A stretch of 64,000 nt of DNA from Octopus vulgaris (lineage: Eukaryota): the NCBI GenBank assembly GCA_951406725.2, contig OX597831.1, positions 47,926,001 through 47,990,000 on the forward strand, read 5' to 3'. The position numbers and the translations under genes are program-made. The notes beneath the pieces are model-generated. The model had not been told where the DNA came from and searched no databases. It was given only the letters and a program-made list of their open reading frames with translations. Positions 1 through 64,000 of this stretch are shown here, one piece after another (positions within the stretch are counted from its first letter, which is position 1; each line of letters starts with the position of its first letter).

Positions 1-721
1 AAACATTTGACCCAGACAGTCTTCTTCCAACTGTTAAACATGGAGGAGGATCCAGCATGGCCATGGTCAAATGACTAAGATAAGTAAAAGAGTAAAGAGT
101 AAAGAGTATATAAAGAAACAAACCTGGTATTTGATATTAGTAATGGAATCGCATAGACTGTTGTTTTACACACACTAATAGAAATTTTTATTGCACACTT
201 GTTTTAGATCTTTGTTAATTGATGCAAAGCTAAAAGACTTGTCAGAGAGTAACGAATATGTTTTATCGGCTAAATAAAGCACCAGACTGAAATTCATGTA
301 AGACATAAACAATTTATATAAATTTAAAACAAATATATTCAAGACTCTACATTTGATGTTCTCTTTCATGTATTGACTTACAACCAGATATAGAGCATGA
401 GATGGAAGTGCATTGGGTGTGGATGGAAGAGGAGAATGTAATCCAAGAACTGGAAAGTTCACAAAAAGCAGAATAATTTAGCTTTCCATGTAAATTTTGG
501 TGACAAATGTACTGAATGATTTCTGTAGCTATTTGAAAATGCTACATGTGAAAAACCATTGAATGTGGGAGCGGAGGTGCTTGAATTCTATTTGTGACAT
601 AATATTTTTGCAAGAAACCAACAACTGGGTTTCTAGGTGGACATCTGGCCTGTTTGTCATAGCACTCAAGTTCCATCAAATCACATTGAATGATGTAGCC
701 GTAGATAACCTCTAGTGATGA

Positions 722-967
722 CACGTGGCTCAGTGGTTAAAGCATCGGGCTCACAATCATGAGGTAGTGAGTTTGATTCCTGGACTGAGCCATGTGTTGT
801 GTCCTTGAGCCAGACACTTTATTTCACTTTGCTCCAGTTCACTCGGCTGTAAAAAAAAAAATTGCAACATCACTGGTGTCAAACTGTATAAGCTTTTGCC
901 TTTCCCTTGGATAACATCAGTGGTGTGGAGAGGAGAGGCTGGTATGCATGGGCGACTGCTGGTCTTC
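722..967 (+). mobile_element. tRNA-derived SINE, family E, 3'-truncated
   Basis: A box TGGCTCAGTGG, B-box-like GAGTTTGATTCC, CCTTGAGCCAGACACTT core; homologous to 44803-45115. Confidence 0.8.
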
Positions 968-1110
968 TTTCAATTTCCCCAGCCAGATTCACTCACAAGG
1001 CTTTGGTCAGCCTGGGGCTATAGCAAAAGACACTTGCTCAAGGTGCCACACAGTGAGACTGAACCCAGAAACATGTGGTTGGAAAGCAAGCTTCTTACCA
1101 CACAGCCACA
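968..1110 (-). mobile_element. SINE family A, 5' half
   Basis: Reverse complement of the GTGGCTGTGTGGTAAG... head seen at 9452. Confidence 0.75.
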
Positions 1111-2225
1111 CCTTTACAAATTATTTCCATTTTGCTCATTAGATTACTACATGTCAAATAGAATGGAAAAATTGTAAGGAAATACAGATTTGTATTTGTA
1201 TGAATTGCACTGAAATTTCCCCTTCCTTTCCCTGCATCTACCCCCACCTTTCTTTCATTCATGTGAAATCACATTTTAACATGCTTAAATAGAGCATGTC
1301 TGTCTATCTTTAGCCAGTCTCTTTTTAGCTCATTCATTTCTATTTAAATATTTGATTTACCGCTTGTACATTTGCATTGACTTCCCACCGTCGACATTTA
1401 CAGTCCGTATTTTACTACCAACTCCTATTTCAACACCAAAAACTGCAAAAAAAAAAAAGAAAAAAAAAACGCCAAAATTTCACCACCCTTATTTTTTCAT
1501 TTATTTTATTTATTCTTTGTCTGGTAACATGTTTCTAGTGGACCAATCATTAGTTCATTACATTTCTGATGGTGAGAATGAGAAGAGATCCAATGCAACA
1601 CATTTCAAAAGAGTTCTTTGTTATTGCAAAAGACTTTGTTTGAAAAACGCAGGATTATTGCTAATGTTTACATTTTCCAATGATATTTAAGTTTTTCACT
1701 GATGTTTGCATCTTGTAATGTTATGAATTGATAAAAGTCATGCATGCACACATACACATATACACACATACATACCTACACATACATATACACACTTGTA
1801 TACACACACAGGCACACACCTTCAAACACACATACAAAGACATATTTACTCGTACACACACACATACATATGGTTAGGTGGTCAATAATTTTGCTTTCTA
1901 ATCATGTGGTCATAGGTTCAGTTCTACTCCAAGGCACTTTGGCCTTCTACTATAACCCTGGACTGATCAAAACCTTCTAAGTGCATTTGGTAGACAGAAA
2001 CTGAAAGGATTCCATCATATATATATATATATGCACAGACATAATTGTGTTGTAAGAAGCTTGCTTCCCCACAACCACATAGCTTCAGGTTCAGTCCTAC
2101 TGCATGGTACCTTAGCCAAGCATCCTCTACTATAGCCCTGGGAAGCTCAATGTATATATATATACAAATACATACATACATGCATACATACATATATGGA
2201 AATATATATATATATATATATATGT

Positions 2226-2349
2226 AAAAAATACAAACTGGGACAAGAACGCAAAACATTTTAGAAGACAATACAAAAAACACGGACGGGACATTCAAAG
2301 CCTTCAGTCTTCAGTCAAGAACCAGATCATCCTCGCAATTTTGGCTGAT
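2226..2349 (-). mobile_element. Probable PLE 3'-end fragment (same family as 38316-38610)
   Basis: Shares GGGACAAGAACGCAAAACAT and downstream sequence with 38316-38470; embedded in (TA)n; CTGAAGA motif on minus strand. Confidence 0.45.
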
Positions 2350-2373
2350 ATATGTATATATATATATATATGT

Positions 2374-3633
2374 ATGGAAACACCTTAAAATTTCAAATAA
2401 ATTAATTTTAATATGGGGTGGGGCCACCTTTGGCAGTAATTAGTACAGCTTGAATTCTAAGAAGTATGGACTCATACAAAATTTGAATTGTTTCCAAAAG
2501 AATTTTTGTCCATTCTTCAGCTAAAACAGTTTCAAGTTCATGAAGTGATGGTGGAGGATATCGACTCCTTACATCCTTTTCTAAAATGTACCATAAATGT
2601 TCAATAATATTGAGATCTGGGGACTGTGGTGGCCAGATAAGATGTTCAACTTCACTAGAATGTTCCTCATGCCATTCAGTAACAATTTTAGCAGTGTGAG
2701 TTGGTGCATTATCACACCGAAAGATTGCATTTCCCTCCAGAAACAGTTCCACAACAATAGGATGAATTTGATCAGATAAAATGCTTAAATAGTCTTCACT
2801 ATTAATTCTGCCATGAAGGGAAACCATTGGGCCAGTGGATTTCAAAGATATAGCCCCCCACCACCACCATATCATCACAGATCCTCCTCCATGTTTAACA
2901 GTTGGAAGAAGACTGTCTGGGTCAAATGTTTCTTTTGGCTGTCTCCACATGTATACTTAGCCAGTGGTCAGAAATAAGGTAAAGGATGACTTGTCCGAGA
3001 AAATAACATTCTTCCACTGATCTTGGGACCAATTCTGTAGGTTTTTACTTGACTCTAAACACTTTTCAACGTTTGTTTTTGAAAGTAGTGGTTTTCTGAT
3101 TGAAGCCCTCCCATGAAATCTGGCTTTGTGCAGCTCCTGGTGAACAGTTTTTGTGGAAACTGAGTTCTCAAGGTAGTCATTAAGCTCTGCAGTCATTTTG
3201 AGAGCTGTGCTTTTGTGATCCTTTCTAACAATTCATGTAAGAGTCTGATGGTTCCTATCTGAAAGTTTTGGTTTTCTTCCATAGTTGTGTTTCAATGATG
3301 AGGTTTTTCCCTCTTTCTGAAAGGCTGTCATTACTTTCGAGACAGGACTTCTTGATACACCAAACATTTTGGCTGCTTTCGTTACACTAGTGCATGCCAT
3401 ACGAGCACCAACAATTTGACCTCTTTGAAAGTCCGCTAGATCTGTCATTTTAATGAATATCAATTACCATTTTTCTGATGATATCTGAAAAAAACCCCCA
3501 CCAATTTTAGCAAAACATATTGCACAGCACTAATAATAAATCAAAAAGCATAAAAGTAAACAAGCATTTTACAGTTTTATAGATATTTCAAAATTATGAT
3601 GCTGGGTGTTTCTATTATTTTGTCCAACCCCTG
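2374..3633 (-). mobile_element. Tc1-superfamily DNA transposon, DD36E (Incomer-like), decayed, about 1.26 kb
   Basis: TIR CAGGGGTTGGACAAAATAATAGAAACACC on minus strand ends at 3633 next to TA (3634-35); partial partner TIR ATGGAAACACC at 2374; transposase pieces inside. Confidence 0.9.
2408..3448 (-). pseudogene. Interrupted Tc1-type transposase
   Basis: ORF pieces 3233-3463, 2957-3196, 2408-2950: DFQRGQIVGARM, GRKPKLS, VIFSDKSSF, TVKHGGGSVMIWG, DNAPTH, WPPQSPDLNIIE, GGPTPY. Confidence 0.92.
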
Positions 3634-3807
3634 TATATATCTTTATTTGGGAATTAAGACTAACGTGGGTTTCATGTTAAAAAGAGTAGGAGAATATCCA
3701 ATCTTAACATGAAACTAATGGTAGCCTTAATTCACAAATAAAGAAATTATTTATCCACCAAAGCAGTGTTGAGCTCTCATTCCAACGTTCTACATTTGCA
3801 TATATCT

Positions 3808-4152
<345 letters not shown>

Positions 4153-4172
4153 TATATATATATATATATACA

Positions 4173-4218
4173 CAGACAGACAGACAGACAGACGGACAGA
4201 CAGATAGATAGATAGATT

Positions 4219-4297
<79 letters not shown>

Positions 4298-4313
4298 TGA
4301 TTGATTGATTGAT
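4173..4313. repeat. (CAGA)n/(GATA)n/(GATT)n microsatellite
   Basis: Direct reading. Confidence 0.95.
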
Positions 4314-4534
4314 TTTTGAAACACTGTATCCCTGGCTTCTTTCTGTCAGACTTAAGAAAGTGATTTGTTCAGCTAAAACCCTTCAGGGCAGTGCTCAAGT
4401 ATGACCACAGATCAATGACTAAAGCAAATAAAAGATACAAGATATGTTTCTGATTAACATTTCAAGTTGACTTCAATACCACTGTGTAAAAAAAATTTAA
4501 TTTCTTTTTGTCTTTGGTTAATAAGTGTTATTTA

Positions 4535-4890
4535 ATAAGTGTTATTTCCTATTTGCTTCTATCTAGAAATCAAAGGAAATGACTACTATTCCCTTCAAAC
4601 TTTGCTTCTGTGACCAGGGCATCAATGTTTTGAAAGTGGCCAATTTTCCATTATATTTCAGACAAATTCAGCTCCAAGTTGCTGAAGCAGAAATATTGTA
4701 ATAGCGAATATTCTGCTCAACACTACAGTTTTGCTTGTCAGCTGCTTGACCATAATCACTTAAGCATGTCTCTTAGTGGTTGACAATATGTGCATCTCTG
4801 ATCATGAGCAGGATCAGTTGGAGAGCATCATAGTCATGTGATGAGAGGGATTCTTTGGAGTTTGAATGAATGTAACAAAAGCAAAGTTGC
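4535..4890 (+). mobile_element. Unclassified interspersed repeat (MITE-like, family F)
   Basis: Second copy in opposite orientation at 20470-20885; internal inverted repeat AACTTTGCTT(C/T)TGT ... ACAAAAGCAAAGTT. Confidence 0.65.
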
Positions 4891-5379
4891 AGCTATTTTT
4901 CATATTTTAAGCCATTTTTTATTTTTTAGTCATTTTTCATATTTTCTAGGGGTTAAGTAAATAGATAACAGTTGCTACTCAGGGACAAAAATTGTGTTAC
5001 ATAGTGTAATTATTGTGGACATGGAATTCTTGATTCGTAAATCTGGCAGTTAAAGGTTCAAGTTGTTGTTGTACAGGTTCCTTGCTTTTCATTATTGCTT
5101 TTTTTTTATTAAGAAACACACAAAAACCATTAGATTCACTTCAACGTTTAAATATAATTTGCCAAAATATTATTGTCTCTTTGAGACCATGACCTGTTCA
5201 CTGATAAAATTCCGTGCTGTGTTTCTTAAATGGCTTATAAACACCTTCCATGCTGCAATTGTTTTCGTTCCAGCACATGATCTCAGATCAGTTCACTTGC
5301 TATGCAAGTACATCTCCGTAATTTTCTTTTATCCCAACTTGAAATCTACCATTTATTTTCCCATCTGTTGTTAATTTAC

Positions 5380-5682
5380 CTTGACCTTCTTGTTCCCATA
5401 TTTCTGTTGAAATACACTGCTTTTGTTTCAATTAATTTTGGAAATAGGGAAAAATTAGTAAAATAATCATTATCCTCATTAAGGTATTGTTCTGAGTTCA
5501 AATTTTATTGAGGTCAATTTTGCCTGCCACCCTTTCTGGTGCAATAAAATAAGTACCAGTTATAAAAGTAATGTTTGAAACATAAATAAACATGGAATGG
5601 TGATGGAAGGTTTTTATTTAGACCACTTTAAAATGGAAAGTTCATATCAATAAACCAGGTGAGCTGGTATAAAAAAGATTAA
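5380..5682 (+). mobile_element. Degenerate piggyBac-type MITE with internal SINE fragment
   Basis: Similar to 25816-26037 (CCATATTTCTGTTGA...TTTCAATTAATTTT). Confidence 0.5.
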
Positions 5683-6384
5683 AGCCACTGATAATTTAAT
5701 TTTTTTTTTTTTTTTCATATAAATTCAGGTTACAGTTCATTTTTCATCATGTCTTTCACTTTTCCTCCTACGAAAGCCAATAAAATAAATAATTGTCAAG
5801 CTATATATTTTATTGATGTAATCAATTGTTTCTTCCTCACAAATTCGTGTGGCCTTGCCTCGGTGTACTAAAATCAATATTTTTCTATATATTCTAACTT
5901 TGAACGACTTTATAATACAAGAATACATTATTTTTATGAATATTTTGATACAGCAGAATCGCATCAGTGACCATATTGTTCTTTTTGTATTTAGTCAGGT
6001 GGGAAGGCAGTTCCTGTAGTCATTTACAAGATATCTAAGGATGGTGGGATGGAAAGAGGAAACAAGGAAGATCTCCTCAAACTGGAGACTTGGCCTGAAT
6101 TCTTGCAACAAAATTAATTCTGCTAAAAGCAGCTAAATTGTTAGGGTTGGTGTTAATCTTGGTGATAGATTAAGTCTAGCACACAGGCGTTGAATATAAT
6201 GCCTTACAATAGTTATTCCAAGTCTCTGCATTCTGAGATTAAACCCCACCATAATCAACTTCACTTTTCATTCTTTTGGTAAATGAAAAATTCCAGTCTA
6301 GAGAACTGGTGGAACTGTAAGAATGCTGAACTTTGCAGAATTTATTTTGATTACAGGTAAGATTACCGCCATCAACTCATTGCA

Positions 6385-6510
6385 GGGAAAGTTCACCATC
6401 ATCAAATCCCTGTGAAGAAAGTTCATTGTGAGGAAATTTCACCATGATGAAAGTTCACCGTGAGGAAATTTCATCATGAGGAAAGTTCACCATGAAGAAA
6501 GTTTACCAAC
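6385..6510. repeat. 16-bp minisatellite GAGGAAAGTTCACCAT, about 7 degenerate copies
   Basis: Direct reading. Confidence 0.8.
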
Positions 6511-6577
6511 AAAATATATCCATAGTATTTCACCATTAATAGTAAAAAGACTATTGAAAAAGTTGCAAGATGCAACT

Positions 6578-6763
6578 TTTATACTTGTTTCAGGCATTTG
6601 ACTGCGGCCATGCTGGAGCACTGCCTTTAGTCGAGCAAATCGACTCCAGGACTTATTCTTTGTAAGCCTAATACTTATTCTATTGGTTTCTTTTGCTGAA
6701 CTGCTAAGTTAAAGGGACGTATACACACCAGCATCGGTTGTCAAGCGATGTTGGGGGAACAAA
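6578..6763 (-). mobile_element. SINE family A, 3' half
   Basis: CATTTGACTGCGGCCATGCTGGAGCAC...CACCAGCATCGGTTGTCAAGCGATG. Confidence 0.85.
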
Positions 6764-7613
6764 CGATGACAGAAAAGCCAGTCATGGTTATTAGAAAGGT
6801 GAGAATTAGGGAGTAAACATAACTAGAAAAGGTACTCAATATATTAATTCATTTTTAAGGTGGGGGTACTGGAGAATCATTACTGTGCTGAGTTCAAATT
6901 CCTTTGAGGTCAACTTTGCCTTTCATCCTTCCAGGGTCAATTAAATAAGTGCCAGTTGAACACTGGGGTCAGTGTAATCGATTTACCCTCCACCCCCATA
7001 ATTATTGGCTTTGTACCAAAATTTGAAATCAAAGTATTAAGGTATTCACATGTCAAGAGTTGAAACATATTAAGTTTCAGAAGTTCAGCTGTGATTATCT
7101 TTAAAATGTTATAATGTTTTTTGCAGTTAGAAATTTGTACATTACTCAATAAATGTTGTTGTATCTTGGGAGGGTCATTGTGTCAATGATAAGTGCATGC
7201 ACTGGTTTTATTTCACTTCATTTGTTATCATTACTCAATTGGCTGAGTGAGTCGGCAAAATTGTTACCATGTTGGACAAATTGCTTAGCAACATTTCTTC
7301 CCATTCTTTAAATTCTGCTGACTTTTCCCCTCATTGTGTCAGAGTTGATAAAATAAGAACTAGTTGATCACTTCAGTTGATGTAATCAACATACGCTCCT
7401 CTATAATTTCTGGCCTTGTGCAAAACTTTGAAGTCCATTGAATTAGTTAGGTTTATCAAAGTTCTTTTCTTGGCTTCAGCAAATTGGAGGGCATGTCATT
7501 GGTGAGCTCATGAATCAAAATGAAAGGACTTTGACAAACTTAGCTTTTTGACAAAGTGACAAAATAATTAATTAATCAATTGATTAGTTAATTGGTTAAT
7601 TGTTAAGGAATTG

Positions 7614-7615
<2 letters not shown>

Positions 7616-7644
<29 letters not shown>

Positions 7645-7722
7645 ATAATGATAATAATAATAATAATAACAATAATGATAATGATTATAATAATAATAAT
7701 AATTATAAAAATAATAATAACA

Positions 7723-7753
<31 letters not shown>

Positions 7754-7760
7754 TTATAAA

Positions 7761-7840
<80 letters not shown>

Positions 7841-7841
7841 C

Positions 7842-7873
<32 letters not shown>

Positions 7874-7875
7874 TA

Positions 7876-7940
<65 letters not shown>
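7616..7940. repeat. (AAT)n grading into (GAT)n microsatellite
   Basis: Direct reading. Confidence 0.97.
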
Positions 7941-8376
7941 AAGAGAAATTAAGGCCAATAGGCCAGATATAGTTGTCAGAGATCATGAAGAAAAAAAAAA
8001 TGCTTTCTAATTAATGTATCAATACCAGCAGATGACAACGTTTCTCTAAAAGAAATGGGGAAACTTTCAAAATACAAAGACCTGGAAATAGAGGTAACTC
8101 GAATTTGGAATCTAAAAACAGAAACAATTCCTATCATAATAGGTGCATTAGATATGATAAAAAAATATTCAGACAAATACATAACAAAAACATCAGGACT
8201 TACAAACACATATAACATACAGAAAATTGCACTACTGGGCACTGCACACATCCTACGCAAACCACTTTCAATACAGTAACCATAAGAGCATCACAGCAAA
8301 CCACAGCACATACCCAAGCACACAGAGCTGCATTCGGTAGTGAAGTGAAAGCATGCTATAAAAATAAAACTACTGA
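7941..8376 (+). mobile_element. 5'-truncated R4/Dong-clade non-LTR retrotransposon (restriction-like endonuclease end)
   Basis: NRPDIVVRD...KLSKYKDLEIEV...IPIIIGAL...QKIALLGTAHILRK* then short 3'UTR; flanked by (TAA)n-type repeats, the known Dong target. Confidence 0.85.
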
Positions 8377-8392
8377 ATAATAACAATAATAA

Positions 8393-8481
<89 letters not shown>
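8377..8481. repeat. (AAT)n microsatellite
   Basis: Direct reading. Confidence 0.95.
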
Positions 8482-8486
<5 letters not shown>

Positions 8487-9451
8487 GTGAAAAGAACCAG
8501 GATAATTATCGACATAATTACCCTCCCAAGAAACAACAAAATCTGTTTCAATGCTTGAGTTCACATCAAGCATCTTGTAAACCAAATACAAAAACGAAAT
8601 ATTCTATAGATATTTTCATTTCTTAATTTAATTGCTGCAACAAAAGAAATAGTTGCACTATTGTAAATAACAATATCATGTACAAATTTATGTAACAACC
8701 ATCTGCAGCTACATCAGCAACATTATCAGCAACATAACCACCATCATCCTCTTCACTGCTAGCACTTCCAACACTATCAACATCACTATCATTATCATCA
8801 TCATCTCCACCACCATCATCATAATCCCTACCACAACCTTCCTTATCATCTTCATTCTAAATTATCAGTTTTTTTTAGAATGTAGGATATTGCCTTATGT
8901 AAATTATATTATGCATGCATTAATAATATAATGATAATTGTATAAACATTTATGCTACTGTGTTAATGTAATCAATCCAAGGTTCATTATATTATGTTAA
9001 TTTTACTGAAGAGAATGTTATTAATTATGTATAGGTTAACATAGATATAAAACACTGGATTAATTTAATGTTGGAAAGTGAAATTTTAATGATGTTTCTT
9101 ATGCCTTAGGCAGTTCGAATGACCTCGTCTGAGAAACACCCTGATCGATTTGTAAAAGTGGGGAAATAATCAGTTATGTAATTGGGTTTTCCAAGAAGTG
9201 ACAGGGTAATAATATGTAGAGATAATTATTCCTACATGTTCAATTAAGTTTGTCTAATTATCTTGCTGCATTAACAAGTCGTAACTACTTGTTCATGCAG
9301 CATCATACCAAATTAGCAAATTAGCATTAAATCACCCAGAGGAAAATTTTCCTAAGTCAGTGACCTGAATGTTAAACTGCCTTCATCTGTGATTGGTGTT
9401 CATGAACAGCATTGTTATACTTAGGGTTTATATATGTATATGTATATATAT

Positions 9452-9831
9452 GTGGCTGTGTGGTAAGTAGCTTGCTAACCAGCCACATGGTTCCAGGTTC
9501 AGTCCCACTGCGTGGCATCTTGGCCAAGTGTCTTCTGCTATAGCCCCGAGCCGACCAATGCCTTGTGAGTGGATTTGATAGACGGAAACTGAAAGAAGCC
9601 TGTCGTATATATATGTGTGTGTGTGTTTGTCCCCCTAGCATTGCTTGACAACCGATGCTGGTGTGTTTACGTCCCCGTCACTTAGCGGTTTGGCAAAAGA
9701 GACCGATAGAATAAGTACTGGGCTTACAAAGAATAAGTCCCAGGGTCGATTAGCTCGACTAAAGGTGGTGCTCCAGCATGGCCGCAGTCAAATGACTGAA
9801 ACAAGTAAAATAGTAAAAGAGAGTAAAGAGT
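9452..9831 (+). mobile_element. SINE family A, near full length
   Basis: tRNA-like head GTGGCTGTGTGGTAAGTAGC...GGTTCAGTCCC, internal (TA)/(TG) microsatellite, GACTGAAACAAGTAAAA(GAG) tail; more than 10 copies in window. Confidence 0.9.
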
Positions 9832-9913
9832 AATAGCACAATTTATTCTTCTATACATTTTGATCTGGAATCTATAGTCATCTCTAGAATACATGCAGTG
9901 AGTATACCTCAAA

Positions 9914-10299
9914 TCTTTACTCTTTTACTCGTTTCAGTCATTTAACTGTGGCCATACTCAAGCAAATCGACTCCAGGACTTATTCTTTGGAAGTCTAGTA
10001 CTTATTCTATCTGTCTCTTTTGCCGAACCGCTAAGTTACAGGGATGTAAACACACAAGCATCAATTGTCAAGCGATGTTGGAGAGACAAACACAAACACA
10101 CACACACACACACATATACATATACAGATATATACGACGGGCTTCTTTCAGTTTCCGTCTACCAAATCCACTCACAAGGCTTTGGTCGGCCCAAGGCTAT
10201 AGTAGAAGACACTTGCCCAAGGTGCCACACACTGAGACTGAACCCGGAACCATGTGATTGGTAAGCAAGCTACTTACCACACAGCCACTCCTGTGCCTA
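9914..10299 (-). mobile_element. SINE family A, near full length
   Basis: Reverse complement of 9452-9831. Confidence 0.9.
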
Positions 10300-10500
10300 T
10301 AATTTTTTTGGCATGTTGTGGATTCAGTCAGTACTTTGGATGTGTGTGTAACTGGAAAGACAAACCCAACTTTACTCTAGCAAGTACGTATATGTCAGTA
10401 CACTTTGTTGGTACACAGATGCACTAGCCCCATCTACGTTGTAGCTTTTACTATTTAAATACCAGGTTCTTTTGGATCCTGAAAATATAATAATAATAAT

Positions 10501-10535
<35 letters not shown>

Positions 10536-10588
10536 TAATAATAATAATAAAAATAATAATAATAATAATGTATATATATATATATATA

Positions 10589-10765
10589 TATCTGTAATAT
10601 AATATGTGACAATTATTCAGTTACCATAATAAAACTCCGAGTTTGGGATGTGGGAGTTTAATTATAGCAATTGAATAATTGTCACATATTATATTACAGA
10701 TAAATTCCTCTATTTACATAATATTGAGGTCTCTTTCATTCTTTTGTTGTCTTACCATTACTATT
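10589..10765. mobile_element. Short fold-back element (probable PLE remnant)
   Basis: TCTGTAATATAATATGTGACAATTATTCA (10591-10619) perfectly inverted at 10672-10700; unpaired right tail AATTCCTCT...; flanked by (TA)n. Confidence 0.65.
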
Positions 10766-10789
10766 TATATATATATATATATATATGTA

Positions 10790-10975
10790 TTAAAAGGCAC
10801 ATAAAAAGCACCATCCAAACGTGGCCGATGCCAGTGCCGCCCCGACTGGCTCCTGTGCCGGTGGCACATAAAAAGCACTATCCGAACGTGGCCGTTGCCA
10901 GCGCCGCCTTGGCTGGCTTCCGTGCCGGTGGCACGTTAAAAGCTCCAACCGATCATGACCGATGCCGGACCCCCC
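10790..10975 (+). repeat. About 60-bp GC-rich tandem units of family C
   Basis: AAAAGCACCATCC...GTGGCCG...GCCAG...CTGGC...GTGCCGGTGGCAC, 3 units. Confidence 0.8.
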
Positions 10976-11266
10976 TGGCCTAGTGGTTAGAGCAGCAGAC
11001 TCATGGTCGAGGGATCGCGGGTTCGAATCTCAGACCAGGCGATGTGTGTGTTTATGAGCGAAACAGCTAAGCTCCACACGGCTCCGGCAGAAGGTAATGG
11101 CGAACTTCTGCTGACTCTTTCACCACAACTTTCTCTCACTCTTTCTTCCTGCATCTTGCAGCTCACCTGCAACAGACCAGCATCCCAACCAAGTGGGGAA
11201 CCTATGCACCAAGGAAACCGGGAAACTGGCCCTATAAGCCAGGCATAGCTTGAGAAGGAACAAACA
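10976..11266 (+). mobile_element. tRNA-derived SINE related to family B
   Basis: TGGCCTAGTGGTTAGAGC A box, GGTTCGAATCTC B box, CTTTCACCACAACTTTCTCTCACTC shared with family B; different 3' part. Confidence 0.8.
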
Positions 11267-11696
11267 ATATATATTGTCACTTGTTTATGATATTTGTGTG
11301 TACTGAGATAGTGTATTTGTTTTCTCCATATTTCTCTGTATATCTAAAAAGAGATGGTGTTCTCTCTTTAATTTATGGTACACCAATGATGTTGGATTGT
11401 AAATTTTTGAGTGAATTTGTTTTCAATATTTTAAAGTATGCAAAGGTGACAAGCTGGTAGAATCATTCACACACCAGGTAAAATGCTTAGCAGTATTTCA
11501 TCCATCATTATGTTCTGAGTTCAAATTCTGCTGTGGTTGATTTCGACGTCCATCCTTTTGGAGTCAATAAAATAAACTAACTATACATATATACACACTT
11601 TTACATATGCAGATATGTATGTGTATGTATATGAAAAAGTGTGTATATATGTATGTATTTGTATTTATAACTTAACCTTATGAACTTTCTAAACTC

Positions 11697-12075
11697 GTAA
11701 AAGCACGTAAAAGCACCATCCGTTCGTGTCCATTGCCAGCCTCGCCTGGCCCCCGTGCCGGTGGCACGTAAAAAGCACCATCCATTCATGGCCGTTGCCA
11801 GCGCCACCCCGACTGGCCTCCGTGCCGGTGGCACATAAAAGCACCATCCGTTCGTGGCCGTTTGCCAGCTCCATCTGGCACCTGTGCTGGTGGCACGTAA
11901 AAAGCACCCACTACACTCGCGGAGTGGTTGGCGTTAGGAAGGGCATCCAGCTGTAGAAACACTGCCAGATCAGACTGGGTCTGATGCAGCCTTCTGGCTT
12001 CACAGACCCCAGTTGAGCCGTCCAACCCATGCTAGCATGGAAAACGGATGCTAAATGATGATGATGATGATGATG
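11697..12075 (+). mobile_element. Family C with about 3 tandem 60-bp units and (GAT)n tail
   Basis: GGCGTTAGGAAGGGCATCCAGCTGTAG...AACCCATGCTAGCATGGAAAACGGATGCTAAATGATGATG. Confidence 0.85.
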
Positions 12076-12822
12076 CATATATATAGACATATGTATGTGT
12101 GTGTATATATATATATACACATATATATATATGTATGTATATGCATATATGTTTGCATATATGCTTATGTGTATACTTACCTAACATCTGTCCAACATAA
12201 TATTCTTCCCTCCTCCTTCATTCTTATCATCATCATCAACGTCATCGTCATCGTCATTATCATCAACATCATCATCATTATTAATTTGTCAGAAAAACTT
12301 TCTCTCGCTATTTATCTAAAGCTTAATGTTTGTATTCCATTTTGGAGACTCTTTTTATTTCTTAAACTTGGATATACGTTGTCCACACACATGTCCATTC
12401 ATACAATGATGCTCACGCAAAAGCAATCAAAACATGCCCCAACCCTCACACATACATGTACACACCCACGCACACACACACACACACAGAAAAACCTAGG
12501 TCAATATAGACATAAATGCTTATTTGTGAGATTTCTTAATTCATATTCTATAAGCATCTACTTAACCTTTCACACTCCAGTTGTTTATAACGCACAATCC
12601 AACAACAATATTGTGGAATATATTAGTTTTCTATTTTATTATCTTTGCTATTTCTTTGTCCATTAGAACATATATTGGGTGTCTCTAAAAGTCTGCTGTA
12701 TTGACAGAACCATTAGTACCCAGCTGAATGCTTTAAAGTTTTCAAATTTGTGTTCAATACCAGCCCGACGTTTTTCTTATACATACACGTATGTATGTAT
12801 GCATGTATTTGTATTATATATG

Positions 12823-12869
<47 letters not shown>

Positions 12870-13304
12870 TTACGTTGATTTGATTGTGTACACACTGTTT
12901 ATGAGAATTACATACTGGAAAATGTAAAATAGATGTTTGCTCAAATCCACCCGATTTTGATATTTGCATTGATAAGGTTCATAATTTAAGAGAGTTACAT
13001 ATCAGAAAAAAGAAAACAAACAAAAAGTCATTGTGATAGATATCATAGAAAAAGCAAACAGAAATCTATTCAAATTCTGCTATCTTTGAGATTTGTATTG
13101 ATATGTTTGAACACTTGGGATTTACAAGTCATATATTGGTAAAAAAAAAAAAATTCTTTGTATTGGACAATGATACAATTTTGGCACTGATATGGCTATG
13201 TGGCTTCGAAGTAAGCTTCACAGTCACATGGTTTTCAGACCAGTACCATTCCATGGTATGTTGGGTAAGTAACTTTTAGTGTAGGCTTGGTTAATCAGTA
13301 CCAT

Positions 13305-13812
13305 GGACGGTTCAACTGAGAATTGGCAAGCCAGAAGGCTGCACCAGGCTCCAATCTGATCTGGCAGTGTTTTTAAGGCTGGATGCCTTTCCTAATGCCA
13401 ACCACTCCAAGAGTGTAGTGGGTGCTTTTTACTTGCCACTGGCACAAGGGCCAGTCAGACAGTACTGGCATCCACCACGCTTGAATGGTGCTTTTTAGAT
13501 GCCACCAGCATGGGAGCCTGTCAGGCAGCACTGGCAACAACCGTGCTGGAATGGTGCATTTTACATGTCACAGGCATGGGATCAGTCAGCTGGCACTGGC
13601 ATTGACCACACTCAAATAGTGCCTTTTACATACCACAGGCTTGGGAGCCAGTCAGGCGGCACTGACAACAATCACGCTCAAATGGTGCTTTTTACTTGCC
13701 ACCAGCATGGGACCAGTAGGGTGGCACTGGCATCGACCTCACTCAAATAATGCTTTTTATGTGCCACCAGCATGGGTGCCAGTCAGGCAGCACTGTCATT
13801 GGCCATGACAAT
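13305..13812 (-). mobile_element. Family C with about 6 tandem units of 60-65 bp
   Basis: Repeated GGTGCTTTT..TGCCACC.GCATGGG..CCAGTCAGGC.GCACTGGC. Confidence 0.85.
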
Positions 13813-13857
13813 GTTATACAAAATTGAATTAAAGCTTTTTAAAAAAGTGAACATATA

Positions 13858-14027
13858 GGCACAGGAGTGGCTGTGTGGTAAGTAGCTTACCAACCACGTG
13901 ATTCCAGGTTCAGTCCCACTGCAGGACACCTTGGGCAAGTGTCTTCTACTATAGCCTTAGGCCGACCAAAACCTTGGTAGACAGAAATTAAAAGAAGACC
14001 ATCATATATATGTGTGTGAATATATAT

Positions 14028-14064
<37 letters not shown>

Positions 14065-14266
14065 TCCCCCCCACCAACATCGCTTGACAACCGATGCTGG
14101 TGTGTTTACGTCCCCATAACTTAGCGATTCGGTAAAAAGGGACCGATAGAATAAGTACTAGGCTTACAAAGAATAAGTCCTGGGGTCGATTTGCTTGACT
14201 AAAAAAAGGTGGTGTTCCAACATGGCCGCAATCAAATGACTGAAACAAGTAAAAGAATAAAAGAAT
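13858..14266 (+). mobile_element. SINE family A, full length
   Basis: Head GGCACAGGAGTGGCTGTGTGG to AAAAGAATAAAAGAAT tail. Confidence 0.9.
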
Positions 14267-14792
14267 ATTTAAATAGCATTCAAAGAAAACTTGGTATATA
14301 ATAACAATATATCTGAACTAAGAGTATGTTATATTCTGAGTGTATAAAAATTTAATAACTCTGTGAGACATTATCTGATAAATGTTGTTGAAGGTGTTTA
14401 ATAACATCTACTAAACATTTATTGAGAAGTATTGAATAGCTAATAGTCTCAAGAAATTAGCAGAATCTACAAAAACAATACTGGACTCAATTTTCAAGTG
14501 TTAAGCAAACAACATCTAAACAGAACACTAAAGAAAAATTCATTACATCTTTCTAACAATATATTAACTGAGTCAATATAGCTGCTCTATTCGGTAGATC
14601 TGAACTATGCAAGTTACAAACAATAACTTAATACTTTTTACCTCTTCATAAATAGACAATTATCCTAGATAAAAAAAGAAAACATCCAGCATGGCTGCAG
14701 CTTTGAAACTGAAACATTTAAAAATAGCTTTTAAATAGTATATATATATATATATATATATAAATGTGTATATATATATATATATATATATA

Positions 14793-15102
14793 TCATCATC
14801 ATCATCATCATCGTTTAACGTCCGTTTTCCGCGCTAGCACGGGTTGGACGGTTTGACCGGGGTCTGGGAAGCCAGGGGCTGCTCCAGGCTCCAGTCTGAT
14901 CTGGCAGAGTTTCTACGGCTGGATGCCCTTCCTAACGCCAACCACTCTGCGAGTGGAGTGGGTGCTTTTTACGTGCCACCTGCACAGGTCCCAGGGTGGG
15001 TCTGGCATCGATCACGATCGGTTCGAGCTTTTAACGTGCCAGCGGCACGGAAGACAGCCAAGGCGGCGCTGGCATCGGTCACGTTCGGATGGTGCTTTTT
15101 TG
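14793..15102 (-). mobile_element. Family C 3' part
   Basis: CATCATCGTTTAACGTCCG...GGATGCCCTTCCTAACGCCAACC. Confidence 0.85.
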
Positions 15103-15104
15103 GG

Positions 15105-15780
15105 GTGCAGGTAATATAGGGAAGCACCAGTGGGGAGGGTTGGGGCGAGGAACGATGACAGCTAGGGTTGATGCAGGTTCGTAGGAAATAAAACGTAGGA
15201 CTTCACGAGTGGGGGAAGGGACTGGAAGGAGATAGCCGGTTGAGGCAGTGACAGATTCAAAAACAGGAGGAAACGTAGGATAGGTGGGGGGGGGCTGATG
15301 AGCTGCAGCGCTAGCTGCTGTCTTGGTGGGGGGGTAACACACAGTGAAAGCATGTGAGGAGGAGGGGTAGGAGGGAGAGACACACATAATGGTGGTGAGG
15401 GAGGGCATATCCGGTGTAGATGGTGTGAACAGTGAGAACAGTGTTCACCGGTATTGGTGGTGGGGGTGGGAAAGGGCGGGCGCACCGCAAATGGTGAAGA
15501 TCGAATTAAAGGATTGAAGGTACTTTAGAGAAACGGGCGGGAATGGCGATGTTTTTAGGGTGGCATATAAATGTATAGGATGCCATGATAGATCGTTAGC
15601 TCCTACACGCATTTTTTTCTCTCCTTTTTTTCTCTCCATGTTTCTCTCTGTGTATCTTTCTGTCGAAGAACGTAGGCTCGAAACGTAAAAGACTTTTTCT
15701 ATTCCTGAGCGCTATACTAATACATTTGTTTGTTTGTACTCCACCTACCTTCATCTTTTGTTTATTTTCGTAAACTTTCC

Positions 15781-15783
<3 letters not shown>
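15105..15783. mobile_element. Probable PLE fragment: GC-rich body plus pLTR-like end with HHR
   Basis: 15584-15783 matches 38795-38970 in reverse; contains HHR motif; ends in (TA)n. Membership of 15105-15583 is inferred only. Confidence 0.55.
15655..15692 (+). ncRNA. Minimal type-I hammerhead ribozyme variant (CUGUCGA core)
   Basis: TCTTT-CTGTCGA-A-GAAC gtag GCTC-GAAAC-GTA-AAAGA: perfect 5-bp stem I, palindromic ACGU stem III, one stem II mismatch, A6 is U. Confidence 0.6.
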
Positions 15784-16757
<974 letters not shown>

Positions 16758-16827
16758 TACACACATGTACTTTAAGTCATGTGGAGCTGAGTCGGACAAT
16801 TATAAAAGAAACTTTTCAATGTATTTA

Positions 16828-17045
16828 TTCTTTTCTTTTTTTGTTTCGGTCATTTGACTGCGGCCATGCTGGAGCACCACCTCGACCCCAGGACTTATTT
16901 CTTAAGCCTAGCACTTATTCTATCAGTCGCTTTTGCCCGACCGCTATGTTATGGGGATGCAAACACACCAACACTGGTTGTCAAGTGGTGATGGAGGGAC
17001 AAACACAAGCACAAAGACACACAGACATAGATACACACACACACA
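16828..17045 (-). mobile_element. SINE family A, 3' half
   Basis: CATTTGACTGCGGCCATGCTGGAGCACC. Confidence 0.8.
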
Positions 17046-17066
17046 TGCAATGGTCTTCTTTCATCT

Positions 17067-17297
17067 TGTTTCTTTAATTCACATAAGGGGCTACACAGAG
17101 AGAAACAAACAAGGACAGACAAGCGGATTAAGTTGATTACATCGACTCCAGTGCATAACTGGTACTTATTTAATCGACCCCGAAAGAATGAAAGGCAAAG
17201 TCGACCTCGGCGGAATTTAAACTCAGAATATAGTGGTGGACAAAATACCACAAAGCATTTCGCTCAGCGTGCTAACGTTTCTACCAGCTCGCCGCCT
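17067..17297 (-). mobile_element. tRNA-derived SINE family D
   Basis: GGCGGCGAGCTGGTAGAAACGTTAGC head and GTCGACTTTGCCTTTCATTCTTTCGGGGTCGA core; copies at 33545, 33885, 42098, 62678. Confidence 0.85.
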
Positions 17298-17739
17298 TTT
17301 CTGCTGTCTGTCAGCTCAGCTTCTTTCATCTTCTGTCTATCAAATCCACTTACAAGGCCTAATAACATAGTAGAAGACACTTGTGCAGGCATAAAATTTC
17401 GCATATCTGTGCTCATGTTTTCAGTTGTTTATGTGCCATAACTTAGTGGTTCAATAAAAATACAGATCAATAAAACATGAACTAAGTTTTATAAATGAAA
17501 TTTTGTTGATATATGATTCACTATGTCATTGAAGGTGGCGGTGGTGGTGGTGGTGGTTGGCTCTGTATGGTTGCTGTCCAATAACTGAAACCAGTAAAAG
17601 AATAAATGACTATGTCTATATATATTATTTATACAATATTATAGGTTTTCTTTCTTAACAGCCATTTCAAGTTACCAAATGGTTTCATATTAAAAAACTG
17701 TCAGAACGTAGAAAAGTAAATTAAAATCATACAATTTAC

Positions 17740-17793
17740 CTTTCCACACTTGAAACATTTTTTAATATGGATCCACTTGGTAAAATGAATTGG
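17740..17793 (-). other. Candidate 54-nt exon
   Basis: tttgtttctttcataacag|CCAATT...GGAAAG|gtaaat; length divisible by 3; two open frames; no homology recognised. Confidence 0.25.
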
Positions 17794-17944
17794 CTGTTAT
17801 GAAAGAAACAAAATTTATTATAATGTATAAATAATCTGCCCATTTTATTACATAATATACAAGTGTCTTTTTCCTTTGTTAACTTATGAAAGCTTATAAG
17901 AAAATTATATATACACAATTTCGAGCTTTACAATAATATTACTT

Positions 17945-18830
17945 CCCTTCTGGTTGTGCCAGCAACAATAAGTTGCCAGATAATTGGACCAAACATAACA
18001 GAACAAGAATGAACAAACGTGCAAGGCAGAAGTGGATAAAGAACATGAATAAATGTGATTCATCTAACTCACTTTTATGTGTTTGAGTTGTACACCCTAG
18101 ATTATGACATATAACTGGCCAGAAAGTTGCCAGTTTTGTATCTACTATTGCACTGGGCAATATAGACAGCTTATCAGACACGCTGGTCAGAAGCATGTAG
18201 CTTCTTTACTGATGGTGGTAAATACTCAGTCTTGGTCAGTATGGGGATGAAAAATTGAAAGAAACAAAATCCTTTCTGAGAGAAAAAAGAGAATCACTTG
18301 ACCTTATACAATTTCGGCAGTGGCTGAAGTAGGTTAGCTGTGTCTTCATATATTTTTTTCTTGTTCTGTAGTACACAAATAGGGAAGATCAGATTTCCAA
18401 AATGATTTCAATAATATAAGGGCAGTGGCTAAAAATTTCACTTTTTGAATTCAAGAAGGTGCCTGGGTTGCACAGATGTTTTAGGATCAATGTCTCCTCA
18501 GCTAAGCAAAGTTTGCACCATCTGCTTCCATTGAGGTATGACTGATGTTGTTCCAGTAACTTTCAGTTAATGTTTTAGGTGTCCCTCCTCTTAATTACCA
18601 TATATAAAAAGCTAATGTTGTAACCTTGTGCTTCTCTGAGATCCTAAAGGAGGATCAGTGGTTATTTAGCCTAATCTTAAATGATCCCTCAATTGCGCAA
18701 ACATATTTCCATGTGTGTGTCATTTTGTTGTTGGACACCACCTCTGCTTTGTAAACCACAGCCTCAGTGTTCCACCACCCATTCACAAACCAGCTCTAGT
18801 ATGCAATACACAATAAAAAGAACTTGTCTA
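17945..18830 (-). mobile_element. Decayed PLE (Naiad-like) 3' end: GIY-YIG endonuclease plus 3'UTR
   Basis: Manual translation with stops/frameshift: EAVVYKAEV...KYVCAIEGSFKIRLNNH*SSFR...TTLAFYIW*L...SYLNGSRWCKLCLAEETLILKH...LNSKSEIFSHCPY. Confidence 0.8.
18107..18183 (-). ncRNA. Degenerate hammerhead ribozyme in PLE 3'UTR
   Basis: GCGTGT-CTGATAA-stem II (TGTCTA/TAGATA, TATTGC/GCAATA)-AAAAC-TGGC..GCCA-GTT-ATATGT; two core substitutions. Confidence 0.5.
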
Positions 18831-18980
18831 CATCATTGGATGCAAATGAAGTCACATATATTATATTTGATTTTTACTTCTCCAGAAGTTGGATGACTGT
18901 TGATTCTAATGATGTGTTCATCTACCCTTTGACAGATTTTGTTTCTCAGTGTTTTCAATGAAAACCACCCTCCTTAACAT

Positions 18981-19093
<113 letters not shown>

Positions 19094-19365
19094 GGAAAAA
19101 CAAATGTTATCTGTATTTCCCAAAAGCTTTTGTTAGGCTGAAAAATGGTATCTACATCATTTTATGGCAACTATATGCTTCCTTCAGTTTTATGGGTCGT
19201 TACAGTCAGAGCCAGTAAGGATCTGCAGTTATACCACTTCTAGATGAGTCAGAAGGCCATGCTTTGTTTGTATTCTTAATGGTGTTAGGATAAAAAATAT
19301 ATTTCTGTTTTAGGTAATCAGCCAGTCTCACTCTCTGGTCAAATCTCCCTCATATCACACATAAT

Positions 19366-19760
19366 GGATGGAATGGAAGCACTCCGTCGGTTTCGACGAT
19401 GAGGGTTCCGGTTGATCCGAATCAACGGAACTGCCCGCTCGTGAAATTAACGTGTAGGTGGCTGAGCACTCCACAGACCCGTGCACCCTTAACGTAGTTC
19501 TCAGGGATATTCAGCATGACACAGACAGTGACAAGGCCGGCCCCTTGAAATACAGGTACAACAGAAACAAGAAGTAAGAGTGAGAGAAAGTTGTGGTGAA
19601 AGAGTACAGCAAGGATCACCACCATCCCCTGCCGGAGCCTCGTGGAGCTTTTTAGGTGTTTTTGCTCAATAAACACTCACAACGCCCGGTCTGGGAATCG
19701 AAACCGCGATCCTATGACCGCGAGTCCGCTGCCCTAACCACTGGGCCATTGCGCCTCCAC
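19366..19760 (-). mobile_element. Young full-length tRNA-derived SINE, family B
   Basis: Head GTGGAGGCGCAATGGCCCAGTGGTTAGGGC...GTTTCGATTCCC; 13-bp TSD TATCACACATAAT (19353-65, 19761-73); highly similar to 26320-26704. Confidence 0.92.
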
Positions 19761-20469
19761 TATCACACATAATAATACTATGACAAAAGTACACATTGGA
19801 GAAAAATTTCACTAATGAACTGAAAAGAGAGGATATTTGTGCCTTTGATCAAAAGTGTGCTTGATCACGGATGACATGGGATTAAATAATGACAGCAACA
19901 ACAAAAAGCAAATATATCTGTTCAAATTCAACTAGCAGGCTCAAAAGTCAGATTTAATGAGAATTATATTTTGGAACAAAAAATCAGTGTGATGGCCACC
20001 ACTTCAAAACAAAACAAGACAAAAAAATATTTCCAAATCCAGATAGATTCTGTATTTTTACTGACAAAGTTAAACCTTTAGGAATTATGATGGTTAAGGA
20101 TAATTCAATGTGATGACTAGCATTAGGGAAAAGGAATGAAAAAGAACCATGGTTATATGTATCACACCAAATGCAGATGATTAAAAATTGAATCATTGAA
20201 AAGAAATCTCGCATATGAGTCAAGAGCAGAATATATAATGAGCAAACACGGAAGACGGGTTGTTTCTTCCTTTCAAAATAACATGTAAGGCCACATATGG
20301 TGATTAGAAAGCAAATCTGTATGAGATTAAACAAAGTAATGTAATTATCCTTGAGAAAATTCAATAGTTTTAATGATATGAAGTACAGCAGTTTAACTAA
20401 TTTTTGTTTTGCTTGATGGTTTCAGGAATTACACTGTGTAACACAATTTTTGTCCTTGGGCAGCAAATA

Positions 20470-20885
20470 TCATTTCCTATTTGCTCACCCCTAGAAAGTA
20501 TGAAAATTGGCTAATATTTTCTTTAAACTTTGCTTTTGTTACATTCATTCAAACCCCAAATAATCCTTCTCAACACATTATGATACTCCTCCACTATTCC
20601 TGCTCATGTTCAGAGATGCACATATTGTCAGTCACTAAGGGACATGCTCAACTGGTTAAGTTCAAGTAACTAACAATCAAATCTATGATATTGAGCAGAA
20701 TATTTGCTATGACGATATTTCTGTTTCAGCAACTCAGCTGTGAATCTGTCTGAAATGTAATAGAAAACAGGCCAGTTTCAAAACATTGATGTCCTTGTGA
20801 CAAAAGCAAAGTGTGAAGGGAATAGTAGTCATTTCCTTCGATTTCTAGGTAGAAGCAAATAGGAAATAACACATATTAACCAAAG
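20470..20885 (-). mobile_element. Family F repeat
   Basis: Reverse complement of 4535-4890. Confidence 0.65.
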
Positions 20886-21496
20886 ACAAATATATATGTA
20901 TACACAAACACACACACACACACATGCACACACAAATTTTGTTACGATATTATCAAAGAGCTTCTGTGACATATAAGATGTAATCTATGAAAGTCGGTCT
21001 CTGATCAAAAACCACATCATGTCCTTACACAAGAAAGTGCTAAGCAAAAAAAAAATTATTGATGTTTGTTGCTATCCTCTGTAATGAGATCCTCTTGTAC
21101 TGCTGTACTTTGAAAGATAAATAACAAAAAATCATTCACTTGAAAACTTGAACTGCTAAGGGATAGCTACTAGAAGGGCATCTGACAGTAAAACAATGCC
21201 TCAGTATTACCCCCAGCTGTATGTATGTGTGTATGTGTGAAGGTCGTTTCTGTGACTCTTTGCTTTGGCATTCCTTGGTAGCTGTAAAGGAGCATCCCTG
21301 TTGCACAAGTGGTGTCATTCGTTTCCAGTCTTCTGTGAAAACATGTCCGACCACTGAAAAATATTAACTTTCTTGAAAACAGGTTAGAATCGGTAGCCAG
21401 GAAAGTTATCTGGCTATAGAAAATCTCTCTCAAAGAATTTCATCTGAGCCACCCAAACACGGAAAAAAAAAAGTAGGTGTCAAAGCCATGATGGTT

Positions 21497-21532
<36 letters not shown>

Positions 21533-21597
21533 TTTATAATGATGATGATGTTTATGATGATGATGATGATGATGATTTAATCATTTAATCAGCCTAC

Positions 21598-21712
21598 CAT
21601 AATATAAAAACACCTGGCACTTTGCACCTCTGGCAGAGTCCATTTTGTGGCAAGAGTTCTGACCAGTTCTTTTGATCTGAAGCTAACTTTCTCACAATCA
21701 ATCTCAGTGATT
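21598..21712 (-). other. Candidate exon
   Basis: ccttttacag|AATCAC...ATTATG|gtaggc; two open frames in unique-looking sequence; no homology recognised. Confidence 0.2.
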
Positions 21713-22130
21713 CTGTAAAAGGTCACAAGTACTTCAATCTCCCAAGTAAAAACAAAAAAAAAGAAAGAAAAAGAAAAAAGAAAAGCAAAAACAGAAATAA
21801 AGTAAAAAAAAAAAAAAAGGTTGGGGTGGAACAAACCTCGACAAAAATAATTATCTTTCCTTCACTGAATCAATGCTTCATTAAAGATTCTTTCTGTTAA
21901 ACTTAATTGTCTGAACTTTAACCAAATCCTAGATATTTGAAGCATTATATAGTAGACACAGACTTGGATATTTAAGGCTTATTGCATATTGTTTGTGCAA
22001 GAGTACCTTATCTTTAGAGCACTGTTGTTGCACTGAGCTTATTGTCTTATCTTTAAGCTACATTGATATTGCCAAAGTTATTGATTCAAATTCTGTGTAA
22101 GAATTGATGTTCCAGATACTGCTTTTCCAT

Positions 22131-22266
22131 TTCTTCTTCTTCTTCTTCTTCTTCTTCTTCTTCTTCTTCTTCTTCTTCTTCTTCTTCTTCTTCTTCTTCT
22201 TCTTCTTCTTCTTCTTCTTCTTTTTCTTCTTCTTCTTCTTCTTCTTCTTCTTCTTCTTCTTCTTCT

Positions 22267-22306
<40 letters not shown>

Positions 22307-22335
22307 TATTTCTTTCTTTCTTTCTTTCTTTCTTT
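22131..22335. repeat. (CTT)n/(CTTT)n polypyrimidine microsatellite
   Basis: Direct reading. Confidence 0.97.
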
Positions 22336-22679
22336 ATTTACTCATTTTGAAGTCTGCAGCAAAAATTAATTTAAGCTTTTCCTGCATCCAGTGTAAATGG
22401 AAGGAGATAGTATTTAATCAGTTTTTATCAGTTTAGTTGAGAAAACCAACTTGTACACACAAATTCTATATTTCATTGTTTTACTGTTGCTGCTGCAGTT
22501 GTTGTTGTTGTTTTTCTTTTATCTACTTATTCAAATCATTCATTAACAACTTCACTGCCAGTCAACATCAATTTTGAATTTGTTGTTGTTGCTGTTGTTT
22601 AACCCCAGATCAGCTCTGATTAAGAAGATCTAGATGCAAACCCATTACATCTAAGACCAAAAACTCATTTAAAAAAATG

Positions 22680-22681
<2 letters not shown>

Positions 22682-22738
<57 letters not shown>

Positions 22739-22745
22739 GTTATTA
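22682..22745. repeat. (ATT)n microsatellite (tail/target of adjacent LINE)
   Basis: Direct reading. Confidence 0.95.
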
Positions 22746-23050
22746 TCGACCATTGCCTTTGCACAGCTTCTAACGCTAGAGATGTACTATGGTGTCAGCT
22801 GTTCACTACCAATGAACTAAGGTAACACCTCTTATTTTCCGAGCATCTTCCGGAGTATTCAAGCAGTTCCAAGCAATGCTGTTTTCTGCAAGTGCTCCAC
22901 CCTTATTGCAGCCCTTATTTGATCCACGCACTTCTCGAGATTTTTGCTCACTGTTCCCAGAGCTCCAATAATTATTGTTACTACTGCTACCTTTTGCATT
23001 GACCACAATTGCTTAACTTCCCAAGCTAACCTGTCATATCTCTCAACTTT
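22746..23050 (-). mobile_element. Second R4/Dong-type LINE 3' fragment (different family)
   Basis: KVERYDRLAWEVKQLW...IIIGALGTV...LQKTALLGTA; 3' end abuts (AAT)n. Confidence 0.8.
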
Positions 23051-23232
23051 GAAACGTGGAGTAGATAAAGCAAGAGCCAACTGATGATGGGAATGTTCTT
23101 TATGTTGCCTGTCTCATTTCTCTATTTGTTTGTTCCTTTCGTTGTTTGAAATAGTTCATTTTCTATGTTTTTGTTTTTAATATTCTCATTTCTCATTTTG
23201 TCTACGGTTTTTTTTTTATGTCCTGTACCCAT
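23051..23232 (+). mobile_element. Probable PLE 3'-end fragment
   Basis: AGTAGATAAA...AACTGATGA.GGGA.TGTTCTTTATGTTGCCTGTC...TCCTGTACCCATAT shared with 56905-57092. Confidence 0.5.
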
Positions 23233-23432
23233 ATATGCATGTATATATACATATATATGTAGCTATATTATCATCATCATTTAACGTCCGCTTTCCATGC
23301 TGGCATGGGTTGTACGATTTGACTAAGGACTGGCGGACCAGATGGTTGCACCAGGCTCCAATCTGATCTGGCAGATTATATGTATCTATATATGCATATG
23401 TTTATATATTATTTATATTATATATATAATAT

Positions 23433-23651
23433 ATCACCTTCACCTTGATCACCTTGACTGACCAGTCCGTCAGGCGTCCATTTGACAGCGCTGGTCACAG
23501 CACACTGTCCACTCCTCTCTGGATCGCGCCTTTCTTATCCACGTGATCCCAATCGTCCTCCTGAAATCGTAACTCCACCGTCGTGGAGGTCTTCTGGGTG
23601 GTCTTTTCCGCTCATGCGGGTACCACTCGACAACTGCATGCGTCCACCGAT

Positions 23652-23652
<1 letters not shown>
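23433..23652 (-). mobile_element. RTE-clade LINE 3' end
   Basis: RWTHAVVEWYPHERKRPPRRPPRRW...WIRKARSREEW; (AAGGTG)-like tail. Confidence 0.75.
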
Positions 23653-23683
<31 letters not shown>

Positions 23684-23985
23684 CCAAATCCACTCACAAG
23701 ACTTGGGTCAGCTTGAGGCTATAGTAGAAAACACTTGCCCAAAGACCCACACAGAGAGAATGAAATTGAAACCATGTGGTTGAGAAGCAAACTTCTTACC
23801 ACACAGCCACACCTGCACCTATAAACAAAATGACTTTGCAAAGTGTTGTTGATGTTGTTTAGCATCCTTTTGTGCCTTGTTTGTGTCAGGTTCGATGACA
23901 GATGGACCACATATACTATTAATTATAGGTTATATATGTGGCGTTCTTCCATTAATATATCAGCTCCAAAGTAAAGAAAAAAAAG

Positions 23986-24066
23986 TGGTGGTGGTGGTGG
24001 TGCTGATGGTCGTGGTGGTGGTGCTGATGGTCGTGGTGGTGGTGCTGATGGTCGTGGTGGTGCTGC
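23986..24066. repeat. 21-bp tandem repeat GTGGTGGTGGTGCTGATGGTC x3
   Basis: Direct reading. Confidence 0.85.
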
Positions 24067-25815
24067 TGATGCTACCACTTCTGCTGCTGCAGCTGTGGTT
24101 AAGGTGGTTGTTGTTTTCTGAAGTGATAGTAGTCTGGAAATAAAAGTGACTTAAATCTTATTTTCTCCCCGTGTAAGTGTTTGTCAGTGTGGACTTGAAT
24201 GTGATGATGTATGAAGAGATTTATCAATAAAGTCATTCAGATAATATCTATATCTATATCAATATACAGACAGAAGGAACTGCTTGGTGAAATTAATAGG
24301 TACTTGTCACTTTTTATGATGTGTTGTGTGTGTATATGTGTGTAAATGTGTGTGTGTGTGTATGTGCATATGCATTCATATATTTAGTTATTTGCTGTTA
24401 TATATACATATCCATTATCTGTACATATGAGTGTGTATCAATCTATCTATCTGTGTGTATGAATGCATGCTTGCATACACACATACACATGTGCACACTC
24501 ATATAATAATCACATATTTGTTTGTTCCTTGCTACTTATGTACGCCTGTAAATAGACACTTATATTAGCTTGTATGCATCTCTTTCTCTTCTCTCCCACT
24601 CTGCATATATATATGTGTGTGTGTGTGTGTGTGTTTGTGTGTGTATTTATGTGTTTGTGCGTGTGTGTGTGTAACATAATGTACTGTTCCGTGATAGATA
24701 ATTCAACTAAAATGTATACTGGTGAGAGATAAATATCATTTATTATATATGTGTGTGTGTGTATATATGCATATATTTGTGTGTGTATGTGTGCGTGTGT
24801 GTGCAAGTGTGTGTGTGTGCATGCACACGTGTGTGTGTATGGCATACATGTATATGGTATGTGTATGTGCCTACATGTATAATTTCATACTCTTTTCTTA
24901 CCGCCTCTCACCATGTACATATAGGAGTGTATGACAGGTCTTCTGCTGTATTATATTTCTATGCACATATATCATATCAAAAACTAATAATAAAAAAATT
25001 CTATTTCGTTTTTGTTTACAGGAATTATCATTGAACTCCTTTGAAATACAAGTGACACACTTTGATTTCGGATTCTTCTGAGGTATGTCAACCATTTCTA
25101 TTAGTATCAACTTTATGTCTGTCATCTGTTTGGGTTCATCTGTAAGAGTTCAAGAAAAATCAATGATGAATTTCATTTTTGTCTCAAAGTCATAATTCTT
25201 CAAAAACCAATTCCAGCATCACTGATTATATTGGTAAAGTCCTTGTGAAGCTCATCTTCATGTTGTTTTCCAGTTTAGAATTATGAATGAAATGCTCTCA
25301 ATTATTATAGCATTGCTGCAGATCAGTAAATATTAATGGTTGTTGATTAATTGCCATAAAAGGTTGTTGAGTGGTTTACATCAATGGTTAGTGCCAATAG
25401 TTACAAGGTTATTAATTTGTTACCATAAAGAGCTATAGACAAGTTAACATCAATGGTTATTGCCAATGGCTGAAGGGGTGGTTAGCATCAATGGTTGTAA
25501 ACTGGTAAAATGGTTGTTGATGTGTTACCATAAATAATCTCAGACTGGTAAACACAAATGGTTAGTACCAATGACTGTTGAGTGATAATGATGTGTTTAG
25601 TGTCAGTAGCAAATGTAGAGTGGTCATCTTTAGAGATTCTTTACTGAGGCTGCAGATAGACCAATTGTAGCAGGGTCAGTGGCAATCATTGTGAGGTGAC
25701 GGTCAGTGCATCTGGTTGGTTTGGGAGTGTTCTGTAAAAGTGGTTGACCATGGAATGGTGAAAATTAATAGTTGATTATGGTTGCTGTCATTGTTGTTGT
25801 TTAAATTGGATTTAA

Positions 25816-26037
25816 CCCTTTTGTTACCATATTTCTGTTGAGATGCTCTGTGTTTCTTTCAATTAATTTTAAATATAACAAAGAATTAGTAAAATAATTT
25901 AGTTTATCATTAAGCTAGTGTTAGGAACATAAATTGTGACTAAGGTTTGGTGGAAGATTTTAATTCAGAACTTTTGAAAATAAGACATTTGTACTATAGA
26001 GCCAGAGGTGGTTTCAGGCAGGTTGGAATCAAAAGGG
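25816..26037. mobile_element. piggyBac-type MITE
   Basis: TTAA TSDs (25812-15, 26038-41); TIRs CCCTTTTGTTACCA / TGGAATCAAAAGGG. Confidence 0.8.
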
Positions 26038-26319
26038 TTAAGTAGATCTATGGTCAATAGATATTTGAACAATGTCCATTACATTTCCTTTTCGATGACC
26101 GGTGTATTGCCAGAACACATTGTCCAGTATGTTATTTTTAATGATCATGTGGTAAAAAATTTGCTTACTAATCACATGATTCTGGGTTCAGTCCCACAGT
26201 GTGGCACCTTGGGCAAGTGTTTTCTTCTATAGACTCAGGCTGACCAACGCCCTGTGTGTGGATTTGGTGGATGGGAACTGAAAGAAGCCAATCATATATA
26301 TACAGATATATATGCATGT

Positions 26320-26704
26320 TGGAAGCACTCCGTTGGTTACGACGACGAGGGTTCCGGTTGATCCGAATCAACAGAACAGCCTGCTCGTGAAATTAACGTG
26401 TAAGTGGCTGAGCACTCCACAGACACGTGTACCCTTAACGTAGTTCTCGGGGATATTCAGCGTGACACAGAGAGTGACAAGGCCGGCCCTTTGAAATACA
26501 GGTACAACAGAAACAGGAAGGAAGAGTGAGAGAAAGTTGTGGTGAAAGTGTACAGCAAGGATCACCACCATCCCCTGCCGGAGCCTCGTGGAGCTTTAGG
26601 TGTTTTCGCTCAATAAACACTCACAACGCCCGGTCTGGGAATCGAAACCGCGATCCTATGACCGCGAGTCCGCTGCCCTAACCACTGGGCCATTGCGCCT
26701 CCAC
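26320..26704 (-). mobile_element. Young SINE family B inserted next to a family A fragment
   Basis: 11-bp TSD TATATGCATGT (26309-19, 26705-15). Confidence 0.92.
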
Positions 26705-27305
26705 TATATGCATGTAATATATAGCAATACCTGTGATGACACAGCTTCCAAGCTGTATCAGCCCAAGTCAACAGTATTTCCTTTGGATAGACAACATCAG
26801 TGATGTAGAGAAAGGAGACATGCACAGATGATTACCTACTGGCTTTTGTCAATCTTGCCCAGGACCCGACATCCATGTAAAGATGCATGGTGAAACTTGA
26901 ATACTGAAGGCCATTTGATATTCACATCAAGAAACACTTAGCAAATACTAGAAGTATGATGCCATTAACAAGCTACTTATTAATTAAAAGAGAGCAGTTT
27001 TATTTTAATGACAATTGATTTCCTTTACAGACGTTGTGATTTTTCAATTATTTTCTGCTCTCATTCTTAATGTTCCACATGATTTATTGAATGAAGAATT
27101 AAATTGGGTGGCAGATGTTCTTATCATTTGACCTTTGCTGTCCGACATTTAGTAGTTAAAGACATAGTTGTCTGTGTGGTTAAGAAGTTCATACACATGT
27201 AGTTCCAGTTTCCAGATCAATAAACTCATTGATGGAAAAACTTGGTAGATAAAAAACTACGGGACTACACAGAAATCTACGCTGTGTGTATGTCAATGTG
27301 TTATT

Positions 27306-27342
<37 letters not shown>

Positions 27343-27388
27343 TTATCTGTACACACACATACATATATATATATATATGCATATATAT

Positions 27389-27456
<68 letters not shown>

Positions 27457-27519
27457 TTATATATATATGTGTGTGTGTGTTTGTATCTGGATATACATAT
27501 ATGTATATATATATATATA

Positions 27520-28205
27520 TATGGAGTTAAACGCAGGTGTTATTCAAATTCTTTACTTCCGACACATGCTTCAAAGATATCACTGGTATTATTCTAAAGG
27601 AATAAAATGGTGTAAAAGAATGTAATCTTCTCTTCAGGGAAATGAAGAAATGAAACTCGTCAATAAGACATTTTAACAGAAAATGATGGATATGTATAGT
27701 GATTAACTGAACACTATCAAGTTTGTTTCAAAAAAACGTTAGAAGATATAACGTCAAATGTAGCCTATAGAAAGAGGAGGGGTAAAAAAACACAAATAAA
27801 TGAGAAGTATATAACTATATGTATATTAAATAAAACCATATAGACTTGGAAGAAGATATATCTAGTGAATGGGAAATATAAGAAGAAGATTAATGTTTAA
27901 AATATATATAATGATAGATATCACCTATATGAACTAAAGGTGTGTTTCTGCCAATGTATGCACGCTCTATAACCGTGTTTATAAGGGGAGTTTTAGTAAA
28001 AAGAATAAAAAATAGTTCAGAATTACAGAGAAGACAGAATTCCTTGCCTTTGTCATAAGGTATAGAGATTGAGAGAATCAACCAATCTAAATTAAATTGT
28101 TTATTGTGATCTTTTAGATATCAAATTAATTTACTAAGCTCTGTACTGTTACGTTTATTCCTATCCCTAAATGTAGAATGACGATTAGAAATTCTTTTAG
28201 ATATA
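27520..28205 (-). mobile_element. Naiad-like PLE 3' end (GIY-YIG C-terminus plus 3'UTR)
   Basis: KRISNRHSTFRDRNKRNSTELSKLI*YLKDHNKQFNLDWLILSISIPYDKGKEFCLLCNSELFFILF. Confidence 0.8.
27555..27643 (-). ncRNA. Type-I hammerhead ribozyme with one core substitution
   Basis: ATTTCC-CTGAAGA-GAAGAT...ATCTTT-GAAGC-ATGT-GTC-GGAAGT; A15.1 to G. Confidence 0.7.
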
Positions 28206-28206
28206 C

Positions 28207-28279
<73 letters not shown>

Positions 28280-28472
28280 TAACACATTGACATACACACA
28301 GTGTAGAATTCTGTGTAGACCCTTAGTTTTATATCTACTAAGTTTCTCCATCAATGAGTTTATTGATCTGGAAACTGGAACTACATTTGTATGGACTTCT
28401 TATAATTTAGACTATCTATCGTATGTTGTATATATATCTTTATATATTTGTATTTATGTTCTTTCTGAGTAT

Positions 28473-28531
28473 ATTCCACTGATGAAGGCAAGGCATTTCT
28501 TATGCAGAGCCAGAAATCCGGAATCTGGAAT
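28473..28531 (+). ncRNA. Type-I hammerhead ribozyme, intact core
   Basis: ATTCCA-CTGATGA-A-GGC..GCC-A-GAAAT-CCGGA-ATC-TGGAAT; perfect 6-bp stem I; TCCGGA palindrome; predicted cut after C28525. Confidence 0.8.
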
Positions 28532-28760
28532 TATCCAGTAATTTCTTTTTGATAGTTTATTTTGTCTCTGTGTTTCTTCTTCACTCCTGGTTTTGTATGA
28601 ACATTTAATGTGGTTTTAGAGTCAAGTTTTGACTGCTATTTCCAGCGTGGTGGTATCTCTTAGATACCCTAAATTATAATTTTAGATAATTATTACCTTT
28701 GAAGGTTTTTATTCCCATGCTGGCTACCTGATAAGATTGGTATTCAAATATCGATCTTAT

Positions 28761-28818
<58 letters not shown>

Positions 28819-29253
28819 ATATACATATCTGTATATAAGCAGGAAAGACAGATAAACAAAAGTAGGTATACACTACTTACCTGCATCTTCTGATTAGAAT
28901 GCCATGAATTTATATTGCAAGGTTTTCAAATTGCACACTAGTCCATACACCAACAAAATAATTGGGTCTCATAACATTACGTACCTGGTTAATGGCACCA
29001 GTCATCTACTATGTGAAATAGCTGTACAGAAGAGTCTTCATTACATCATATGTTTGTATACACAACTTTCCATGTGAATACTTACCTTTTGCCTACTTTT
29101 GTTTATCTGCATTTTCTGTTTTCATCACTACTACTAAACAAAGGCCATTCTTATACCCAACTCTTCTTATCTCAGCACTACCTGCTGATTAGCTATACCA
29201 TGCTTATGTTAGCATTCTATAACACATTCTTTATACATACAAACATGTTTTAT

Positions 29254-29297
<44 letters not shown>

Positions 29298-29335
29298 TTT
29301 ATTTAAAGCAGCAGAAAATTCATTTGTTTACTCCG

Positions 29336-29430
<95 letters not shown>

Positions 29431-29588
29431 TATATACCATAAAAAGCCACAAATCTTGTAACACAACTACCCAGGATTTCCTGATTGAAATGATTATTCC
29501 AATTATCAAGCTGAGAACAAGACCCCATAATTATATACATACATACATTCATACATACATACATACATACATACATACATACATACAT

Positions 29589-29653
<65 letters not shown>

Positions 29654-29984
29654 TACATACATAAAATTTCATGCTGGCAATGTAAACAAACATTGTAAAA
29701 TCAACATCGTTTCTATTTCATTTTCTTTCACATGTCTTATTACTTCTATTTGCCTTTGATGAACTGTATAAACCTTGAACATTAGATCCTTTTGTATTTC
29801 TTTCATTTAATATATTTATTTTCATTGTACACATTCTTTGATTGTTATTGGTTCCTTTAATATTCTTGTGTTTTTTCCACCATGCATTTTACTGGTCTCT
29901 TCCTTACTTTATAACCTTCCTGTTTTATTTGTGTGTCTTTTATCTACCTATATATATATGCATGCATGTGTGTGTATGTGTGTA

Positions 29985-30074
<90 letters not shown>

Positions 30075-30812
30075 TGAGTGAGTGAGTGAGTGAGTGAATG
30101 AATGAATATCTACGCTGTATATCAGTAAAGAATACAGTATAAATGGTAATGAAAAAGCATTCAAAAAGTTCTTTATGTATACAGTCTCTTTAGATGTTTG
30201 TTCTGCACCAGCTTACTGACACTTTTTTGTCAATTTTGGACCATCAGAAATACAGTTTTATGTATCAGTAAATTTTGTCTCATAAATTTGCATACTGAAC
30301 GGCGCCCATTGGATGTACAAGGAGATGCTTTAAAGATAAATGTATAACTTCCCTTCATTACAGTTAACTATTTCTTTCATTGTATGTTTTCCAAGTTAAA
30401 TATGTTTCATATGGCTGGAAAGTAGTTGAAATGCTGCTGAGATATTATTACTAAGAAGTGACTACAGCCTTAGGTCTCTATACAGTGCCATATATTCTTA
30501 ATGAATAAAGATGAAAATGACTGAATATTTAGAGCAATATATTTCACCAGTTGTCAAACAAAGGGAAAACTGATGACGTTTAGACGTCCATTGAGAATAG
30601 ATAATGAACAAATGTTCACAACATCAGGACAGGATTAGGCATTCACCTTAATTCTATTACATAATTCTTCTGCTTTTGACTATACTATTGCATCATAATT
30701 GTTTCCAAATTGTGTTTGCCAAGGATGTGCCTTGAGTAAATACTCATGATTGGCAGTAGGTAATTAATAATGAAAATTGTCAACAAAAGGCCTCATCACT
30801 ATAACTGACACA

Positions 30813-30866
<54 letters not shown>

Positions 30867-31924
30867 TACACACACATTATGTAATACAATGTTATATACT
30901 TAGTTCTCACAGCATGCAATTCATATTACTATATATGGTTTCATGTTTAAGAACCTTCTTAGTGTGACAAGACAAATCAACAATCACTGAACATGGCTAA
31001 ATGGAAAAGCATAGCTTGCACTCTTTAATACCAAAGGTTCTGTATCAACCACATCCAGATGTGGGTCTCAGAGATGTAAAGAAAATAAAACTGGAATGTA
31101 CCTCACAGATGAAAAAATACAGTAGAAAATTAGTTAAAAGACTCAAGGTTGGCTTGTAAGCCATCAGCACTATGTTCTGTAGAGTGGTCTCTTTTAGCCA
31201 TTGTCCAGTATGCCAGCGTTCAAATTTTTGTATATGTGGTTGTGGGTTGTAGAAGGGGTAAGGGTGAGGTGGTGAGGGAGCAGAGAGTGAGAAAGAGAAA
31301 GAGAAAGAGAGATAGAAAGAAAGGTAGGGTGGTTTGGAGGGTATGTGTGATTTCATATGTGTACGGGTGTCATTGAAGTGATAATTTCACTATTTATGGT
31401 GATACAGGTCTACTAACAGGGGAAGACCCAACCCATATTACTATTCAGGTGGAGCCAGCCAGTTGGCTAAGACATATTTCTGTTTGTTGTGAGGACAAAG
31501 GGAAAACGATTTTATTTGTTACTTGTTTCAGTCTTCGGATTGCAGCCATGCTGGAGCAGCACCTTGAAGGGCTTTAGTCAAATAAATCAAATCCTGACAC
31601 TTATTTTATCATCTTCTTTTGTTGAACCACCAAATTATAGGGATGTAAACAAACCAGAACCAGTTGTCAAGTAGTATTGAGGACCAACACAATACACACA
31701 CACACACACACACGCTATATATATATATATATAAATATATAAACACAACTTACCATCTATAGTAATACTAGTTACAATAATATTTTTAATAATTAATGAT
31801 ATTTATGCCATGCCAGCATGGAAGGCGGACATAACACAATGATGATGATGATGATGATGAATACTAATAGATATAATTATAATAATAGCAACAATAACAT
31901 TTATTGAAGGTATTAACCCAAAAT

Positions 31925-32252
31925 ACCCACCTTGGGCGAGTGTCTTCTATTATAGCCTCGGGCCGTCCTAAGCCTTGTGAAAGGATTTGGTAGATGGAAA
32001 CTGAAGGAAGCCCTTCGTGTGTGTATATATATCTGTATGTATTTGTGTGTCTGTGTTTGTATGCCTGCTATCGGTTGCCAACTGATGTTGATGTGTTTAC
32101 TTCCCCATAATCTAGCAGTTCAGCAAAAGCGACCGATAGAATAAGTACTAGGCTTACAAAGATTAAGTCCTGTGGTCAATTTATTTGACTAAAGACAGTG
32201 CACCAGCATGGTCATAGTCAAATGATGGCAACAAGTTAAAGAATAAAAGAAT
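31925..32252 (+). mobile_element. SINE family A, 5'-truncated
   Basis: CACCTTGGGCGAGTGTCTTCT...GACCGATAGAATAAGTACTAGGC. Confidence 0.8.
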
Positions 32253-32565
32253 ATGTATATATATTGTATGGTGAATCTGTTCACCCTGCCCAGTGATTGG
32301 CTAAGTGAACTATACTAGTATAAATGAGCATGTGCAGAACAGTCTGAGAAGAGTGTCATATATGCAGTCATAGTGTACAGGTCGTAGGAATTATTGAATA
32401 GAGATATCATGGAATACTTGTTGAAGATACACAGTTGGAGAGTAATAAGAGGACATCAGGAATGTTTAATATTATAACAGTTCAGAGATAACAGTGACGT
32501 TGAGAAGTCATATGTCATATCAATATATATACTTATATATACACATACATACATACATACATACA

Positions 32566-32659
<94 letters not shown>

Positions 32660-32824
32660 GACTTCCTTCAGTTTCTATCTACCAAATCCACTTAGAAAGC
32701 TTTGGTCAACCTGGGGCTATAGCAGAAAACACCTGTCCAAGGTGCCATGGAGTGGGACTGAACCTGGAAACAAACTTTTTGGCACACTGCCATGCCTGCA
32801 CCTAATATATATTTTTTAAAAAAC

Positions 32825-33290
32825 CATACACATAAACTTCGTTTGGGGATTTGGGTTGCAAGATTCTTTATGTGAGTTTGTGTGTTGAAGCATATTTTGT
32901 TGTGTCTGGGGAGAGCCATTCTCTTTTAGAGCCTTATTATTTAACACACTCAAAAGTAAAGTTCCACTCATTTACTTATTTTGTCCTAAAATTTATGTCG
33001 TGTCTTGCAATTTTTTCAATAGTCATTGGATCTTTCCATTATCTAAGCTGTGTTCTTTTTTTTTCTTATGTGTATGCACACACACACACATTAACTCACA
33101 CAGATGTGCACAGACAAAAAGAACACAGCTCAGATAATGAACAGAACCAACGACTATTGAAAAGATTGCAAGATGCAACAAAAATTTTGGGAAAAATAAA
33201 TAAGTAAATGGGTGGAAATTGAACTGGTAAGTGTGTTAAATAATAAGGCACTAAAAGAGAATGATTCTCCCCAGACACAACAATATATAC
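32825..33290. mobile_element. Fold-back repeat with about 170-bp imperfect inverted arms (possible PLE)
   Basis: 32892-33060 vs 33116-33288, e.g. TTGTTGTGTCTGGGGAGA / TCTCCCCAGACACAACAA; related snippet at 6549-6576. Confidence 0.65.
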
Positions 33291-33544
33291 ACATAAGATT
33301 TCAGTATTTAATTGAACACTAATTATTAATGAATATTTTAGATGCAAACTAATTTATATTTTCTATGCTAAAGAGGTGAGATTAATAATTCACAAGTTGG
33401 CAGATATTAATCTGTTTGTACCATCTTGACTTTGATTTATCATTAGTGTGGTGTTATCATAGTTTAAAACAAAGGTTTTCTGTGTTTTGGGTTTATCAAA
33501 ATTTATTTTCTGGTGCACTGAAGATCAAATACAAAAATATTCTT

Positions 33545-33760
33545 TTCTTTTCTACTCTAGGCACAAGGCCCGAAATTTTTGGGGAGTGGGGGCAGTCGAT
33601 TAGATCAACTCCAGTATGCAACTGGTACTTAATTTATCGACACCGAAAGGATGAAAGGCAAAGTCTACCTCAGTGGAATTTGAACTCAGAATGTAAAGAT
33701 AGACATAATTCTGCTAAGCATTTCGCCCAGCGTGCTAACATTTCTACCAGCTCAACGCCT
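33545..33760 (-). mobile_element. SINE family D variant
   Basis: GGATGAAAGGCAAAGTC...GAATTTGAACTCAGAA...GCTAACATTTCTACCAGCTC. Confidence 0.8.
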
Positions 33761-33884
33761 TCAAATACAAAAATATTACTTTTGCACTTTGCATGGAAAA
33801 TTAAAATATTATGTTTTGAAGTAAAAAAAAAAAAATTAGAAAGAATATACAGGATACCATTGTTTTCTTTGTTTTATTAATCAT

Positions 33885-34113
33885 GTGGAAGATGGCAGAA
33901 ACGTTAGCACACTGGGCGAAATGCTTAGTGGTATTTCGTCTGCCACTACGTTCTGAGTTCAAATTCTGCTGAGGTCGACTTTGCCTTTCATCCTTTCGGG
34001 GTTGATTAAATAAGTACCAGTTATGCACTGGGGTCGATATAATTGACTTAATTCATTTGTCTGTCCTTGTTTGTCCCCTCTGTGTTTAGCCCCTTGTGGG
34101 CAGTAAAGAAATA
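33885..34113 (+). mobile_element. SINE family D, full length
   Basis: GGCAGAAACGTTAGCAC...TTCTGAGTTCAAATTC...CCCCTTGTGGGCAGTAAAGAAATA. Confidence 0.88.
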
Positions 34114-34329
34114 AAAAAAACTAATCATGTTCTTCACAATCAGTGAACTGAAGGAATTGTTTCAGGACAAAAGTGCCTAGCAGCATATCATCTGGCTCTT
34201 CACATTCTGTGTTCAAATCCTGATGAGGTCAACTTCACCTTTCAGCCTTGTAGGATTGGTAAAGTTTGATGTAAGCAGCTTCCAATCTTCTCAAAATTGC
34301 TGGCCTTCTGCCTGAATTAGAAAAAAACT

Positions 34330-36380
34330 AACCATATTCTTCAGTCATTTTTGTGTGATTCTATGATAATCACAATCTTATTTCTGCTTCAAGGCATTTG
34401 ATAGTTTCCCTATTTTGCATTTAATGTTGATCAGTGAAGAAAATCCTAATTCACACAAATTTAGTGGTGAAAATGGAATCGAAATAGGCAAAGCTTATTT
34501 TTTTCAGTAACCGAAATGATAGTCTTCTCTGATGGAAAGCCAACACTTTTCAAGAGACAGTTCCTCATATTTGAATTTTGGTCTAAAATTATTGGATATA
34601 ACATCCCATTCTTTAGATTTAGATTATTTCAAACATAAATTGAACTTCCATGAAAGGTTTGCGATCTAGTTATTTGGCTCAATACTTAATAATGAAAAAT
34701 AAGCTCGATTCTTTTTCTAGAGTTGTCAAACACTCAACTGTGACAGGAGTAATTTCCTTTATATGGTTCTACTTACCAAAAGAAACATTCAAAATTGCCA
34801 TTTCTAGCTTTCTTTTCCCAAATTATTATTTTCTTCTGAAACATTGATAGTTTCTTTGGAGATGAAAGGTTATTTTTATGTTTAACTTGCATACTTTCAG
34901 TCAGATTGTTAAGGTGCTGGAATTTACTTGTCAAATATTTCGGGTTAGAAATCCAAAATTCACATTGAAGATATCCACAAAATTGTTTTCGTTTTATGTT
35001 TTCAAAGGATGCAAGAAACTCTTTCCAGTGTTCCTACTCATGGCAGAATGCCCCACCTCCTTTGACAAGTCATACCATTGCAGTGTGTAAAATCCACTTC
35101 AATACAAATTGTCTCAAACAAAGGGATCTTTAATGGTCTTTTTAATAAAATTAACCATGTTGACAACTTGATCAAAAACTTGTCTCCATTCAACTCCTAC
35201 TGATTTGGCAATCAAGAACTCTCTGTGTAAAACACAGTTAGTTGAAATAACATTGGAATTTTGCTATTTTGCCAAGTGTTGTAACCCCTTTTATGTATTT
35301 TACCGTAGAAGGAGCTCCATCACTACAACTACTGCCATTACATGATTGCTATGAGAAGTCACATTCCCCAAAGTAGTTATTTCAAATATAAAAAAAATGT
35401 CTTCACCGTTTATACTACCTGGCATTTATTTGATTTTAAAAAAGCACTATTCGATCTGCATTAACAAAACAAGCGAATGTCCAAAGCTACGTTTTATTGG
35501 AAAAATCTGTTGACTATTCAATTTGCAAAGCAAAATTTGAATGATGGAGTTTATCATGGCATACAATTTCTTCAATGTCAGCAAATAATTCCAAATTACA
35601 CATACAAACTGTATCATTTGAAATAGGACTTTTACTTATTTCATCTACTCAATCTCATTGCATCACCTTACAGTGATCTTGCATGCAGGTAAAACAAAGG
35701 ACTCTCCAAAATATGAGACTCCATTTTTATTGAGAATCATTTCAGATATTTTAAAAAAGGCAATTTGTGCTTCTTCAGAAATAGCTTACTCTCTCTTTTA
35801 CTCTTTTACTTGTTTCAGTCATTTGACTGCAGCCATGCTGGAGCACTGCCTTTTAGTCAAGTAAATCAACACCAGGACTTATTCTTTGTAAGCCTAGTAC
35901 TTATTCTATAGATCTCTTTGCTGAACCGCTAAGTTACAGGAATGCAAACACACACACACATATATATATACATATATATACGATGGGCTTCTTTCAGTTT
36001 CCGTCTACCAAATCCACTCACCAGGCTTTGGTCGGCCCAAGGCTATAGTAGAAGACACTTGTCCAAAGGTTCCACGCAGTGGGACTGAACCTGGAACCAC
36101 GTGATTCATAAGCAAGCTACATACCACACAGCCACTCCTGTTTCTTTAATACTATTAAAAATATTTGATTATGTTCTGATAACTCTTTAAAACAATGTGA
36201 ATATTTTCTTTGAAAATAATGTTTGCTTTTGAAAAGTTTCTTTCCAACTTGTTATGAAGCTGGGATTTGTTTCATGCCCACATTACAAAACATTGTGGTG
36301 AAGGTTGGTGGTCATTTCCAGTTCAAGAAAAACCAAACTTTAAATGACTGTCATTGTATTGCAGATTAGATTCTAAACAT
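34330..36380 (-). mobile_element. Heavily decayed hAT (Charlie/Buster-like) transposase remnant, interrupted by a SINE
   Basis: Manual translation fragments: LKFGFS..PQC; FALQIE*STD; CSDGAPS; TNCVLHRE...VFDQVVNMVNFIK. Confidence 0.7.
35787..36140 (-). mobile_element. SINE family A
   Basis: Head and tail both present; internal deletion. Confidence 0.88.
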
Positions 36381-36437
36381 TATGAATTATTAGCATTTGA
36401 TTCATGATGCTTATCAGATTCACCCTTTTCTTATTTA

Positions 36438-36690
36438 GGCTGGATGGTTTGACAGGAGCTGGCTAACTGGAGAGCTGTTCAGGCTCCAATAATCTGATTC
36501 AGCATGGTTTCTATGGCTGGCTGCCCTTCCTAGTGCCCTTCTTGTGCCCTTCCTAGTGCCCTTCTTGTGCCCTTCCTAGTGCCAACAACTTTACAGAGTT
36601 TGATAGGTGTTTTTTACATGCCACCGGAATTAGTGCATTTCATGTGGCACTGGCACATGGGCATTTTCTGTGGCACCAGTACCTGCAAGA
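36438..36690 (-). mobile_element. Degenerate family C with local 23-bp tandem expansion
   Basis: TGCCCTTCCTAGTGCCCTTCTTG x2.5 at 36522-36583. Confidence 0.6.
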
Positions 36691-37082
36691 CAAAGACCTC
36701 TCAACTGGGAGATGGCATGGGGGACATGACCATAAAGGACATGACTGTATATATGGATGGCCACGATCTTACTTAGCTTGACATGTTTTCTCAAGCACTT
36801 ATCTACCTATGTTCACAGACAGATATTAAGAATGGTTGCATTCAGTGCATGACAATTTTACAGTTCAGATTTCAGCTCTTATTGGTAACCATATTATACT
36901 CTTACCATTGCTTCATTGCAAAGGGGTCTGTGCAGTCTGATTATGTATGCAGCATTTACAAGGTGTATCTAAGGATTGCATTTATAGTGTGATGTCATTT
37001 AATTACTGAATACTGAAGGATGTGGAACAGATATGATAGAAGAATATCAAATTCACATGCATGTTCTTTTCTCTCATTAGCA

Positions 37083-37238
37083 TGAGTGGCTGTGTGGTAA
37101 GTAGCTTGCTTACCAACCACATGGTTCCGGGTTCATTCCCACTGTGTGGCATCTTGGGTAAGTGTCTTCTACTATTGCCTCGAGCTGACCAAAGCCTTGT
37201 GAGTGGATTTGGTAGACAGAAACTGAAAGAAATCCATC

Positions 37239-37310
<72 letters not shown>

Positions 37311-37511
37311 CTATGTTTGTGTGTCTGTGTTTGTCCCCTCAACATCGCTTGACAACTGATGATGGTGTGTTTACATCCCTGTGACTTAGCAGTTCAGCAA
37401 AAGAGACCGATAGAATAAGTACTAGGCTTCCAAAGTATAAGTCCTGGGGTCGATTTGCTCGACTAAAGGCGGTGCTCCAGCATGGCCGCACTCAAATGAC
37501 TGAAACAAGTA
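37083..37511 (+). mobile_element. SINE family A, full length
   Basis: As 9452-9831. Confidence 0.9.
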
Positions 37512-37533
37512 TAATCAGTCATCATAGATATAT

Positions 37534-37616
<83 letters not shown>

Positions 37617-38315
37617 TTATACGTGTGTGTGTGTGTATGTAAAATGACATCCTCACATGTTTGCATATATGACTACTTTCCGTCTGTAACTATTAGACAG
37701 AGTTGAAGTAAAGAAGGAAAGATATTAAAGAAAATGACAAATATTGCTACAGAGAGAAAAAGAAAATTGAGGATGAAAGTGAGAGATAGATAAGAGTATG
37801 GGAGTGGGAGGAGTAACAGGAGACAGACAGTAATTAATGAGGATACACAGATAGGAGAGAGGAAGTGTAGCGAAAGCTAAAAAGAGAGAGAAAGAGAGAA
37901 AGAAATTTGAAAGTGGAATGCTGGGAAGGTCAAAGTAAGAACTAGGTTTAAACAGTAAGAGAGATATATAAAGAGAAAGTGAGAGTATTAGAGAGAGAGA
38001 GAGAGAGAAAGAGAGAGTGAAGAAAACATAGGAATATAAAACAGATTTTGACATCACTGTGTCTCATTTCATAGTCTCTTTACCCCTCTCTGCGTATCTT
38101 TCTGAAGTGTTTTTGAAGTGTACCTTATGCCATGTTTAATTAAAAATCTTCCTGTGCAATATCTGAAGAATGAGATTTCTTTTAGTGTGTTGTTATAATG
38201 TCAGTTTCATTTTCTCTAAAGATTCGTACAGGAGATGTAAGGTCTTTTGTGTATATGTATATAATTATGCATGTGTATATGTATATATATGTGTGTGTGT
38301 GTATATATATATATA

Positions 38316-38610
38316 TGGGACAAGAACGCAAAACATCCAGACAGTTAGGAGATACAAAAATGGGATGACAAAACATCCAGATAGACGATACAAAGAAAAC
38401 AAGGACGGGTCATTTTGGATTTTTCTTTCTTCAGTCGAGTTCCAGATTATCTTTGCAATTTCAGCTGGTTATTGCTCCAATCCGGCCAGCCCCAAGGAAA
38501 AACTAAGCTAAGGGCATTAGATTCCTTGGAAGAAAGCAGCGAATGTATACCAAAACAAGGACAGAAGAAATGTGGAGAATGTTACACAAATACAAATAAC
38601 AGGACATAAC
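38316..38610 (-). mobile_element. Probable PLE 3'-end fragment
   Basis: Same family as 2226-2349. Confidence 0.45.
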
Positions 38611-38749
38611 GACCCCAGGAATTATTCTTCGTAAGCCTAATACTTATTCTATCAGTCCCTTTTACTGAACCGCTAAGTTACAGGGACCTAAACACACCAG
38701 CATCGGTTGTCAAGCAATGTTGGGGGACAAACACAGATACACAACATAT

Positions 38750-38792
<43 letters not shown>

Positions 38793-39128
38793 TAGAGGGG
38801 GAGAATTCACAAAAAAAAACAAAAGACAAAGACAGGTGGTGTAGACAACAAACAGATGTATTAGTTTAATGCTTGGGAAGTGAAAAGGTCTTTAACGTTT
38901 CCACAGAAAGGAACACAGAAAGAAACAAAAAGAGAAAATAAAGAATGTGTTGTAGCTAATGATCCATCATATATACGACAGGCTTCTTTTAGTTTTTGTC
39001 TACCAAATCCACTCACAAGGGTTTGGTTAGCCTGAGGCTATAGTAGAAGACACTTGGCCAAGGTGCCACGCAGCAGGACTGAACCCGGAACCATGTGTTT
39101 GGTAAGCAAGCTACTTACCACACAGCCA
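38611..39128 (-). mobile_element. SINE family A interrupted at its internal microsatellite by a PLE end (38795-38970)
   Basis: SINE halves at 38611-38790 and 38971-39128; insert matches 15584-15783 with HHR stem II deleted (CTTT-CTGTGGA-AACGTT-AAAG). Confidence 0.8.
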
Positions 39129-39216
39129 CCATGTTTTCTTTCCTTTTCCTTCTTCCCTTTGTTTATGCTGTATGCTCTTGTTTTTTATTCTGATGAATCT
39201 CCATTGCCTTTTCAAT

Positions 39217-39299
39217 TGTCCTATGAAGATGAAGAACTTTATTCTTGCATTTATCTATAGACAGCATTTTGGTAATTGATCTGAAATGGCCGTAAGATA
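39217..39299 (+). ncRNA. Highly degenerate hammerhead-like motif
   Basis: TGTCCT-ATGAAGA...GAAAT-GGCC-GTA-AGATA; several mismatches. Confidence 0.3.
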
Positions 39300-40124
39300 T
39301 GATACATCACCATTTTGTTATGTCATGCTTTGTATTAAAAAAATAACCTATAAATGTGGTCTAATCAATGTGTTTGCTAATCTGTGGTTTTCTCCATTTT
39401 CTAATTAGTTGTATATTTATATATAAAGGCAAAATGAAAGTTGGTGAAGGACTTAAGCTGTAGCACTGTCATAAATATTTGCAATTTACAACGATATAAG
39501 AAGTTTACTTCCCAGCAATTTGTTTCAGGTTCAGTCCTACACTGTGGCACCTTGAACAAATGTATTCTGCTATAGCTCTTGACTGAGTAAAGCCTTGTAA
39601 ATACATTTGGTAGATGGAAACTGAAAGAAGCCTATTAAATTTGCATATATTTATGTGTATTTATATATGTGTATATGTGCATGTGTGTGTCTCCTTGTGC
39701 TGATGTCACAAGATAGTTGTAAATGAGTGTCACTGTCATACAAGCAGTGTCGTTCATTTCTAATATTTTGCTAAAGAAAATATGTCTTGCAATGGGGGAA
39801 TAGTATCTTCCTTTGAATCAGGTGATAATTGAAACAGGAAGTGGGGGTCAGGCTGCAGAAAGGTGCTTCTTTGATAGACAACCCATGCAAGCATGGAAAA
39901 GGGAATAGGTGTGTTTTGAGCATAGAAAAGTGAACATAGGCTTACAACAAATAGGTTCTGAGGTTCTGGGGTCGATTTCTTTGACTAAAAAAGAAAACTT
40001 TTAAAGGTGGTACTCCAGCATGGACACAATCAAATGACTAAAGCAGGTAAAAGAATAAAAATATAAAATAGATTCCCCCATATGCACAATACACCTCACT
40101 GACAAACAAAGAGAAAGACAAACA

Positions 40125-40475
40125 ACAAACACACACATGCAAACAAACACACACATGCAAACAAACACACACACACATGCATGCATATATACACGTGCAT
40201 GCACACACACACATGCACACACTCATGTTCACACACACATGCACACACATGTTCACACTCAGATGCACACACACACACGTGCACTCACATGTGCACATAC
40301 ATGCATGTACACACACACATGTGTACACATATGCTTACACACACCCACACATGTACCCACACATGTGCACACACACTCACAAACACCCACACACTCACAC
40401 ACACACACTCACACACTCACACTCACACACACACACACTCACACACACTCACACATGCACACACACACACACACA
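40125..40475. repeat. Degenerate (CA)n/(CACAT) microsatellite
   Basis: Direct reading. Confidence 0.9.
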
Positions 40476-40796
40476 AAAAACCGATTTCCATAATCATTTC
40501 ATTTGAATGTCTTGGGAAATGAATGTTGATTGAATGAGATTTTTAAAAGCTGTTGTTGAATGTTCTCTGTGGAATAATACCATCTCTTTGAATTCGGCTA
40601 AAATCAACTGAACTCTTGATTAATTCCAAAATATTTGCAAGAAAAAAAAAATTAGTATACATAATTTTATATACACAGTAACTTAGTTGCATAGACACCA
40701 AAGAGTATCGATTATTAACAATTTATTTTCATCAAAATACACTTTATATACTCAGATCAGAGTATTTGCCATGTACCACTTCCATGAGACTATGTA

Positions 40797-41339
40797 TTGG
40801 GTTGTCCGGAAAGTTCGTGCCGTTTTATTGTAGCTTACATTTTGACTTATTTTAGAATATGGTTGAGTCCATAAAATAGGATTTGACTACACCTCCATTT
40901 AGAGCACAGTTTAAGCTATCTTTTCGTGGAAGAAGCTTTATGTTCCTATATGTTCCTTTATGTTCTGTAACCCTTTAAATTGAAAATAAGAAAGTTCATT
41001 TTCGGCACTTGATGCTTTGGGAACCAGACAAAAATTGCTGCAGCTCGGCTGGGATGTATTACCCAACCCTCCATATTCACCAGATATTGCTCCTTCGGAT
41101 TTCCCCTTATTCAGGTCTCTGCAGAATAGTCTTAATGGTAAAAATTTCAATTCCTTGGATGACGTAAAAAGATACCTTGATGAATTCTTTGTCATGAAAC
41201 CACTTCAGTTCCGGGAAGAGGGTATTTTTAAGTTAAAGGAAAGATGGAGATGCATTATGCAAAAAAATGTAATGGCAAGTATTTATTGACCTTTTTCTTT
41301 CCTTTAAAAATCGGCACACAAACTTTCCGGACAACCCAA
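40797..41339 (+). mobile_element. Internally deleted mariner transposon
   Basis: TIRs TTGGGTTGTCCGGAAAGTT.GTGCCG / CGGCAC..AACTTTCCGGACAACCCAA; left TA; N-terminal ENKKVHFRHLML joined to C-terminal PPYSPDIAPSDFPLFRSL...GIFKLKERW. Confidence 0.92.
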
Positions 41340-42064
41340 TTTTTGTATTTACCACTTATTGTTGGTTTGCGACTAAAAAGTGTCATGAAAAATGTAAGAT
41401 GAAGGTAGTAATGGAAATATAAAAGCCGTCGATGGGTATTGATTTGGTTTGTTAGTTATTGTTCTTTAGTTTGTTTTGGCTATCATGGTCCAGACCAAAC
41501 TGGAACCCGGCCTTTATATGAAACACTTTGTTTATACACTTTTCAAGACTCTTTGTATCCTTTGTCATAACTGAAATGGAGGAAATAACTTAGTTTTTCT
41601 TTTTTTTTTTTCACTGGCTTCAGATATTGGACACTGGTCATTCTGAGACACTGCTTTCAAGAATTTTAGTTGATCATACCAACCTCATACTTATCTTTTC
41701 ACTCTTTTCATTATTTATCAGATAATAAAGTTACTTTTTGATAAAATAGTATGACTTGAAGCTATTGTACAAGACATCAGCACTGACTCTTGCTCATGGT
41801 GCCATGCTGTGCAAACAAATCCATAACCATTTAGTGGTTATGGATTTGATTGCTGCCATTATTGTTGATGATGATGAGGGTTGTCGGGGTGGTGTTGGTA
41901 AATTAAATGATTAATGGTGGATCCATGATCAGTAATTGGGAACCATCCGTAGTTGAATCTTAGCTACACCCAATGGCTGAATGATATATGTGTGTTATTA
42001 GTATAGCAGATAATCTCCTGATTATCTCTCTATCTATTTATCTATTTATCTGTCTATTTGTTTG

Positions 42065-42096
<32 letters not shown>

Positions 42097-42097
42097 A

Positions 42098-42328
42098 TTT
42101 CTTTACTGCCCACAAGGGGTTACACACAGAGAGGACAAAAAAAGGACAGACAAGCGGATTAAGTCGACTATATCAACCCCAGTACGTAACTAGTACTTAT
42201 TTAATTGACCCCGAAAGGACGAAAGGTAAAGTCGACCTCAGCGGAATTTGAACTCAGAACATAACGGCAGACAAAATACCGCTAAGCATTTTGCCCGGCA
42301 TGCTAACGTTTCTCCCAGCTCGCTGCCT
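42098..42328 (-). mobile_element. SINE family D inside (TCTA)n
   Basis: Reverse complement of 33885-34113. Confidence 0.88.
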
Positions 42329-44802
42329 TCTATCTATCTATCTAGCTAGACAGATAGATAGATAGATAAATAGATAGATAGATAGATAGGTAGGTAGGTA
42401 GGCAGGCAGGCAGACACACAGACAGACAGACAGATAGATAAATTGATATTCACCAGCCATGCATCTTTCTGGTAAACTCAGTATTCATACAGCCACACTT
42501 GCACCCATATATATATGCCAATGTATACATATGTCTATATATCATATACACATACTCAAGTCTGACTTCAACTTGACTTATTACAAAACTGAACTCAGTA
42601 CTTGAGAGTAACATGAAATTGAATTAAATGAATCCTTTGCCTTAAGTGTGAGTGAGGGTGTGTGTATGTATGTGTGTGTGTGTGTATCGGTGTTAATTTT
42701 TACTTGAGTTTTCTATTTTTAATTCATTCTAAGAAATGTTTTCCTTTTCATAATCCTTTTGTTGTTGTTGTTGTTGTTGATGATTAACTATTGGAATTTA
42801 TGTAAAATAAGTCCACCACGAGATACTATTGGTGGGAATTTTAAGCCATTCACATAACCTGCTAACCATCTACAGGGAATCAACATGCTCTTCATTAATT
42901 ATAAAAAGCAATTACCATAATTGGGATTTTAGAGGCAAAATATATGTGCCCTGACTAGCATTTTTGTGAAATTTAAACCACAAATTTTAAAATTCTTAGA
43001 ATATTCGCAAAAGTTTTTTAAATATTAAAGAAAAATGATAAATTTATCTTATTTTGAGAGTCATGGGAAAAAAAATTAATAAAATTAAGAGAATGAAAAT
43101 TTAATAAAATTTTGAATTAAAGAAAAATTTAAATTATGCTTTTTTATTTAACCCAGCTTGATAAGCTGACTTTCAGATGATAAAATAAACTAATTCTATA
43201 AAATATATAAAAATAAAATTCATAAATAAATTAATTATTTAAGTATTATAACTTTTTTAAAACAAAATTCGAAGGTTAGACTGTTGGAAGCATTTCAAAT
43301 CAACATTTCTCCATTATTTAAATTATATAAAATGATGATGGACCACATTCATTTCAAGTTATAGATTTGAAAGAGACAGCACCTAATTATTATTGAAGAG
43401 TATCCCAGTGCTATGAAGTCGTAAAAAAGGAGATCTGGTTAACACTTATTTTGACAGAGATGGAAGAGACTGTTTTATAGCAGTCGATTTAGCTGTAAAA
43501 AGCTCTCTTTAAGAAAATCTGATGCCTGGTGGTTGATAATTTCAAGCACCGAAAAATAAGCAACAAATTTTGAACTGCAAAATATGGAAATATGTAATAT
43601 CTTATATGTCAATGTGACTAATTCTTATCTTATATGATCACTGTTCTGTGAGATTTCACGTGATTTTTGGCCAATAGAAAGTTAAAGTATAAACAGTGTT
43701 TGATTAGTATTCAGTCTTTGGACTGTTACTGACATGTATTGGTTACAGTTGCTCCTGTGCTTTTGAGTATATTGGACAGTAAGTTGACACCACTAGTTCC
43801 TGTTAGCTGCAGTTCTCTTTGCATTTGCTCACGTGATAATTTTCAGCCTTCCACTCTATTTTTTTCTCTCAAGTGGTGTCCATTTGAAAGTTGTTTTAGA
43901 ATGGCATTGTTATGGTAAATGAAGTATGTGCTAGTTTTAATTTGTTCTGTAATGATTTCACTAAAGTGATTTTGTGTTAGCTCTCTTTAGATTGTCTTTA
44001 TTGGTTATTTGGTCTTGCCAGTATGTTCTCAGAATCATTCTCTAGGTAAATGCTTAGAGATAAACTTTTTATAACATGGTATTGTTTGGAGATTTATTTA
44101 TTTTGTCAAAGTCTATTACGTGTCACCTAAAACCCTGTATAGTGCCAATGCTGACAGATGTCATAGGTTTGCTATCATTGGCTTCTGAGAAATGTCAAGT
44201 ATTGTCTGAAATTTTAACATGATTTGAATAATTTGGATTAAATCATTTGTTAGTCTAAAAACATTTTTTGTCTCTTCAATTACTGATCTTTAAATATTCC
44301 TACATTCATGTTGATTACCATATTTTCCAGCATACAAGGTGAACTTTTCAGACCAAAATATACAACCAGAAAAAAGTAAGTCGACTTATTCTCTAAGACG
44401 ACTTTGGAAGACAAAAACATCCATATAAAATGCAGCAGGATTTGGAAAGATAGTAACAAGGTTTAAATCAGGGATGTGCCACCTGGGTAGGCAAGGTAGG
44501 CAGTGCCTATTCTGAAGGAAATAGATCGATAGTAACATTTTCCTTTTATGGCAAAATATGCACCTGATTCAATAAAATTATGAAGATTACTCTGATTCTT
44601 ATGCATAAAATGCAAAATGCTTCATATTTTTGTAGATTAGGTAGGCTTAATTCGCCCCTGCCTTTCGGTCTCAGTATTAAAACTATGCATAGATTCTTAC
44701 AACAGCGTTTTCTTAACATGCTGAAAAGACAGAAGTAAATCTGCCTTCAACTCAGCCGCACGCCTGCGTTTCACTATTTTTTTTTTTGTTTTACTATATA
44801 TG

Positions 44803-45115
44803 AAAGCACATGGCTCAGTGGTTAGAGCGTCGCGCTTATGATCGCGAGGTTGTGAGCTCAAATCCCAGACCGGGCTGTGTGTTGTGTTCTTGAGCAAGAC
44901 ACTTTATTTCACATTGCTCCAGTTTGCTCAGCTGTAGAATGGGTTGCGTCGTCACAGGTGCCAAGCTGTATTGGCCCTTGCCTTTTGGAGAGGGGAGGCC
45001 AGTATGCATGGGTGACTGCTGGTCTTCCATAAACAACCTTGCCCGAACTTGTGCCTGGGAGAGTAACTTTCTAGGTGCAATCCCATGGTCAATGTTGTGA
45101 CCGAAGGGGATCTCA
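44803..45115 (+). mobile_element. SINE family E, near full length
   Basis: TGGCTCAGTGGTTAGAGCG...CTTGAGCAAGACACTTTATTTCAC. Confidence 0.85.
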
Positions 45116-45589
45116 GACTCAGACTCTATAGATGTCACCAACTGCCTACTCTGAATAATTACTCATGGCACGTGTCCTAGTCTAAATGTTTACACTACAT
45201 ATTTGCACTATATACTACATCAACTCATATTCTAGAAAATATTGCATCTACTCACCTTGTCATTGTCTCCCTATTATGACTAACTGTTCCGCTTGGTGAC
45301 TTCATTACTTCATCTTATTAAATACTTTTCACTCTTACTCTCCACATTCATTTATTCACTACAGTAAGTTAAGCATTCAAACAAGCATTTAATTGAAAAC
45401 CCAACAAAATGTTTTGGATGAAAAATTACATTTATTCTTTTCCTCATGGCAAAATAATTTATTCTACCGTGAAACAAAAAAAAAAAAAAAACTTTTGTAT
45501 TCATTGTCTTCAGACACAGACCATCACTACTTCCCTACAATTTTACTGTCTCACCTTAAAAGTTTCATAAATCTTTCTTATCATGAAGT

Positions 45590-46420
45590 AACCAAGATAA
45601 CAGACATCATGAAAAATAAAACAACTTTCAATGAAACAAGAAGCCAAGTTTTCCAATCTGGTGGGGGAGACAGAAATAATAAAGTTGCAGATACAGCAGA
45701 CCTCCATAACTACAATAGATCAACTTAAATTACAAATACTTTGACAAGTTGAAAGCAGAATATCTAAGCACGAAATCATTGAAAGGGAAATGTTGGTTCA
45801 TGAAAGTATCTTTGAAAACATTGAAGATTCTTTCTTTTCTCATGTATTTTTACACAAATTACAAAGCTGTCCTATAAGAAATAGAGAAAAATTACTTTAT
45901 TTGCAGTTTGTCTAGGAATTATTGATGTATTTGGCCAATTCTCTATAAATAGACAGAAAGTATCATGAATCATAGCATGAGAAAACACTGCCTGGGAGAT
46001 ATTCCCAGGTACACTTAAAACATAATGTAGCTACTAAAAGTTATCAATGGTCATGGAATTGAATTTCGGTTTAAAACATTGTTGTGAGATCCATTTAAAT
46101 TTTGGTTAATTCTATCATTGTTGTTTTTACCTTCCAGTATCATCAAATGAACAAAAATCCCTTGGTGGTTTCCATGACAAGCACAGTGAACTCTTTCACT
46201 GCCAAATGGTTGGTGAGATCCCACTTCAAAAGAAGTTAATCTCAGCTGCTCTTTGGACCTCTCATTTTATCGTGATATCAGTTCTAGAATTTCATACGTT
46301 TTGCTTAGAAAAAAAATCACATTTCCTTCTAATTGTGTTGGAGCATAGTCTACCATGCAATTTCTGTTAAGAAAACATGCAAACTTTCAGAACTGATGTT
46401 ACAAATGAATGATTAAATTT
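45590..46420 (-). mobile_element. Possible ancient hAT transposase remnant
   Basis: Weak fragments (DYAP, RVHCACH) resembling hAT DGAP and CxxH motifs. Confidence 0.35.
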
Positions 46421-46579
46421 ATTTCAATTTATTTCCTTTTTGTAGTTTAATATGACTAAATTGTCTTTTTAAGCAACTGAAGACTGTAGCATATTTTGAT
46501 AAAAATGTAAATAGTTTCTCTCTTTTATTCATGATAAAATTTCTCAAAGCATATTCTTTTTCTTGTTTTTCAATATATA

Positions 46580-46805
46580 TGTGTGTGTATGCGTGTGTGT
46601 GTGTCTGTGTTTATCCCTCACCATTGCTTTACAACCTATGTTGGTGTGTTTACATCCCTGTAACTTAGCAGTTCAGCAAAAGAAACTGATAGAATAAGTA
46701 CTAGGCTTACAAAGAATAAGTCCTGGGGTCATTTTGTTCAACTAAAGGCAATGCTCCGGCATGGCCGCAGTCAAATGACTGAAACAAATAAAAGAATAAA
46801 AGAAT
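46580..46805 (+). mobile_element. SINE family A, 3' half
   Basis: GATAGAATAAGTACTAGGCTTACAAAGAATAAGTCCTGGGG. Confidence 0.85.
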
Positions 46806-47113
46806 ATATATATATATATGCATACACTGGCTCAGGAAGAAGATTTGCTTAGGGGTTGTAAACCCAGATCCCAAATATTTTTTACAAACAAGGTTTTATT
46901 GCTTTTGTTATTTCTTTTTGTTTTTTGTTCTTCGAAAAGAAACCTAACTTCAAGCTACTTTTTACTGATCACTTTTTACTCACTGTTTTCTAAACCCAAG
47001 AAAAGTAAGTAGAGGTACAAATTTTCATTTTGAAGCGCCACCCAAAATTTTAGGATGGGTGCTTACACCCCTGCACTCTCTGTTCCCAGTTCCCATGTAT
47101 GTGTTTGTATATA

Positions 47114-47147
<34 letters not shown>

Positions 47148-50100
47148 ATTTTTTTCTTATTGAGATAAAAAAACCAAGGCTGTGTAGATTTTAGAACATT
47201 CATAAATCTATTTATAAATGTTCTGAAATCTACATAGCTTTGGCTTTTTATCTCATTAAAATTTTTTTTTATATGACCTAAGTTGGACCCTTTATTCGCA
47301 TAATCACTGAATCTGGAACTTAGCAATGATCTATCCATTGTTATACATATATAAATTCTGTAAATAATAGCATTTTGTATAAGCTTTAAGTTAATACAAA
47401 AAAATTATTATTATTTACAGAATTGTAAAAGTTGGCACCACTTATCAAATCATTGCAGAATGTGTGTGTGTGTGTTTGTTAATTGTTCAAAGCTGATTGT
47501 GATATTTACTTCTTAAAAAGGGATATAACTCAAAGATTGACAGTGACAGAAGTTGTGTAGACATCAGTAAAATGTGTACAAATCTGAATGTCAAGCTTGA
47601 TGTAATTGCCTAAAACCCTTGAAGGTGGTGTCTGAGCATGTCTTTAGTCCAGATCCGGGACTAATACAAAAAGGAAATGCATAATTCAGGTTAAATTTGA
47701 TGACACAGAAAGAAGTATTCTGTGCCATTATCTATATGAAGAGATTGGATTCTTTGCCAAAATAAGATAATATTTCTGTCATATTACAAATAAGTAATAA
47801 TAAAACATTGCAAACAATATTTTATTCTACTAAAATGAATCAAAATTTTTGAATTCATCTTCAGAAAATGCTGCTTGGAATTATATCAACATCAGTATTT
47901 TTAAAATAATGCTTGTACTTTTTTGCTTGCTTATCCAATTTTGCCTTTGGACTGATGTATTAATTTGAACCAAAACTGTTAACTAAAATCTTAAATGAGG
48001 GATTTATCATAATTGCTTCTGATTATAGGCACAAGGCCAGAAATTTAGGTGGTGGTGGGTGTGGGAGTAGAAAAAAGAGTGTAGTTTATGTCATTGAACC
48101 CAATACTTGACTGGTATTTTATTTCATTGCCTCCAACCCACCCACCAAAAGAACAAAAATGAAGTTGACTTTGGTGGGATTTGAGCTCAGAATATAATGT
48201 GCTGAAAGAAATAACACAAGATATGTTTTTTCAACACTGTGTCAGGATCCATCATGACATCGACATCATAATGATTGTTAGTTCACGTTGATTTTTTAAA
48301 AATAAATATATGGATAATAGTCATGATCTATCACCTCGCTTAACCAAACATCTTGTCCTTGAATTTAGCTGCTTCTACACTACAGCAACTATACAGGCTA
48401 GACTTCTAGTAAAGAAAAAAAGAGAAGTGAAAACCAAAAGTGCATCAATAATAGACAGAATAAAACACAGAAAAGCCCTCCAGATAAGCAGTAAAATTCC
48501 ACAATGAGGAAAGTGTGCAGAAATACCTCAGAAATAATATTGATGAATTTCAGGAAACATAGAAGTTTTGAAAGATGAAGTGTCTTGGCATTTAACAAAT
48601 GACAGATGGTTGAGAACTATTTTTCATTGCTATATGACATCTAAGACACATACAAAATGAAGTTTTTCTTGCATCAAATGGAAAGGCCATGCGAGATGTA
48701 CATTTAACAGTAAAATGTTTGGAGGAGGAAAATGTGTTTTAACCTTTATAAGAGCACTAGGCAGGTTTATTGCTCCACTTTCCTATGCAGATATGGCCTC
48801 AAAGAATTGATATGGTATCTACTATAAAGAAAAGCTACTTCTACTTAATGTTAGCTGACAGGCATATGTAGGAAATTAATTATAACCTCTAATGATTAGA
48901 AACCATTCAGGAGTGATGGCTTACTGATGATATTCTCAAGAGTTCAAGCCTTGCGAAGTAGCCCCTGGGCAAGAAATGTAAGTTTGTTCATTTACTGAGC
49001 AACATTGCTGAAATTTCTCCTTTTACTTCATGGTCAAGTGGTTTCTTAAAGGAAAATCAATCAATCATAAATATAAATTTCTCCAATAACTGTCATTTTG
49101 CCAAATTTTGTGCAGTCTACTTTATCAAAGTGTAGCAAATCATCATCATCATCATCATCATCATTTTATGTTGGGTTTGACGGATATTTGACAGAACAGG
49201 ACAGCATCTCACCATTTACCATGATTCTTCGTCATCTCATTCATGAGGTACAGATCTCTGAGAGCAGCTTTCACCACCTTACCCCTAACTTTACTTCCTC
49301 TTCTGCAATCTCCTTCCACTTGGATTGTTTGGCACATCTTCCTGCAATACACACCACATGTTCATAACAGCTCTGTTTTCTCTCTTACACACTATATCTG
49401 ATTCTCCTTATATCCAGTTCTTACTCACCTCAGCTCTGCTCCATCATTCATCTACACTAATTTACATTACACCACCAGTGAAACAGGGTCACCTCTTTCC
49501 TTTCCAGCCTTTGAACATCCTTTACATGTAAAGTCCATGTTTAGCTACAATGCAGTGTAACTGACAGAATGAATGAAATCACACCCCAATGGGTAATACA
49601 TGTGGATAATGTGAAGATATTTTACAATTGATTTTGTCTACAATGTTGTAGTAGTACTATAACTTTGGGAAACTTTATCTTTTAGTCTTTCTATACATAG
49701 TTACCATATTAATTTATGTATAACTGAGATTGCTTTCCAGATTTTTAGATCTAAAAACTGTTTGCACATTATACAAAATAACCAAGCATTACCCATTTTC
49801 CTATTCTTAAGTGCTTGTCCAAGCTAAATGATGCATAATGAAGGGCTGAAATCACTTCTAACAGAACCCATGGAAGTCTCATGGCCCTTTTTGTGATACA
49901 GTATCAGACATTAACATCTCCCCACTTGATAATAATATCCTGTCATTTCCTTCATGATTGTTGGCTAATTGCTTGAAAATCTTGTTTATTTTCTCAAGCA
50001 TGTTTTCTTCTTCTAACCTGTTTTCATATCTGGTCCATTCGTAACATTCTTGCTAATCATCATCGTTCATATTTTGCCTTCATTCTTGATTGATAATTCT

Positions 50101-51378
50101 CATTCTTTTCCTTTTAACTCTTTGCTCTTCATCCTGTGACACTTTCTAGCTCTATTTTTTTTCATTAATTTAATTACTTGCCTCCTGAGTTAACAGCGCT
50201 TCTTGTCATTCTTGATCCTCCCTAATAAGAATTATGAATACAGAATTCCTAATTCTTATTTCTTCACTTTGCCCTTTTCCAAATCTTACCCTCTATCCTC
50301 TCTACTTCTCTTGATTCGATTCTTGCTATCTTGCTCTTTGTTCATTGTCTACTGTAATATTCCAAACACCATTTTGGTAATAAAATAATCTAAGAAGCAT
50401 TTAATATTATATTAAGTACTTTTTAAATGAATAAGTATGATATACCATTACGCAACTTCTAAGAATATAGTCAGTAACACAGTTATTAATATACAGATAG
50501 TTAGAAATACTTCATATCTAGGACATAACGTCACACACATTTTATGAGTAAGTTAACAACATGGTTATTAATATATAGATAATAGAATAGACAGATAGAT
50601 GTTCCACTTTCATGACAATGATTTACTTTAAGATGCATGAATTAAATCATCAGGTAAATAGTGTGTGAGAGAGAGAGAGAAGGAGAGAGAGGAAGTCAAG
50701 CAAACACTACTGGCATGTTCACATATACACACTCACACACATGAATGCTAATGGCATGTGCACATACATTTATCCTCCATTCTATCATACAGACTTGCAC
50801 ACTGCAGCTAATTGTCATCAGTGTGTGTATGTACGTGTGTATGTGTGCACATCAATAGCATTTGTATGTTTGACAGAGCGTGTGTGTGTGTGTGTGTGTT
50901 CACATGTTTGTGGTGTTCATTTGAATCTCTCTCTCTACAACACACATAAGTTTACCATCTCCTTTCCATTACAGGTTTTTTTACACGACAGGAATCTACT
51001 GTTAACACTTTAATATAATAAATAGAATATATTTCATAAGTTCCTAAAACAATATCATACATGTGAACCCATAAAGTCATATTGTTCAAGGTTATTTACT
51101 ATTTTACAAATACATCACAATGATTCTGAAGTAAAATGCAAAACTTAAATGGAAACAGTAAAATTATGTATAATTAGTTTCTGCTCGTATATAGCTGTAC
51201 ACCTTCGTTTGCACATTTAGGCCTGATATGACAAAATATTCCTTTTAAAATTTTATATGTGCTTCAAAAAGCCCCAATATTTGTTGATAACATAAAAGTG
51301 TTCTAACCATGGCCATCCAGTCAATATATTACTTAATATATATGCAATATCATTTAACATGTTAAAATCGTTGAATAA

Positions 51379-51645
51379 ATGAGTGTGTATGTGAGTGTAT
51401 ATGAGTATGTGTGTGTGCATGTATGTGTGTCTTTGTGTGTGTGCACATGTGTGTGTACTTGCATGTGTGAGCATGTATGTTTGTGTGCATGTGTTTGTGC
51501 ATGTGTGTGTATGTGTTTGTGCATGAGTGTGTGTGTGCAAGTGTGTGTATGTGCATGTGTGAATGTGTGTGTGTCTGTGTGTGCGTGCATGCATGTGTGT
51601 AAGTGTGTGTATGCAGGCACGTGCATGCATATGTGTCTGTATGTA
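51379..51645. repeat. Degenerate (TG)n microsatellite
   Basis: Direct reading. Confidence 0.9.
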
Positions 51646-52164
51646 TAATCACACATGCCAACAGTTTATATAAAAAAAAACTTTCTGTGATTTTATTAAG
51701 CAGTTCTAACATGACATCAAGCAATACATATTAGATAATTAGAAAAATTTTACCGCCTTCATTTCTCCACATCAACATTTAAAACACTTACCAAAGTTAT
51801 TAAGCTAGCATTTTGGAAAATATATTTCTTGTTGAATAAAAAGAAAAGACATTCATTGCAAAAATTTGGACAAAAATATGATTATATATTTTAAAATTTA
51901 TGAGAGATATATTCATGAATGAAGATGAATAGTTGTTTTATGACAAGAGTTAAACAAAATTAAAACAGCCAGATATATGTATATCTATCTATCTATCTTA
52001 CATATACATATATATACATACATATATATATATATATATATATGTTAGAAGATGCTATAACAAGGAATCTCTGATGTTCAAAACTTTAGAAATTCAAAGA
52101 CAATTAGAAAAAGACATTTGAAGTAAATTTGAAGCAATTATTTGCTCTATGGAAAGGTTGTCTA

Positions 52165-53050
52165 TGGGGCAAGCCGGCTGTAGTTCAGGCTTCCACTGCT
52201 AGAAGTCACTTGATGCAACCAGTCTTCTGATCAGCGACGTCAAGTGGAGTCATACTGCTTTGTGGTGTGTCTTTGCTTTGCAATGCTTCTCCCCTGTTTG
52301 TCAATTTTTGCAATGGGTGAAATGAAGGAACAGCATGCTTCCATGAAATTCTGTTTTCTGTTGGGGAAAACGGTGGCTGAAACAGTTGCCATGCTTCAAA
52401 CAGCCTAAAAGAGTACTGCCATGAGCAAAGTACAAGTTTGCAAGTGGTTTTCACGCTTTAGGAATGATCACATTCAAGTGATTTTTTACACCTTAGAAAG
52501 ACCAACCTCATTCAGGATGACCATCAACATCCCAAACAAAAAACAAAAAAATTCATGAACTGATCTTGGAGGAACTTTGCCAAGCAATTGACAAACTTGT
52601 TGATATGACTGGTGTATCCTGGAGCTCCTGCCAACAAATTTCGAGTGAGGAATTGTGAATGAAAAAAGTTGCAGCAACATTTGTGCTTCGCTTGCTCATG
52701 AAAGATCAAAAGCAGTCATGGCTGAATGTGCATCATGAACTGAAAGAACAGTTGCAAGTTTATTTTGCTACCTGTAACTCTTTTTCTGTTACCCCCAAAT
52801 GAAAAAGGTCCTTAAAGGAGAACGTTTTGCAGATGTGGAAGAGAACAAGAGAAAACAATGGAAGCATTAAAAAGCTTCACTTCACAAGAGTTCAAGAGTT
52901 CCAGGACTGCTTCAAACTATGGAAAACGCATCTGGAATGAAGCATTGCTTCAAATGGAGAATACTTTGAAGGTGATAAAAGTATAAACATGTAAAACTAA
53001 GTGAGTGAAATAATATTGCAAAATTCTAGTTTCTTTTGGGTACCCCCTCG
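52165..53050 (+). mobile_element. Decayed mariner transposon; left boundary uncertain
   Basis: KFCFLLGKTVAETVAMLQTA...MSKVQVCKWFSRFR; GRPTS-like; LKGERFADVE; ASNGEYFEG; right TIR GGGTACCCCCTCG followed by TA. Confidence 0.8.
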
Positions 53051-54801
53051 TAAATCAGGAAAATCAAGTTATTATTTTTGCTTTACATTCCCCCCCTTAT
53101 TACTGCTTTCATTTTTAACTGTGTTGTTCTCCTCAGAAATAATTCTAAAAGAGTGTATCATACAAGAGGTATATTTCTGTAGTATGTTATCACTCAAAAT
53201 TTGTCATACACATTATAAATGAGTGATTCATCATCATTTAATCATCACTGTTTCTTTTTTAACATCCATCTCTCCATGTTTGCATGGTTCATATGGAGTT
53301 TACTGAGGCAGGTTTCCTATGGCTTGATGCCTTCGTGTGGCAAACTCGTTTGTCTCCTCTGTGTGTAGCCCCTTGTGGGCAATAAAGAAATAAGAAACTG
53401 TGTGGAAGCCCATAAATGCGTGCGTGTGTGTGTGTGTGTTTGTGTCATTATGTTTGTCCCTCACACTACTTGAAAACCAGGACCGGATTGTTTATGTTTC
53501 TGTAATTTAGTGGTTTGGGGAAAAGACCAACAGATTAGGTAACAGACTTGAAAAAAGAAGACCCAGAAAGCTCTAGTATCAGTTCAATTAAATCCTTCAA
53601 AGCAGTGCCCCAGTATCACCACAGTCTGGCTGAAACAAGTAAAAGATAAAAGATGCAATTTTTCTTTTGTGTATGTATATCTGGGATTAAATTGTGTTGT
53701 GGAAGCACTGGCTTAGTGGTTAGGATGTTGGACCCATAATCATAAGATTGTGGTTTCAATTCCTGGATTGGACAACGCATTGTGTTCTTGAGCAAGATAC
53801 TTCACTTCATATTGCTCCAATCCTCTCAACTGGCAAAAATGAGTAACCCTGTGACAGATCAGGTGGGGTATATATATATATGTCATGGAAACTGGGAAAC
53901 TAACCCTTATGAGTCAGTATGATTCGAGAAGTTAACTTTATTAAATTGTGTAATATGTCCTTCACATTTGAAGATAGTAGAACAGAGTTTGATAGAGAGT
54001 TAGCCATTATTTCTTTCAGATTGAGCTACTATGTAGAGGGGGACTTTCGAATCTCAAATTGGATTGAGTAATCTTCATTTGCTATTTTGTTGTTGTTGTT
54101 GTTGTTATAGTTTGTATTGTTGTTTAGCCTCATCTGAGTCCTGATTGTATTGACCTATAATCAAAGCTATTCCTTCCATGGCTATCCTGTTTTGTTTTCA
54201 ACCAAGATCTAACTAGCTTTACATTATCCAATACGTCCTTCCTATTTTAAGACAATACAGAATTGCTTGAAGGTGATTTGGTTGCTATTTCTTACATGCT
54301 GTGTAACCACATAGAGGCTTGCTCATTAGTTTGAATTGACTTCCAGATTTACTACTGTAGTTGTTTAACCCCAGGCCGGCCCCTAGTGCACTGGTCTTTG
54401 GTTTCAACATGGCCATGCTGTTTTGTATTCAGGTTTTAACATATCTAGGATTACATTTTCCAATATACCCTTCTTTTGTTAAGAAAATAGTGAAATTTTG
54501 TTGCTATGTCTGGCAGGTTGAATGACCTTATAAGAGAACACTGTCAATGGCTCAAGTTGTCATTGTTTCAAATTGATTTCAAGAAACAAACACAGACACC
54601 GTTTATATACCAATTATTTGGAAAGAAAATGTCTGTCTTTATGTGTGCATGTAAGAGTTTATAGGTAGTTAAAACAAAACAAAAACAAAGGCTTTTAGCT
54701 GGAAACTTTTATATTAAATCTAATTATTAAAGAAAAAAATATAATTTTTAACATTGGCAACAGGTTATTAAGAAAGAAAAATGTAGGCAACTTTGAAAGT
54801 T

Positions 54802-54832
<31 letters not shown>

Positions 54833-55339
54833 TTTTTTGATGACTATAATTTATATTAATTAAATTTTCTTTACTGATATTGAAAATTCAGTTTTTGTCA
54901 CGCCTCTTTGCCTGTCTCTCTTTTTATATCATTAGTTTTATATGTATATACATTCTTATTACCGATTTATTCTCATTTCTGTCATGAAAGTGTTTATACT
55001 CAAAATATGTGTTACAAGGATGTAGACATGACTGTCTGTCTGGTTTAGAAATTTGCAATGCGTACTTATTGTTCTGGGTTTCAGTCCCATTTTACAGCAC
55101 CTTGGATAAGTGCCGTGTACATTATATAGTCTCAGGTCAAGCAACGATGTTTGCATCTTTTGCCAATCATCATCATCATCACCACCACAACCCCCACACC
55201 ACCACTACCACCAAAACCACCTACCACCACAACCCTACTACCAAAACTACCACCCCATCACCAAAACCACCACCACCACCATCATCATCTTTGTCATCTT
55301 CATCATCATCCGCATTGCTGAAATGTAAGATTTTTTTTA

Positions 55340-55458
55340 CCCTGATGACTGAGGCTCGTCTTATCCGATGTTAATTGCATCCATACAGCTGTATATTGTG
55401 ATGAGCTATATCAACCAACATTATTACGGACCTCTGAGTCCCCTGAAACAGCTGTTGG
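55340..55458 (+). ncRNA. Degenerate hammerhead ribozyme in a PLE-like end (about 55330-55595)
   Basis: CC-CTGATGA-long stem II (GACT/AGTC, GAGG/CCTC, CGT/ACG)-GAAAC-AGCT-GTT-GG; weak stem I, stem II base apparently deleted. Confidence 0.5.
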
Positions 55459-55651
55459 ACTTATAACACCTTTAATTTTCTCTGTCTTTTGTACTCTGTG
55501 TAAGTTGGACCGCTTAATACAAATATCTCTATATTCATACTTCAAAAATTCATCATCTGAAAGTCTCCACCTTTTGCTTTCTCTCATTTTGCATGTGTAT
55601 ATATATATATATATGTATGTATCAAAAGAAAAACAGGACACAAAGGATTTT

Positions 55652-55738
55652 GCGGTACATATGTTTCAGGCTTTATTGAACAACTTATATCAATGCATAA
55701 TTGATATAACAGGTAGATCAAAAGCCTTCTTCAGCCAC
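55652..55738 (-). ncRNA. Type-I hammerhead ribozyme, intact core
   Basis: GTGG-CTGAAGA-AGGCTTT...AAAGCCT-GAAAC-ATAT-GTA-CCGC. Confidence 0.82.
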
Positions 55739-55816
55739 ATACAATTACCACACCCAACATTACTTTTTCTCAAACCTGTTATAATGTGATACATGTCTTT
55801 GGTGTTATAATTGTAC

Positions 55817-55903
55817 GTGGCTGAAGAAGGCTTTTGAACTACCTGTTATGTCAATTATGCATTGATATAAGTTGTTCAATAAAGCCCGAAACATGTGTAC
55901 CGC
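55817..55903 (+). ncRNA. Type-I hammerhead ribozyme, intact core
   Basis: GTGG-CTGAAGA-AGGCTTT...AAAGCCC-GAAAC-ATGT-GTA-CCGC; predicted cut after A55899. Confidence 0.82.
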
Positions 55904-56005
55904 AAAATCCTTTGTGTCCTGTTTTTCTTTTGATACATATATCCTATCACTTATACCACTAGCTGGCATATACAGCTGCTTACAGTTATCAAGTATTCAC
56001 CCTGA

Positions 56006-56045
<40 letters not shown>

Positions 56046-56904
56046 AATTTCATACCCTAACTATTATATTCAATATATTTAATATATTTAATGTATCTAA
56101 TTTGTTCTTCTGCATAATTGCCTCTATATATTTGCATGTATGTATGTATGTATGTATGTATGTATGTATGTATGTATGTATGTATGCATGGATACATGTA
56201 TGTATGTATGTATGTATGTATGTATGTATGTATGTATGTCTATGCTTCTGTATATGTGCGTGTGTAGATTTCTTCATGTATACATATTTTTTTGTGAAAG
56301 AATATTTCCTGTCTTTATCAATTCCTCTGTTCTATGTGTCATACCACTTTGTTGTCTATTGTATAACTAAATAATGTTATTTCTGAAAAAGAATAAAGAA
56401 TTCAGAAAATTAAAACAATTTTCGTGATAAATGAATTTTTAAAAAAAAGACAGCAGAATAAAACGCAAAGCAAAACAAAACCAAACAAAAAATCAAAAAC
56501 AAAAAAGCCCTCAAATCAAAGAAAAATATAAACAAAGATAATATGTAATAAATTATACATTTTTCAACTTTATAGGTTTTAATGAAAGTTGTATGAAAAT
56601 GAATTTACTTCACTGAAAGCTAGAGATTGGAAAAGCCAAGTGTAATGGAGAAGAAATAATGCTTTTTTTCTTCTCTTTCTTGTCTTATCAATATAATACG
56701 ATTTTATTTTAAATAATAATAATGTTTTAAAAGAATATACACCCACAAATGTGCACAAATATACATACATATATTAGCAGTATAATGAGATTTTTATTTC
56801 AAATAATAACGTATTTTAGAAGAGCATATACCCACAAATACACAAAAGGCATATACACACATAGACAAACATACGTGCAAAATACAAAAATGCATACATA
56901 AACA

Positions 56905-57092
56905 CGTATGCTCGAAATGCAAAGTAGATAAAACAGTGGACAACTGATGAAGGGATTGTTCTTTATGTTGCCTGTCCTGTTTTTCTATTTGTTTCTTTCG
57001 TTGCTTGCTAAAAAAGTTCGTTTTCCATGTTTTTGTATTTCATGTTCTCGTTTTTCAAGTTGTACACGGTTTTTGACATCCTGTACCCATAT
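56905..57092 (+). mobile_element. Probable PLE 3'-end fragment
   Basis: Same family as 23051-23232. Confidence 0.5.
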
Positions 57093-57151
57093 ATGCATAT
57101 ATATATATATATATTATTTATATTATTTATATTATTATTATTATTATTATT

Positions 57152-57201
<50 letters not shown>

Positions 57202-57389
57202 CATATACATACATACACACACATATATATATACACACATATATATACACATACATAAATATAAGGTAATACATACATACTCACATTCATGTGTATCTGC
57301 ATACACACACACACACATGCACGCACACATGCACACATATACAAAAACATATCCATAGAAATACATTGAAATTCCATGATATATGTATT

Positions 57390-57625
57390 ATTTTACTCTT
57401 TTACTTGTTTCAGTCATTTGACTGTGGCCATGATGGAGCACCGTCTATAGTCGAGTAAATCGACCCCAAGACTTATTCTTTGTAAGCCTAGTACTTGTTC
57501 TATCAGTCTCTTTTGCTGAACTGCTAAGTTACAGGGACATAAACACACCAGCATCGGTTGACAATCGATTTTGGGGGGCAAACACAGACACACAAACATA
57601 TACACACTCATACATACATATATAT

Positions 57626-57659
<34 letters not shown>

Positions 57660-57832
57660 ACACACACATATATACGACAGGCTTCTTTGAGTTTTCCTCT
57701 ACCAAATCCACTCACAAAGCTTTGGTTAGCCCGAGGCTATAGTAGAAGATACTTGCTCAAAGCACCACACAGTGGGACTGAACCTGGAACCATGTGGTTC
57801 TTAAACAACCTACTTACCACACAGCCACTCCT
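57390..57832 (-). mobile_element. SINE family A, full length
   Basis: As 9914-10299. Confidence 0.9.
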
Positions 57833-57840
57833 ACAAGGAA

Positions 57841-57992
57841 ATAATTTTATTCTCAAATGCAGGATAATGCTAATAATATCACATGAACAGGATGAACTAC
57901 CCACCTTTTGCACATTTATCTGCAAAATAGGGGTAGTTTATCCTGTTCATGCTATATTATTAGCATTATCCTGCATTTGAGAATAAAATTAT
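57841..57992. repeat. 72-bp-arm hairpin with 8-nt loop (probable short PLE fold-back)
   Basis: Outer 39 bp perfectly complementary; right tail CTCCTCATCT resembles other PLE tails here. Confidence 0.8.
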
Positions 57993-58102
57993 CTCCTCAT
58001 CTTTCAATACATTTCAACACTTCTAAAACAAACTTTGCTTACTTTCATCATAATTTGAATTTAATATATATATCTATAAATAGGTGCAAGTGTGCCTATA
58101 TA

Positions 58103-58346
58103 CAGTCATGGTCAAAAGTTTGGAATATAGGCCTGAATATAAGAATTTTTATATTAAATGCCCAAAGTTATGGTCAATTTGCAGTATATTATTTTTTGGC
58201 CAAAATGTTTGGAATATAGGTCTGAAAATTAGAATTTTTTATATTAAATGCCTAAATATATATTTTGTATAAATTTGAATCAAATTGTACTCGGGCATGA
58301 CAATTTTAATTTTTAAACGAATGTTCCAAACTTTAAGCCACAACTG
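58103..58346. mobile_element. Tc1/mariner-type MITE
   Basis: TA TSDs; TIRs CAGTCATGGTCAAAAGTTTGGAA / TTCCAAACTTTAAGCCACAACTG; internal direct repeat of about 45 bp. Confidence 0.8.
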
Positions 58347-58514
58347 TACATAATTATAAATATGCAGGTACATATATATAAAAAAATACACACTCACTCA
58401 CACTCACAAACAGACATACATACATATATACATACATACATACATGCATGCATGCATGCATGCATATATACATACATACATACATACATACATACATACA
58501 TACATACTACAAAC

Positions 58515-58952
58515 AAAAATACCCTGTTGTTGATGTTGAAATCCCAATGAAAGAACCTTGAATCTAGGTTAGAAACCGGTTTTTTCTCTATTGGCAAGAA
58601 ATCTTGAAATAAACTGAATAATGACATACATACACATGTCATTGGGATATGTAACACACTGCCTAAATACCAATTGTGAGAAACTGGGCTTCTCAAAACC
58701 AGAAAGGAGAAAGTTAGTCTGAAGACTACAGATCAAATCCATCACTGGAATTTCAAAAATCTGTTTATCATTTAGGTATATATGAACATGTCTAGATTTG
58801 TAATTATATTCATGAGAATTCACATATAAAACAAACATATAAATCTGTACAAATACATACATAGATACAAAAATACCCTGTTGATGTTGTTGAAATTCCA
58901 ATGAAGGAGCCTTGGATCTGAAATTTTGCAATAAAACTGAATAATGACAAAC
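58515..58952 (+). repeat. Two direct copies of a short repeat associated with (ACAT)n
   Basis: AAATACCCTGTTG...CCAATGAA.GA.CCTTG.ATCT...AATAAACTGAATAATGACA at 58515-58630 and 58870-58952. Confidence 0.7.
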
Positions 58953-60063
58953 ATGCATATGTATGTATGTGCATATGTACATACATATATACATTTGTAT
59001 GTATTATGTACATACATATATACATCCATCTATGCATATATGCATACATACATACATGCGCGCACACACACACTAATGCCTTACTTTATATTTTGACTGT
59101 GAAATGGAACCTTCTTAAAAATGCATTAAATGTTGCAGCAATTTAACAGCCAAAATCAAGAAAAAGTATAATATAAAAATATTTTCACTGCTTTAGCATC
59201 CTTGGAATTTCCGCTTGTAATTTGAACCCACCTTACAAGGATCTCTCTCACTCCTTTAGTTGCTTTCACGAACGAAAGCAATCAATCTCACTTTGTTGGC
59301 TTCTACATTATGGAATGTTTTTTCCGATTATACGTCCGACCACTTGTGTAGCAATTTTGTAATTATGTAAAGTACAGTAATTTAGCAAAAAATATTGATT
59401 CAGTATTATTGTTATTTCTTCATGTCATGCAACTGTAAGCCAATATCATTAGATGCCAAAACGAAAGGTTACAAAAAGAGTAAAAATAAAATATAAAGAA
59501 AGGGTGTTGTTAAATAGTGATTAGGACTTAACACTGTTAACTTTAAAAATACTTAATGGATCAATCTTACGAAATTGATGTTGTCATTCAAAATTCCAAT
59601 GAGCATATGGCTCTAAACTAATATACTCATGTGGCAAATTCATGGAAAATATGGAGAAAATGTTGAATGCCTGGGCATTTTATGTTTCATAGTACCATTT
59701 TCCACACTCACAAGCTATTATGCAGCAAAAGACATCGAATCTATTTAATTAGTTGAAACAAGAATAAAATCAGGAAGTTATTCAAATTTTTTGTTAGTTT
59801 AAGTTCAAGAAACAGATTAATCTCCATTGTATTCAGATAACAAGGTGATCATCAAGAGCTAACATCTAGCTTTGCATTAGAATTTCAAGCACAAATGGAG
59901 TGTACATCATTTACATTATTTACATTCAACAGATATTTGTCCTCATCTTGTTTGTTGTTAACACGTTTTGGCTGATATACCCTCCAGCCTTCTTCAGGTG
60001 TCTTGGGGAAATTTCAAGGTATTTTTTGATGTTTTTATCATTATTATTATTGTTGTTAGTGTC

Positions 60064-60138
60064 CAGGTCACTGCTTGGAATCAAACTCAGAATCTTGGGG
60101 TTAGTAGCCCATGCTCTTAATCACTATGCCATATGCCC
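60064..60138 (-). promoter_or_regulatory. tRNA-derived Pol III promoter segment, left arm
   Basis: TGGCATAGTGA A-box-like, GAGTTTGATTCC B-box-like. Confidence 0.65.
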
Positions 60139-60539
60139 ATGGGCAATTATGGAGTGAATTTTGGGGCTTATATATCTAATATTTTTCTATCCTTCCTTAA
60201 TACCAGTTCCCATATGCTGCTCATATCTTCACTCGGTCTGCTTAGGAGGTTGTTGTGTCCTAGCATATGTGCTACTTCTTTTAGTTTTCATATTTTGGGT
60301 ATAGCTGATCATGTATGGAAAAATGGAGACCACCTCCTTCTGTGGGATGAAGTTAAACTAATAGTCAGAGAACACCACTGGAAAATACGCAAACTAAAAG
60401 AAGCAGCACATATGCTAGGACACAACAACCTCCTAAGCAGAACAAGTGCAGATATGAGCAGCATATGGGAACTGGTATTAAAGAAGGATAAAAAAATATT
60501 AGATTTATAAGTCCTAAAATTCATTCCATTATTGCCCAC

Positions 60540-60613
60540 GGGCATATGGCATAATGGTTAAGAGCATTGGCTACTAACCCCAAGATTCTGAGTTCAATTC
60601 CAAGCAGTGACCT
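60540..60613 (+). promoter_or_regulatory. tRNA-derived Pol III promoter segment, right arm
   Basis: TGGCATAATGG A box, GAGTTCAATTCC B box, CT-ACT-AA anticodon-like loop. Confidence 0.65.
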
Positions 60614-60664
60614 GGACGACAACGACAATAATAATAATAATAATGTTATTAGAAATTTCCCCAA

Positions 60665-60710
60665 AACACCAGATGAAGCCTGGAGGGTATATCAGCTGAA
60701 ACGTTGTGTT
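60665..60710 (+). ncRNA. Minimal hammerhead ribozyme, U4 mutated; mirror copy 59960-60002 on minus
   Basis: AACAC-CAGATGA-A-GCCTG..CAGCT-GAAAC-GTT-GTGTT; mirror has CTGAAGA-A-GGCTG..CAGCC but AAAAC; consensus of the two is intact. Confidence 0.7.
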
Positions 60711-60893
60711 AATAATGAACAAGATGAGGACAAATATCTGTTGAATGTACATAATTCCTCATCTCTTAAATATAGAACAAAATGGAGTGTATTAAGGAAG
60801 AAGGAAAATCTCTACCAAATCTAGTTTTTAATTTAAATAAATGTAGGATATTTTAGGATATTTAGATAAATGTAGGACATTTTAGAAACACTT

Positions 60894-61118
60894 TTAGATT
60901 TCAAGTCCCCGGTGGTATTTTTTCCTAATAACAATGTGAGGAAATCTTTAGTTGTTTTATACCTTTTAATTTTAATTTTTTTTAAATACACATTTTAGAA
61001 AGCAAGTGTTTCTAAAATGTGTATTTAAAAAAAAAATTAAAATTAAAAGGTATAAAACAACTAAAGATTTCCTCACATTGTTATTAGGAAAAAATACCAC
61101 CGGGGACTTGAAATCTAA
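60894..61118. repeat. Near-perfect palindrome with 108-bp arms and 7-nt spacer
   Basis: 60894-61001 vs 61009-61118; only a homopolymer length difference (T8 vs A10) seen. Confidence 0.92.
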
Positions 61119-62082
61119 GCGATTGCCTATTTATCATTCTGATACTCTAAGAGCAATCAACATCATCTTCAAATCTAGTTTACCTGATACTTGAAAATCT
61201 AACAGAAAAGCTTGGATTAAGCAGGATCTGCTTTTTGAATGGTTTGTTAAATATTTCTGCAGTGAAATGTTACTGTGAGAAAAATAATTACAAGCACAAG
61301 GAACTTCTGCTTTTGAACAATGTTCTCAGTCATCTCACAAAACTTAATTCACTCAGGATATGTGTACCATTGAATAAAAAACAACTTCAAAGGGCTTCAT
61401 GTTGTTTTTGTTCAAACAACAATTCTACCAATACAATATGTAGACCAGAGATTCATTTCCATTTTCAAGTCATATTTTAGAACTTTAAGCGAGTTGATTA
61501 CTGTGCACAGTCTATCAAAGAATTCTAGAAAATGTATATTATGAGAAATACAAAGCATATTGAAGATGTCTGAAGTAGCAGTTACATACACACACACACA
61601 CACACCCATTTCATAAGGATTTGGAAAACACCTTGTAAATGTATTTCATAGACAGAAACTGAAAGAAGCCCATCGTGTGTGTATGAGTGTGTCTGTGTGT
61701 GTGTGAGTATCTCCTTGTTTTGGCATTCTATGATAGTCGTAAATGAGTTTCACTGTCATACAAGCAGTGTTATTCATTTCCAATATTCTGTGCATGAACA
61801 CATCTGACCATGGGGAAATATTGCGTTGCTTGGAAACAGGTGAGCCATTGAATATCTACCACAATAAACGGTCTGATCAATGCAAGCATGGAAAAGAAAC
61901 AGTAAAATGATGATGATGAAGCAGTGAAATACAAATATAGTAAAGAAAGATAAAATTTATTGAGTGCTGGGAACAAGGACTACACTTATAAAGACATTAA
62001 CACTTTCGTGTTCAGGTTATTCTATCAAATGTAATGCATATTGCTTCACATTGTTTTGAATTAATCATGCATTATCTCATAT

Positions 62083-62428
62083 ACATTATTTACATTTGAT
62101 GTATATTTCTCCTCATCACAACATTTTGGCTGATATACCCTCTTGGGGAAATTTTGAACCTGGGTTCTCATTTTTAAGGTACTTTTCGATATTATTATTA
62201 TTATTATTATTCAGGTCACTGCCTGGAATCGAACTCAGAATCTCGGGGTTAGTAGCCCGCGCTCTTAACCACTACGCCATATATCCCTGGGCAATTATGG
62301 AGTAAATTTTAGGGCTTAGAAATCTACTATTTTCCTATCCTTCCTTAATACCGGTATTAAGGAAGGATAGGAAAATGTTAGATTGTAAATAATGTACATA
62401 ATTCCACATCTCTTAAATATAGAACTGT
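62083..62428. mobile_element. Second insertion of the tRNA-bearing Penelope fold-back family; right arm largely deleted
   Basis: TSD AT(T/A)ATCTCATAT (62071-82, 62429-40); central perfect palindrome 62329-62376; same 3' tail CATAATTCC.CATCTCTTAAATATAGAAC. Confidence 0.85.
62212..62287 (-). promoter_or_regulatory. Best-preserved tRNA-like Pol III segment
   Basis: TGGCGTAGTGGTTAAGAGCG...GAGTTCGATTCC canonical A and B boxes. Confidence 0.75.
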
Positions 62429-62677
62429 ATAATCTCATATCCTTGAGATTTCGATGATGTGATTGAGAGCCTGGATCTGGTCAGTTTGAACATAAAACAA
62501 ATGGAAAATTTTGGCCAGATATGATTGGTTTAAGTGCTAAAGTGTTAAGAAAGTTATCAGAACTACAAATGTCTTGTTCAGTTAGCCAAGAAGTATTCCA
62601 CCCCATCACAACAGCTAGTTTTAACAACAAAGATTCAGCTAAAGACCTCATGGAAGTAATATATGCTGTAGAGAGAT

Positions 62678-62895
62678 GGTGAGCTGGTAGAAACGTTAGC
62701 ACACTGGGTGAAATGTTTACCAGTATTTCGTCTGTCTTTACATTCTGAGTTCAAATTCTGCTGGGGTCGACTTTGCCTTTCATCCTTTCGGGGGCAATAA
62801 ATTAACTACCAGTTGTGTACTACGCAACTGGTAGTCGATCTAATCAACTGGCCCCCTCCCAAAATATTTTGGGCCTTGTGCCTAAAGTAGAAAAT
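62678..62895 (+). mobile_element. SINE family D variant with small internal inverted duplication (62804-62834)
   Basis: GGTGAGCTGGTAGAAACGTTAGC...GTCGACTTTGCCTTTCATCCTTTCGGGG. Confidence 0.85.
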
Positions 62896-63485
62896 ATGTG
62901 CTGTAGAGCAACTTTCAAAATAAATAAATAAATAAATAAATAAATAAATGAATTATTCAGATTTTGAATAAAGCATGACAATTAAAAGATCTTTAAATAT
63001 TTTGAAGGAAAAATGAAAGGTTTGTCAACAGGTAGAACAGTCATCTACTGATGCTTATTCTTCCTTTTAGATAAAGAAAAACCTAACACAACCAGTAGAA
63101 CACACACACATACACATGTACATATATATGGTATGAGGAAGGGCATCCAGATATAGAAAGCATGTTAAAACAGAGATGAGGGCTTTATGTAATCCTCCGC
63201 TTTGTATCCTATCAAATCTTCTAAATTATACCAGTATGGAAGATGGTTGTTAAATGATGATGATGTAATCCGTATGTATGTGTGTGTGAGTGTATGTACG
63301 TGTGTGTGTATGTGCTTAAAATTTATTCTTTTGTAATTTTCACTTCGTGCATAAACTAAAAATAAAACCATATATCTTTTATTGAATCAGATATAATTTT
63401 GTTCAAAGCACTTTTTTCTATATAAAGTGTGAATATTTTTGGATTAAATTACAAACAATTTCATTCAAAGATATTTTCCTCTCTC

Positions 63486-63538
<53 letters not shown>

Positions 63539-63682
63539 TATACATACACACACATATATATGTATGTATATGTAATGGCATTAGCATTATAGGGTGACGG
63601 TATTTTAAATAAGTGTTATTTTCTCTTCCAATAATTAAATTTGCTTAAAAACTGTTTTACCTTCCACTTGCAGCTATACTTG

Positions 63683-63726
<44 letters not shown>

Positions 63727-63734
63727 TACGCACG

Positions 63735-63766
<32 letters not shown>

Positions 63767-63792
63767 CATATGCATTTACATACATACATACA

Positions 63793-63827
<35 letters not shown>

Positions 63828-64000
63828 GTATGTGTGTATGTATGGGTGTAAACAGTAATAGGGATTCAAAATATTAAACAGAGCTCATGGTAAGCAATAT
63901 ATATTTATATATGTGCGTCTATATGTATATTGACATGTTAGATCTTTTGGTGTCACAGGTGTAACAGGATACAATTTACAAAACAGAAGTCAACAAATGG

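Follow-up and report, generated by a model that had tools for sequence, protein, structure and literature searches.

The genome of Octopus vulgaris carries an old family of Penelope/Poseidon elements in which a tRNA-derived head, with both internal promoter boxes, forms the 5' end of the element. The family is a real and well-defined variant of these elements, and its captured head is likely to be their internal promoter, with Pol III, judging from sequence features and the distribution of copy ends, probably the polymerase that reads it. A more tentative proposal, somewhat short of probable, is that Pol III makes the whole 2.9-kb coding RNA from this captured tRNA promoter, so that the element would combine a SINE head with a PLE body and have a coding strand purged of terminators.

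The stretch of DNA analyzed, referred to here as the window, comprises 64,000 nt of contig OX597831.1 (assembly GCA_951406725.2, positions 47,926,001–47,990,000, forward strand), and contains two insertions of the family. The first, at 59905–60779, consists of an inverted arm and a 5'-truncated arm lying between the two copies of a 12-bp target-site duplication (TSD; 59893–59904 and 60780–60791). The second (62083–62431, the 62-kb copy) is independent, being flanked by its own 9-bp TSD (62074–62082 and 62432–62440), and carries the same tRNA-like segment, as an earlier, sequence-only reading of this DNA had stated. Their features are as follows.

59893–59904, plus strand: left target-site duplication, 12 bp
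59905–60296, minus strand: inverted arm, with ORF end, tRNA-like head, (AAT)n, broken hammerhead and a short 3' end without the tail extension
Head of the inverted arm, minus strand: predicted start 60144; A box 60121–60131; B box 60077–60088
About 59961–60003, minus strand: broken hammerhead of the inverted arm
60297–60510, plus strand: last 70 codons and stop of the RT and GIY-YIG ORF, matching an Anolis Poseidon-type protein
60534–60539, plus strand: leader of 6 nt; family copies most often begin at 60534, the putative transcription start
60540–60612, plus strand: tRNA-derived head with decayed cloverleaf stems; A box 60547–60557; B box 60590–60601
60613–60650, plus strand: (AAT)n/(AAC)n tract
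60665–60710, plus strand: minimal type I hammerhead, mutated; predicted cut after 60705; equivalent to codons 11–25 of the family ORF
60711–60779, plus strand: remainder of the pLTR, which is the ORF start
60749–60779, plus strand: optional PLE tail, between two putative RT start sites (PMC11167929)
60780–60791, plus strand: right target-site duplication
62083–62355, minus strand: minus part of the second insertion, with a short ORF end, head, (AAT)n and a hammerhead whose core is deleted
Head of the second insertion, minus strand: start 62292; A box 62269–62279; B box 62225–62236
62356–62431, plus strand: right arm and tail of the second insertion

The order of stop codon, tRNA-like head, (AAT)n, hammerhead and tail given by the sequence-only reading holds, but the GIY-YIG motif that it placed before them is absent from the window, where only the C-terminal end of the endonuclease is found; the motif itself is present in other copies, outside the window. 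The translation of 60297–60510 is 25% identical to the Anolis protein (E 4e-06), and this piece gave no match in Pfam. In the right arm, the part of the (AAT)n/(AAC)n tract where other copies have their ORF start codon is missing, and start and cut are 172 nt apart, compared with about 188 nt in the majority sequence of the family. A very short upstream frame (Met-Ala-stop, 60546–60554) overlaps the A box, and its ATG is the only one ahead of the ORF start in the family majority. Elsewhere in the window there are near-perfect inverted repeats unrelated to the Penelope insertions (55613–55942, 57876–57957 and 60894–61118), and other repeats with a resemblance to octopus tRNA-type SINEs (57400–57830 and 62678–62900).

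The A and B boxes were scored against consensus patterns. In the 62-kb copy and the right arm both match exactly and are 45 nt apart; in the left arm each has one mismatch. When a well-kept copy was shuffled 20,000 times with its dinucleotides preserved, the two boxes at tRNA spacing never arose. Both boxes are kept in 95/177 units of the family. No T4 run occurs 3' of the A box in the right arm, left arm or 62-kb copy, and the absence of a TTTT terminator between the tRNA-like segment and the hammerhead thus extends to all three copies in the window. The tRNA fold of the head has decayed while the boxes stay perfect: the acceptor and T stems are poorly paired, ARAGORN found no tRNA genes in the window, and the Rfam tRNA model scored 12.5 bits on the 62-kb copy (cut-off 29) and detected nothing in the 59905–60779 insertion or the well-kept copy. 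The best copy of the head shares about 69% identity with tRNA-Arg genes of the Octopus genome, the closest donor matches being tRNA-Arg(TCG) and tRNA-Arg(TCT) among only 30 tRNA loci of 6–7 types.

Searches of the genome (2.8 Gb, 227 contigs) retrieved thousands of candidate copies. Among 30 copies selected by their ORF ends, 27 carry the head and 21 carry both head and hammerhead, confirming that the tRNA segment is a family trait and not a one-off SINE insertion. The order of the element is head, (AAT)n, ATG, hammerhead, tail, ORF, stop, 33 nt, and then the head again; in near-full-length copies the tail continues straight into the ORF. One full-length copy (L370) reads head, full ORF, head, so the tRNA segment is retained at both ends of an element with RT and endonuclease. 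Positions in the family are given on the family majority (ref), where the stop is at 1616, the leader at 1643 (window 60534), tRNA +1 at 1649, the A box at 1656, the B box at 1701, the ATG at 1761, the hammerhead core at 1795, the cut after 1830 and the end at 1914. The majority ORF (2508 nt, 835 aa) starts 118 nt past the leader and specifies an RT followed by a GIY-YIG endonuclease. A piece of a natural copy matches RVT_1 in Pfam (E 3e-11), and RT and GIY-YIG-type motifs are found in the upstream regions of other copies; the latter motif was recognized by eye, natural pieces giving no GIY-YIG match in Pfam. None of the copies scored has an unbroken ORF, the longest open frame being 569 aa, and with about 5% non-CpG divergence the family is old.

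In a quick tree the family is nested among 31 search hits, within a group of 21 (SH-aLRT 85) that includes P0017 of Anolis, and this group is sister to P0001-type proteins (support 100). By its likeness to P0017 and to PAc, the element from Anolis carolinensis, the family is assigned to the Penelope/Poseidon clade. The hallmarks of PLE copies (PMC8557442) are present, namely pLTRs, inverted 5' arms, an optional tail and a TSD. No DNA of the closest relatives, P0001–P0009, was found among viral contigs, and prokaryote genomes gave one weak, irrelevant match; the metagenome loci of relatives are short RT pieces. A second octopus PLE family (L298–L308, L374–L381), which falls beside P0029 in the tree, is much younger, with long copies 96–99% alike, open frames of about 1,000–1,200 codons and pLTRs of about 1.3 kb, in which a simple pattern search found no A/B boxes and no canonical hammerhead core.

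The 5' ends of family copies were mapped at 146 position-ordered loci of one contig (C1), 116 found by hammerhead patterns and 30 by a pattern within the head; de-duplication left 118 insertions, 97 of them hammerhead-sampled, among which a few local duplicates may remain. Of these 118 ends, 68 lie within ref 1643–1665, including 26 at 1643 and 10 at tRNA +1 (1649), and 18 lie further 5'. Among the 97 hammerhead-sampled insertions, 8 begin after (AAT)n, 15 in or beside it, 9 in the 3' part of the head, 50 at 1643–1665 and 15 further 5'. So, where an insertion extends as far as the head, it ends within 23 nt of it in 50 of 65 cases, with a one-base mode 13 nt before the A box. Pol III usually starts about 13 nt before this box. 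The (AAT)n tract, in or just after which 15 of the 97 begin, is often expanded or interrupted by other repeats (L034, L052, L085, L089, L215 and L239). Exact genome-wide matches number 655 for a motif about 55 nt upstream of the head, 3000 within the head, 2811 for a 29-mer of the hammerhead and 78 for the ORF start just past the tail, counts whose ratios are rough because motif degeneracy differs. Five 5' pLTRs reach the head and continue into the ORF; four start at the head and one is a tandem. In 4 of 30 loci (three plus one listed twice) a piece of the ORF start is joined straight to ref 1643/1644, directly at the first base of the head (L341, L349, L350 and L363/L364), and these joins are likely to be template jumps from the 5' end of the RNA.

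The peak at 1643 partly reflects the palindrome at the start of the head. Fold-backs on it account for 15 of the 26 modal ends, and since the script assigned fold-back junctions to 1643 the one-base peak is inflated. Such a pile-up could arise with no RNA end at the head at all, if RT on long tandem RNAs snapped back at the palindrome straddling the head start, and in keeping with this, ends also cluster modestly at a second palindrome close to the start codon. That control palindrome (5-bp arms, 2-nt loop) nevertheless collects only 6/97 ends, against 50/65 at the head; 11/26 modal ends are not classed as fold-backs, and template jumps land on the same base, so we hold this explanation to be improbable. 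The second peak, with 10/118 ends exactly at tRNA +1, suggests another, in which the tRNA-like piece is an RNase P processing signal and a cut at +1 frees the 5' end. Given that the main peak is 6 nt upstream and that the acceptor and T stems pair poorly, it is very unlikely that the end is made in this way, and RNase P may come in only secondarily, to process a Pol III transcript. The tRNA head is the 5' end of the element, and because most copies begin exactly there, use of a tRNA-type promoter is likely.

The sense strand of the majority ORF and pLTR contains no TTTT, so Pol III could read the whole 2.9-kb unit. Synonymous shuffles of the 2508-nt ORF gave an expectation of 2.9 T4 runs versus none observed (p = 0.028), although TTTT is only the 8th most depleted of the 256 4-mers. 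In 19 control ORFs, all of which have T4 runs, no T4 depletion was seen (all P >= 0.098); eight metagenome relatives have 2–9 T4 per kb and the second PLE family 1.8–5.9 per kb. Extended loci of this second family lack A and B boxes and have T5 runs (8/8), while decayed copies of the present family have 15 T4 and no T5 in 32.7 kb. The size of the effect depends on the codon usage assumed, as the expected T4 number is 1.8 with that of the second family (P0 = 0.14) and 7.8 with that of another control, and low Phe content is common to close relatives, that is, a trait of the subclade. The T4 test therefore establishes that the unit is readable by Pol III; that Pol III actually reads it is no more than suggested.

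RNA-seq data (three runs from 2026 and one contig set) gave a depth of 400–2,200 over the pLTR versus 1–19 at the ORF start; the libraries are bulk and of unknown strandedness, may come from a related species, and were read to about 6%. There is no pile-up of starts or ends in these data, both strands are equally deep, and 87–88% of aligned reads continue into unrelated sequence, so the signal is passive read-through. The perfect boxes over decayed stems, the start at a distance from the A box typical of Pol III, the absence of T4 from the whole unit and of a GTRAG splice donor from the pLTR majority (by a simple pattern test) all count against Pol II as the polymerase, acting from an internal promoter at the head with the tRNA piece a captured SINE head, either passive or aiding. 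We consider Pol II unlikely, though it retains some merit: the Penelope of D. virilis has a TATA-less internal promoter (PMC2377424), the absence of TTTT is only modestly significant, and a capped RNA would solve the problem of translation. With Pol III as the preferred polymerase translation is unexplained, since its RNA is uncapped.

The hammerhead was identified by family alignment, which reveals the core, stems I and II, an extra nucleotide before stem II and a palindromic helix III, matching the description of the minimal PLE hammerhead (PMC4209133). Rfam reported no hammerhead in the 62-kb copy, the 59905–60779 insertion or the well-kept copy, so the call rests on the core and stems of the alignment. 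As the sequence-only reading had recognized, the ribozymes of the window are mutated, and all three are broken: the right arm has changes in U4 and stem II, the left arm a changed G12 and a deletion, and the 62-kb copy has had its CUGAUGA core deleted. The catalytic core is kept in 89/165 units. The motif sits within the start of the ORF, and this layout looks conserved because relatives keep the peptide that spans it, including one that is 39% identical over the N-terminus; in P0007, P0035 and P0056 (about 40–50% identical) it reads TPD.G...PKR. Unconstrained cofolding gave no double hammerhead, and the monomer hammerhead fold was 1.4 kcal above the minimum; these folding models offer no support for hammerhead activity. 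Minimal PLE hammerheads have low activity in vitro and need dimers (PMC4209133), and that of the octopus family would be an ordinary example, predicted to require a dimer or protein help.

Among 182 units, 72 end at ref 1880–1892, 76 at 1905–1914 and only 2 near the cut site, with 156 ending at least 45 nt beyond it; measured from the ORF start, the two 3' ends lie at about 125 and 154 nt. The end of the template is not set by self-cleavage, because copies extend 50–85 nt past the cut, and the earlier suggestion of a self-cleaved RNA of about 165 nt as the mobile template is not supported. Solo tRNA-hammerhead units have indeed amplified: units running from head through hammerhead to tail, without the ORF, outnumber every other product. 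The two main haplotypes occur at similar ratios in short and in ORF-linked copies (28:45 and 16:25), so both come from the same masters. Only 3 of about 220 positions differ at p < 0.05 and none at p < 0.03; at least two of these are CpG sites, and the CpG differences shrank when tRNA-selected loci were removed. By their variants, the short head-to-tail copies are solo pLTRs; a separate SINE subfamily was rejected, and the SINE/retrozyme hybrid lineage once envisaged is not supported, for the same reason. A search for a free SINE made of the tRNA segment and (AAT)n and flanked by a TSD of its own found none among 30 head-sampled loci, of which 24 have the hammerhead or tail downstream and the other 6 lack a convincing TSD.

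One could still imagine a short Pol III RNA ended by the hammerhead, or a circular, retrozyme-like monomer, that is mobile as a SINE-like lineage. Head-to-tail units do make up the majority of copies, core and boxes survive in about half of the units as counted above, and a few head-to-tail tandems exist. We regard this as the least likely of the readings considered, given that 2/182 units end near the cut, that no diagnostic variants separate short from long copies, that neighboring copies are mostly inverted and not tandem, and that hammerhead mutants of PAc still insert normally (PMC11167929).

We propose that transcription would begin at a G located 13 nt 5' of the A box, and that the RNA would be copied uncut by the hammerhead. 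RT would start internally at two sites that define the 3' ends, as shown for PAc, whose two start sites fall within the beginning of the ORF and flank the tail (PMC11167929). RT starting in the 5' pLTR would run off the 5' end of the RNA after about 270 nt, giving solo pLTRs; at the free end, the cDNA would often fold back on the short palindrome or jump template, producing inverted arms. ORF-bearing copies would arise when RT started at the 3' pLTR or jumped. A full copy keeps its promoter, because the promoter is internal, and the protein would be translated either from uncapped RNA or from another copy's Pol II read-through transcript.

Retroelements that begin with internal Pol III boxes and whose RNA fold has decayed are already known: tRNA-derived SINEs, and Cassandra TRIMs, whose LTRs contain a 5S Pol III promoter. 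Both of these groups are non-autonomous, whereas the octopus boxes head their own 835-aa RT/endonuclease. The family resembles a SINE in that the element begins with A and B boxes spaced as in a tRNA, but it shows no non-autonomous lineage with its own masters, as the variants are the same and the head is on a full-length copy. The closest likeness is to PAc (Frangieh et al. 2024, PMC11167929), which has a single RT and GIY-YIG ORF, a hammerhead over the ORF start, two 3' ends defining the tail, inverted 5' arms and an uncut RNA template; in the accessible part of that paper no tRNA-derived head is described, and the promoter is 'likely in its pLTR'. The Penelope of D. virilis differs in its LINE-like promoter and 5' intron (PMC2377424), a spliceosomal intron that is common but not universal in PLEs and whose donor motif was not found in the octopus pLTR majority. 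Sm-alpha and Sj-alpha of Schistosoma similarly have a tRNA-derived Pol III-type promoter followed by a hammerhead, but are non-coding tandem units whose active hammerhead frees monomers (PMC6765202, PMC2770079); in the octopus family promoter and hammerhead together serve as the pLTR of a coding element, the ribozyme is of the minimal PLE type and the copies are not cut-to-cut monomers released from tandems (2/182 ends near the cut). Metazoan non-LTR retrozymes are likewise short hammerhead units, of 170–400 nt, with a proposed link to PLEs (Cervera and de la Pena 2020, PMC7229834; see also PMC11722881 and PMC6466107), but they are tandem, circularizing and non-autonomous, whereas the short octopus copies are solo pLTRs of an autonomous family, and their neighbors are mostly inverted. 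A 2026 octopus repeat annotation counts Penelope-like families, and its accessible text mentions neither hammerhead nor ribozyme, its supplement containing no sequences (PMC13282606). No PLE with a tRNA-derived promoter was found in the accessible literature, the available part of PMC8967140 adding nothing further on the subject; the family may already be annotated in repeat databases.

Pol III promoters usually mark short, non-coding mobile passengers. If this family is indeed an autonomous element run by Pol III, it would show that retrotransposons can change polymerase, and one would then have to ask how an uncapped RNA is translated. The family also offers a plausible route from a PLE pLTR to tRNA-plus-hammerhead repeats of the Sm-alpha type. 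Leaving the question of the polymerase aside, the sharp 5' end is a genomic read-out of the PLE mechanism, in which solo pLTRs would be run-off cDNAs from an internal RT start, followed by fold-back or a template jump.
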